This document shows positions 1 to 64,000 of a stretch of 64,000 nt of DNA, piece after piece. The stretch is from Asterionella formosa (lineage: Eukaryota). The notes beneath the pieces are model-generated. The model was not told the origin of the DNA. It did not search any database and saw only the letters and a program-made list of their open reading frames with translations. The position numbers and the translations under genes were made by a program. The stretch is taken from contig NKIB01009877.1 of assembly GCA_002256025.1 (NCBI GenBank), positions 1 to 64,000 of the forward strand, written 5' to 3'. How positions within the stretch are numbered: position 1 is the first letter of the stretch; each line of letters opens with the position of its first letter.

Positions 1-1911
1 CACTAATTCCTTTAATTTCCCTTTAATTTAAAAATTCAGGTTTGGTGGTCAAATAATCCCCCCCCCCCCCTTACTATGATCACTTATAATGAAGTGATTG
101 GCATTCACAACAACAACAGGAACAATGATGAAGGATTTGGAAGAGTTGGAGAATCATGGGTATGACTCCAATAATTCTGATGTAGTTCAGGAACGACTAG
201 AAATTAAGATAGGCAAGAGTAAGCGGGATCACTATTTTCATCTGCTTTCAGAAGGTGAAACATCAGATTAAATCCGACTAATTAATAAAATATATATTTG
301 TCTACATTAAATTTATTTTATGTAATTCTTTCCTTCTCCTCTCTATATTCACAGGAGGTCGTTGCAAGCCCAAGGTTTGCAATCTGGTAAGAATCACATC
401 TCGCATCACAGAGCTTACAGGCAATATACACAATGGTTCCACAGTTGGCAAGTAGCCCCAACCAAGGGGTGACAAACTGACTGGAATTATCTCTGTAAGT
501 ATTTGATTATCATCCATAATCTCGTTTTCAATTATCTTCTCATTAATCACATAAATATGAAGTCGAGCACATGAATCAAGAATGCGTGCAGATGTTTCCA
601 AGCTTGTCGATAGGTTTTTTTAGAACACACCATTTTGTCTGAAGGAGACCAAATGCCATTTCTATTCTTATCCTCAGCTGTGAAAGGAAAAAGTTAAATG
701 TATCCTGTGTTGGATCATCACGTTGTGAGCCAACAATGGGAACAAGCATAACATCAGACAATGTGTAAGCTGCATCGCTGACCAGATAAAAACCTGTGTT
801 GAATGCTGCAACTCGATCGAAAATGGAACTTCGTTCAAAAGCTACTTGGTCACTGCATTTTCCCAGTGCAATCACACCAAAATAAATAAATCTTGAGTCA
901 GCATCACAAACAGCCTGGACATTGATTCCATAAGTCATGTAGTGACCGAAAAAAAATGAACCAGGGTTGTTGCCACTTTCAACTATAGTCGGGCGGTTGA
1001 TGGTGGCTAGGAAGCCGTCAATAGCACCAACACATCCTCTCATCATGCCCTCTGAGCTTTTGCATTCAAAGCTGGAAGCCAATTTGATAAATTCTTCTTA
1101 TTCTTTTGGAAAAATAATTTCGAGTTCTTCACAGTTTAGTACAGCATCAATGAACAAATCACGGCATCGATAAAGTGAAGCAATGCTACAACCGTAGGCA
1201 TGACGAATGTCGATGTAACTGCCACCAGCCAGCCATCGCAAACCAATGGCTACCACAATTTCGGGAATTATGGGCTCAGAAGTGCCACATTTGGAATAAT
1301 TCCCTGCAATCTGAATTTCCAGCATGGAGGTGAGTTTTTTGAATGCTCTGTGTGACATTCTGTATGTCTTCTCGAAAGCAATCTCATGATTGAGTTTCTT
1401 GACATATGATTGCCAGGAGATTCTTTCGTGGTGCCACTTGTGCCTTCGTTGTCGTCGTCGTTCGGATGACTGAAGCTGCCGTTTACAGCGTCGCCTTTGT
1501 CGTTTGGATGAGTGTTCTTTTTCCTCTGCTTTCTTAGCTAAATGACAGAGGAAGAAGAAATCAAGATCACTACTGTCATCATCATTATCATCAAGTAAAT
1601 CAAATGGCAACGGCATGATTCATGCAATGGTGTGTTACTAATACAATATATAGTTTACCAGTAATTATTTTTTATGTTGCTGCTTGAGATCAAGACCATC
1701 ATTATATTCTGGAGGGGTATACACATGATCTTCGCCAGCCAGTTGCCGTTGAAGATCAATGTTACTCCACGATACAATGTGATCACAAATTAGTGATACA
1801 GTGACACTTTTGGAATGAATGAAATTCAGTTCAAATCGAGTTACCGTTGCTGGTACATTTTCAAAAAAATTCAAATTCCGTGATACACGAAAAAAATGAT
1901 AAGAACGGCCC
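1..1911 (-). mobile_element. Harbinger DNA transposon; one terminus at about 1911, the other probably left of the window
   Basis: Minus-strand terminus GGGCCGTTCTTATCATT plus about 120 bp of subterminal sequence is homologous to the left end of the MITE at 45116. Confidence 0.65.
302..1616 (-). pseudogene. PIF/Harbinger-type DDE transposase (DDE_Tnp_4/HARBI1-like), disrupted
   Basis: Motifs YRMS..F..L, GLRWLAGGSY, GCVGAIDG, NVQAVCD, SDAAY, RIRIEMAFGLLQTKW, CARLH are spread over three ORFs. In-frame TAA at 1098-1100 and a frameshift near 605. Confidence 0.85.
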
Positions 1912-2446
1912 AAAGAATGCGCTATAAAAATGTTAAACATGTGAAAGTTCCATGCTGTGCATGTCTGACAACATTTATGCAGTTAATGATGACAGATGTG
2001 GGACCAGGGAATCTTGATTCGTACCGAGTACAAGTTAAAATGTATTCCACCCATCTTTGCGCGCCAATTTATTATTCCTCCCCCGCTTGATATGACCATG
2101 AGCGATCGCTGATCCAAAGATGAATGCATGTAGACTTACGTATGTATTGTATCGTAATTACCTGGTACCTGGTAACAGGTACCTATTCCGATAATGGTAT
2201 TTACGATGCACTGCAACCCCCCAGTATACCTGCTCGACTATTTTTATTACCGGGCTCTCTTGATAAATAATCAAACGGAAGTTGGGGACAATCTGTTGTG
2301 CGAACGAGAAGGATTCTAATAGCGATAAATAATCCTGATCGCTCGACTGGACGTTTCGCCTGACTCTCGATTACTTCACTTAAGCTTTATTTCCACTTCC
2401 TCGTGCTTTTAAGGAAGTAAAGTTCCCAACTTGAAGCGACTGAAGA

Positions 2447-5400
2447 ATGTCAGAATCAATGCAGAACAACAGGATGCATCATCGAGATTGGTACGAAAAG
2501 GTAATTCGGCAGCTGCAAAGCTCCAATGATCGATGCAAACAAGGTATAGTTGCTGGGTTTGAATACGCCATCCAGCCTGATGGATCATCGTTAGCGGAAC
2601 GACAATGGGAAGTGCGAAGAAATCCAACTGCTCTACAACTCGAGTTTACAAGTTCCATAAAGGGTGTTACGGATGGACTCTATCAGACTTCATTGCAGGC
2701 CATCGAGTCTTCTATTGCTGGTTCTTCTCGTAGAAACCAGCAGAAATCAGCGTATTTGGAAAACGAAAAGAGCAAGGACGGCACGATGCCAACATATCCA
2801 GAAGGTCCCGCCTTTCTTTCTCCAACCCGTAGAATTCGAAATCGACACAATGCTGTTTATGGTCAACACCTTCCGAATGGACTGAACTCTCCTGGATGCG
2901 CAATGAAAGTTTTTGGAAATCAAGGTATCCAGAAAGATGAGCGAGATCGAATCAAGAGTCTGTTGAATGAAAGTGGCGGTAGAAATCACAACAAGGAAAA
3001 TTTGCCACCGCAATATCCGAAGAAACCAACAAAATTTGACATGGATATAGACGTCGACGATGAATTTCTGGCAGGGATTGATTTAGACCATCTCATAGCA
3101 CAGCGAGGCAAGCATCAACTGGCAACCCAGACTGCCCAAATTGAGTTTGACCACGGAGTCTCCAACTTTCACGACGGTGTCTACAACCGAAGGAGCTCGT
3201 TCAGCGAGCTCAGTGTAGCTCGAGCGGAATATTTCAGCAGCAAGAATTACGATACAACGTCTTGCAATAATAATCAAACTCGTGTCTCACACAATTCTAA
3301 GGGCATCAGTGGAGATACTGGTAGCCTCGGAGGCACTTTATCGTCACCTTCAATGTCTTACCCAGACTGTGAGCCTCCCAAAGCTTCGAATAGTTCAGAT
3401 TTGACGCTTGGTGCCGACAAAAAATCTTCATTCATCAGCTTTGTAGACAAGGGCGAGTCATGTCTAGAAGCTCGTAACTGTGTATCACATACTGATGGTC
3501 GGAGTAGCTCAGGCGCTTTGTTACCCTTTCACACCGCTCAGCATGAGACCCAATTGTACTCAGTTGCCAGTACTGCTTTCATGCCTTCGGTTGGTAGCAG
3601 TAGTGATACACCGCTCTGCTCTGGACACAACCGCCCTTGCCGTTTGTTAACAGCAAATACATCCGCAAACGCTGGACGGCAATTCTACAAATGCCAAATG
3701 CCTGATGGCGACCAGTGCGACTTTTTCGAATGGACCAATGGACAAGAAGGAAACTGGAATAATAATGAGGACTTTGGAGATGCCCATGGTTCAATGTACG
3801 GTGATGGAAGCCGAATACTCGATATTTACCAAGAGAATCGACGGAAATTCGGTCATATCACTTTCAGACCTGGTCAAAAGGATGTTATCGAACATGCAAT
3901 GAAAGGTCAAGATGTTTTTGTGTTGATGCCAACAGGTGGAGGAAAGTCATTATGCTATCAGCTTCCCGCGTGGTGTTCACCTGGGCTATCGATAGTAATT
4001 TCCCCATTGCTTTCGCTTATACAGGATCAAGTTCAATCGCTAACGAAACTTGGTGTCCAGTCAGTATTTTTAAATTCAGCTCAAGACTATGAAACGGAGC
4101 AAAAGGTTATCACAGCAAGACTTTTTCAAGCTACAGATCATGGTGGTATCAAACTATTGTATATTACGCCAGAGAAGTTACGACATTCAAATATCATCCA
4201 AAATATACTGAAAAAGCTCTACGAAAGAAACCTTCTCAGTCGATTTGTTGTAGACGAAGCTCATTGTATGAGTGACTGGGCTCATGATTTCAGGCCTGAC
4301 TACGGGCAGCTGGGTATGCTTCGAAGAGAGTTTCCAAACGTTCCTATGATGGCATTGACGGCTACCGCGAACGAAAAGGTGGTCAATGATGCGATCAAAG
4401 CTCTTGGAATGAAAAATGAGTATCGTTTCAAATCATCATTCAATCGCCCAAATTTACACTATGAAGTTAGGAAGAAAGACGGGAAGAGCATAGAAAAGAT
4501 TGGCGAATTCATCGTGAGTCGTCCACAAGACTCTGGCGTTATCTATTGTTTGAGTCGTAAGGATTGCGAAACTGTTTCGGAAGCGCTGCAGCAAAAACTG
4601 AACGAGAAAGGTTGCGGGCATGTACGTGTGTCCTTTTATCATGCTGAGTTGGATGATCAGGAACGAACCCGCCGTCACCATGCATGGAGTTCAGGGAAGA
4701 TAAGTGTTCTATGTGCCACGATTGCTTTCGGTATGGGTATCGACAAGCCGGATGTTCGGTTTGTCATTCATTTCTCCATGCCCAAGTCAATCACTCACTA
4801 CTACCAAGAATCTGGCCGAGCCGGGCGCGACGGCGCGAAAGCCGATTGTATTTTGTACTATGCCTATAAGGACAAGAAAGTGTTAGAAACTATGATTCGA
4901 AAGGGATCAAACAATCCAAATAATCAGAGCACCCGCCGAAAGATTGATCAATTGTATACTTGCTTGCGATACTGTGAGAATGAGTTTATTTGTCGACGTA
5001 CTATGCAACTCGAATTCTTTGGCGAGAAGTTTGAAAAGGCGAATTGTGGCAAAACATGCGACAACTGCAAAGCTGGATTGGAAGCTGAGCGTAGAAACCT
5101 CACATCAGTTGCTTGCCAAATGTTGCAGCTTCTGCAGGATATTTCATCTCAAAAAAATGGACGAGGAGTTACAATGGTACAATTGACAGAAATCTATAAA
5201 GGGAGCAAGAGCAAGTCGGCCACGAAATTCTTGAATGTAGAACGACTGACAGGCTGTGGGAAAGGAAGAGCATATAGCAAGTCTGATCTGGACCGCATAG
5301 CTCATGCAATGATCTTTGACAAGATCCTTTTGGAGACCCCAGAACAAAATGGCGGGGGATACACCGCTGACTACATAACACCAGGTGAAAACGCTCTAGC

Positions 5401-6196
5401 AACGCAAAACGGCCAACGGCAGTTTTTCGTTGAATTTCCAAGAAGCATCCCAAAGGCTGTATGCGCAAAGAAAGAGGCTAAAAGCAAGAAACTCACCCCG
5501 ACAAAGGGGCGGACTCTGAAGGAGGCAAACAAATCTGGGCAGGGACGCAAGCCTCTCAATGGACCACACGCGATGTCCGACTGGGAAGTTTCCGACGGCG
5601 AAAGTGGTGTAGATGATAACGCCGAAATTGAAAATCGCAAGACAGTTAGCAAGGCAACGGTGGCACCACGCGTGCTCCCCCTGAAAGAGACGCAGGCCTT
5701 GGTCGCACGGATCAAGAAACTGGTAGGAATGTGGGCCGACGAAGAACAAATGAATGGCAACCGAGTCTTTTGTAAGTCGAAAGGATTGCACTTGATTGCT
5801 TCATTGTGTGCCGAACTCACCTTGTTTTATTGTTCCTCAGACTGGAACATTATCAGCCACGATGCCACGGCGGCGATTTGCGACGAAGTACCGACGACAG
5901 TGGCCGAACTCCATGGTTTAGGTGTTCTTGGAGAGAACGTCGTCAACGAGTACGGTGAACGCCTCGTGAAAAATATCAACGCTTTCATCGTAACAGAGAA
6001 TCTACAAAAATATATTGATAAGCGGCCTCTAAAACGTCCTAAAACCTCTGATTTCAGAGACCGAACGATCAACAGCTCCTCTATAACTACCGGCAATCCG
6101 GCTTTCGTTGCTAGCCTAAGCACTGAAGGCCAGGAAGTTGATGAGTTCGATTCTGAGATTGATTTTGGGGCAATTACTCTACCGCCTGGCGCTTAA
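2447..6196 (+). CDS. RecQ family (BLM/RecQ4A-like) DNA helicase with zf-GRF, helicase core, RQC and HRDC-like domains; probable intron 5772-5840
   Basis: FRPGQ, MPTGGGKSLCYQ, DEAHC, ATIAFGMGIDKPDVRFV, YYQESGRAGRDG, CRR..CDNC Zn motif, GRQFYKC zf-GRF. Removing the 69-nt GTAAGT..TCAG intron restores VFYWNI. Confidence 0.93.
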   Translation: MSESMQNNRMHHRDWYEKVIRQLQSSNDRCKQGIVAGFEYAIQPDGSSLAERQWEVRRNPTALQLEFTSSIKGVTDGLYQTSLQAIESSIAGSSRRNQQKSAYLENEKSKDGTMPTYPEGPAFLSPTRRIRNRHNAVYGQHLPNGLNSPGCAMKVFGNQGIQKDERDRIKSLLNESGGRNHNKENLPPQYPKKPTKFDMDIDVDDEFLAGIDLDHLIAQRGKHQLATQTAQIEFDHGVSNFHDGVYNRRSSFSELSVARAEYFSSKNYDTTSCNNNQTRVSHNSKGISGDTGSLGGTLSSPSMSYPDCEPPKASNSSDLTLGADKKSSFISFVDKGESCLEARNCVSHTDGRSSSGALLPFHTAQHETQLYSVASTAFMPSVGSSSDTPLCSGHNRPCRLLTANTSANAGRQFYKCQMPDGDQCDFFEWTNGQEGNWNNNEDFGDAHGSMYGDGSRILDIYQENRRKFGHITFRPGQKDVIEHAMKGQDVFVLMPTGGGKSLCYQLPAWCSPGLSIVISPLLSLIQDQVQSLTKLGVQSVFLNSAQDYETEQKVITARLFQATDHGGIKLLYITPEKLRHSNIIQNILKKLYERNLLSRFVVDEAHCMSDWAHDFRPDYGQLGMLRREFPNVPMMALTATANEKVVNDAIKALGMKNEYRFKSSFNRPNLHYEVRKKDGKSIEKIGEFIVSRPQDSGVIYCLSRKDCETVSEALQQKLNEKGCGHVRVSFYHAELDDQERTRRHHAWSSGKISVLCATIAFGMGIDKPDVRFVIHFSMPKSITHYYQESGRAGRDGAKADCILYYAYKDKKVLETMIRKGSNNPNNQSTRRKIDQLYTCLRYCENEFICRRTMQLEFFGEKFEKANCGKTCDNCKAGLEAERRNLTSVACQMLQLLQDISSQKNGRGVTMVQLTEIYKGSKSKSATKFLNVERLTGCGKGRAYSKSDLDRIAHAMIFDKILLETPEQNGGGYTADYITPGENALATQNGQRQFFVEFPRSIPKAVCAKKEAKSKKLTPTKGRTLKEANKSGQGRKPLNGPHAMSDWEVSDGESGVDDNAEIENRKTVSKATVAPRVLPLKETQALVARIKKLVGMWADEEQMNGNRVFCKSKGLHLIASLCAELTLFYCSSDWNIISHDATAAICDEVPTTVAELHGLGVLGENVVNEYGERLVKNINAFIVTENLQKYIDKRPLKRPKTSDFRDRTINSSSITTGNPAFVASLSTEGQEVDEFDSEIDFGAITLPPGA

Positions 6197-6569
6197 CCTA
6201 GTTCAACTACCGGAAGCCATGACTGTAACAAACAAACATCGCCCATGCACCGACCTGCGAACTTACTAAAATGCTGCCAAGCTTCGTACACTATATACCC
6301 TGCAGGTCTACTGGTGGTCCTGTTTGTCCTAAACGGTGTAGGAAGGAGACTGAAAGATTCTCGTGCACCATATCTGGAAATTGGCATTTTGTTCTACATA
6401 CACTGTTTTCTTAAGATCAGACTACCAGGTTCCGGTATTGCGGGTCGACTTGATGCCTAGACTATACCGGGTACAGTACCTCATACTCGGAGCACGGCTG
6501 TCAGCATGGGCTAATCTTCCTGGCACAACGAATACATATCATATTTACCTGTCACCCATTTTCTGGTAT

Positions 6570-7178
6570 TCGCCATGGTCTTCTCATACCAATATACACT
6601 ATAGGTAGTTTCGTTCTACTTAATGAAAGGAAATACCTTATCATTTACAAATATAATTCATATACCGGTATACAGTTATATGACTGCCATTGTAGAGTGA
6701 ATAAAAACGGGGATACGGGGACGTGAGAAAACAATTGTGAGTTGCTCCTCACGAAAACTAAACTTTACAACTAACCAACACACAGACAAGCGATTGAACT
6801 TGCATTGAATTCATTGACGACAGGTGGAACCTATTTAGCTTACCGATATGAATGTATCGTGTATAGCTACATCGCCATGGTCTTCTCATACCAATATACA
6901 CAATAGGTAGTTTCGTTCTATTTAATGAAAGGAAATACCTTATCATTTACAAATATAATTCATGTACCGGTATACAGTTATATGACTGCCATTGTAGAGT
7001 GAATAAAAACCGGGATACGGGGACGTGAGAAAACAATTGTGAGTTGCTCCTCACGAAAACTAAACTTTACAACTAACCAACACACAGACAAGCGATTGAA
7101 CTTGCATTGAATTCATTGACGACAGGTGGAACCTATTTAGCTAACAAGGTACCGATATGTATGTATCGTGAATAGCTT
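6570..7178. repeat. Tandem duplication, unit about 302 bp, two near-identical copies
   Basis: TCGCCATGGTCTTCTCATACC... starts at both 6570 and 6872 and stays aligned with few differences. Confidence 0.92.
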
Positions 7179-7663
7179 ACCTGGTACTATAGGCTAAATC
7201 GTTTGCCACTACCGGTACCAGGTACCTGTACCTGGTACCGGTAAGCAAAAGGGGATGGGACCAGAAAATGTTCATTACCGCCCTCCGCCGTATTTCCAGA
7301 TGGTCGCAGGCAGCACTACCTGGGACTAGGTAGCAGGGTACCTAGTACGGTATGTATATGTGTAACAATTACCGTATGTGTCATAAAAGTCTACATAAAA
7401 GAGTCGAACGGATTGTTTCAGCCAACCGGCGTCGAGAAGGGGAGCAAGTCCACCGCCACCACGCAGAAAACTGAACAAAATCATTAAAAGGAAAGGACAT
7501 GAATTAATGATAATTAATAATTTAATAAGCAAGGGTTTGTTGATGTCAAAGATTTCGTCGCGACTCCAATCATTTGATTCAAGTTTCTCGACATAAAAGC
7601 TTCTCGAATAAAGCCATTTTTCAGCTTCACTTTCGCTGATTTCCAAATTTTGTTTGAATAGCA

Positions 7664-9724
7664 ATGATGGCGACATATCGTCTACTATTTCTGGCTTTCA
7701 CTGCAACTGTAGATGCGTTTGCACCCCACTCAACGATGAGGTCGTTGGACACCTCGCTGAAAGCATTCGCACCACCCACATTCATTATCGGCCCAATGAT
7801 TAAAAGGATGCGAGAAGAACAGGAAAAGAAGAGGATGCCAATGGCTAGTGATCAAGAAAGAGCATACGAAGCACCGGGTCTCAGAGTCGGATCTAGCGCA
7901 TGGAAATGGCCACCTGTTTGGCCCTATGATCGAAGCTTCTTCGTACCCAAGGAGGACCTTATCACCCAAGGTGCTCCTGATCTCGCAAGTATGGCGGGAA
8001 TGATGAATGGCGTTCCTCAAATACCTACAGTCGGAGAAGCCAAGGAAGTGTCAACTTTTGATGTCATTAGTTATTGGAACGAAGAACTTGCGAATGTCGC
8101 GACTGAGTTGGACCCAGAAGCAGCTGAGAACCTCAAGAAGTAAGTTATACGTAATGTTGATGATGCTTCATTTTATTCCTTTGCTGAAGTAAACGATTCT
8201 TCCAATTCCAGCCACTACGGATTCTATCTCGAAGATGGCATGACCGTCCTTGAGCTCGGCGCAGCCGAAGAATCGTACCTCCCAGATGACCTGAAGCTTG
8301 CTCGCCATGTTGGTGTAGGGGCTTCGAAGTCAGCGATGGAAAGGAACTCTGCATTAACCGAGTCGATGGTGGTGGACCTGAATAATGTTGTGGAGGAGGA
8401 AGGAATCAACTCCGAGGAACTAGAGAGGCTCGCGGCAGTGCAGTTTGATGCCATCCTCATGGCTAATACAGTGGACTTTTTAACTAGTCCTCGTGAGGTT
8501 TACAAGTGAGTCTTGAATGATTCAGCTATTATTTGATTATTTTTGTGAGATGCTAACCCATGGTTTTACAGAACTGCTTGGTCCCTTCTCAAGCCTGGAG
8601 GAATCATGATCGTAGCGTTCAGCAATAAAGATGCTTACAAATCGAAGTTTGAGCGAGCACAAACCAAGATGTGGAGAGATTTCAACGACGACCAGCACAT
8701 GTGGGTGTGTGGATCGTTCTTTCAATTCAGTGCTGGCGATGGTTGGATGGATTTGAAAGGATTTGATATCTCGCCTGAAGGCGCAAAGGACAATTCGGAC
8801 ACTGGTCCATTTTCTTTCTTGAAGGGAGGAAAGAACAACAACATCTACGTTGTTCAGGCAAAGAAGGGTTTTCAAGAAGAGAAAATCGATGAATCCAATC
8901 CAGAAAAATATTTCAAGTCAAAGATGTGGATGCTTCCAATTATGGAGGAGAGAGACAAGACCCTCGTCACTCCGAGATTACGACGTGCCTACGAATATGC
9001 CCTGACCGAAAAGGAAAAAGAGGCCATTGAACGTAACGTGGACCATCTCCCGTCAATCTATGAAAGCCTTATCAAGATGGATCAGTTTGCATTCACTTTT
9101 AATATGCAAGCTCAGCTTGCAGTCGATCTCGTTGTGGACGAACAATTCAATGGAAACGACGAGCAACTTACCGCTCTAAAACAAGGGTTAGGTCTTAAAA
9201 TCCCTTCCGAAGAATTCTGGGCACCTATTGGCCAATTGACGGCAGCAATGGACGCAGAAGAGAAGATCAACCTGTTAGCTCACCTTGTTCCTCGATTTGG
9301 TAGTGGTGACCCCGAGCAAGAAATTGCTCTGCAAACGTTTGTTACTGGATTGAAGCCTACCTTTGCTTGCATTCGGTCAAAGTGCCCTGACCTTTCGGAA
9401 GCTGACGTTCAACTGTTGGGTTCTGAATTGCTCGCTGCTGAAGTGTTGAAGCCTGGAAGAAGCACACGGGAAGAGTTTGCTGCATGGCTTGGAACACTGA
9501 ACATGGCTGAGATGCAAGAGATTCTCGCCGCCCGCAAGAGAGTCAAGGATGAAGCAAATGCCCAACTCGAAGAATTTCGAACAAGAAAGATCGAAGAAGC
9601 AGCAAGAGAGGAAGCTGAACGGAACGCGATTAAGGAGCAAGTAGAAGCTGCTAGGAAAGAAAGATCATTAGTTTTCAACCCAAAGACTGGAAAGTTGGAA
9701 CCATTACCCGACAAGAAGAAATAG
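7664..9724 (+). CDS. Plastid-targeted class I SAM-dependent methyltransferase-like protein with C-terminal extension; introns 8140-8211 and 8506-8571
   Basis: Signal peptide plus DA-FAP motif; VLELGAA, FDAILM, LLKPGGIMIVAFS. Canonical introns join three ORFs in frame. Confidence 0.8.
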
Positions 9725-10765
9725 GCCAGAGTGCTATTATTCAAATAACCCATAGATTTATAAGATAACCTTAAGTTCTTCACATTGATTGTTATAGACC
9801 TTCAATAATAATACCGAAAAATTCGATGTATGCGCCACATAGTATCGCCCCTAAAAAAATTACTTTGAGCCTAAATATTGGTAGTTCGAAGTATTCAAGA
9901 GAAAACAATCAGGGTAATGCACCTACCCAGAGAACATCACAACTGTTATGATACAGTCCTAAAAATCATAATTTGTAAATCTTATGCTATATTATGACTG
10001 ATGCTTATCTATGTGTGACCTATAATTATCCCTTCACATGTGTCAGACCCAGCTAAAGGATGGCATGGTTGCAAATTCTGTGTTATTGGTACATGTGCTG
10101 CTTGGCCTGTATCTGTCCATAATAATGAATCTAGAAATTCTTAAATAGCCGTTTTTCCTTCATAAAGAAGTACAGGAATGGTGAGACAATTGCTGGAGCA
10201 GGTATGGCTGTCTATATCATCAGCTATATAGGTCTAGTCTGGAGGGACCTGGCAACTCTCGTGATCCTTCCCTCAATCCTGGACTCGTAGGATTCCCTAG
10301 GTTTCATCATGTCGGTATAGCTATTAGTGCAAAACGGTAAACCGGTATAGGCGTAGGCACATGTATTGTACAGGGTCTATATACGTATATGTACGTTCAT
10401 GAGGATTTGCCGGGAGTTGACGGAAACTCTGAAGTGCGTGCGAAAAGTCACGTCCAAAAACTGTTTTTCATCTAAAATCGACCTCGTGGTATCATTTTTT
10501 TTAAAGCTTACTACCGGTAGCCCCTTTTTTGGGATAGTTACGATTCCTAGGGGGGATATAAGCATATCTGCATATAGATCATATCCCGAAGTCGAGCAAT
10601 GACTGTATATACCGGTAAGGATATGCGAAGTGTTCGTATTAGTGAAAGCTTTTTTTTCCTTTAACTCTTTTATTTAGTTGTTTGTACTGTGTAGTTTGAA
10701 GTACATCATAAATTTGTTTTGGAAAAACAGACCTCGCGATGTGTAACTGCCGGGCCGCAACCTTC

Positions 10766-10877
10766 ACGTGAAGTTCGAAAAAGACCGCAGGAAAAGTCGA
10801 ATATCCAGATTTTCTCGCTCACTTGCGGTCTTTTACGGTCTTTTACGGTCTTTTACGGTCTTTTGCGAACTTCACGT
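10766..10877. repeat. Inverted repeat enclosing a (CGGTCTTTTA)n decamer microarray
   Basis: ACGTGAAGTTCG-AAAAAGACCG is mirrored by CGGTCTTTTT-G-CGAACTTCACGT, with 3-4 tandem CGGTCTTTTA units. Confidence 0.7.
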
Positions 10878-11327
10878 TCTTTTGCGGTCTTTTAAGCTCT
10901 TGTCGTTCGAACTCTCTCGGTGCGATCCTACCAGGTAAACAATTTCTTCCCGTCTATTGGAACGAATGTTCATATTGCCCATGGATGTTTAATGCCTTAT
11001 CAGAGCTTAAGTTCGCTTTGACCAAATGAAAGTCGCGCGTACTTTTCAAGAAGAACACGCGACTAGAGTTTCGCATTATATACGGCAAATAGACAGCGAG
11101 GTCATCTGTGCACGATACACATAAGGAATTTTCCACATCACGAGGAAGTATGGAGTTTCCCGTACCAGGTACCGGTACCTCCCTGGACCGTATGGCACAA
11201 GAGATGTCGACACCATGATTGTTGTCTCACTTCTAAAATGATTATTAATCCCAGTAATACATTTTAATCTACGTAATCGACTAATACACTTTTACTCCTA
11301 CCTGGTACACCAAGTTTACTTGTCACG

Positions 11328-11837
11328 ATGGTGTTGTTTACAAAGATTGCAGAACGCTTGGGTCTGTTTGATATTTTAGCACCCAGGAACAGGGAGAGAC
11401 AAGAGGATTCGGCGACAAGCGAAAAGGCAGCGACAAGCACAAGAAATAGAACCAGAAACACAATGAAAGGAAGTCATCCCCAACAATCCGAAGAAAATGA
11501 AGATGACCTTCAATTGAAGCTGAGGGATTCATCTCTTCAAGCCCAAAGAGTGAGGGAAGATCAAGCGGCAAGGGTCGGAGCATTCGCAATGAAGCAGCGA
11601 GTAAAATATCACCACAAGGCAACACATACGTTTTTCGATGCACATGTAGTTGGAGTGCACTTGGATGATGGACCAGACAAGCCATACTACACTATCAAAT
11701 ACACAACACGCGATGTCGCGGTTGATGAGAACGGGAAGCAGGATATCTCGGAATTAATTATGGAAAAGCAGACAACATGTGATCGATTGGAAAGGGTGCC
11801 CTTCAGCGAAGAAGAAACTTGGAAGCTCATCAATTGA
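11328..11837 (+). CDS. Hypothetical protein, 169 aa
   Basis: Clean ORF with ATG, protein-like composition and a globular-looking C-terminal half; lies downstream of a GGTACC motif cluster. Confidence 0.6.
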   Translation: MVLFTKIAERLGLFDILAPRNRERQEDSATSEKAATSTRNRTRNTMKGSHPQQSEENEDDLQLKLRDSSLQAQRVREDQAARVGAFAMKQRVKYHHKATHTFFDAHVVGVHLDDGPDKPYYTIKYTTRDVAVDENGKQDISELIMEKQTTCDRLERVPFSEEETWKLIN

Positions 11838-12163
11838 TATGACATGTAACATTAACTTTGTCATCAGTTGTCAGTACAGTTCGCATATACTCATACTGGT
11901 CATTGAGAATTTTCTATGAAGTACTTAGCAACTTTGTTTTCACTAGTTTTGGTCGTCTCAGTTGACCCCGCACCAAGTTCCATGGCTGCACGCTATGTTG
12001 AGTCGTGCCCTAGAGAGTGGCATTTAATTATTATGCGAAATACTATAGCTTTCAATGGCTGGTGAAAATCCGCATCCCCTCCTCTTCCTCGAAACCTCAG
12101 ACGCGCCAGGCAAATGGAAGTGTAAGAGTAAATTAGGTTTTGCGGCAACTGCTAATTATTATC

Positions 12164-13747
12164 TCAATAAGGTCCCCTTCTCGGTCTAGTCACTGAACGA
12201 ATTCCAGACTCAAGCATACCTACAACGGTAAATGTTCCACCGATAATCGCCATTAATGATGTGATGTAGTCATACAAAGGTCGTGACTTGAGCGAATAGG
12301 TGACTGCAATTGGGCTGAGGTCAACAATAAATTTTGCTTCAGGAACCTGATCGGTATTGTAAAAGGCAATCTGACTAGATTGCAACACCTGATACGACAT
12401 TAGATTTGTTGATATCAGTTTCAAGTAGTGATGGTGTGCCTCATGGAGTTCATCAGTGATATACACATTTTCATTCATGGGCATCGTGGTATGTTTAAAA
12501 TTGGATGGCAAAACGTTGCCCTGGCTGAGAGCGTGTTTGCTTGTCAACGTCAAATCACCAAATGAAAGTTCATGCACAATGTGAGAGACGTTGGTCATAT
12601 GGGGGGCCAATTCATGAGAAGGCGACCGAGCCTGAATGTAGAAATGCGACGGAGCCCGGTCCAAGAGTAGGACGCCACTCAATTGACAACCTGGATGCTC
12701 ATCTGGATTCCAGTTGTCTTTTACATTATGTCGCGTCCGCTCAAGAGATTCCGCCCATTGCCGTTCTTCCTCCGTCAGACCCATACGGCGTTTGGTTGCT
12801 TCTTCTGCATGCACCATGACACCTCCACCTTGCTCAAAGCTCGACTCGGCAACCGCCAAGTACTGTGTCATGCCCAAAACGGTTCGATGTCCATAATAGT
12901 CGCCGTATGGCTCACTATTGACAAAAAGTCGCAGGGTTGGATACCCCATAATTCCCTGCTGCATGCAAAGTTCGTGGTGAACCACACAGTCGACCTTTCC
13001 AATCAAAACGGGCATTTGCACCCTTTTGGCAGATTCATAGTCTGCGTCAGTATAATCGTCCTTGTGTAGACGAGATTCCGCTGCATCCAATACTACCTCC
13101 GCCAGAGTCTCCCAAGTCGGTGCCAATTGGCGACAGCTAGAGCGAAGAGATTTGATTTGGTAAGTTGGGTTCGATATTTTGCAAGAGTACGGCAGACAAG
13201 TGAAAGTTGCAGGCAGTGTTACTTACTGAGAGCACCATCCGGCGAAAAAATCTACAAATACAAATTGATAGTCATGTCTCGCATATTCCAGCGTCTCTTC
13301 ATTCAAGCTAACTGCGTCTTCTCCGTTCTTATGAAGCTGTTCCAATGAATCAGTAACCTTCGAATCGTGAAGTTCCACATCGTGTTGCAACATGTTGCGA
13401 TGAACGAATTGTTGCTGAATTCCTTTTGCATCGACTGTCCACTTTTGCACATTTTTGGTGACATTCTGTGCCTTGCCCAAGACGGACACGACATCAATGG
13501 TCGCGTACTCGCAGGTGAGATCGACCATGGTGATGTTGAAATTGACCCTGATACGTTTTTCCTTGTTGCGATCCAATGAAAGGTTCGTTACCAGGCGGTG
13601 CTCGAAGTATGCTTTGGTCTCCCAAAAGAACAAGGTGATCATCGTGCAAATTGCAATCCAGGAAATGATGGATCCCTGCCGGGATCCTTCCAGGAGATCA
13701 TTTGGCACCTTCCGGTACATGTCGAGGCCCGCTAGCATACGAGCCAT
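12164..13747 (-). CDS. ERGIC3/Erv46-like protein with inserted thioredoxin domain (PDI-C type); intron 13137-13226
   Basis: ERGIC_N motifs (LDMYRKVP.DL, NFNITM.DL.CEYATIDV), spliced WCSHC active site, GYPTLRLF, and COPII-ERV C-terminus (GCQLSG, NVSHIVHELSFG, AIIGGTFTV). Confidence 0.92.
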
Positions 13748-13766
13748 TGCACAAGTTGTTGGTTGA

Positions 13767-14069
13767 TGTTGATGGGGGCTATTTCTTGATGAGCTGCATC
13801 AATACTAGGGCAGAGCAGAAGCACTGTAGAGCAGTCGTAAATGGCAAGTGGAAGAGGATAGGCAGGACAGAGTGATCAATAGGATTGTCGGCGGATTGTT
13901 AGTATTAATACCTGCGTCCAGTGCACCGCGCGAGCACAGTGCAGACCAGACCAGTGTAACCACCAGATTTGGTACATCTAGTTACACCAGCAATCATGCC
14001 CCAATGACAGCAGTAGAATAAACATAATATTGTAGCTCACCTTAGTTATTGACAAGGTTCCCCTCAACA
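13767..14069 (+). repeat. Putative 5' LTR (303 bp)
   Basis: Terminal inverted repeats TGTTGATGGGG...CCCCTCAACA, AATAAA at 14017, about 180 bp upstream of the gag ATG (14251). There is no second copy to confirm the boundaries. Confidence 0.6.
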
Positions 14070-17000
14070 GAGCTACAATATCTGTTCTTCCTCCCTTCGT
14101 CTCCCTCGACGTTGCGGCTTCTTCTCTTTGCTCGTCCATAGCAAATCCACCGCAGTGCACATGAGCATTCGATCAAGCACCTGATTCCTAATATCACCGG
14201 CTTTCTTGCTGCATCTCCAGCACCTTTCAAACACTGCGTCCTCCATCCGAATGGCGGCTCCCTTGTCTTCATCAGTCTTCTCTTTCCGTCATCCGCTTTT
14301 AACGCCGATTGTTGGTAAACCCACGGTCCCCACTGTCACCCAGTTAAAAAAAGAGATATTTGCCAATGCCCGCTCAGTCCACTGCAGCACTGGTGGTGGT
14401 GGTACAAATGATTTCCTTGGGATTTTCATGGCTCCTGCACCTTACATCTTACGTGCCGGTGAAGCTTTTGTTCCCCCTACCCATCCTGGCAACCAGCCCA
14501 ATCATCTTCCAACTGCTACTCAATCCCAAATCACTGCGGCAAATCGTCAGTATGATAACCTCCTTGAATCTTATCGTTGCTATACTCAAGTCCGTGAGGC
14601 AGCCACTTTGCCAACAAATTCTTCTTGCCATTGATACTACCTAATACCATGTTCTTGAGGATGAAACATTTGGCTATGCTGATGTCACTGTTCTTGCCCT
14701 CCTTACTCATTTGGAGACAACATATGCTACTTTGAGTGCCGACGATTTAGAATTGAATCGTATGCGCCTCGCTGACATACTATGGAATCCCGACAAACCC
14801 CTAGAAAACTTATGGATCCGTATTAAACACCTCCGTGCTGTTGCAATTGCTGGCGGCGAACCTTTATCAGATAGCCCCGTCACGAGATTGACACTATCTG
14901 CTTTAGAACAGGCAGGGTTATACACTCACAGCATCTGCACCTGGTGTGATTGTCATGAACATGATCGTATTTGGGCGAATTTGGTCCGCATTTCACTCAT
15001 GGCGAAAAAGAACGTCTCCGTTCCTTAACTGCTAATACAGCAGCCTATCATGGTGCACATGCTGTTCTTCATCATTTGAGTCCTGCCCACCACATGCCAT
15101 TGCTTCATCTTCTCTCACTGGTTTGGCTGCCGCTGCTTAAGGAGTTACTAACAAATATTCTTGCAACAACATTCCCCTGGGATACTGTTGGATGCATGGT
15201 CTTACAAAAAACCACGGACACACTAGTGCCACATGTGCAAACCCTGTCTCGGGCCATCAAACAACCGCCACACTTGACAAATGCATGGGCAGCAGTGGTC
15301 GCATGTTTAGTGATGGAACTCGACGCAACCGCCCTTCCGCTACTAGTCTCAATACGGCTGTCAACCCCATTTCACCTGCCTGACCAGGAGGGAAGCAAGT
15401 CATGCTATTGGATAATACTAGTAAACCTAGTTTATCTGCTATGCCCACTTGTCCCCCCATCACGTTAATTGCAGATTCTGGTAGTTCCGGCAACTATACC
15501 ACCTTGGACCTACCTGTGGTTAACCAGCGCCCGTCCTCCTGCCCTGTCACAATTCAACTTCCCAACGGCAAGCAAATAGTGTCAATACATGAGGCTGAAC
15601 TCGATATTCCTATGCTTCTTCCTGCTGCACGACATGTCCATCTTGTTCCTGGATTACAAAACTGCTCCTTATTATCCATTGGTCAACTTTGTGACTCTGG
15701 CTATGAAGTAAAATTCACCAGTACCCATATGACAGTGTTATTAGATGATCAGTGCATTCTCCAAGGCCACTGCTCTGCATCCACCAAATTATGGCATGTT
15801 TCCTCCACCACCCCTGCACCCACTATTCCTGTCCCAATCAACTTTACGGCCGCCGCCATCAGTACCACACCCAAAGCTGCCAACCTTGTTGCTTTTGCGC
15901 ATGCCACGCTGTTTTCCCCAGCCATATCGACATTGGAAAAGGCCCTTGTCAATGGGTACCCCAAATTCCCTGGTTTAACTTTACTAACCCTGCGAAAACA
16001 CCCCCCACATTCCATTGCCACCATTAAAGGCCACCTTGATCAGACCAGACAAAACCAGCGATCCACTCAACTCCCACCGATAATCCCTGATCATGCCCCC
16101 ACTCTACCATGTCCAATTGATACAGATGTGCGTCCCACTGACAATGAGATTCACACGCACATGTGTTACGCTGCAGTTATGGCCCCTACTGGCCAAATCT
16201 AAACAGATCAAACTGGAAAATTCGTCCAATCGTCCAGCACTGGTAATAATGATGTCATGATGTTGTATGATTTTGATAGCAACTTCATTTTCATGCACCC
16301 ATTCCGCAATCGCACTGCCCCTTGCATCCTTGAGGCTTACAAACACCTCCATCAATGCTTATGCAAAGCCGGTCTTCGCCCACAACTTCAATGCTTAGAC
16401 AATGAATGTTCCACACTGCTCAAGGATTTCATGGATATGGAATCCATTGATTTCCAGTTAGTGCCCCCTGCAGTCCATCACTGCAATGCGGCTGAACAGG
16501 CAATCCGCACCTTCCAGAATCATTTTATTGCCGGATTGTGCAGTGTTGACAAAGATTTCCCCCTTCACCTGTGGGATTAACTCTTGAACCAGGCTGAACT
16601 CACCCTCAATTTACTCTGGGGATCACGGATCAATCCCAAATTGTCTGCATGGGCCCAAGTGAATGGATTGTATGATTACAATCGTACTCCATTGGCACCC
16701 CCTGGATGTAGGGTTCTTGTTCATGCTAAACCGCAACAATCCAATACATGGTCCCCACATGCCCTTGACGGCTGGTATGTGGGCCCTGCTGTTGATTCTT
16801 ATCGTTGCTATTGAGTATGGATGTGGGACACCAGGTCCACGCGTATTTGCGATACGGTGTCCTGGTTCCCTACCAAAGTGGCCTTACCTACTAATTCTTC
16901 TGCTGACATTATTGCTACCAGTTTACAAGATATTGTGCATGTGCTGGCCAACCCCACTTCCCGCTCTCCTGTTAATCCCCTTCCACACACGCACAAAGCT

Positions 17001-17230
17001 GCTTTACAACAGCTCCTTGACATTATGTTGGTACCCCTCCCTGATGCCACCAGCACAAAATGCTCTCCTGTTCCATCACTGAGGGTGCAAAGTGCACCGG
17101 AGCTGCCAGCCACTCCAAAAATTCATATCATCCCCGAGTCTGTTGTCCCCAATCCTCTGCCACCACCATCATACCATACCCCTGTCCAATTACTGAGGGT
17201 GCCCCCCCCCCTCCATGAATGCAAGTGTTG
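13767..17230 (+). mobile_element. Diatom-type Ty1/Copia LTR retrotransposon, degenerate and 3'-truncated (putative 5' LTR, gag, protease, integrase; no RT or 3' LTR seen)
   Basis: Gag (LTPIVGKPT..EIFANARSV, knuckle CWMHG..HTSATC), protease IADSGSS, integrase (DQTGKF, LDNECS, QLVPP..H..NAAEQAIRTF, GWYVGPA). Several stops and frameshifts. Confidence 0.88.
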
Positions 17231-17599
17231 ATAATCCTCTTTTAGGTGTGGACCTTCAAACTGACAATCGTACCCCGCTCGCCAGCACCTATGACTTCGA
17301 AACAAGTCTGCCAGGGCACCAACAACGTCAACTAATACGCAAATCTCTGCGCGCAATCACGCCAGCCGCATTGAACAAGCGCACCATACGCACCCTGTGC
17401 ACCAGTATAGTCAAACATTTGCAAAAGCCGGGAGGGACCACTTTAGCTAGTTGAGGCTAAGGGAAATTTAGATAATTGTTAAATGTAGTTAGCAAATAGA
17501 GTCTGATCTTGCGATCAGCCTTGATTCCTAACTTATCAACTTGTTCTTCCTCTGTACTGCCATATAGAAAATGATTCCGGGATTGCCACCTTCCCATCC

Positions 17600-19000
17600 C
17601 AAGCAACAAAGGTCAACATTTTGAAAACAAAGGTTGTTATCCATGTCACAGCGGTACCGCTATTTGAATTTATGTGTCTTTCCTGAACGTAGATGGAATT
17701 TGATTTTCCCCAGATTTTACTGGCTGGATGACCTTGAAACAGAGCAAATGGATAGTGTTTCCTTAATCAGTTGATTCCATTAAATTTATTCATGACCACT
17801 ATCGTACTCTTTGATTTCCTGGTTGCATTGGATCTATTGATTGTGTTCATTTCTTTTGGAATTGCTGTCTTGCTGGACTACTCACTGCCTCAATGCAAGG
17901 GAAAGGAGAAGGCACCAACTCATGCCTTTCAAGTCATAGTTTCATATACAAAGAAAGTTCTTCCTGTTTCAAATGTTCATTTTGGTTGTGACAATGACAA
18001 AACCAGAGCAAGATTCAATGCAGCAATCACAAACTTGATAAACCTGGCAAACATTTGGAGGAACAGTTTCTGGGAGGATTACTACCTTCAAACAAGATGG
18101 AACTTCTGGAATTGAGAGGGGATTCTATTTTATTTGTGATGGAGGATACCATACATGCCCGCAGCTGATGCTCCCACTGCTGCAACTGAAAAGCAAGCAT
18201 ATATGAATAGGAGAGTTAATTTAGTTAATCAATCATACAGACAGGCAGGCCATCAAAAGAAATGAAATTTTCTGGAGCTAATTAATCATAAAATTACTAC
18301 TAAATCATTCACAAACACTACCGGTATTTTCATCATCATCCTCATCAGATGATGAGTTTCTGTCCTCAGGAGAGCATACAGTATCAGCATTCAATGCTTT
18401 ATCGATGAAAAAATTCTTTTGAGTGGCTGGTACTGGTGGAATTTCTATTATTTCCCACCTCGCAAGCAGTTCCACCAATACTTGGTACAGCTGCAGGAAA
18501 GACATTAGCAATGTGAATCTGAAGGAGGAATTCCCATACAGATAAGTTTGCAGAATTGGCCTACTTGATTGCATCCATTTGATTCTTTTCCACACATGTC
18601 GTTGCAGCCTTACTACTAGCTCTCATCAATGCAGCTCTATTCCTCTGATTAACATGATCCACACTTGTTGATTGTTTTGCTTCCAATGCCTGCCTGCCTG
18701 CCTCTTCACACTCTTATCTTCATGTCTTTGCTCATTACAGCTCTTGAGTTTGTGTTTAAGAGAATCAACATTTTTATCAAGATAAATTGCACTTGAACTT
18801 GCTGTCCCATCTGCCATTTGTGCTATAATGGGATAATTACGGAATGCCCTGAATGCCACAACGTTGAGTGGGTAAAAATATTCTGGAAAATCTTCTAGCT
18901 TTGCATTATTGATGCCAGAAGAAGTATTCCTGCTGTTCTCTTTCTTCCTCTGGTTTCTGGTATTAGCAATTGACTTCTTGTTCTTGATGAACACCCAAAT
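17600..19000. mobile_element. Degenerate Harbinger/Plant_tran-like transposon relic (transposase fragment on +, convergent second-ORF relic on -)
   Basis: Fragments HFGCDNDKTRARF and GFYFICDGGYH.CPQLM resemble DDE catalytic regions; broken convergent ORFs at 18305-18994. Confidence 0.5.
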
Positions 19001-19099
19001 ATGTGGAAGGACCCTTTTAATTGCAATCTAGTGTTTCACCACTCATCAACTTATAGTGTGGTTGCCATTGATTGATTCAAATAGCGTAAGCATATATCT

Positions 19100-19232
19100 T
19101 CTGGCGAGAAACTGCAGAAAAGAACTTCGGCTTTTTAGTACTATACCAAATAAACAGATTTCCCCCGAATTTTCTAGTATTTTTAGCGTAGTTAAAAACC
19201 GAAGTTCCTTTCTGCAGTTGTTTCTCGCCAGA
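19100..19232. mobile_element. Small foldback/MITE-like element with about 40-bp imperfect terminal inverted repeats
   Basis: TCTGGCGAGAAACTGCAGAAAAGAACTTCGG pairs with CCGAAGTTCCTTTCTGCAGTTGTTTCTCGCCAGA. Confidence 0.75.
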
Positions 19233-20314
19233 TCCTATCATATTCTGATGATATATAGAGTGGACCTACACCCCTACAAAGACTGTATGTAAGAATATGG
19301 AAAGGGTGTCTAATGGTGAAAGCTCCATTGAGCAGTATACACACATATTTTATAGCTGAAAAGTACATGTTTGATTAGTCTGACTCAATTTTTTTAAACC
19401 CTACCTCGAGCTAGGGGCTCAGATACAGGAACCTTAGGGCAACTGGCATGATGCTTCCTGGCGTGAACAGCATGGGTTGTTAAAAACAAACCCTCCTGAT
19501 ATCAGTATAACATAAGTATTGACTTCTGGTGCTGCTGTCAAGCAGAGATGTGTTTTGTAGTGGGACACAATTTACTGGCTGTCAATGTGTCGAGTAGTGC
19601 AAAGTGGTGCTGAAAGAGTCGTGCAAAACATGCATTGTTGTGCCTCATTCTATCTGCTTGTCATGGGGGGGACTAGTAGGGAAGGAAGTTTGAATCAAAG
19701 GTTGTGCTTGTGGTGGTTTGGATAGGCCACACAATTGATTGGCAGGGTGACAGTGGGGTGCTGTTGTTGCAAGTAAAGAAGGCATGGATATATTGCTGCC
19801 CCTTTCTTGCCGTTTTCGCTGATTTCTCATAGAGGAATGTGGCCTTTAGAATGTTAATAAATCAAGAAGTCAGCATAGAGAGGATCCAAAAGTTTGGTTA
19901 TTGGTGATACAACATCATCATCAAGGTAAGGAACAGCCATTTCCAAAAAGCTTCTGACAGTCCCCAAAGCAAATGGATTTCCTTCACAGTAGGAAAAGGT
20001 TTTTTTGCCGGGTTCGAATTCCTCGGGAATTGAAAAATTTAGTGAAGTTTCCAAATGCGATTTTCCCACGGTATACCGGTATATATACCGTTACAAGCAA
20101 GGGCCTCACGACCGAAAAAACAAGGCCAAGAAATCAAGCCGGGGCTGCGGACCATGAGTGGACCTCATATCAGTTAGCGCCTACCGTATACCTGTCGGTA
20201 CTGCATTTCGACTTATTTCTTGAGCATCAGCGTCACATAGTTCACAGCTTCCCCGCTGCTACTTCAACTTCAGTAAGCGCCTAGTCTTCCTCAGCCCAAC
20301 AAATCCCTCTCATC

Positions 20315-22044
20315 ATGTCAATGGTCTATGGTACGTAGGTAATAGCATAGCTCACTGGTCGGAATAGGGCTTCCGAAGCAGATTTGATCAGATCTCACCC
20401 CCATCTTCGCGCTCGCTTGATCCATTAGATGAATACGGTCGCCCCTTCATCATCCTGAAGGAGCAGCAGGCAAAGGCCCGTGTCAAGGGCCTCGAAGCGA
20501 CGAAGTCCAACATCCTCGCTGCACGATCCATCACACGCATCCTTCGAACGTCATTGGGCCCCAAGGGCATGGACAAGATGCTCGTCAGCCCCGATGGCGA
20601 CGTCACGATCACCAACGACGGAGCCACGATCATGGAGAGAATGGAAGTGCAGCATCAAGTGGCCAAGCTCCTAGTTGAGCTTAGCAGCAGTCAAGATGAA
20701 GAGATTGGTGATGGCACCACTGGTGTGGTCGTCTTGGCAGGAGCTCTCTTGGAACAGGCGGAAAAACTATTGCAAAAGGGCATTCATCCTGTTCGTGTGG
20801 CGGAAGGATTTGAACGGGCGGCGCAGATCGCTATTGATACGCTGGCAGAGATCGGAGATCGCATTGAATTTACCAAGGACGATGTTCAGCCTTTGATCAA
20901 GACGGCATCTACCACGCTCAACTCAAAAATTATTCACAATCATAAGGAACACATGGCTGAAATTGCTGTCAGGGCTGTCTTAAGTGTGGCGGATCTCGAC
21001 CATAATGACGTCAACTTTGATATGATTCGCATGGAAGGGAAACCTGGTGGAACTCTGGAGGAGACGGAACTTGTCAATGGTATTGTCATTGACAAGGAAA
21101 TTAGTCATCCTCAAATGGCAAAGTCCATTAAAGATGCAAAAATATGTATCTTGACTTGCCCGTTTGAACCTCCAAAGCCAAAGACGAAGCACAAGTTGGA
21201 TATTACCTCCAAGGAAGCCTATGAACAGCTGTATCTACAAGAACAGCAATATTTTGTCGATATGGTTCGGCGTGTCAAGGATTCCGGAGCTAACCTTGTC
21301 ATTTGTCAGTGGGGATTTGACGATGAAGCCAATCATTTGCTGCTACAAAACAAGTTGCCCGCTGTGCGTTGGGTGGGCGGGGTCGAGATCGAGCACATTG
21401 CCATTGCCACCGGAGGACGAATTGTCCCTCGATTCGAAGAGCTATCGGAAGACAAGCTTGGCAAATGTGGCATGGTCAGAGAAATTTCTTTTGGTACAAA
21501 CAGCAAAGAACGAATGCTTGTTTTGGAAGACTGTGCCAACTCGAATGCTATTACTGTCTTAGTCCGCGGTGGAAACAAGATGATTGTTGAAGAAGCAAAG
21601 CGTTCCTTGCACGATGCCATGTGCGTTGTCAGAAATCTCATCAAGGACAACAGAGTTGTTTACGGTGGAGGATCAGCGGAAATTGCTTGCAGTTTAGCTG
21701 TTCGTAAATTTGCTGATACTGTGTCTGGTGTAGACCAGTATGCTATCCGTGCGTTCGCTGAAGCACTAGAGGACATTCCCTTGGCATTAGCTGAAAATGC
21801 TGGCCTTTCTCCTATGGAAGAAGTTGCCGCATTAAAAGCTCGTCAAGTCATGGAAGGAAATCCAGTCATTGGTCTTGGCATCGTGGACCCCGTGAAGAAT
21901 CAAGATGGATACCACTCTGCCGATATGCGTGCCCTTGGAGTCTTCGAAACGTTGATTGGAAAGCAGCAACAGCTACAGTTGGCTTCGCAGGTGGTCAAGA
22001 TGATTCTCAAGATTGACGATGTCATTTCCATTCGCCAGTACTAG
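20315..22044 (+). CDS. CCT5: T-complex protein 1 subunit epsilon; intron 20331-20428
   Basis: Spliced N-terminus [64 protein letters not shown]. Confidence 0.97.
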
Positions 22045-22080
22045 GGATAAAACATATACGAGAACATTATTCCGCTCTAG

Positions 22081-23325
22081 TTATGATAGTCTAACTTGCA
22101 CGACTCTAGCTCCAGATCCATTCACGTTTTGCCCGATACGTAATCGCTCGCCAAGATAAACGCCATCGAAAAGTCCCTCACCGTGAATGGGCAACGCAAT
22201 ACAGCTGTTTTGCCAGCACAGTTTTCCTCCTTCGATATTCGCGATTAGTCGCTTGGGCACTAGAACATTTGTTGGGTCTTCGTCGCGCAAGCGCCCTGCA
22301 ACTTCAACCCGAAGCGAGGGTCCAAAGATCTCACCTACATTCAACACCGAATCCTTTCCGAAGACTTGAAAGTTATCATTAAAGGAAAACTCTGGAAATG
22401 GAATTCTTCTGTCGACTCCACCACCAGTAGGACCACGTTGCAAATAGCACAACATCCATTTGCCTGCTAACTTAGTTGGATCCCAAGAAAATCTCTTCGC
22501 AACAACCTCATCAATGAGTGAATCTATCTCGAAGCGTTCTTCTTGCGAATATTCCATGGCTCGACGTCCATTGAGGGCCTCAAACAACTTGGACACTTCA
22601 AGTGGCTCATTAGATGCTGCGGAAATGTTAGATTTTGGAGGTGGTGTGAACAGCGTAGGTGTAAATGATTCTTTCAAGGCCTGTGAGGCAGATTTTGACC
22701 ATGTTTGAGATTGGCGCGAGACTAGACCATTTTCATCAACAAAGAACTGAACCACTGACTCGTAAGCAGTCACATAAGGCTTCCATGGGAGCTGAAGGAA
22801 ACCCCGCGATCGAATGTTTGCAGATATCGTTCGAGTTTCCTCGTTCACCGCCAATGGAGATAGGAGCTGAACAATTGATTCATTTGGATCAAACAGAATA
22901 CGTAGTGCCCTTTGGTATTGACTTAGTGAGGCAACTTCGTTGGTAGGGTCTAGAAAGATGCAGTCATCTCGAAAGATATCAGTGGACAAATCACCTGAAA
23001 GAAAATAACCGCCTTGCCCTGTTGCACCAACAGTCAAATCTCGCTTTAGTCGATCCGCCAGCTCCTGTAGAGACAAACCGGTCGTCTTTTCTGTTGTCGT
23101 CGGTTTTCCAAGCGGAGCTAGATTCGTGAAAGGTCTTACAAAGTCTGGAAGCTCGCTAGCGGCATCAGCTGACCCCAGATTTGTTCCTGCAATCAGGCTA
23201 CCAACAGTTTGAGAAATCCATATTCGACGAGAGCTGGAAGTACTTGAGAGTGTACGTACTACAGGGGCGACGAGGAGAATAAGATACAGTGATCGCAAAG
23301 GCGATGAATTCGACGTGATGTACAT
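22081..23325 (-). CDS. DUF2358/SnoaL-like protein with C-terminal fibrillin/lipocalin-like region, probably plastid-targeted
   Basis: YFLSGDLSTDIFRDDCIFLDPT and LQLPWKPYV motifs; N-terminal signal peptide followed by SRR..I and ADA. C-terminal fold call is tentative (LAGKW.LCY). Confidence 0.72.
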   Translation of the reverse strand: MYITSNSSPLRSLYLILLVAPVVRTLSSTSSSRRIWISQTVGSLIAGTNLGSADAASELPDFVRPFTNLAPLGKPTTTEKTTGLSLQELADRLKRDLTVGATGQGGYFLSGDLSTDIFRDDCIFLDPTNEVASLSQYQRALRILFDPNESIVQLLSPLAVNEETRTISANIRSRGFLQLPWKPYVTAYESVVQFFVDENGLVSRQSQTWSKSASQALKESFTPTLFTPPPKSNISAASNEPLEVSKLFEALNGRRAMEYSQEERFEIDSLIDEVVAKRFSWDPTKLAGKWMLCYLQRGPTGGGVDRRIPFPEFSFNDNFQVFGKDSVLNVGEIFGPSLRVEVAGRLRDEDPTNVLVPKRLIANIEGGKLCWQNSCIALPIHGEGLFDGVYLGERLRIGQNVNGSGARVVQVRLS

Positions 23326-23915
23326 GATGTTTTAGACAGCAAGTATGCCAGAGGTGACTGACTCTCTATTCTACATGGTAGATTAAGTGTTTTCGATGTT
23401 GTTGTTTTTAGAGCATCTCCACCGCATCGACGAAATACCAAAGCCAATTGCAGTTGAAAATATCAATACACGTCACTTGGTCGAGAATTTTTCTATCAAT
23501 ATACCGGTAGTCGAATTTTTCAATGTTTTTTCCCACTGAATCGACCAAATCGTAGAATACCCGTGGTCAAATCTTGCGCCGAAACTTTAAGCGAATAGAA
23601 ATAGCATTAGATGTTGTTACATGTGTATCGTTATGTTAGTAAACCCGATTACTACCAATAAGAGAATGATGGGACTGTGTGGTGTATGGTACTGGTACCA
23701 GGGTACTCATAAATATCATGCCTGATGAAATGAGCAATGATAGTGACGCATCAGATAACGACCGCTCCTACACTTCCGCACATAACGGTTACCAGTGTAC
23801 ATATACAGGAAGAAAACGAGAAAAGGCAACCGAAGGATGAGGCGGAGGATCAAAGGAAGTCGCTTGGCTAGTCTGTGGTACCTGTAGCTTTTTGAATATT
23901 AGTAGACTCACATTT

Positions 23916-24310
23916 TGTCAGGTACACATAGCACATTGGCATGTAGCTCCTACGGGCAAGCGATGGAAGTAGTGATCCCAACTACTGTAATATACTCACT
24001 GCCTGATCAAGGATGGGGTCACACAAAACCTCGTGGGGAGTAATCCTCCTTTGTGTGATAGACTGGGACTACCTCCAGGTCTAAGTCTATTGGGTACATA
24101 GCCATATGGAGGGACTGCATCTATATGTACGTTGTGATGTGGGAAGCAGGAGTCGTTTGGCAAATGCGATGCTGCAGGAGCATAATAAACCTGCTCGGAT
24201 CCATGCACCAACCAGGAGTAACGCACCCGGAGGGCACGGGAAGCTATTTCCCAGCAGCAATGGACCACCTGACCCTTAGGGAAGAGGCCTAGAGTAATCT
24301 AGAACCTGAC
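23916..24310 (+). repeat. 5' LTR
   Basis: Direct repeat of 27501-27899, roughly 95% identical by eye. Confidence 0.95.
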
Positions 24311-24769
24311 TGGCTCTCTGTGTAGGGAATGAACCCATAACCCGGCTAGTTCCCGAGGGGATTGCCTTGTATCCCCTCCATTGGTGGAGGTGACAATGGA
24401 GGAACCCGGTGAAGGATATCCAAGTGTGACCCGGATAAGTGGTTACTTGGAAGGGGAAGTGCATGGGTACCAACACTGGAAGAACCTGGAGAGCTAACTC
24501 CAAAGTTACCCAAACACACATGGACAATATTCAAGGGAGGGTGCATCGTTTATGACATGACAATCAACCCCTCGGGTGAGGGGGGTCCAAATCCATGGAC
24601 CCTATCGTATTTTCCATCATGTAGTAGCGTTGTTCGTTCGTTTGTTCATAAATTTTATAAAGAGGATTGCAATAACAAAGCATAAAGGAATAAAGACCCA
24701 AAGTTCACCTGTGTGTTATAAAGCTGACTAACACGTTATCTCGAACACACTGGTGAGTACTAGCCCAAT

Positions 24770-26227
24770 ATGGTTCTATCTTTTCGCAACCGTGCGGTCC
24801 ACGCCAATGTAGCCATGGAAGATAATGCCGAAAGCATATCTCCCGAGCTCAATCAGATGGTCCTCGATCTTCTCCTAGTCGATCTTAGACATGCAGATGA
24901 CCTCGATGAAGACGGGCATACTGATGCTGTTGCAATGAGGAAAATCCTCACCACCATGAAAGTGACTGGGATTGACAACCTGCGCAACGTCCTTAACGTC
25001 CACCAAATCCAAAGCCCAGCATTTATCAATTCAGTCCAACCTGCTCTCGAATGGCTTACCGTCCTAGCTAAGTGGCAGCTCTTGGACATCGAGGAGATCC
25101 CGGAGGACTTTGACGAGATGGAACATGAGGTGGCAGCTAGCTACAGCCATTTAGCTCACAACTGGCCTACCCCAGTGGCTCCTACACACTGGGGGTCTGG
25201 GAAAAAATCAGTCCAACGTGTCTTCACCACACCTGTCCAGCAGCTCAGACAATTTTCCGGTGACCATGGAGATTGGCTGGAATGGAGCCAGCAGAGTGTC
25301 GGGCATTTTGCAACCTCGAACCTCATCAAGGTAATTAAATCCCGGAACTATGCCCTCAAGAACCCCGACGAAAACAGCCTTGTCTGGGGCGTGCTGGTTG
25401 CTTCCATCTCAACTACAGTGGTTGCTAGATTGGCACTCACCACCAATGAGGAGCATGATGGACATGAAGCTTGGCACAAACTCCGTGGTTATTACGAAGG
25501 GGAAGAACTGGTCATTCACTGGATTAAAAAGTACAACAAGGTGTTGGACAAACTCCGCCTTACTGAAGGAGGATCTCTACGCGAGTTTCATAATTCGTTC
25601 ACCGATGCATTGTATGTGTAAACTTACACAGTACATGAAAATTGTAACGAAAAAGAAGAAACTTAAGGCAGATGAAATTCCTGACAGTTACAATTGGTGG
25701 AAGCTGTACACTGCCAACTTGATCGACCCCACGGATAACACGAAGGAGGTCAAAGAGAGTCTCGAGAGGTACAAGGAGGATGGATCCCTCGATGGGATCT
25801 ATCACCTCCTCTGGGGATGGTGGGACCTGATGCCGACAATGAGATCTACAAGGGTAGGAAGTTCCCTTCCAAGCCCAAGCCTGACACTAATCATGAGGTG
25901 CCCAAGAATACTAAGGAAAAGGGGGGACAAACTGAAGATACCCTAAAGGCATTTAAGACCCGGGTGTTTAACCAACTCCAGGAAGACGAAGAGTCCTTCA
26001 AAATCTTTAGGGAACTTCTTGAGAAGGATAAGAACACTCTAGGAAAGAAAGGGGGTGGAAATGGTTCCTACAAAGGAAACAAATGCAAGAAAGTTGAAAA
26101 GACTGATGCACGCCGTGTCTGCGCTAAGAAGATTAAGTCTCCCAAGCGCAAGGCCAAGACACCCAACAGTGACGACAACAGTAATCACTCGATGGATCAA
26201 GTTGCCGATAGGCTACTGCTAGGCTAA
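24770..26227 (+). pseudogene. Copia gag, frameshifted
   Basis: FSGD..DW.EW and DGHEAWHKL..YYEG gag-like motifs, Lys-rich C-terminus, split over three ORFs. Confidence 0.75.
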
Positions 26228-26416
26228 AACCCTACCCATGCTGGAAGCATCATTTTTAGACATTAAGCATCAGAGAGACCCATATGGTACACCAACTTAG
26301 GAATTTAGGAACAATTTAGCACGATAAAATAGCAACAAATTAACGAAAGTTTTTGTAGGTTATTACTTGTTTTGCTAACCGTTGTTGCTTCAATTTCAGA
26401 TATCAAACGTCAAAAC

Positions 26417-27428
26417 ATGCTCAAAGCATCCAAGTATAGCGCAACTGGGAAATCTGGCCCACCCAATCCAGACCCATACCCACGCCCAATAAAGAACACT
26501 TTATGCATTGCCAAATTCCCTGAGGGACCATACACGGTCATTGACACTGGAACTGACCAGGGATGGGCTGGAACTGGATGGAAGATTATCAAACGGCACG
26601 GAAAGTCGAAGACTATCGGAGAGGGGGATAAGACCTATCCAGTAGTCGACGTCTTTGCTACCCTAGTTGACCCTACGACCAGGAAAGACTTAGCCGTCCT
26701 TTGCATGAATCAAGTGATGTTCAGGAGCGACTCACGTGAATCACTTTCACCACCAGATCATATGTCTTGGCATGGACTGAGCTGCGACACTACACCAATC
26801 AAGTTTGGGGGTAAACAGCAGATCTTAGGCGGTGACTTTACTCTCCCACTTTGGTGGGATGGAAAAACCACGTTCTTGGTTCTTGACCGAGCAGTACCCG
26901 GGAGCGATCGAAGAAATGGATGAGAAATTTCCTACTCCACTAGGGAAGGAATTTACTACAACTATATACTTTGATTCAGACCACGCCCATGATCAGAAAA
27001 CGAGACGCTCTATTACTGGGATGATTGCCTTCATAGGGTCTACTCCAGAAACATGGGCATCGAAGCGTCAAGGGGCCATAGCAACTAGGAGCACTTACAC
27101 TGCAGAGCTATGTGCTGGTAGAACGGCTGCTGAGGAAGCCATCAGCACCAGATACATGCTGAAATCTTTAGGGGTGCCCGTGACAACACAAATGCTACTT
27201 TTGGGAGACAACCTCCTGGGTTCGCTCCAAAGTACCTCGGATCCTGGGTCTGAATGCCATAAGAAACATAGTATGGTTAATTACCACTGTGTGCGGGAGT
27301 GTTTTGCATCTGGAATCATTCAACTCGCGAAGGTAGACACTAAGTTGAATCTTAGCGATGGCTTTACCAAGAAGGCTATCGAGAAGTCTATCTACCTTGA
27401 TCATAGAAGATGCCATTTTGCAGCGTAA
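26417..27428 (+). pseudogene. Copia pol remnant: protease joined out of frame to RNase H across a deletion near 26885
   Basis: The DTG protease ORF overlaps the ORF YPGAIEEMDEKFPTPLG..RNase H; no integrase or RT motifs lie between them. Confidence 0.85.
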
Positions 27429-27500
27429 CACTTATGATAACGAGGCAATGTATTAGATTCACCATTACTTTAGAAGCACTACGTTCATAGCTTGAGGGGT

Positions 27501-27899
27501 GGTCAGGTACACATAGTACATTGGCATGTAGCTTCTACGGGCAAGCGATGGAAGTAGTGATCCCAAGAACTACTGTAAAATACTCACTGCCTGACCAATG
27601 ACGGGGTCACACAAAACCTCGTGGGGAGTAATCCTCCTTTGTGTGATAGACTGGGACTACCTCCAGGTCTAAGTCTATCGGGTACGTAGCCATATGGAGG
27701 GACTGCATCTATATGTACGTTGTGATGTGGGTAGCAGGAGTCGTACAGCGAATGCGATGCTGCAGGAGCATAATAAACCTGCTCGGATCCATGCACCAAC
27801 CGGGAGTAACGCACCCGGAGGGTACAGGAATCTATTTCCCAGAAGCAATGGACCACCTGACCCTTAGGGAAGAGGCCTAGAGTAATCTAGAACCTGACA
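27501..27899 (+). repeat. 3' LTR
   Basis: Follows the polypurine tract and ends ACCTGACA before the TSD CATTT. Confidence 0.95.
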
Positions 27900-28610
27900 C
27901 ATTTCCTCTGAATTCTTTATTCTTACGCAGCTAGTGCTACGCCTATTTAAACTGCCCATCAAAAACTAATATGAATATGCATTTTTATGTTGGTATTCTA
28001 GAATAGAAAAAACCTTCCGTTTTTCCAATCAGCTAGATTGATAGCTTTCTAATCAATCAAAATAGCATTGACAAGTTATCTATATTATTTTTCCTTCATT
28101 TGGAATCATCTACTACATCAAAATCATCAGTGGTGGATGACAAGTGGGACAGTGGAGTACTGCTGGAAGTGACACACTTGAATTATTGAGATGCAATTGG
28201 ATCACACCTAATCCCTCGTTCACTTTGTTCCATTAGACGATATTGCCTTTATTGGCGTGAAGCCCTTTATTAAATGGCGCAACTCTCTTGGATACTTTTT
28301 TAAACTCTTCAGCTGATTAATCAACCATTGACACTGTAAACTGTTAGACAAAATATACCCATGGTATAACTTCCCATAATGCTAAGCAAACTTGAGCATA
28401 ATGTTGATCGGCAGGCAAGCAAGGGAAGGAGATATCAATACTAGCCAGGGACATGCAGCTGTCTGCCAATGATGACACAGCCATCATGGTACATGAGGAG
28501 CAATGCTGCCTTGAAAAAACTCGCACATCGCTATCGATTGTCACTCTTGATTGCGCCAAAATAATCCAAGTTAGGTTTTGTCTGAAACCGATGATAAATC
28601 ATCCTTGTTT

Positions 28611-28646
28611 GCTGCTGCTGCTGCTGCTGCTCCTTCTGCTGCTGCT
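28611..28646. repeat. (CTG)n microsatellite
   Basis: gctgctgctgctgctgctgctccttctgctgctgct. Confidence 0.8.
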
Positions 28647-29689
28647 CCTACTCATGAAGCATCCTGCTTTGCACCTATGGATGACGATATATTATTGGGA
28701 CTGTCAAAGACTTGAAGGAGAACATTCAGCAAGATATCATATTTTATGCATGAGATTGTTTTATTGAGAAATGGCTGCTGGTATTATTCAAAGGTATTTG
28801 TACTTAAGTTTACTATTTGTCTTCACCAAGAGAGTAAGGTCGTAAATGTGTATTGTAAGCCTTTGTGGATCTATTAAACATTCGATGTTATGTTACCAGC
28901 GCAAGCCATAATCTAGACCAATAGAAACGCTTCCTTTGTTTGGCTACGGTCTGAGTCTAATCGACCAAATACCTGACATTTGGTCGATAAGGGGGTCATC
29001 CTCAATTAGTAAGACCAAAGCATATTTGGTCTTGGTCGATGCAGTGGCTAAAATATTTTTGCTTTTTCGACCAAGACTACACATCATGACGTGTAATGAC
29101 TCCCAACCGCAATTGGCTTGTTGGTATTTGGTCGATGCTGTGGAGATGCTCTTACATACTAGTTGATTGTAAAAAGGAAATACGGGACAGGATATACTGG
29201 TATATAGGGACACGGACAGTCGTGCTATCATTCCTTCCCAAAGTGTAGGAAGCTGTCAGTCCACCAAGCTAGTAGCCAGGTAGTAGGTAGAGGGCCTGGT
29301 TGCAAGTAGTGCAATTGTGGCCAAGAATTCTTGGTTAGCTAGGTGTAGCAGCTAGCTTTACAGTTGAAAGAGGGCTTTCACAAGTTTGGCTTTGCTAAAT
29401 TATGTAATTATTTGTTATTTTCCATTGTTTTTGCAAGAATGATGCTGGAAGTCTCCGAGCCTACTAGCTACAACCTGTAGCTTTCCACTTGAAGTAGCCA
29501 GACAAACCATGAAAGTTCTGGTAGATCCACCATGAATCTTCCTTTGAAGTGCAATTAGATTCAGTTTGCATCTAATTCTTCAATTAAAGTGCAAGCAGAT
29601 TGTGCTGTAGATGCATTAGTACAAGCAAATTCATGTGCTCATGGTAGTACTAGTGCTGTGTAGTATAGATTCACGTAGTACACATCACC

Positions 29690-30580
29690 ACTATCAACTC
29701 TCCCTCTCATTCGATGCAATAAACAAGTATCATTGCATACACATGGGCATATAGATGACCTTAATGACCAACTCAACACAAGGGATGATGAACAACAAAC
29801 TATCATCATTTAAACCTAAACAGAAAGTGGTTGGGGCATCCTGTTTGCTGCTACCAACCTTGAACCAATTTACGATTGCTGCCGAAGAACTCACGACGCA
29901 GCCATTTTGTCATGTAATCTGCACACTGTAACTTGGTGTCTATTTTCAACATTGTTACATCACCATTGTTAACATGAGACCAAAAGAAATGCCACTTCAC
30001 AAGAAATTACTTTTGCGACATGTGATCTTCTTGTTGTTTGCAAGTATCAAGGCGCCATTATTATCTTCGAAGACTCGAGCAGAAATGCTGTGGATTTGAG
30101 AGGGGAGCTCCAAAGCAGTAACTATTTCAATAAAGAGAGTTCGAATCGACAACAATGTCATCATGCTGTGCGTGGCTGAGTGCAGAATACTCAGCCTCAA
30201 GAGTCTACAAGGAAATTTCAGTTTGCAGCTGGGATCTCCAGATCAAAGGACAGTTCCCAAGGATGATGATGTGCGTAGCATGTCCTTAATCACACACTCT
30301 TTGTATCTCCTGCAGGTTACATCCATATAACCCAGCAAAGTCAGCATTTACATAGCAATCAAGCTGCAATGTTCCAGTTGGACAAACAATAGTACCTTTA
30401 TCAGATGTGCGATGGAGGTAACGGACAATGGTCTTGATTGCTGTAGCATCATGGCTTTGCTTTGGAGTGTGATTGAATCGGGCAACTTGGCTGGCTGACT
30501 GCAAATGCAATATCAGGATGGGTGTTGGTGACGAGATAAAGGAGCTAGATGAGTAGCTCCATGATTCTGACATCGTCTGC
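29690..30580 (-). mobile_element. Copia RT C-terminus/RNase H relic with PPT
   Basis: QVARF...PKQSH..AIKTIVRYL, LDCYVNADFAGLYG, VFEDNNGALILA, KWHFFWSHV, ending QGW*; PPT GAGAGGGAG near 29700. Confidence 0.8.
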
Positions 30581-31576
30581 AAATAAAAACGATCATGCAT
30601 ATAGTAGGATCAAGGGTATTGTATGCTAGTAATAGGCACAGGATTTTTACATGTATGATAGTTTTTGACTTGGATCAAAAATATGATCAATGTATCATAT
30701 AATTATGATCATGCAGTAAACTTTTACCGTGCTTGAAGTATGATGATATTATCATAATTATAATACAATTGTATCATATGATTAGTTAAACATGGGCCTA
30801 TTATGTGTATACTTTTGTCATACATCTATCTCAACATGATCGTAATTCTCATCGAAATCACTGTCTTAAATAGGATGAAATGGATCGAAATTTAGAACTA
30901 GTATATTTAAGAATGGTTCTATGTTTCTATACCTTGAGTGGCTACAGAATGTTCTACAATTCTCTCATCGCAATGATTGGTGCTTTCACTTCCACCTTCC
31001 CCCCAATCCAATTCTGAAGGTTGTTGTACTGGTTGCCTTGCCCTTATTCCCTTGCTTTCCTTTTACTCCTGACGGTTCTGAGTTTTTATTTGCTCATTTT
31101 TCCATTAATATTTAATCCGTTTCGTTGTCCCAATCATACCAACAAAGAGAATCATTTCATTGTTAGCTGTTCATGTTTTGCTTACACAACAACATGCACT
31201 TCGCTTCTATCTTCGCTTACCACAAATTGAGGAAGTAACTGATGCATATTTCGTCTGTAAAAGAGGAATGTGTCAGTTGAAGATTGAATAAGAAAGTATC
31301 GATCAATAAATAGGCTCCATTGCTGCTGTTTGTAACTTACAAATACTGTTTGTTTACCATTTTCCTGAAAGAAGCAACGCACATGTTTCATTTTTTCTAA
31401 CAGTTGTGGATTGATCCAAAGATGATAGCATTTACCGATTTCTTTTGTCCACATTGATGGTTGGCCAACAAATACAAAAGGAGCTATTGAATCACTGAAA
31501 GGGGATGAGTCATTCAGTATTTCTAATCCCAACAATGGATCATCCTGGCATTTGCTGTGGTACCATGCAAAGCTTG

Positions 31577-31874
31577 TTGATTCCGCCCTTCTCCATAATA
31601 TTCACTCCTTCTTAGCCGAATGGTGTATCATCATGTTGTATCGTCACTTCAGTTTTGGCATCATGTGTTGCTTGAGATCCTTCATTTCAGGAGGTGTATG
31701 CAAAAAAATGAAAATGAAAGGCATTTGCTCTTGACTTACATCAATTGATTCCGCCCTTCTCCGTATTAGTCACTCCTTCTAAGCCGCAAGTATCATTCTT
31801 GTGCTGTATTATCACGTTCGTTTTCCGCGTCATCATGTGTGATGATCCTTCATTTCAGGAGCAAAGTGTATGCA
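31577..31874. repeat. Diverged direct repeat, two copies of about 125 bp, period about 168 bp
   Basis: TTGATTCCGCCCTTCTCC....GATCCTTCATTTCAGGAG occurs at about 31577 and 31745. Confidence 0.75.
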
Positions 31875-33609
31875 TGACAAGGAACATGAAAACATGATTT
31901 CAAATGTTTCAGCCATATACTATATGTAAATAAAGATTTGTAAGTCTAAATGTATGTATAGCTAGTTGAACATTGTTTGCATAGTTCAAACACGCTCATT
32001 ATATGGATCATCCTGTGTACACTATCATTAATTTTGATTATGCATAATTCAAATATATACACCAATGCATGATGAGTTCATGGTTTTTTCATGACCTGAT
32101 GAATTTTTTCAATTTGTTTTGTGTCAATTCTTGTACCTACAAGGCAGTGGCTGATTTTATTGATCCCCTTAATAAATGGGAGTCATCACCAATTTTTCAA
32201 ATGGTCGAAATCATACATTTATGAATATAGACATATTGACCATATACATTCGAAAAATTCATATGGCCTAGTACTGTATTCTTGCTGGGTATTACCTTGC
32301 TTCTATCATGGGAGTACCACAATAGTGCAGCGGAAAACTGAATATCCTCATGTGTTTAGGATCATTTGATCATATTTTTCAAGTTCAATTTATCCTAATT
32401 ATTGAATATAAATTTTTATCTTTCATTTTCTCATCAATGACACCGTTTATCATATGATCAAGATGTCAAGATCAAAGGTATAGGTTGAACGAATCAAGCT
32501 TTATTGATTAGCGATCATACTTTATACCGGAGTAGTTGCTCAGCCATGCACCGCCCATTTGGCATTCTACCATTGCTTCCTCTCAGCAATCAATACTAGT
32601 AAAATGAAAAACGTAATTAGATGAGAAGTTACTTCCGGTTTCTAATGTTTTACATTGCACTACTGAAAATTGAATCGCTCCATAAATGGGCATTCAACTT
32701 GTGCTTCTTGAATTTTTGCAGTATAGACTGGCTGGTGGGCGATAGGCCAAAGTGTCTGGCTTTTCATGATCATCTACAAAGTAGTGCTTCTGTCGAGTTT
32801 TGTGTCTCAAACCAACTGCTGCCATCCATCGAACCATTCCAGATACATCAAAGAATACGCTCCTTTCGTCAAAGGCAAGGAACTAGTACGATGACAAAGG
32901 AAATCTGATGAGACATGAAAATTACGAAACCAGAATCACTCTGTTACTGTACATAGACAGTCTCTTGCTTCTTTGTGCATATCGCCTGCTATACTGCGTT
33001 TCAATTCTAGATGTATTATGTTCTCGTTAGAGAGTCGATGTTACTATAGAAGTAGATTGTGCTGTTCCATAATGGATGTTGTTTAGCTATGATTGAGGTT
33101 GTAACACTGATTGATGCTCTGGTGACAGACCGGAAATATTCCTCTTGTGTGATGAGCCATTTCGTTTTCATTGGATTTCTTTTCAATCTTTTAACGGAGT
33201 GCATACAAGCAGACTGTGCACCACTGTAGCTAGATGATGATTAATTGAAGACATATGATGATTTGAACGACAAATGAAGATTTTGTCACAAACACTCGTT
33301 CCTCTCGACATGGCTGTTTTGTCATTGTTGCGAGAACCAGAGCGAGGACTGGAGAAGGTGATGAGCCAAACAACATTACATTAGCTGGTACATTATCCTA
33401 CCAAGAAAATTAGGTAAAGGAACCTACTACTAATGGAAACAATACATATAATAATTAAATATACAAAGTCAAAAGGGTTGTTTCTATTTAAATTATGAGG
33501 GCATTTATCTAAATTATTAGATGATGTAACGAAAAATTTGTGATCAGATGATCATAATCCTATGATGCATCATAGGAATATGATGGTTTTTATTTGTAGA
33601 TGGGGGCAA

Positions 33610-34010
33610 CCTTGAATTGGAATATATTTTAACCTTGTATTGGAACTCATGACCTTGTATTGGGACATGACATAGTACAGCCAAACCCAATACAGGGGCA
33701 ACCTTGAATTGCAAAATGTTGCCTCCTTGTAATGGGAAATAAATAGAGCCCAACACAGAGAATACCTTATATTGGATGATATTCTCACAACAAATAAAGG
33801 AATACCTTGAATTGGAGTAATACCCAGATATGTTTTCACTTGTATTGGACTTGACACCACACCAACCTTTTGCCAATAGAAGGCAAAACTTGTGTTGGAA
33901 TGGTATATCACCTTGTACTGGAAAACATTGCAACACCAATGCAAGGTATGCCTGGATTTGGAGGAGAAAAACTGGTTGAAAACATACCAAAAATTGCCAA
34001 TACAGGTACT
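33610..34010. repeat. Dispersed array of about 15 copies of the 11-mer CCTTGWATTGG in both orientations
   Basis: Forward ccttgaattgg, ccttgtattgg, ccttatattgg, ccttgtactgg and reverse ccaatacagg, ccaatgcaagg, at irregular spacing. Confidence 0.85.
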
Positions 34011-34630
34011 TTCATTTCTTGTGTGATAGTGATAAAAACAATATATATATATATGTATTTAGCATATAGTAGACATAGGGTCTAAAATCCTTTTTTTGTC
34101 CTGCCATCTCAATCCTCAACAGGTGCTCCATGTGTTAAGTTCTCGTTTGCTGCCTTTTTCAACCTTACGTCTCACGGCTGGACCGACAAATATTTTTATT
34201 TATGTATCGGTGTATGTACGACAATGTAGGGAGCGCTTCGGCCATGTTTTTGAGTCGTAATTCTTTTCCTGTGCAAGTTTTACCAGTAGTTCTAGTATAC
34301 CGGTATGTACGACAATGTATAGAGCGCTTTTTTTGAGTTCATAAAAATAATTCTTGTCCTTTGCATTTTACATTTTGTAATGTAGGTCATGATGTGTCGA
34401 TTTGACATGTCCAGAAAAATACATACAGTAGACAAATTATGTGCCGGTATGTAACATTGCATACGGGATATACATACAAATAACGGTGGTACTACTAACA
34501 GGTACCTATCCAAAAACGGGACCACCCTACTTCAGCATGAATAACACGTTCACAACAGCCGGTTCTGCCTTCTAATCACCGCACCTCATTTTCCTCCCAT
34601 CGAACGTCTCATCCACCACTCTGTAGCAAC

Positions 34631-35509
34631 ATGGGATCTTGCAGCTCCTCCGCAAGACAAGGTGCAGTCCTTAGATCAGCAAACTTCGATGCTATGATCC
34701 CAAATTCTGAAAACCACGTTGACACCGCGCAGCCGACTCGTCGCATGCGCCGTCGCCGTGAACAGCGGCTCCGCGAGGAAGTACGACTGTCAGAGATTTA
34801 TGCTCTTCAGCAATCCCTGGCTGCCATGGAGGAATTTTTTCAGTCTCTTTTGGGACAAGCTCAACTTTATTACATTGAACAACCATTCGACCCCTCAAGC
34901 GGCGGCAATCTAGGACCCCCGCCTGCATCTCGGAATTTGGTGTTACCGAAGGTAGACAGTCCACCACACGCCATATGTGGGATTTGCCGCGAGGCATTGG
35001 CCGAAAAGGCTACCAAAATGCCTTGCGGGCACCTGTTTCATTCTATTACATGCATTGACCCTTGGCTGCAACGGCACTGCACCTGTCCAGTCTGCAGGTA
35101 CGAAGTTACCACTGACGATGTGGAATATGAGGCGGACAGACTCATTCGCATGTCTTCTCGAGCGCTTCCTAAGATAGAAAATGAGCCTGTTGCTGAAGCA
35201 TCGAAGTTATATCAAGACATTTTGTTTGAACCCATGGAGCGAAACCGAATGGAGCGTAATTACACGAAGGATTATTCCGTCAACGATTTGGACGATAGTT
35301 CGGAGCTGGAAGTGGAAGACACCATAGGAGCGGGCACCTTTCCGAGATCAGACGAGCTAACCAACTGCAACTCTAATGAATCGTCGATAGAAGCAGCTTT
35401 CTTAGAGGACATAGATCGACGTGATGTTGGAGACGCTGCACACAATTCAATCGAAGAAATGGTTCGAGCTGACCCCGATTATGAGACATCGACCACTTCT
35501 TCACATTAA
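34631..35509 (+). CDS. RING-H2 E3 ubiquitin ligase-like protein
   Basis: GPPPAS followed by CGIC..MPCGHLFH..CIDPWL....TCPVCR. N-terminal MGSCSS could be an acylation signal. Confidence 0.88.
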   Translation: MGSCSSSARQGAVLRSANFDAMIPNSENHVDTAQPTRRMRRRREQRLREEVRLSEIYALQQSLAAMEEFFQSLLGQAQLYYIEQPFDPSSGGNLGPPPASRNLVLPKVDSPPHAICGICREALAEKATKMPCGHLFHSITCIDPWLQRHCTCPVCRYEVTTDDVEYEADRLIRMSSRALPKIENEPVAEASKLYQDILFEPMERNRMERNYTKDYSVNDLDDSSELEVEDTIGAGTFPRSDELTNCNSNESSIEAAFLEDIDRRDVGDAAHNSIEEMVRADPDYETSTTSSH

Positions 35510-35599
35510 AGTGCATATTAATGCCTGTAAAATCTGAGGCCCTCACCACTTTTTGGAAGATTTCAATCATCTCCAGGTGTTGTATCATTTGCATTACAT

Positions 35600-38500
35600 A
35601 TAAAACCAACTTCAGAGCAGATTTGCTTTACTATACATTCTCCATTTCAACTGATCCTGAAAAGTCATCACTGGTTGTTTTGTGATTGATCAAGCAAAAA
35701 ATTCCATTTACTCACTTCTTTAACCAATTAATATATTAAGCAAGAGTGTTTTGATGGGCACAGTTGGGCTTGTCTACCGGTACTTAAGGTTGGCTGGTTT
35801 GATAACACAAACCATATTGGGTCCTTCTGATTTGTTGGATTGATTTCAGTCTCTCTTTGAGGTATGATTGTAAACAATTAATGGCTCTTTTCATTTAACT
35901 TTATAGATTAAAATCTCAATCGCTTGATAATATTTTTGAATCTCCAATAGTGGCATGAGTTAATCAGACCAGAATGGTGCTCCAGAAAAAAGTAAATTTC
36001 TTCTCAGGACAAAGAAACAATCTCAAAGCATCCTTGCTGAGTTGCTCCTAATGACAATATGATAGCAACAGATCAGATGAATTCAGGAAAGTAGCATTGA
36101 GGACGGCAGAGATGCTGATTCATCTATGAAGCACTCCAGCAGCATTGCACCAACCTTCACTGTGGCCAATCAAGCCACAACTAAAATAAGCGCTTCCCAT
36201 TAAAAATAGCTACATGACGTTCTTGTAGGCGACATGGGGATCAAAAATCCTATCCGTAAGAACAAGGGATCCATGTGCTGTACTAAGTAGTCCAATGGTA
36301 CCTTGTACCCTGGCATAGTGTGTAGATTACAATGCGTAATTTACCTGATACCATCGGGATATACATAATAAGTATCCTGACCGCAACTTTGTGTCCATTA
36401 TGGAGGCAGGCCATGATGTCAGCCTGCTGAAGAAGGTTTGGTGGGTTTTATTTTGTGGAGGCATCGAAAATGCAGGTGGAAGTGGAGGTTGGGTAAATCC
36501 TGTTGGATGAATTGGAAAGTGTTTGTTGGTGGATCAAGTTTTTCAGAATTATTGTTTGCTAGTGATTTTTTGAGTTTGGTTTGTAAATGAATAAGTGAGT
36601 AGTTGACTAGTGAAGAGTGGTGCAGTTTGAGAGAGTCAATATTGGGTGACTGGGGAGTCAAAGGATTACTTATGGATGGGAGAGGTCATTTATAGTGTTG
36701 TTGTATATGACCGAGGTGTATATTGAGGTTACCCAAAGGTATGCCTATATAGTTGGCATGTTGATGATTTAATAAATACATCAACGATTGCGCGTTTCGC
36801 AACCACAAAAAGGGAGGCTGGTAAGACCGTCGATATGCATGACCAGTTCGTCATAAATCCGGGCGTGCACAAAACGTTAGCTATATTATTCGCATGTCTG
36901 TAGAACGAAATATTTTTTGTCCGGAAACGCCTGTTCGTTAGTTTCTTTAGCTGCACCTCTTTGGTAGTATTAGCCGCTACTACACACATGGATACAGGTC
37001 AGTACGCTGGCCAACGAAAATCAACAGCCCTTAACGATGCACATGTATCGCTATTTAGCGTTATACTCGCCTAAATGTACAAATCGAACCGACACCCGTA
37101 GCGTGCATCGTCTCGCGTAGGAAATGCATATTGCTTCTACAAGGGCTTCTTTGAAGGACGTGGATCGAGCCGGGCTAGTCGCTGAGCGGTGTAAAACTAT
37201 ACCGGAACAGAGGGAGTATCTCAGAAGGTATTGAACACAGTGCCTGGTAAAGTAGTTATTTATGCTGAGCAGGATTGGAGCAGATGCCAAACCCGAGCCG
37301 GATACTAGGCGAGTTTCGGATGCTGAACCAAGCTGGAGGGGCGTTTGCATGCGAAAACTGAGTCAGAAACGCGAGTCAGACGTAATAGTTCTGATTGATT
37401 CGGATTCCAAGACCGAGCCTGCCCCATGTGTCCTGGGTACCTGCATTGTCTGGCATGTTTTTGTAATTATTGGGTACAGTGTGCCAGTTGGCATCCTAGA
37501 GCTGTTATGGTTTTTTGGTGGTTTGGTTATGGTTATTCCTTGATACCAGACTTTTTAGAAGCGGAGTATTAAACTTGCTTACTTCCAATAGATCTGATGT
37601 CTTGGAATAAACCATGGGAATGTGAGGTTTGATTATAATTTGTGTTGACAGGTGGATCAAAAGGCCTATCTTAAGGTTGGAACTTTGTGTAGTGATTACA
37701 CTGAAGGGTTAAGTAACGATCATGATAATGTTCTTTGGGCCAGCTTTTTTGTTGGGAATGAAGTTGTGTAGAGGCCAAGTGTGCAACTGAAATCATTCTT
37801 ATAGAATCTGATAGTTCAATAGTAAACCACGTAGAAGTGGGTTCTGGTTATAGTGTGGTCTTAGTAGGACAAATGCTTAAAAAGGTGGTCCTAGTACAAG
37901 ATAAATAGCAAGGTATGTGGTGACTAACTGTGTGGTTAAGTTATGGTCGCGAAAGTTTGGAAAGCAAGCTTTTGCGCTTTTTCGGTTGTTTATTGAGGAG
38001 TATCGGATTGATTTCCGACTTGCCAGGAGTGGCGTGATGTTGTGTACCAAAGACTCGTCCAGTTGATTGTTGAAAGCTTGGAGTGCTTCTGTGCCAGTGA
38101 GGCGCCTAATTGTGGCTAGTTTAGTCCCTGAATTCGTTAAATTTGGCTATTTTTGTTAAAGTCACATGATGATGATGTTGGTAGGGAGAGTCAGTGCTGG
38201 CTCTTTTGTTCCCTTTGTAGCTGAAAGTGGAGACTCAGTCAGAGTGATAGTGACTGGCTCAGTTTGTCGTTAAGTGACTGCGGTGAGAACCGCTGAATTG
38301 TGTGATAGGATGTTCCTTGCTTGTTCACAACAATTAAAGGGTGTTGAATGGTCATCCCTGACATTCTGGGAGATGCTCTATGACTACCTATGGTAGTCTA
38401 CTAGAGGTAGTGATTGAGAATAGAGGTTCTAGATGTTATTATCACAAAAAAATTGGCCTGAATGGCAAAGAAGCCTTCACATGGCCAATTCGAATTGAAT

Positions 38501-38600
38501 CCACAAAACAATGAGAAAACTGAGCCGAATCCGTATTTGTGAAAAACCATCTCCTGCCATATGGCTAGTCCTTCAACCGTCACAACCACTTCTTTGCAGG
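35600..38600 (-). mobile_element. Highly degenerate TE relic, possibly a non-LTR retrotransposon
   Basis: Strong strand skew (A/C-rich on minus), no intact ORF, only faint LINE-like peptide fragments. Confidence 0.25.
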
Positions 38601-39009
38601 ACTTAGATAATGTGACACTGGGCTAATTACTTAGGAGTGTGCTCGTCTGTACTTATGACCTCGTCTACTTTAAGCCTTACGTCTTACCAACAAGTTACCG
38701 GTATACCGGTATCATGTTTATGCGTGTTGTTCATACGTTTAATTAAAAAATACAGTACCTGGTACCAGGTATCTGGTGCTGCCTTGTCAGTTTCTTCTCG
38801 TCTCCTGATACAGGTGGTATTATATTATATCTATACATACATAGTCAGTAGTACATACCACATCCGTACATGTCGATTTCATAGTCCTAAGTACTGCGAA
38901 TATATAATATCATGCCGGTAATGTTCATTTGACAGTGGCCAGTCTTCATCCCTCGTCCTATTTCATAATTACAACATACCGGTATGTACCGGTAGTCGAC
39001 TCACACAAG

Positions 39010-41850
39010 ATGGCATCGACGATGTATCAACAGAGCAACAGCTCGATGAACAGGCTAGACGGACGGCATCGATGGCGAATGTTGGCTTTGGCAACTTTGT
39101 CATTATCATCAACATCATCAGCATTCGCTCCACCATCGAAAGCAAAAAATATTCCAGTTTTTTCTTCAACTCTCATTTTGTTGCGACATCAAGGCAGCAC
39201 AGGTAGTGCACTTTTCGCTAGCAAAAAGAAGGGCAAAGGCGAGGTATCTAGCAAGGAACAAAGTCGAAAGAATCGACCAGAAAGTAGCGAATCGAAGCTA
39301 TCAAATTCAAAGGGTAAGGCCATTGACGCCTTGTCACAGCCAAAGGACTCGCCGCCGCAACCAACCAACCCATTGGACATTCAAAGTGATGCGAACGCAA
39401 CAACTGCTCCAAAGCGCCCGAGGAAAGCCACTTTATTGCCTCCGATACCGCTACAAGTGACCAAAGGAAACAGTCAGCGCAAAGACAAGCCGTCGCCGAA
39501 AGATAGAAAATATTATTCCTCCCTTCTGCCACCGCCTTTACCCAGTTTGAAAACAAGCAACGATGATGATCTTTCAAGTGGGCTGTCATCTTGGGAGGAG
39601 TTTCTCGGTAAATCAAAGGACGACGAGGGAATTGAATCCGCAGCTCGGCTGGGCCTACAATCTCGTCAAGAAAATCGTCTCGGCGCACTATTTCCCCCAG
39701 ATATAATAACTGGTGGCATGAATGATCCGGAAAAACAAAGCGGAAAGCTAAAGGCTAGTGCTCTGGACGGTGTTTTGCCTGTTAGTGAACTTTTCTATCG
39801 CTCCTCACAAGCCTTATCAGACGAAGAAAAAGAGGACGGCGGTGACGACGAAGAGTTGCCCTTCAGCGCAGAGCAAACGGATGAGCTGTCGACCGATGGA
39901 AATAGAATTCAGGTCCGAAGAAATATAGCGGACGACTTGGAAAAGATGTCCAGAGACAAGAATGAAAAACAGTCGGGTCGAAGACGGACACTTTCAGGGC
40001 GCAAGATGGTGAGACGAGGGATGGAGATGCTTGTCGGTGGTGTTCCCATAAATGCAGATCCACCGCAACGTTCAGTGGATCTTATTTATCGATCACCATC
40101 GAAAGGCGAACAAGTCGACTGGGCCAGTGTGATTTCTTTGAACTCACGAGACTTTGGACCTCTTGTCCATTCGGGGAGTATCGACGCTGTGACGCAGATC
40201 GAAAGAGGTCTATTTTGTGAAAATTTTGTCGCTTCTGCGATGAAATGGGATGTGTGTCCAAAGGATCTTCGTGAAATTGTCAAGACTCACGCTCTTCGCC
40301 GCCAAGATTCGTCCACTGGTGGCTCATACGCAAAATTATTGGACCAAATGATGCATACTTCCAGCCGCGAGCGCGAAAAGACTACAAGCAACAACAGCGA
40401 TCGCGAGTTAATTGATGAACACGACTTTCGATGGAGGGATAGAGAGTTTCAATTTAAATTCTCTATTGGAGTTGCAAAGGATGAGTTGGTTTCTGGTGAC
40501 GAAGAGGAAGATGGTGGTATTCTCGGTCGAGTTCTATTGCATACCATCTCTCTGATTGCCAAGAACAAGCTTGCAGATAATGACTTCAAATTGAAGCTTC
40601 ATACCATGACGCTAAGTGATGCTGAAGCAGGCATGACTTCCATTTCCATGAAATTTCATCTGGAACACAAGTCAATCAAAGATACATCTGACGACCTCAC
40701 TCACATTGCTGAGGACATCAGCCCAATAATGATGCAAGCCCTGAATGATGGAACATTCATGCTTGCGATGGCTGCAACGGCTAAAGAAGAGATGGCATGG
40801 CCGAAGAAAGTTCGCGAACTTATTGTTGAAGAATGTCTCTTTTCCGACGACGAAGACATTGGTCCTATTGATGCAACAGACGACTTTGGTCTTGTCGACG
40901 AGAATTCAGCTGTCGAGGCTACTGACGAAGAATCAAGCCTCAATACTGATTATTATTCGGAGGATGAAATTGTGGACGAAAATGGTGTCGTCTCGCCATT
41001 TGGTATCCCAGGAATGTCCATGTACACGAATGGCGACCTCTTCCTGGGAGGTGGAAATGATGGGGTATTCTTTGACTATTCGGAGAGCAACATTGAGAAT
41101 GCACCCTTCAAAGGTTCGCTTGGTCCCCTTCTGGTAGACGCAGTGGTTGAGAGAGCCAAACAGAAATACCCGCGCGTAATTGCTATCGGTGATGTGCATG
41201 GCTGTATCGACGAACTTCAAGACCTTCTCCGCGAATGCGATTACCAACCCGGTGACCTCGTTGTCTTTTTGGGCGACCTTGTATGTAAAGGCCCGGATAG
41301 CATTTCAGTGATACAGATGGCCAGAGAAATTGGCGCAATTGGTGTAAGAGGCAATCACGATTTCGAGGTCGTTCGGTGGCATCAAGCTATAAAATCTGGT
41401 GTAGACCCTCCCGTTGTTGGATCGGAACACTTCCACATTGCAACCTGTCTAACAAAGGCTGACATGAAGTGGCTGTATAGTCTCCCTTGGTATTTGTCCA
41501 GTAAAGAACTTGGCTGTCTATTTGTCCACGCTGGGTTTGTTTCTGGAATAAGGCTTGCAAAGCAGAATCCTCGCTTAATGATGAACATGAGGAGCATCCT
41601 TCCGGATGGCACAGTAACATCCAAGTTCTTTAGCAATTGGCCTTGGGCTCGTCTATGGGATGGTCCTCAAACAGTCCTGTTCGGACACGATGCTGACCGG
41701 GGCCTTCAGAACTACGAGCATGCAATCGGTCTGGACACTGGTTGCGTTTATGGAGGTCGCTTGACTGCTTGCATTCTTCCAGAAAAGCGTCTGGTCAGCG
41801 TCAGTGCAAGACGGGAGTATTTCAAATACCGTAGAAAGCACTACGATTAA
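39010..41850 (+). CDS. ApaH-like (ALPH) PPP-family metallophosphoesterase with long N-terminal extension and plastid presequence
   Basis: C-terminal GDVHG, GDLVCKGP, RGNHD, VHAG, FGHD, GLDTGC; N-terminal MLALATLSLSSTSSA-FAP. Start is probably 39010 or a later Met. Confidence 0.85.
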   Translation: MASTMYQQSNSSMNRLDGRHRWRMLALATLSLSSTSSAFAPPSKAKNIPVFSSTLILLRHQGSTGSALFASKKKGKGEVSSKEQSRKNRPESSESKLSNSKGKAIDALSQPKDSPPQPTNPLDIQSDANATTAPKRPRKATLLPPIPLQVTKGNSQRKDKPSPKDRKYYSSLLPPPLPSLKTSNDDDLSSGLSSWEEFLGKSKDDEGIESAARLGLQSRQENRLGALFPPDIITGGMNDPEKQSGKLKASALDGVLPVSELFYRSSQALSDEEKEDGGDDEELPFSAEQTDELSTDGNRIQVRRNIADDLEKMSRDKNEKQSGRRRTLSGRKMVRRGMEMLVGGVPINADPPQRSVDLIYRSPSKGEQVDWASVISLNSRDFGPLVHSGSIDAVTQIERGLFCENFVASAMKWDVCPKDLREIVKTHALRRQDSSTGGSYAKLLDQMMHTSSREREKTTSNNSDRELIDEHDFRWRDREFQFKFSIGVAKDELVSGDEEEDGGILGRVLLHTISLIAKNKLADNDFKLKLHTMTLSDAEAGMTSISMKFHLEHKSIKDTSDDLTHIAEDISPIMMQALNDGTFMLAMAATAKEEMAWPKKVRELIVEECLFSDDEDIGPIDATDDFGLVDENSAVEATDEESSLNTDYYSEDEIVDENGVVSPFGIPGMSMYTNGDLFLGGGNDGVFFDYSESNIENAPFKGSLGPLLVDAVVERAKQKYPRVIAIGDVHGCIDELQDLLRECDYQPGDLVVFLGDLVCKGPDSISVIQMAREIGAIGVRGNHDFEVVRWHQAIKSGVDPPVVGSEHFHIATCLTKADMKWLYSLPWYLSSKELGCLFVHAGFVSGIRLAKQNPRLMMNMRSILPDGTVTSKFFSNWPWARLWDGPQTVLFGHDADRGLQNYEHAIGLDTGCVYGGRLTACILPEKRLVSVSARREYFKYRRKHYD

Positions 41851-42989
41851 CAACATCTTAAAGGTTGTACTGTTATTTGGGCCATTGTCTCTCCCTTACT
41901 CCCAGATCTCCTTCATTGTATTGCTTTACTTACAGAATGGCAAATCCAGTGCACTGACTTTCTGAAGTTTTGTGACCATAATACTGATTTGACCTCACTT
42001 CCTGTACTTCCAAGTTGATAGCCAAAACCAAGCGATGAAATTTGTCTGGATTCATGGGCTCCTGATGACAGCTGGGTGCAAGGAAATTATCGTTTCTTTA
42101 CCCAGCCGTGGATTTTAAGCATGTACAAGGCCTCATTGAAGCTTGTCCGCAATATATCAAAGCAACAATGTCAAATCCAGCAGCTTTGATGCTGACAAAA
42201 GCAAAAATATCAACACGATTTTCAACAGTTTCTTATTTTCGGCTGACTTGATGCATTCCTGCTGCAAATTCCAGAATGCTGATTGCATCAGTCTATTTGA
42301 TATTTCTTTAAGTTCTAGTTCGAAATGCACATCCCAAGTCGTAGTGTGCAACTCTCTCTTGAAAAAAATGCTAAAATGAAAATTAAATAAGAATGAATTA
42401 AAAAGATATTTCTCACTGTAGATGCTGGTTAGCTACCAGATAGCAATTACTCCAATGACAGATCTGTTACAGCAGTATCTGTTTGTAGAACAAGGACAAT
42501 GAAAGCCATATGAAGCGCATTAAGACTACGCATTTGCTAGAAGGGTAGACCGCATAGCGCTTCCTGGCGCTGCCAGCCCTGGAGGGCCCGGTAATCAGTG
42601 CATTGCTTGCGTGCACTTTAAACTAAAATTTTCACATATCGGTTCCAACCTACTTCATTGGTAGTCTGACCGGCTCACCAATTCCAAAATGATGAAATAT
42701 TTCAAAATATTATCATATATTTATAAAGATAGTATGTTTTATAGCCCATTTGTACTCCCCTATTTCTAGGCAAGTATTTCATTGTGCTACTTGCAGACAA
42801 GACCTGTGCTTCCCTAGTTTTGTTAGCATAGGTGAGTCCCCAACCACCTTTTTGCAAAAGGTTATTGTCTTTGCCGCAACATTAGGGGAAACTACGAACG
42901 CCTAAGAAGGTGACACAAGCTGCTTGCAGGGGGGGGGGGGGGCAACCCACTATAAATTGCATACCAGGCAAGACCATGTGGGACAGTAG

Positions 42990-43090
42990 GGAGTGTGGGA
43001 GTCGAACCCAACAATTGCTTCTAAAAAAGTGCGGGAATTGAACCTCACAACCTCAAATCAAAGGCAACGTGCTAAACCACTTAGCCATTA
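42990..43090 (-). other. tRNA-derived sequence (pseudo-tRNA or SINE head) with A box and two B boxes
   Basis: Minus strand TGGCTAAGTGG ... GGTTCAATTCC, then a second GGTTCGACTCC; no complete cloverleaf. Confidence 0.55.
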
Positions 43091-43170
43091 CCTTTATCAT
43101 GTATTTATATTACCTGCAACCATTACAAAGTTTCAAACTGAAAAGTGCTGTCACCTTTCACAGCAGAATC

Positions 43171-43326
43171 GCTGACTAGTAACTTCAACTTGCTGACTGA
43201 GGATTTTATTTTGGAAACTGCTGACTTGATTTGCTGAAAATTTGAACTATCCGCTGGCTGCTGAATTCATTTGCTGACTGACTACTGTCATGAAATCGCT
43301 GAATGCTAACTTGAACTTGCTGACTT
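43171..43326. repeat. Cluster of GCTGACT/GCTGAA motifs
   Basis: About 9 copies in 155 bp, with an echo near 43580-43610. Confidence 0.7.
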
Positions 43327-44854
43327 CAAGCAACCTACTGGTGGCAGGTAGGAAGAAACCAACTATAAAAACCGTTTTTACTTTTCATATTTGAATAACG
43401 ATGGAAACGCATCTTTCTTTGTGGGATACTGAAGCGATGCCTACTATATATTATTGGGAGTAATACAGAGAAAATTAAAGAAAGCTGTTAAATAGTCATC
43501 AATGACTGAAAATAGTTATTGATATCTACTTCGTCATTTTGCTACTGTACCAACCGGCATGTACTACTATCTTAAAAATGATGACTTCAACTTGCTAATT
43601 GTTGACTGCAGATTGAAAATCTGATATGAGCTCTCTGGAAAATTGGCATTGATAGCTGGATCGCACGATAAGAGCAAGATCAAGGGCAAGTGCGTGAGGA
43701 AGATAAAACTCTATTTTTCTTCCAGTTGAAGTTCAGATCAGGTGTCACAATATTTGTCAAAAGCATCAGTGGGTGGGATCAGTAGATCAGGCTGTTAATG
43801 CATGGAATTGTACCAGGGTGACAGGAAATACTTATAGAGCACCGCTTCGCCTCACCCCATTATGGAAGAGAAACAAAGGGAGACGCCCCAGGGTCAAGAA
43901 GAAACAGACGCGAACAGCCAAGTTCAGGTGTCTCAAAAGGCACAAGTACAATTTTTTTTAGTTTAAACGTAATTTAAATATTTTTTGTCAAAAAAACTTG
44001 AACTACATGAGATTAATTTAGTGTAGATAATAAATATGCAACTACAATTCTGTCGAAAATAATATTCGAGTCGAAATTTTTTTGCATTAAGTTCACCCTC
44101 AGTAGCTGGCTAACCTAGCTTAGGAACATTCCTGTGATGTTTCTTACAAATGTACACAATAATAACTTGTAAAAATTTGTTGTACAGGTCACAGCATCTG
44201 GGGGGGGGGGAAGGTTACTTAGCTTGTGTCTTCTTTTCTTTTCGCTCCTGTCATCATCATCTTTGCTTTCGTGGAAGAATTGTGTCTGGTGTCATCTTCA
44301 AAATCATGATAGTTATCGGTTTAATTGTCAATGAAAGTTTTTGGGTACAGTTTGACGGAAATCAAGCTCTCATTATTTATATCAAGCTCAAAGTTGTCTG
44401 GTAGTACTGTGAGGGATTCAACAAATCTATTAAATTCAGCATCTGAAATAAGAGAGATTGTTTTGTTGGGCAAGGTGACTGAGTGGCTGAGTGGCTCATG
44501 GTAGCTTCATGACATGAAAAATTGTCCTTTCAATGATTGGTTTTATTTGCCTCTACTTTCCCCTTCAACTGCGGCGCTGGTGGTTCTATCAGAAAAGCTC
44601 TAATGGCAGATCTGTTGCAGTCGTAGGATCTGTTTGGAGAAGAAGAACAATGAAATTCAGTGGCAGGCTGCCAACAATCAATAAAGAGATCATATCGATA
44701 TCTGTATGATGTTTCGCTCCTGCAAACACACCAAAACAAAGTGTATGGTGTTGTCTTACTTGCTGCCCACATGAAATGAAAATTAATTTCTGGTGCTAAA
44801 ATTAATTCCCTGCTGGCGTATTTTCAGCTATTTTATCTGTGGGAATGGAAATGA

Positions 44855-45045
44855 TATTTGACAGTATCACTGATGCCTTTTTTTAGGGGGTCAAAAGGTA
44901 TGATCTTGGTCTCAATTGATACCACTAGTAGGGTAGCCATTGCTGATACCCAAGATTGATACCAACTAGTCATTTTTTGCCCAAACCCTAGAAATGATAC
45001 CACATTTGCTTTCCGGAAAATGCTGAATGATGAGAACCCCGGCCC
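44855..45045. mobile_element. Isolated diverged right end of the same Harbinger/MITE family
   Basis: Aligns with 45750-45940 (CAGTATCACTGAT...TTGCTGATACC...TTTTGCCCA...AAATGATAC...AATGATGAGAAC..GGCCC). Confidence 0.7.
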
Positions 45046-45115
45046 TGATGGTCAAAAAAGGAGTACCAGGTTCTTTATCAATTTGGTATCAATGATACTG
45101 TATTGCTACGACTAA

Positions 45116-45940
45116 GGGTCATTCTTATCATTTTCGATTTGGAATCATATTTTTTGAAAAATATCATGCAACAGCTACTCGATTTAAACCGGAAAAATCC
45201 ATTTTCCACAAAATAAAATAAAATAAAATTGTATCACCAAAATGTATCACGAAAATTAAACGGTTACAGGCTGGCTACAAACATGTGCTTTTCCTTCCAG
45301 AGTTACATACTGGTACCAAAACAGTCCTTAAACCATCTAAGAAATCTACGCGTATTTTTTATAGGGACTACTATAGTCAATAGTATTTGCTCAGGTATTT
45401 GTCATAATCACGTGATCATTTTCGTATTCTATCGCCTAGTATGTGCTGGAGTGATAGTAGATAACGGTAGTGATTAGTGACAGCCAAAGCCAAAGTATTT
45501 GCACAGCTAGCATATGTAATTCGATACCGGGCATATCTCAATGTACATTCAATTCTCGACTCTGAGGTTGTTGTTCTTTGGTGTTGTGGCTGAACATTGC
45601 TGCACACGGCCGCCATGATGATTGTATGGTGCTTCTTTGATGAGTAATAATAATTTTGATGTATATTATTTATATGTGAATAAAAGTACTGTCCTACAGG
45701 CCTATTTTAGGTTATCTTGTCAGTGATAACGGAAATGATACCCGCATGAAAATGTCAGTATCACTGATACTGTTTTTGGAGGGGGCGAAAAACGGGACAG
45801 TATCAATTTTGTATCAATGATACAAAATTTATACCATCGAGTTACCCTTGCTGATACCGTGTTTTGATTCCAACCGTCACTTTTTGCCCACAACCCGGAA
45901 ATGATACAATACAGCAAACTCGGAATGATAAGAACGATCC
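45116..45940. mobile_element. Tourist-like MITE (825 bp) with TAA TSD
   Basis: TIRs GGGTCATTCTTATCATT / AATGATAAGAACGATCC (15/17 match), TAA at 45113-15 and 45941-43, no coding capacity. Confidence 0.88.
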
Positions 45941-46583
45941 TAAGGTAGCCGGCCAGGTCCACCACCCTTTCTATATTGGTACCGGTAGACTCCGAATTTT
46001 GTATGTTTATGTGTGTATGTAGGGCCACTGTTCGACGTTACAACCTCGACAATTATCGAGCTTTTACGAATAATTGCGTCCCAACATAAACATAAAAATG
46101 AAATGATATATGATATATTTGAATATTTTTTTGTATAAATACCCTGCACTGTACGTACTTGTATGTAGGCGACGAAACAAATGCTGCTTGGTCAAATTAC
46201 GTACTGGTAGCTTGGCGTCGATATATTTTCCTACCGGTACATGCATGCGTTGGAGGAACCAGTCGAATGTGTCGCTCAAGACCTCGCGCCAGGCAACTTC
46301 TGACATTGCTGCTTGGCTTCATCATCTTCAAATTCTTTTTGCCGACAGGACTATTCTGAATATCTGATTCTACGTAGTTCCAGTATAAAATAGAAAAGAT
46401 TCGAATCCAGGAATTCTCAACGTGGACAAAAACGAACAAACGTCGCTGATGCATGCACAGCAGGTCGTCCCTGTTCATTGCTCAGATTCAAACGTTTCAA
46501 AACTGCCTAGTTGTTGTTCCAAACCACGAGAATCTTGTCAACTTGAATTGATTCTATTCTTCATTATTGATTCAAGCATTGCG

Positions 46584-47318
46584 ATGTCCACTTTCAATTT
46601 TACCATGATGCAATCAGTTGCTCTAGGTGAATCTAATATGATTATTGACGACGAAGATTTTGTCGTTATCGATTCAGATCGCTTTGGCGATGATGGCAAT
46701 TGGGACTATTGTGACGACGTCTTCTCTACTACTTCGTCAAGTCCATGCTGCTCGGTTTGTTCTGATCTTCCTGCCAAGGTCTTTGAGGAAATCGAATATA
46801 TGGACGACACTCCCGTCCCAGCACTCTCAACGGAAGTCGATAAGTCTGACAGGAATATGCATGAAAATACCGCGATTCCAATGTCCGTTGGAATCTCCAC
46901 TCAGTATGAAACGAAGTGCTTGGAAACAGAAATTGACATTGATGAAATTGGTTGCACAGAAACCTCTGAAATGAATGACTGTGGCGCCGATCACAATGCT
47001 ACGACCGGCTCCAAACAATCTAGTTCTATTATCAGTGACGACGACGAAGCAAAGAGGGACGGTGTCAGCACTAGTCGTCTTTCTAACAAGAAACGACGCA
47101 AGAAAATGAAGTTGATGAAGAAGGCTGTCGCTGCTGCTGCCGCCGCTGCCGCATTGTCTGAGATGACGAGAGGCAACTGTTCGCCATCGAAGGAGTGTCG
47201 TGAACCCAAGATGCCAACAAGGGTTGGCAAGAAGCTTGCAAATGTTGCTGTTTCCTGTGCCCACGAAAGCCTTGCATCTTATCGCCAGGAGATGCAGGTT
47301 GCCCGAAAATTCAAGTGA
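46584..47318 (+). CDS. Hypothetical protein, acidic N-terminal region and basic/poly-Ala C-terminus
   Basis: Long open frame from the ATG at 46584; KKRRKKMK could be a nuclear localisation signal. Confidence 0.65.
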   Translation: MSTFNFTMMQSVALGESNMIIDDEDFVVIDSDRFGDDGNWDYCDDVFSTTSSSPCCSVCSDLPAKVFEEIEYMDDTPVPALSTEVDKSDRNMHENTAIPMSVGISTQYETKCLETEIDIDEIGCTETSEMNDCGADHNATTGSKQSSSIISDDDEAKRDGVSTSRLSNKKRRKKMKLMKKAVAAAAAAAALSEMTRGNCSPSKECREPKMPTRVGKKLANVAVSCAHESLASYRQEMQVARKFK

Positions 47319-48731
47319 GCAAGGAACCGTCGCTCTTCTGAAAGAAAACGATCTCGTCCTAGGTGTACATGTCCACACGAAGATAACGACTTTTGTTCAG
47401 TAACCCAACACAAGGAAAACTCCCTGTAACACAAAAAACTCAATGTGAATAAAGCTATCGAGAAACCCTGCGTGGTCATCCATTGACTGCTACACGCATC
47501 AACGCCTCCACGCACACCAGAAAAATAGAGAATGCATGACAACTATCTGCCATAAATATTAACTATAACATCGTCTGTTAACTTCGCTAGTTCCTTGAAA
47601 TTATCTACCATACTTGTATCCTCCGCCACGCCAGCAACTGTAATTAGCCTAGACTAGCTGCTTTTCGACAGATCCACTGTCAACTGCATGCGACGCTGGC
47701 AATCAATCATGTCTAGTCAACCCCCTAATAGCTACCGGTAGACTACTTCAAGAGGAGTAGCAGCTATCTAGTTTAAGTTCAGGATCCTGTTGCCGAGGTT
47801 CACCTCTGGCTAGTAGCAAATTTCTTGATGTCTGCCATGCGTTAAAGATGACGGTTTTACTGCATCACCCACATTTATTTATTTCCCTTTCGTTGCTCGA
47901 CCCTGCCAGAATATGTTTTGGATACAAATGCTGTCATATGAAACACATACGACTGCAGCGATGATGACCATGGTGAAGAAGATCGCGCTGACTGAATCTT
48001 GCCACCACTACCGGTAAGTGTAATCATCTGTTGCTTCTTAGCTCGACCGGAATTCTGTTTCTGGAACACGTCACAATTACCAGCACCTGGTCTACCGGAA
48101 TACGAGGCACTAACTGGTACCAGGTACGGTACCAGGTAATATGAATGACCTGTGTCAGGTGAGTGCACGATGACTATCCATCATGTTCCTGTGTACCAGG
48201 TACCGGTAGTACATATGTACTCGTGGAGGTTTTTGCGCTATGTAGTCGCTATAGCTATCTGGATTCCATAAAGTCTACAGGATAGAACCAAAACCGGTTT
48301 CTATACTACCAGGTACCGTACGGTATATATCTTGGATCCTCATCGTCGCCTCTTTTTTTTCACGAAGCCATCAGGTCGTCAAGGCTACTGTTACTTGCTT
48401 TTCTCATGTCAAGGTACGCCCGCTCAATTTGCTTCTGTTTAAAGTCATTACAGATGCCTTCACCGTCCAGTTGACTATCACTACGCCATCGTAGAGGGCT
48501 CGCTCTTACCAACATTATCACGGACGATCACAACGATCCGCCGATGGCAGAATCTGCTGGGCTGACACATTCTTCACAGACTTGTCGCGTCCATACGGTT
48601 ATTCCGGTGCTGGCAGCGATCGCCCTCGCTACTCTGTTGTGTTTCAACAGTATTTTAGAAAGTGCCTCGCAGGTATGTATGTAGCTCATCTCTCGTTGCT
48701 TGAATTCCCCCTCAGGATTTATCTGTCGAAG

Positions 48732-51700
48732 ATGGCCATGATGGTATGCCTCGCTGTCGCGTTTCGCAAGGGCGGACGCGGCACAGTAACTGCCTTTTCG
48801 TTAGCTTCAACATTCGGGGCTTCCAGGATTGCTGCTTCTCGAGCGTTTAACTCAGCACCTCCTCGCGCTTTGTTTAATAAACAGTTTCGCTCCTCCTCAA
48901 CCTCGGTGATTACAACGTTGAAGCAAAGTAGTGTTGCCACAGCCAATGAACTCGAGAAATCTCTGCATGTAACCCATCCTGCCTTTGAGGTCCTGCAAAA
49001 GGACATTGTCTCTGAATATGGAGCATACTGCACTCTATACCGACACAAAAAGAGCGGCGCCGAGCTCCTCTCTGTAGCTGTCGACGATGACAACAAGGTA
49101 ATTGCACCATGTCTTTTCTTCGTTCCGTAGTAGCGGCGAATCAAACATCCTAACTTTCTCTTTGTTTTCAAGGTTTTTGGAATTACGTTTCGTACTCCTC
49201 CAATGGATTCCACTGGCGTCCCCCATATCCTTGAACATTCCGTGCTATGCGGGAGTCGCAAGTACAAGACAAAGGATCCATTTGTCCAGCTCTTGCAGGG
49301 TAGTTTGCAAACTTTCCTCAACGCCTTTACCTACCCTGACCGCACCTGTTACGTGGTTGCAAGTCAGAACACGAAGGATTTCTACAACCTGATCAATGTT
49401 TACGCCGACGCCGTGTATCATCCTCGTGCTGTTTCAGACCCTATGGTTCACGCTCAGGAGGGGTGGCATTTGGAGTTGGAGAACAAGGAAGATCCTCTTA
49501 CCTACAAAGGTGTGGTTTACAATGAAATGAAGGGCGTTTATTCTTCGCCAGACTCTCTGTTGATGAGAGCATCTCAGCAATCCATCTTCCCTGATAATAC
49601 CTACTCTGTTGACAGTGGTGGAGACCCCAGAGTTATTCCTGATTTGTCATTCGAGCAGTTTGCTGAGTTTCACTCAAAGTTCTACCATCCTGCCAATTCT
49701 CGCATCTATTTTTCTGGGGACGACGATGTTTATAACCGTTTGCAGGTCATGGATGAGTACTTGGGTGAATTTGGACCATCACTCAACAGCAAGCCCGAAA
49801 GCAAGGTTGAGTGGCAGTCGAAATCCTTTTCCGAACCAAAGCGATTCGCGTATCCATACCCATCAGGCGCTGACCAGGATGAAACACACATGGTAATGGT
49901 TAACTGGTTGGTGAACGATAGACCTTTTACACCTACTGAGGAAATGGCTATCGGAATTTTGGATCATTTGTTGATGGGGACAACATCATCAATTCTTCGA
50001 AAGACGCTAATGGAAAGTGGTCTTGGTGCTGCCATCACAGGAGGGGGGTTGTCTGATGAACTTTTACAGGCTACATTTTCTGTCGGTCTCAAGGGTGTTG
50101 ACCCTAGTAAAGTCAATGAAGTCGAGAAGCTTGTTTTGGACACTTTGGGCAAGGTCGTTGAAGAAGGTTTCACTGCTGACGCGATTGCGTCCTCGATGAA
50201 TACTATTGAGTTCCAGCTCCGTGAATTTAACACAGGCTCTTTTCCAAAGGGACTTTCATTCATGTTGGGTTCCATGTCAAAGTGGATCTACGATGAGTCG
50301 CCCATAGATAGCTTGAAGTTCGAGAAGCCTCTTTCTGAATTGAAAGCAAAAATTGCAGAGTCTGGGTCCAAGATATTTCAAGACATGTTGAAGGAGCTCA
50401 TTGTCGAAAATACCCATCGCACAACGATTGAAATGACCCCTTCGAAGACGTTAGAAGCTCAAGAACTGAAGGTAAGGGCATTGGTATTAACTTGATATAT
50501 GAATGTATACCCTATCTCATTTCGTCAATGTTGCTGTTAGGAAGAGCAAGATCGACTCGCGTCTATCAAAGAAAAGCTCAATGATGATGAGCTGCAAAAC
50601 ATCATAGACAGGACCAGCGAATTGAAGGCATTTCAAGCCACTGATGACTCGCCCGAGGCAAAAGCAACAATCCCAAATCTCGAGCTGAGCGATTTGACTC
50701 GGGAAGTCACCGAATTCCCAATCGCCGTGAGTGAGAACGAGAGAGGCACCGGGATTACTGTTCTCCGTCACGAACTCGGGTCTACTTCTGGAATTGCATA
50801 TGTTGGATTCGGAGTGGATATCTCGGCGTTGTCTTTGGATGATGTCGCCCTCTTGACTATTTATACTCGTTTGATGATGGAGGGTGGAGCTGGAGAATAT
50901 GACCCTGTAGCTCTCTCTCGCAGAATTGGAACACACACTGGGGGTGTTTCGGTCAGCCTCCTTATTACTCCTGTCAACAAGCAAGGACTTTCCGAAAGTG
51001 TTGTGACTGACTGTACCACAATGATCTCTAAGCTTGTCGTAAAGGGAAAGGCAACAAGCGAGAACATTGACGAGCTGCTCTCAATTGTCAACTTGATTTT
51101 GACCGACGCGCGATTAGATTCTAGAAGCAAGGTTCTTGAGATGCTCAAAGAGAGCAAGAGTCGTCTCGAATCTGGGATCCAAGGAAGTGGCCATTCGTTT
51201 GCGTTGAATCGAATGCGCTCACGTTATACTGCCGCAGGATACATTGATGAGAAGCTGAAAGGTATTTCATCCCTTGATACCACTAAGACACTCATTCAAC
51301 AGGCAGAACAAGATTGGCCTTCCTTCCTTGCTCGTTTGGAGAATATTCGAAGAACTATTTTGACGCACTCCGCGGTACGCGATGGTATGTTTCTCGACTT
51401 GACTGGGGACGGTAAGGTACTTGAAACCATTCAGCCTGCTGTAGAGGATTTCTTGACCAATCTTCCCGGAGATAGCAATGGAGCTAAACTTCCTAACTTC
51501 TACGAACAGCAACATCCTTGGGCGGTGCAGGCAACGAAGGAAATGACTAAGTTCACCCCAATCATTGATGAGGGATTTGTAGTCCCCACCCAGGTTTCAT
51601 ACGTTGGGAAGGGGGGACTCATTTACGACAAAGGTGAATCCATTTCTGGATCAGCTTCTGTTGTCGCTCGATATATGAAAACTGGATATTTATGGGATAC

Positions 51701-52157
51701 TGTCCGTGTTATGGGTGGTGCTTACGGTGGTTTCTGTGTCTTTGCTCAAGGGTCTGGTTTCTTTGGGTTCCTCAGCTATCGCGACCCCAACCTCAGCAAG
51801 ACTTTGGACATTTACGACGCTGCTGCTGACGCCTTAATGGCTGCGGCAGACGAGCTTGAGAAAGACCCCAATGCATTGGCTACGGCCATCATCGGAGCCA
51901 TTGGCGACTTGGATGGCGCAACGAGTCCTGACCAAAAGGGTTGGACTGCTTTTACCCGATGGATTTCTAACGAGAGTCTCGAGCACAGACAAAAGTTTCG
52001 TGATGAGATCCTGAACACGAAGCCCTCCGACTTTCGTGATTTTGCAAAACGTCTGCAAATCATTAAGGACCCCTCCGTTGCTGTCATCAGTTCAAAGGCA
52101 GCCTTTGAGACTGCTGCCCAGGACGGGAAGGCTATGATATTGACAGAGGTAGTCTAA
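48732..52157 (+). CDS. PREP: Presequence protease (pitrilysin-like M16C peptidase); introns 49098-49172 and 50472-50540
   Basis: HILEH inverted Zn motif, GSLQTFLNAFTYPDRT, KGVVYNEMKG, VRVMGGAYGG, SYRDPN; organellar targeting peptide. Exact start is uncertain. Confidence 0.95.
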
Positions 52158-53159
52158 CTAAGTAGCTATTGAATATTTGCATACAGCATTGTATAATACC
52201 TGTATACTTTGATTAATGAACAGCGAGGAAATTCTGAATTTAGGGCTGAGTAATTGATCTCCTTTGTTCAACTATCAAGACTAGCTAGCTCATAGCGTTC
52301 TAAATCAGCATTGTTGCACAAAATAATACGTGGGCCTGGACATACCCGCACCTCGTTGCATAAATCATTGGTGTTGTGTGTCACCCCCCCCACGATATGT
52401 AGTTGACCAAGCAGCAGTGAATTGTCATACATTCCAAGGCGCACATTTCTGCTCATCGAATGAACGATGGCAAATCATTCTCTCCCTTTTCTTGTGACTT
52501 GAAGAAACATCACATTCAAGATCTACGATATGTCATAGCCTATTATTGCCATATGTAGTCAGTACACGTCCAGATAGATCGAGATGGAAGGTTGGTGGGA
52601 GGCAGGAGGTGGAGGGACATACAGTATTAATAAGGAGTCGAGAGGGTGCGTGGTCACTATGGCAGATATTACTGCAGGCCATTCCGTAACCAGGCTCGAC
52701 CTCAGATGGCTCACCACATCATGTGATAGACGCACTTGCTGGTGCGTCTGCTCCTGTTGTCAATTCTGAGCCGGCATCACATGGCCAAGCCTGCCCACGT
52801 ATTCCAACTAAATGGGCGCGCCAAATAAAGAAGAAATCAGCGAGCAGTCGAGCTAGTCAAATCAGTTTTGTCTCTGGTCGATTTCTACACAGCATTCTCA
52901 TGCATGGATGGAATTTGCAACATGACTGCGTGAAGGTAAACCAATTTACGACACGAACGGCGAATGACTTGCAGACTGCAGCTACAGGAGGGATCAAGAG
53001 CCGACCAAGTAGAGAATGTATGGCCCGGCACATGCGGCAGGTCTAGTAGTCTTTCTACGATAGAGGAAGTTGAAAGCGTTAAGTGTTTGTTCAATCACTA
53101 AAAGAAATCAAAGGCAAGGCAGGCTCAACGGCGGCGTTCGAAGTACAGTTCCGTCGACC

Positions 53160-54911
53160 ATGGACAACAACAATGGCGTCCCTCCGCCGCAAAATGGGCA
53201 ACATATGCAACAAATGCCGCCACCCATGTATGGCTATCCGGTCAACCCAGCATGGAGTGCTGCACATGGCGGAATGATACCTTTACATCAAATGCAAATG
53301 CACCATCATCATGGGTAAGTTTTCAAAGGCAGCACATACAACGAAATCCCCGGTGCGCGCCAGGCTTGGCGGATGGGTGGGGGGATTGACAGACGCGCAT
53401 GCTTGTGCAGTTTTTGGGTTTTGAGGCTGATTCTTGTAAGCGACGCTGCGCGCGTTTGTATCTCAGAGTAAAGACGCGACCAGTTGTTGGATCAAATTTG
53501 CAGTACCTGGTACCTGGTACCTTGTACTTACTCCCACCAAATCCCGTTCACCCCGGTAGCTATGCCCCTCCCTCTGATTTTTAATACATGTATGGACCAG
53601 GTGGCCGACTACCGTAACCAGGTACACTGCTACCTGGTACATGGATATACCAGATAGTAGGTACCCCAGTACAGGCCCTTCCTTTCTGTGTATGCAGTCA
53701 GTGTATAGCGGCAATGCAGCGCTAAATCCGAGTTTTTGGGCGACGAACGAAAGTTCGTTCACTGATGTTGAGAGGCTCAGAACAAACGTGACGGCTCCGT
53801 GGCGTCCTACACAGCTGGATTGGATCCTACTGTATTCATCTTTGCGTTCTCTCACCCTCTCTTCGCAGGTACCATCACCCTGGCTATAACCCTGGCATGG
53901 AAGGAGTGCATCTACCACCCGGGATCATCCAAGGATTCGGAAATTCGTCTGATCCGTTGGAGGTGATTCTGGGCATTTTCCCCTGCGTTCGTGTGCGAGG
54001 CGTCCCGGTCGATGCAGCACTTGAGGACGTTCTCGTCTTTTTCCAAGGCTTTGTTGTGCTCGACGTTGTTATGAGCGAAGATACGGGCGAAGCATTCGTT
54101 GTGTTTTCGAATCCCATGGATTACCAGATGGCACTTCAGAGGTATGTTGAACAACGCTGGTTCCGCTGGATACTGTACTGTACTGGTCTGTGCCTCTCGC
54201 TTTCGGGTGCGCCACTTGCTTACCCTTCCTCTATACAGGGATCGACAATCAATGGGACACCAGTTTCTTGAAGTGGTGAGTGGGCGTCGAGAAGATTACT
54301 ACTCCGCCATTTCTGAGGTGAGAATCAATTGAAAGGTTCGAAACTGATGTCCATCTTTTTGTTTTTCTAACGCGTCTCCGACTCTTCAGAATCAGAAACG
54401 AAAGGAGCAGCAACAAAAGGCAGAGACAGAGCCTCAATCTGACGTACGGGAGATGCGCGAGCAAATGATCAATCCACATGCCAACCTTCCTTGGCTCTTT
54501 CCTGGGGCGATGCCTCCAACGCAATCGCTCAACACTGGCAGGGGTATGCTGCCTCCAGGGGGACGTGGCAGGGGCATGGGTATGGGAGCACCACCACGTC
54601 GCACGGGGGGAGGGATTCAGGTGGGGGAACACACTGGATTTCTCCGCATGCGTGGGCTACCCTTCACATCTGCCAGGGAGGAAATTTTGTCCTTTTTTGA
54701 TGGTTATAACATTATCCCTGAAAGTGTGGTCCTAACCTATCGTAATGATGGGCGGGCGACTGGGGAGGGATACATTGGGTTTCAGACCGCGGAAGATTCC
54801 AAAAATGCCATGTCCTTGCATCGCCAAGTGATGGGGTCTCGGTACATAGAGCTTTTCATCAGCAATAAGGACGAGCACACCCGCGCATTTACACGTTTTG
54901 CAGGTCGTTAA
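53160..54911 (+). CDS. hnRNP F/H/ESRP-like quasi-RRM RNA-binding protein; introns 53315-53868, 54142-54238 and 54318-54389
   Basis: Two qRRMs (VRVRGVP..TGEAFVVF..MGHQFLEV and LRMRGLPF..GRATGEGYIGF..MGSRYIELF) with an RGG linker. All three canonical introns keep the frame. Confidence 0.9.
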
Positions 54912-55728
54912 TCTTGAAGATGGACGATATGGACTAAATGGAACGCACAAGTTTGCATACAGTAAGCACTTTTCGATTGTAGTGGTGGACATTCTTTCGA
55001 TAAGGTGGTCGAGATGCACAACAATGGTTAATAATGTCAGGTCATGAAACCAAGTTGGAACTTTGGCAGCATGAATTGATTATAAGATTATTAAGAGCTA
55101 ACAAGAAGCAATTGCTTGGTTATGTAGCCGCCGGTTCTATGTGGTAGCAAGCAAAAGCGTGTTTTGTTTTATCTATTGGGATCTGAACGATGGTTGTATC
55201 CGCTGGTTCCTGCCAATCACGATACATTCAATTCGCACGGAAATTCAGGCTGCAGACGATGAGGTGCCACTAATGTTACCATAGCAGCTGTCATCGTAAA
55301 TGCAAGCAAGGAAGGTGCCTGGTACCAGATAGGAACGTTGCACACACTTGCTCCATGTAAATGACGTACTCCGAGTATTAACAGCATGTTTCGCAATGTA
55401 AAGTGGACAAGAGGAGGACAACCAATTTATATACCGGGTATCGGTACATGGTACTGGTACCTACCGTAAACCATAGACTACCCATGGCACCTGTCACTTG
55501 GAAACTACATAGCCAGATCATGCACCAATATAATTGCAGTTTTGCTGTTAAATATTGCTAATAATTGCGTATTCTCGCCTTGGTGTGATCCTTTGTGCTA
55601 GCGTTGGGAGTCGCTGGACGACCCGCGTTCGCCCTTGCTAGCTAGGCTGAGGTTCATTTCCATGAAGTTTCTGATAAAACATGTTATGACGTAAGACGTT
55701 TTATCACATTTGTCTGTTGGGTTTTTTA

Positions 55729-57950
55729 GAGCATCTCACTGCATCGACCAAATACCAAAGGAAATTGCAGTTAAAAATATCAAAATACGTCACTTGGTCG
55801 AGAAATTTTTATCAATAGTCGAAATTTCCATATTTTTTCCCACCGCATCGACCAAATCCTAAATACCGGTAGTTAAATCTCGCACCCAAACTTTTAGCAA
55901 GTAGAAATAGAAAAATATTGTCTTTTTATGTGTATTGTTGATATAGGGATGGGTACTGCATAGCTAGCTATATATACAAAAGATGAAACAATGAGCAATG
56001 ATAGCAACACATCAGATGATGATTGCCTCTACCATTTCCGCAAGATGCATCGTAAACAAAGAAATGAGAATGATGCAAACAAAAGACAAAATAGGGGAGG
56101 AAGTTCCAAGGTTGGCAAGTCTACTAACGTGAATCGTTTTCGCACAGAGTAGTATGGCAAGCTGTTGAAGGATGACTACTTTGGAGACAATCCAAGCAAG
56201 CAGTCTACTCTCCTGCACATCTCAGGAGGCGCTTCCAGATGCATCGTTTGTTATTTGAAAAGATTCTTGAAGATTTGGTTGAGGCTGATCCATACATTCA
56301 ACAGAAGGAGGATGCATTGGGTCTGGTCGTTTTTCGACACATCAAAAGTTAACCTCAGCGCTTCGAATGTTGGCTTATGGAACTTCGGCGGATCAGCTGG
56401 ACAACCTCACAAGAATGGATGAATTTACCACACTCCACAACCTAAAAGTTTTTTGTAACTCAATAATCAGCAGGTATGGCACGGCAAGCTGTTGAAGGAT
56501 GACTACTTTGGAGACAATCCAAGCAAGCAGTCTACTCTCCTGCACATCTCAGGAGGCGCTTCCAGATGCATCGTTTGTTATTTGAAAAGATTCTTGAAGA
56601 TTTGGTTGAGGCTGATCCATACATTCAACAGAAGGAGGATGCATTGGGTCTGGTCGTTTTTCGCCGCATCAAAAGCTAACCTCAGAGCTTCGAATGTTGG
56701 CTTATGGAACTTCGGCGGATCAGCTGGACAACCTCACAAGAATGGATGAATTTACCACACTCCACAACCTAAAAGTTTTTTGTAACTCAATAATCAGCAG
56801 GTATGGCACATAATATTTACGATCGCCTACAAAGGATGGCATGGCAATGGTTTTACGACTCCATTGCGAAATGATTTGATTGGGCACTTGCGGAGTCAAA
56901 ATGAGGATAAATAATATATAGTATTTGATTCAATTAAATGTCTTGACACTTAAGTTGTAAGTCGGAAACAATGAAATGATACTAGCAGAGTAATTGATAA
57001 CCAAATTAGTTAAAACTCTACTTGCTCAGCTTCTAGAATTGATTCATCAAAACCAGGAGAAGGTGACGGATAATTTAAAGCATCTACTTCAATGGAACTG
57101 CTAGACTCTAAGATATTCTTTTGGCCTTTTGGCTGCCAGTTTCCCAATTGTAGCATCTGTCTCCTCCATGGCTTCTTGTGCCTTCAAATCACACCACCTG
57201 TTGCTTCTGCTGATTCACTATTCATTGAAATAATCTTTAATAGGAACTCATTCCGTTGAGTTTTCACCTTTTTTCCAAGCATCATAACATGCTTTTGCTC
57301 AACGACAAGCTGAGCATTTGCAACATGCTTTTCATTCTTGGCTTCTTTTGCCCCCATGGTATGCAACTCAAACTTCAAATCATCAATATTCATTTTTGGT
57401 TGGTCCCGCACAAAACCACAAAGACCCTTTCACTTCGGGGTTTTCTTTAAAATACGCCAACACCCATCGTTAATAAACTCTTTACCTAGCCTTTTCCCTT
57501 TTCCTTCCGATTTAAATATCTCCATAGCTTCTTCACTGTATTTGTCTTCCGTCCATCCTGATTTTGGAACACTTGTCACCTTCGCAAAGAGGCCTCAGAA
57601 CTTTGTGACGTCTTGATTTGTTGTTCCCCAGCAAGCCCTTGCCATCTGGGATGATGAGACCTACTACAAAGATCTCAAACACCCGGACCCAAATCTTGCT
57701 TGCCTTTTGACCAGTCCCAGCAGTGATTGAGTCTTCACTGGCTGCAACCCAGGACCAAGTGAGAGCCTCGTCCTCGTCCTCTTCCTTCTCCCTAATACCA
57801 CCTGAACCCATCCTGATGATGTTGATGAGGATGTTGAATAGATTATGCGTATATGCATGTATCAACACTGAACTGACGCACTGATTGCTGTATTTGTCTA
57901 CTTGAAGATAGTACCAGTGAAAATACTGCAACATGAATCAATACTTGATC
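55729..57950 (+). mobile_element. Degenerate two-ORF PIF/Harbinger element (Plant_tran-type transposase on +, Myb/SANT-like ORF on -); right TIR not found
   Basis: Left TIR after TTA matches 23411. Transposase fragments DDYFGDNP, LRRRFQMHRLLFEKI, HQKLTSALRMLAYGTSADQLD. Minus strand EDEALTWSWVAASED....GTGQK..IW.RV. Confidence 0.85.
56156..56809. repeat. Tandem duplication, 327-bp unit, two copies
   Basis: Units start at 56156 and 56483 and differ by only about 4 substitutions. Confidence 0.95.
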
Positions 57951-58519
57951 TTGTTTCGGTTATTTCGGTTGCAATGCTTAGAATCAAAGGCGTTCAATGG
58001 AATATAAAGGAATTGGGTTGAAGGGTACTAGGAACAAAAAACTTGCGCAAATGCATCAATCATAAAATGCAGATTACTAGTTAATGTGTAATTATCATCA
58101 TTTCATTCGAGTTATAATAGCAATTGATCTATACATAAAATTTAACGTATAATTGAGGCGGTTCACTTATTGATGCAACACAAAAAATCTATTTGATGTT
58201 ATCAAAATATGTATTTGATCAATCATGATTATATTTATGATCAAAGACGCAAAAATTTATTGATCAATAAATTTTTGGGTATGTTCAATGAAAAAATACG
58301 TCATACTACGATAATTTTGGGGAGTAGATAATGGAGCAAAAGTGTTAGGCCTAACACTTTTTTCATTCACAGACGTGGAAGACAGGTACAGAGCCGACTA
58401 CCTGTAGCTACTGATTCTCGTTTTACCAAAGAAGCTGAAATGTATGTACACAGAGAGTATATAACAAAAAATTGAGTTGGCGCAATATTAAGTGTTGTGC
58501 TTGCGTAGTATTTACAGTT

Positions 58520-58750
58520 ATTTTATCAGTGACAACGGGCATGATACACATTGATCAACAGCACTGTATCACTGCTACATCATTGGTCAGGGGTACAATA
58601 ACTGTATCAGTGACACACCCATGAATGATACACCGGTGATCAGACCTCAAATTCTTTTGGTGTTGCAAAAATATTATGATACAAACCGCCATTTTCGAAA
58701 CAAAACCCGGAGATGATACCCCAATGACGACAAATGACAGGATGATAAGA
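58520..58750. mobile_element. Possible further diverged end of the TGATAC-rich Harbinger/MITE family
   Basis: Repeated TGTATCA/TGATAC and AACCCGGAGATGATAC...GATGATAAGA resemble 45890-45935. Confidence 0.4.
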
Positions 58751-59983
58751 TTAAATTCCCTGGAAACGTGAAAATTGATGTAATCTCTTCACGATTAATC
58801 GCTTGTTGTTAAAATGATGATGGTGAGGACCATTGTTTTCCATTGACATTTCCAATCAGCAGCATTCACAGAATCATTCATTAATATGATACTTTTGGAT
58901 GTTGAGCTATTTAGTTTGTTGGCAGGGATTTGAGTGTTGCGTTTGATATGGTGCAGAATCACCATATTCACTTGAGTGAAAGCATAAGAAAACTATTGCA
59001 TACAGCTGAATTGGTTGGTAAGTTTATCCTTGTTATGTTCATCTTCTTTGAATGTTTTTGTACAGCACCAACTGGTTTACCAGTTTTTGTATCTCCATCG
59101 CTTACAAATTAATTGCTCATTTTTGTTTTGGCAACCTTGTGGCTATGCATGCATCTCAGGTCAGCCAGATAATGGTTGCATTTCTTAGGTATATGTGATA
59201 GATGGAGCTGGAAAGTTTGTTGTTGCTTGCTTGGCCATTGTACTCTTGGGTACTGACTTGGTCTCATGGAATTTTATAGTCAACCTGTGGATGTTAGCAA
59301 CAAGCAATTTATGGTGGAGTGGTATAAATTTATATATACTGGTTGGTGCTGTCCAAAAGCAATCAAAACAAATAAATTTATCTGCTGGTAAATACTGGGG
59401 AAGTAGTTTGCTCATGATGCTTGGACTCAAGAGAATGTAGTACTGCTGCACACCATATCGAAATTGATGACTTTTTCTACTCTCAGTTCCTTGCCAACCA
59501 CCTAAATCGCGCAACATCTAAGTATTACACAATTGTGAATGCTGCTGATTGGGAATGGCCATGGAGGATAAAAACGATGGTCACCATCATTTTAACAACA
59601 AGCAATTACTGGGTAGTTGCGAAGAAATAATTCCAGGGAGCTTAAAGAATCCTTGAAACCACTTTGGATATAGGCTCTCTATTTTGGATTTGGTGAAAAA
59701 GGCTGCATCATTACCGGTAGTTGATCTGCATATTAAGTACATCATATCAATGCTTCCCTTTTTCTTTCCTTTATTTCAATCCCAATTTTTTCGTTTATTT
59801 ATTCATCTTTTAATGCAATTGATACTATCATCTATCGTAATATAATTATAACAGCACTGATCGACAACTTGGAGAAAAATCAGGGCTCCCGGAGAGGCGA
59901 CTGACTGTATAAGCGCCACTACTGCCAAATGGCACCAAGATGTGCCTGTCAAAACAACAACATATTGTCGAAGTTGCCAACAT

Positions 59984-60250
59984 CTAAAATCCGCCAAAAA
60001 TGGAGCCAACTAGCATAAAACCCAGCGAAATCCCTACACCAGTAAGAAACATAGCCCCAAAAGAAGAGCCAACTGACTGCTGCTGTTGCTGCGTAGGTTG
60101 AAACGGCAAAGGGATGGGAGGATGCGCTGGGCGTTGTTCTTGTTGTATCAGATCTTCTCGTCGAACTGACGGCAACGATATTTTCCTTGGATCGCGAACA
60201 ATGGTCCTTGCTGTTTTGGAAGCTGATCGAACCAGCGATCTTCGATACAT
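59984..60250 (-). CDS. Small putative mitochondrial membrane protein, 88 aa
   Basis: Arg/Ser-rich N-terminus MYRRSLVRSASKTARTIVR, Pro/Gln linker, Gly-rich hydrophobic C-terminal helix; motif cluster upstream. Confidence 0.55.
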   Translation of the reverse strand: MYRRSLVRSASKTARTIVRDPRKISLPSVRREDLIQQEQRPAHPPIPLPFQPTQQQQQSVGSSFGAMFLTGVGISLGFMLVGSIFGGF

Positions 60251-63249
60251 GCTGGGAGGTCGCTTTCGATGAGGAACAATCGTTACAGAATTCAATTAAA
60301 AAGGCAGTAGCTATCAAAGTTCGAATCGTAAAAATTAGTGCCGTTGAGTTGGAAAATAATGTTTCCACGAGGGTCGAAGTATAAGTCTGTCATTCACCGT
60401 GACGTGTACAGTACTGACTGGCGTTTGTGATTCAAGTACCGGGACCGGTAACTACTTTGTGGAGTGCCGGTACCAGCCAGCCAGCCACCTTCCAATAAAA
60501 GGGAACGACGCAGAAGAAAAGACAAGGGCACAATCGTTTATTGATAATGATATACCGGTAGGCATACCGGTAAATGAATATATTTGTATGCGTGTGCTGA
60601 AAGGAAGTTTTGTTTAGGCTTACATATAGCTAAATAATAATACTCCCGGTGGTAGGATCGTAACTACCAGGTACCAGGTACACGTCGAGCGGTGGCACGT
60701 GCTACTCCGAGTAACCTTTACTGGTGCTGTATAGAAAAGTCTAGTAGATGACAGTGGCAGCTGAGCAAACCAGTAAGTTCCGGTAATCGAAATATGTAGC
60801 TTAGTCAAATCTGAAGTGAAAAAGGTGTTTTACCGGACCTTCCAGTCGCTAAAACCTGACTCTGGCAATTCACCATTCACCATGCCAATCATCGTCCATC
60901 ATGCCCAGCAGTCTGAAGCGAAATCAGTTCATTGATGATGCCAGTGGCGGCTCGTTGTTAAGCAATGATCAGATGCGGTTGGTTGTTGGATTGCTGGCTT
61001 TCTCATGAGATTCATGTACTCTCATTGTCCATATTTCTTCGGACAAACAATGATATCGATTTATCTAATGTTCGCAGCAAGTGTTCTTTGCTCCGGTCAT
61101 TAATGTGCTTAATGGATATTCTAGTCATATAAGATAGCCTACATACGTACTAGCTATGTGCTACTAAAAACATCCATGCATGTTTAACTAAGCTAAGCTT
61201 TAACACTTACTTTGAACTTGTTGTTATAAAATACATGCTGTAGACTTGGTATTATCTTTGCAAGACTAGTGTATTAAATTACATGCTTCACATATTCATT
61301 GATTTTACATATGCCCGATTTTGTCCTCACAATTATAATTCTCACTCTATCCTTCCTGCCGTTGCTCAATTCGGGCTTGCAACAGGGACCTTTTGACTTT
61401 CTCTTGATCCCATAGCCTGCTACTTGTAATGCTAGTAAAAGTGGATAGGTGAGTATAACAGGGAAAGACTACATGTGGAATGTAGATACCATTTATCGAA
61501 TTTCCGATTTGATTGCCTCCATGACCCATTTTGATGGCTTCCATCATTATTTGCTCCGCACTGTCGTTTTGGTTCTGTTGTATCTGTCTATATATAGTCC
61601 GAGGTTTGTATCAATTCCTACTCTTTGATGATTGTTGTTTATCTTATTTGTTGATTTGATGTTCATTGACCATTATGTCAATATTGCCAGCCACCAAGCA
61701 AAGATTTCCTTGTACTAATGCGCTTTGCTGCCTTTCTACTACGAGTTTGTATCACAAGCTAAGTATCAATATTCAGCTAGAGGGAGTTGATAGTGATGGA
61801 GCAGCCTGGCGATCACGCTCACTCAGAATGAGAGTGATCAGTGTTGTTTGGTGGGAGGGAGCGAAGGGACAACTGTGGGCGGAACAATTGCTACTTGTGT
61901 CAGGCTACTACAGATATGTGCATGGTTGCAGTAACCAGATTATCTTTGCTAGATAACGATGCAGATCTCAATTGGGTTCAGCTTTTTTCTTCATCTCTGT
62001 ATTATTTCGGTCTTCGATTGTGTGATGAAAGTCAATGTTGCCTGTGTAAGTACTACAATGCATGTGTCTCCACTGAAACTCCTATTTTTTGCTTCATTGC
62101 TTTGTCAAGAATATTAGCCCAAGTCACAAGGATTGTGGACTCGATTGTAATTGAACAAGTCGAATATTGCATTGCCACATCAATCAGCTGTCTAACAAGA
62201 TCAAAGATTGAAGATTTCTATGGAAATGTTAAGTGGAAACTTGAAGAGAGTTTTAGAATGACTTTGTGGGAAGCAAAGATGCATGGAAAGGAAACATTTA
62301 GTTTAGCTTATAATTTAATTTGAGTTTAGCTTATCAACCAAGGAAACAGTGTGTTAATTTACAGGAAGAGTAAATGGTACTAGATTAAGTACAACTACGA
62401 GCACATTAGAGTCTACGTGAAGAGAGACCCAGCCTGCAGAAAGGAGTACGGACCATTTCAACATTGCTTATGATTGGCGGGCTTGCTTTAGCAAAGCAAG
62501 GGCCAGCAAGAATACCCTTACCAGGGTACCAGGTACGCACCTGGTTACTAGCTGATGGTCGGCAGATACTTTACTATTCTGACGTGGTGCAAAGCCTTAT
62601 CCTTGAGTATCAATCAGATCAGCATTCCACGTTTGAAATCGTGCTTGCTCTGCTGACGCCTTCGCAAAGAAAAGATTGTACATACCGGTAGCGTCCCCAT
62701 TCAAATTTGGATGTGCCGGTACTTTAATAGGAGATCTACTGCAATTCTTGGATCGTCTGTCCGCTGCCACTGGGTGAAGAATCAATGAGCGCCATCGGCT
62801 TTTGCTGACGTCAACCATACATAGAAGCTCCTCCTTCAAGCAACTACTGGTACCTGGTACCAGGTACTAGGTACATACCGGTACTTACGCACAGTCATCA
62901 CCCAACAGCATGCTGCTCACGCTCCCGACTAATATTTTACACGGTTCGAATTGAGCGAATTTCGTCTTTGCTTGCTTGCTTCTCCACATACCGGTACATA
63001 CATATAATTGTAAAAGCTAATCCCCAGGTACCAGGTACCAGCGGTACATACTACATGGCAATGCATCGATTTGGTCTGCATGAAGCCAGTATGATTTACG
63101 TAGTTATTACGGTACCACTTGCTTTCTCACCTGATGTGACTACTTTCTTCAACCCGTTCCTTTTTTGCGAGTGCAGTGCGAAAGGAGTCCAAAGCGAACC
63201 AGAAGCTTAGGACGTGAGAACACGGCCCATACCTTGAACCAACTATAGA

Positions 63250-64000
63250 ATGAAACTCGCCACCGCCGCCCTCCTCCTCCTGTCGGCATCGTCGGCGTCA
63301 GCGTTTGCGCCTTCCACAAAGGCATTTGGGACATCGCGAGCTGATACTCTTGCCACACACTCTTCTCGTCGACCTCATGGTTACTTCAGCTGGGCCCTTC
63401 CGAGCACTACTGTGAAGAAGGGAGACATTGATTTATCCGAACTCATTGGTTCCATTGACACAAGCGGACAGGAGGACGTTAAGGGATGCCATGTCATCGC
63501 GAAAACTACAGACCAGGCGAGAGCTGCCGTTCTCGCGTACATGAAGCAGTACGAAGGCCAATCTGGAGCGGCCGCGGTCTATTCGAAGCTGCAGGAGAAT
63601 GGAGTAAAGGTTGTGAATGGATACTCCGGGGGTGCTGTGTTGCCTCTCCTGGACCAGTTCCACGAAGAAAACCCGCGTCACCTACTTCCCGGGGCCAGCA
63701 AACATATTCGTTGGATCACCAACTCGAACGAGCAAAATGCCGGTCATGTCACTGAAGGTTTTGGCAAAGCTTGTCCTATCAATGGTGAACATCTTCCTGT
63801 GGGAGTTTGTGTAGCCACCTCCGGACCCGGTGTCACCAATCTCATTACTCCCTTGCAGGATGCCATGTGTGACGGCGTCCCTATGGTCGTCCTGTGTGGG
63901 CAAGCAGCTACCACCGCTCCCGAGGATGCTTTTCAATCAGCTCCTGCTGTCGCCATGACTAGTCCTTGCACTAAGTGGAGTTATCAGATCAAGTCTGCTG
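63250..64000 (+). CDS. ilvB: Acetolactate synthase catalytic subunit, plastid-targeted, truncated by the window end
   Basis: Manual translation gives MKLATAALLLLSASSASA-FAP, GYSGGAVLP, NEQNAGH..EG, VATSGPGVTNLITPLQDA..DGVPMVVLCGQ, DAFQ. Confidence 0.92.
   Translation, partial: MKLATAALLLLSASSASAFAPSTKAFGTSRADTLATHSSRRPHGYFSWALPSTTVKKGDIDLSELIGSIDTSGQEDVKGCHVIAKTTDQARAAVLAYMKQYEGQSGAAAVYSKLQENGVKVVNGYSGGAVLPLLDQFHEENPRHLLPGASKHIRWITNSNEQNAGHVTEGFGKACPINGEHLPVGVCVATSGPGVTNLITPLQDAMCDGVPMVVLCGQAATTAPEDAFQSAPAVAMTSPCTKWSYQIKSA

Follow-up and report, generated by a model that had tools for sequence, protein, structure and literature searches.

A candidate self-priming hairpin at the LTR junction of a diatom Ty1/copia family

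Comparative analysis of a Ty1/copia family in the diatom Asterionella formosa makes it likely that these elements start reverse transcription by self-priming in the manner of Tf1, with an R-U5 of about 45 nt. The copy in the window, by which we mean the whole 64-kb stretch of DNA analyzed, is a dead, 3'-truncated diatom Ty1/copia element with a 173-bp LTR, gag, protease, and integrase. The 12 nt directly behind its LTR, GAGCTACAATAT (14070-14081), are the exact reverse complement of ATATTGTAGCTC within the LTR (14027-14038), with 12/12 nt matching across a spacing of 31 nt and an offset of 0 from the LTR end at 14069. The initial annotation had claimed this perfect complementarity along with the absence of a tRNA-type primer binding site, and we confirm that the match is exact and that no TGG follows 14069. 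Its suggestion of self-priming is now supported by covariation and by the LTR boundary, and the short R-U5 is consistent with it. The features discussed below are as follows.

13897..14069, + strand: 5' LTR of the truncated Ty1/copia element, 173 bp, TGTTAG...TCAACA (word depth, loose contig ends, homology to relative L021)
13897..14022, + strand: putative U3, variable among subfamilies (similarity and host-contig divergence)
14023..14027, + strand: conserved CATAA, candidate initiator and transcription start (motif survey, diatom Inr-like consensus)
14027..14038, + strand: 5' arm, paired part of the proposed self-primer, ATATTGTAGCTC (complementarity, alignments, covariation, fold)
14039..14058, + strand: inner hairpin ACCTT / AAGGT, stacked on the primer duplex and U5-IR-like (predicted minimum-free-energy fold)
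14059..14069, + strand: single-stranded 3' end of U5 and LTR terminus, TCCCCTCAACA (unpaired in the predicted fold)
14070..14081, + strand: putative primer binding site, the 3' arm, complementary to 14027-14038 at offset 0 from the LTR (complementarity, LTR end, relatives, covariation)
14251..15383, + strand: gag region, degenerate, with frame changes near 14634-14645 and 14965-15028 (ORF list)
15384..17231, + strand: protease-integrase frame with in-frame stops at 16200-16202, 16578-16580, and 16812-16814 (ORFs, Pfam, tblastn)

Under the proposed mechanism, transcription would start at or beside the conserved CATAA (~14024), and RNA nucleotides ~+4 to +15 (14027-14038) would fold back onto the 12 nt directly behind the LTR (14070-14081), with the small adjacent hairpin (14039-14058) stacking on the primer duplex. 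The element's RNase H would then cleave the RNA at the 3' end of the paired arm, and the freed 3'-OH of the resulting ~15-nt RNA would prime minus-strand strong-stop DNA. This DNA would extend over no more than the 31-nt loop, made up of U5 and the remainder of R, and would then transfer to the 3' R. A complement at offset 0 supports self-priming because the 3' end of the minus-strand primer must sit at exactly that position.

The placement of the LTR end at 14069, as first annotated, is borne out by several lines of evidence. Six contigs of a host DNA run match the window up to 14069 and then continue into mutually different, unlike sequence, and the L014 contig stops exactly at the LTR end. 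The relative L021 has two LTRs that are 97.8% identical, both ending ...TTCAATA, with the complementary arm after the 5' LTR, flank after the 3' LTR, and a 5-bp target duplication, CATTG, on both sides. The L021 LTR has the form TGTTGA...TTCAATA, and the 3' end of the window LTR is homologous to its end. The conserved terminus CTTCAAyA and the LTR start TGTTGA together make up an inverted repeat. Ty1/copia elements are characterized by TG...CA LTR ends and a 5-bp target duplication; L021 shows this arrangement, and the LTR ends in the window fit it.

The LTR start, which the earlier description did not include, is at 13897 (TGTTAG...). DNA word depth in a host DNA run is ~717-759 up to 13900 vs 106,244 in the bin 13901-14100, a unique host contig ends at 13928, and a polypurine-like ...GGTGAGGGT precedes 13902 in four host contigs. 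A TGTTGA-like inverted terminal match had pointed to a start at 13757 or 13767, a placement overruled by the DNA depth and the loose ends. Within the 64-kb window there is no 3' LTR and no second copy of the element. LTR lengths in the clade range from 106 to 281 nt, of which 57-234 nt lie upstream of the CATAA motif.

Could the inverted repeat be a chance match beside a misplaced LTR end? An arithmetic estimate puts the expectation for 64 kb at ~0.3 perfect 12-bp inverted repeats (loop 20-90 nt). The related loci, 310,147 bases in all, contain 72 perfect inverted repeats of at least 10 bp (loop 20-90), 28 of them off the LTR junction and unrelated to it, about the number expected by chance. 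With one mismatch allowed, the 12-mer occurs only twice in the 64-kb window, as the two arms themselves (0.22 expected), and 2/100 shuffles had two or more occurrences. A 12-bp inverted repeat is thus not rare in itself, and its significance rests on position and conservation. On both counts the chance reading is already refuted and retains practically no probability: the LTR end was verified independently, and the junction pairing recurs in 41 loci and 26 stems including that of the window, with covariation equaled in 0/500 shuffles.

To gauge this conservation we surveyed 78 metagenomic relatives with 38-65% protein identity. Perfect pairing of 10-14 bp was present at the equivalent LTR junction in 41 of the 78, giving 26 distinct stem sequences when the window's is included. 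Four more relatives pair imperfectly, three with bulges (L054, L055, L065) and one with two mismatches (L060), and in L058 the 5' arm was lost with the truncation of its LTR. The remaining loci were cut by contig ends (2) or had too little upstream sequence (30), so that every relative locus covering the junction shows at least some trace of pairing. The retention of a bulged, imperfect duplex by the L054/L055/L065 subfamily counts against self-priming. Among the 41 motif-bearing hairpins listed, the loop is 27-40 nt in 36 and 47-61 nt in the other 5. A scan with a loose motif also returned matches without complementarity, in L023, L028, L031, L038 (minus strand), L039 (at 2478), and L067 (at 12050), which we attribute to chance. 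In summary, a complement of at least 10 nt to a segment of the 5' LTR, directly after the LTR and without a complement to a tRNA 3' end, is found in the window (12/12) and in 41/78 loci.

Compensatory covariation between the two 12-mers, the test that the initial annotation had named, is pronounced across the 26 stems. In a model-based alignment of 38 distinct sequences, changes affect both sides in 10 of the 12 stem pairs and a single side in none; pairing holds in 97.4% of cells, compared with 30-41% in slid controls, and none of 500 shuffles was as good. An independent MAFFT alignment of 10 sequences gave two-sided changes at 6/12 pairs, again with 0/500 shuffles matching. These compensatory changes indicate that the pairing is under selection. 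The minimum-free-energy fold contains the stem in all 12 elements tested, with z-scores of -2.9 to -6.6. The inner hairpin ACCTT / AAGGT is invariant across the 10 closest sequences; 4 of its 5 pairs change on both sides, but in a wider alignment that was fitted to the model. Folding predicts the stacked inner hairpin for the window and for L002, L041, L017, L022, and L051, and different inner hairpins for the other elements. A search of Rfam returned only 4 chance-level matches, all far under their gathering scores.

Selection on the pairing may have another cause. The hairpin could be a structural RNA element, acting in packaging, dimerization, nuclear export, or polyadenylation control, that merely overlaps a primer site actually used by a host RNA, for example an internal tRNA fragment. 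U5-leader and U5-IR stems are likewise present in tRNA-primed retroviruses and retrotransposons, so pairing alone is no proof of priming. The end ...TAGyTC is common to most stems and, we presume, resembles the start of a tRNA D-arm, which would suit a host primer. However, the sequence abutting the LTR varies widely (GAGCTA, GAACTA, GACCTA, GTTCTA, GAGTTA, GAAGTG, AGATCT, CATTGA, GACATT) and is always compensated within the LTR. A host primer would keep its site constant, and because the stems differ among elements, no single host RNA fits them all. None of the stems of the relatives or of the window starts with TGG, and the aligned leaders hold no second candidate site downstream. The 5' halves of the arms are moreover A/T-rich, unlike the acceptor stems of cytosolic tRNAs. 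The 64-kb window itself contains no tRNA genes to set beside the 12-mer. Weighing these points, we regard a host-RNA primer beside a structural hairpin as unlikely and favor self-priming.

Covariation also cannot separate pairing within one RNA from pairing between identical RNAs. Priming might occur in trans: instead of an intramolecular fold-back, the primer site would anneal to the arm of a transcript from another copy or to a small RNA derived from an LTR. Partners would be plentiful, since the host carries the family in many copies (DNA word depth of 106,244 over the LTR vs ~717 for single-copy sequence). Against this, the short constant loop is in keeping with a compact intramolecular fold, as is the stacked inner hairpin, and subfamilies with different stems coexist in one host, as illustrated by the variant arm ATATTGTAACTC in 15 host contigs. 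Given this coexistence, trans priming between subfamilies would be error-prone, and we consider it very unlikely in comparison with fold-back within a single transcript.

The 24 public runs available consist of assembled contigs, whose ends do not show where RNAs start or stop. Contigs from RNA libraries extend over 14068-17555. The ratio of element depth to gene depth differs little between RNA and DNA, and in one run a silent single-copy stretch also has some depth, so this coverage does not establish transcription of the family. Contig ends at 14068 and 14044 were considered as RNA ends; they coincide with repeat or variant boundaries, and we read them as assembly breaks.

The candidate transcription start is marked by the conserved CATAA. 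Of 44 junction hairpins, 41 have CA[TC][TA]A ahead of the 5' arm, as against none on the opposite strand; the motif is present in 38 of the 41 perfectly paired relatives, and L021, L027, and L074 carry variant motifs. In 24/24 cases measured, the C of yCATAA is 16-18 nt upstream of the point where the arm ends on its 3' side. Diatom Inr-like motifs have been described as CAY+1A and TCAH+1W (PMC4686930), a consensus that the conserved yCATAA fits. Similarity to distant relatives begins only at 14023, and five host contigs diverge heterogeneously before this position, which is consistent with a variable U3 ending there. With LTRs of the lengths given above and their short stretches upstream of the motif, there is little room for a start much farther upstream. 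The short R-U5 of the original proposal agrees with these data, as conservation begins at CATAA and the LTR ends 46 nt later.

Two features of this region count against self-priming. The arm begins 3-5 nt after the putative +1 rather than at it, and R would be very short, extending no more than 31 nt past the primer. An AATAAA at 14017-14022 in the window was considered as a conserved poly(A) signal and rejected, having no counterpart in relatives. No conserved poly(A) signal is evident among the relatives, and none of the 78 loci contains a poly(A) tail; these absences, too, weigh against self-priming, as does the non-functional state of the window copy.

The classification of the element as Ty1/copia follows from its coding region together with that of its relatives. 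In the window, a protease D[ST]G-type motif lies in the frame from 15384 and the integrase core begins at 16203. The only Pfam match to the window ORFs is a weak SH3_retrovirus, and tblastn with residues 1-524 of the relative P0001 covers 15612-17165 at 70% identity. Comparison of the gag of other genomic copies, from host contigs, with that of the window reveals indels at 14672, 14717, 14979, and 15086. The window copy ends before the reverse transcriptase, at ~17400-17500, where a single-copy DNA contig spans 17366-17842; it lacks reverse transcriptase and RNase H because it is truncated. In the full-length P0001, SH3_retrovirus (367-423) precedes RVT_2 (840-957), giving the Ty1/copia order of protease, integrase, reverse transcriptase, and RNase H, and the alignment consensus agrees. 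RVT_2 matches in P0001 and P0002 have E-values of 3e-4 and 2.5e-5 and scores of 20.9 and 24.5 bits, under the curated cut-off of 31.6, and PF07727 (RVT_2) is present in the precomputed Pfam annotation of 39/94 homologues. All named homologues are from diatoms, namely Fragilaria, Fistulifera, Phaeodactylum, and Nitzschia. Elements of the clade have a unit length of ~5.3-5.5 kb and a polypurine tract of GGTGAGGGTG.

Self-priming would free a retrotransposon from host tRNAs, and the 26 covarying stems are strong comparative evidence for such a mechanism in Pseudoviridae outside plants. They also yield a signature for annotation: the polypurine tract GGTGAGGGTG, an LTR of the form TGTTGA...CAAyA, yCATAA followed by the arm, and the complementary arm at offset 0. 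Tools that identify primer binding sites by seeking tRNA complements would miss the elements of this clade or misplace their boundaries. The very short LTRs and R-U5 raise the questions of how little R suffices for strand transfer and where the poly(A) signal lies. Relatives, recognized by protein matches, in the transformable Phaeodactylum tricornutum make the mechanism testable.

The literature covered, in part as excerpts, contains nothing that links diatom retrotransposons with self-priming. The main text of the paper on CoDi elements (Maumus 2009) does not mention tRNA, priming, a hairpin, or a PPT. In that text the sole 'PBS' is a wash buffer, and every 'primer' passage among those listed concerns a PCR or oligo-dT primer.

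The initial annotation knew of no such mechanism in Copia elements, a statement that is out of date. Self-priming has been proposed for the rice Copia families Houba and Osr-1 (Neumann 2019, PMC6317226) and predicted for 89% of 203 elements of the plant TAR lineage, to which both belong (PMC6317226, supplement file 3). Self-priming is thus not unprecedented in Copia, and the diatom clade adds to the plant predictions. A plant element was called self-priming when 10 bp or more of its 5' LTR were complementary to a site starting 0-5 bp behind the LTR (PMC6317226), and the diatom element displays the same arrangement. The TAR lineage and the diatom clade belong to the same superfamily, Ty1/copia, and share this computational signature; the portions of PMC6317226 available contain no covariation analysis. 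They differ in their hosts, land plants vs diatoms, and in size, with a TAR mean of 6.3 kb (PMC6317226) vs ~5.3-5.5 kb.

The fungal GalEa elements are likewise Copia without a tRNA-type site, and at the expected position they carry a Conserved Hairpin Site with a variable loop (PMC5445492). Both GalEa arms are located at the LTR edge or downstream of it, the first sequence being a palindrome, and the authors report no complement in U5 (PMC5445492). That site is a palindromic 9-bp sequence that includes the last LTR base and has its partner downstream, whereas in the diatom elements the partner arm is part of the LTR, 27-61 nt upstream of the LTR end, and the arms are non-palindromic except for AGATCT in L068 and L075. 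Among Copia elements primed by half-tRNAs are copia and Ty5. Others of this type, Osser, Bryco, and Bianca, resemble the diatom elements in having a primer site that does not start with TGG (PMC6317226). In half-tRNA-primed elements this site is invariant and pairs with an internal stretch of tRNA-Met or tRNA-Ile, whereas the diatom site varies and covaries with the LTR.

A close parallel is offered by Tf1/Tf2 of Schizosaccharomyces pombe, Tj1, and the Tf1/sushi group. The Tf1 RNA pairs its first 11 bases with the primer site and is cut by RNase H between bases 11 and 12 (PMC7175516), and for Tj1 the 5' end of the mRNA is the complement of the primer site (PMC4600332); as presented in the parts of these papers available, experimental proof of self-priming is confined to such fission-yeast Gypsy-type elements. 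Both groups have an LTR-transcript segment complementary to the site directly after the LTR, no tRNA-type site, and a neighboring stem-loop in U5, which for the diatom elements is a predicted one. The Tf1/sushi elements are Ty3/gypsy chromoviruses with a chromodomain and with integrase after reverse transcriptase and RNase H, whereas the diatom element is of another superfamily, with integrase before a reverse transcriptase that is probably of RVT_2 type. The diatom duplex is 10-14 bp rather than 11 and probably begins 3-5 nt after the transcription start rather than at +1, and the diatom LTRs are much shorter (106-281 nt). By this analogy, the diatom element appears to work like Tf1 from outside the Tf1/sushi clade. 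More broadly, and with somewhat less than even confidence, we propose that a diatom (stramenopile) Copia clade replicates without a host tRNA, its primer being the first ~15 nt of its own initiator-driven transcript, with LTRs down to 106 nt and an R-U5 of ~45 nt. Such a system would either have arisen independently of Tf1/sushi and plant TAR, or preserve the hairpin-priming state that has been proposed for the ancestor of LTR retroelements, an idea mentioned in PMC3601003.

At the junction the window reads ...AGAATAAACATAATATTGTAGCTCACCTTAGTTATTGACAAGGTTCCCCTCAACA on one side and GAGCTACAATATCTG... on the other. Within the LTR, ATATTGTAGCTC (14027-14038, the 5' arm) is the exact reverse complement of GAGCTACAATAT (14070-14081, the 3' arm) at a spacing of 31 nt. 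This bears out the perfect 12-nt complementarity between LTR interior and post-LTR site described in the initial annotation, as does the window sequence its statement that no tRNA-type TGG follows the LTR end: TGG is absent directly after 14069. The 3' end of a minus-strand primer sits at the nucleotide adjoining the LTR. A search tolerating one mismatch recovered no copy of the 12-mer in the window beyond these two (0.22 expected); under the same tolerance, two or more occurrences arose in 2/100 shuffles. An AATAAA lies at 14017-14022.

We mapped the LTR boundaries by aligning publicly available assembled contigs of the host, from one DNA run and three RNA runs, to 12101-18100. DNA word depth was ~717-759 up to 13900 versus 106,244 in the bin 13901-14100, a single-copy DNA contig stops at 13928, and four DNA contigs carry ...GGTGGTGAGGGT before 13902; the 5' start of the LTR, reading TGTTAG..., is at about 13897. 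DNA depth and loose contig ends rule out starts at 13757 or 13767. In six DNA-run contigs the match ends at 14069 and gives way to unlike, mutually different sequence, a pattern that the outer borders of 3' or solo LTRs should show. L021, a metagenomic locus carrying a related Copia element, has an LTR pair (1602-1827 and 6111-6338, 97.8% identical) with both copies ending in ...TTCAATA and CATTG duplicated on both sides; the complementary arm follows its 5' LTR and flank follows its 3' LTR. In the 19 relatives inspected, the polypurine tract GGTGAGGGTG or a close variant lies directly 5' of the LTR start, which reads TGTTGA, TGTTAA or TGTTGT. Because of the depth jump, the loose contig ends, the L021 LTR pair with its target duplication and the polypurine tract, the window LTR is 13897-14069 (173 bp), and the previously proposed end at 14069 is upheld by the six diverging contigs and the L021 pair.

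The LTR start is only 150 nt upstream of the ATG of a host gene (12164-13747, minus strand) with ERGIC_N, thioredoxin and COPIIcoated_ERV domains, and the insertion is therefore in or next to that gene's promoter. Contigs from three RNA runs lack the gene's spliced intron (13137-13226), and its RNA contigs extend to 13823-13885. One contig in each of the RNA runs X9 and X10 joins 16363, in the integrase region, directly to 13902 at the LTR start; this join, not seen in the one DNA run examined, could come from a derivative with an internal deletion in another strain.

Past the junction lies gag, with its ATG at 14251, degenerate through several changes of frame; the protease-integrase frame that follows (15384-17231) is interrupted by three in-frame stops. 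SH3_retrovirus, a domain typical of Copia integrases, matches the window ORFs weakly in Pfam. With the 272-aa protease-integrase ORF as query we recovered 94 longer proteins, the named matches coming from the diatoms Fragilaria crotonensis, Fistulifera solaris, Phaeodactylum tricornutum and Nitzschia inconspicua. A precomputed RVT_2 domain is present in 39/94 homologues, and full-length relatives have integrase before reverse transcriptase; their RVT_2 re-scan scored under the Pfam cut-off. A tblastn search with P0001, a full-length relative protein, covered only residues 1-524 of 1303, at 15612-17165, and no second LTR was found within the 64-kb window. The in-frame stops, the coverage that ends at residue 524 and the lack of a second LTR in the window mark the copy as the dead 5' part of a Ty1/copia element. 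Another high-copy repeat begins at ~17758 (window 17758-18100), with loose contig ends before 17758 and a DNA word depth of 21,370 in 17701-17900. ORF 17756-18115 has no Pfam match, and RNA contigs jump over 17957-18045, which may be an intron. Elsewhere, the window holds an intact TCP-1/cpn60 chaperonin gene (20554-22041, plus strand; Cpn60_TCP1 E 1.7e-162), which confirms that the host is a eukaryote, and two tandem duplications at 56156-56782 and 6570-7145 (~300 nt, 98-99% identical).

Scanning metagenomes with an alignment of 14 proteins yielded 78 loci with 38-65% identity to the query ORF. When the window's 5' region was searched by blastn, distant relatives showed non-coding conservation at 14023-14094 alone. 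A strict scan (perfect inverted repeat of at least 10 nt, loop of 20-90 nt, CA[TC][TA]A before the 5' arm) was positive in 38/78 loci on the coding strand and 0/78 on the other, and in the window it returned a single match, the 14027-14081 hairpin. It found no such signature at the direct repeats 23917-24279 and 27502-27867 (~360 nt, 94-95% identical, 3.6 kb apart), which could be the two LTRs of a different, smaller element. A motif-free scan over 310,147 bases of related loci returned 72 inverted repeats: 41 bear the motif and come from the 38 strict-scan loci (three counted twice), three have variant motifs at the same junction (L021, L027 and L074), and 28 are unrelated, near chance expectation. 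Among other loci, the junction duplex is bulged in L054, L055 and L065 and has two mismatches in L060, the truncated LTR of L058 no longer has its 5' arm, and contig ends cut the junction region of L020 and L043. In the remaining 30 loci, the sequence preceding the protein match is no longer than 1400 nt; no hairpin was seen in L013, L023, L028 and L053, where, with 1310-1400 nt upstream, the junction could fall just inside the contig.

Fourteen contigs end by repeating their own start at 96.6-100% identity (L003, L004, L005, L008, L014, L019, L022, L027, L031, L032, L038, L052, L060 and L065), with a period of ~5.3-5.5 kb (3.7 kb in L060) and one LTR per unit; either the assembly collapsed the two LTRs, or these are tandem or one-LTR circular forms. 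In L017, L040 and L062 the arrangement recurs, but identity drops to 78-85%. Contig L015 opens with a perfect 34-nt inverted repeat (1-132), probably a fold-back assembly artefact.

The junction begins with yCATAA and the 5' arm; a loop of 27-61 nt (mostly 30-37) leads to CTTCAAyA, where the LTR ends, and the complementary arm follows at offset 0. Between the motif C and the arm 3' end the distance is 16-18 nt in 24/24 measured cases (17 nt in 20; 16 nt in the window). LTRs span 106-281 nt (median ~170), of which 57-234 nt precede the motif. Heterogeneous divergence of five host contigs immediately upstream of 14023 fits a U3/R boundary there, and yCATAA agrees with the diatom initiator-like sequences CAY+1A and TCAH+1W proposed in a section of PMC4686930. 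In predicted folds of the window and nearer relatives, a 5-bp ACCTT/AAGGT hairpin stacks directly on the duplex, so that the final 11-12 nt of U5 stay unpaired.

The arms pair at the LTR edge across divergent elements. Including the window's, there are 25 distinct stem sequences in the strict scan and 26 with L074 from the motif-free scan. For every 3' arm listed, namely GAGCTACAATAT, GAACTAGACG, GACCTACTATAT, GTTCTAGCAAGA, GAGTTATATCAAT, GAAGTGTTTAATTT, AGATCTTAGTAAA, CATTGAAATAATT and GACATTACTGAT, the exact complement lies within the LTR.

Covariation between the two arms
MAFFT, 10 sequences: both-side changes at 6/12 pairs; one-sided 0; cells paired 94%; shuffles as good 0/500; slid controls 25-42%
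Covariance model, 45 matches (38 distinct): both-side changes at 10/12 pairs; one-sided 0; cells paired 97.4%; shuffles as good 0/500; slid controls 30-41%

The covariance-model alignment is fitted to the model and favours structure; the exact-match scans are independent of it. The long stem is present in the minimum-free-energy fold of 12/12 elements folded (z-scores -2.9 to -6.6). Compensatory covariation between the arms, the check proposed with the initial annotation, supports its self-priming interpretation.

Because the primer-end site pairs and covaries with the LTR of the element itself and lacks a tRNA-type TGG, Tf1-like self-priming is the best explanation for this family. The 5' part of the transcript would fold back onto the site after the LTR, RNase H would cut at the duplex end, and an RNA of ~15 nt would prime strong-stop DNA of at least 31 nt. 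We infer the start site, the RNase H cut, priming and the poly(A) site. Several observations weigh against self-priming: the putative +1 precedes the arm by 3-5 nt, R would run no more than 31 nt past the primer, the duplex is bulged in one subfamily, and we found no conserved poly(A) signal in the relatives and no poly(A) tails in the 78 loci. The element is covered by RNA-library contigs, yet these may reflect DNA carry-over.

Literature searches found no link between diatom retrotransposons and self-priming, and no Rfam family matches the hairpin. The main text of the paper on diatom Copia-like (CoDi) elements (Maumus 2009) does not contain tRNA, priming, hairpin or PPT; its sole 'PBS' is a wash buffer, and the 'primer' passages seen there concern PCR or oligo-dT primers. 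Self-priming has been demonstrated for Tf1 (excerpts of PMC7175516) and proposed for Tj1 and Tf1/sushi Gypsy elements. The suggestion that no such mechanism was known in Copia elements does not hold, as a passage of PMC6317226 already proposes one. The fungal GalEa Copia elements differ, with another hairpin that has no partner in U5 as described in part of PMC5445492. The diatom Copia clade, whose LTRs and R-U5 are unusually short, is a well-supported new member of the self-primed LTR retrotransposons.
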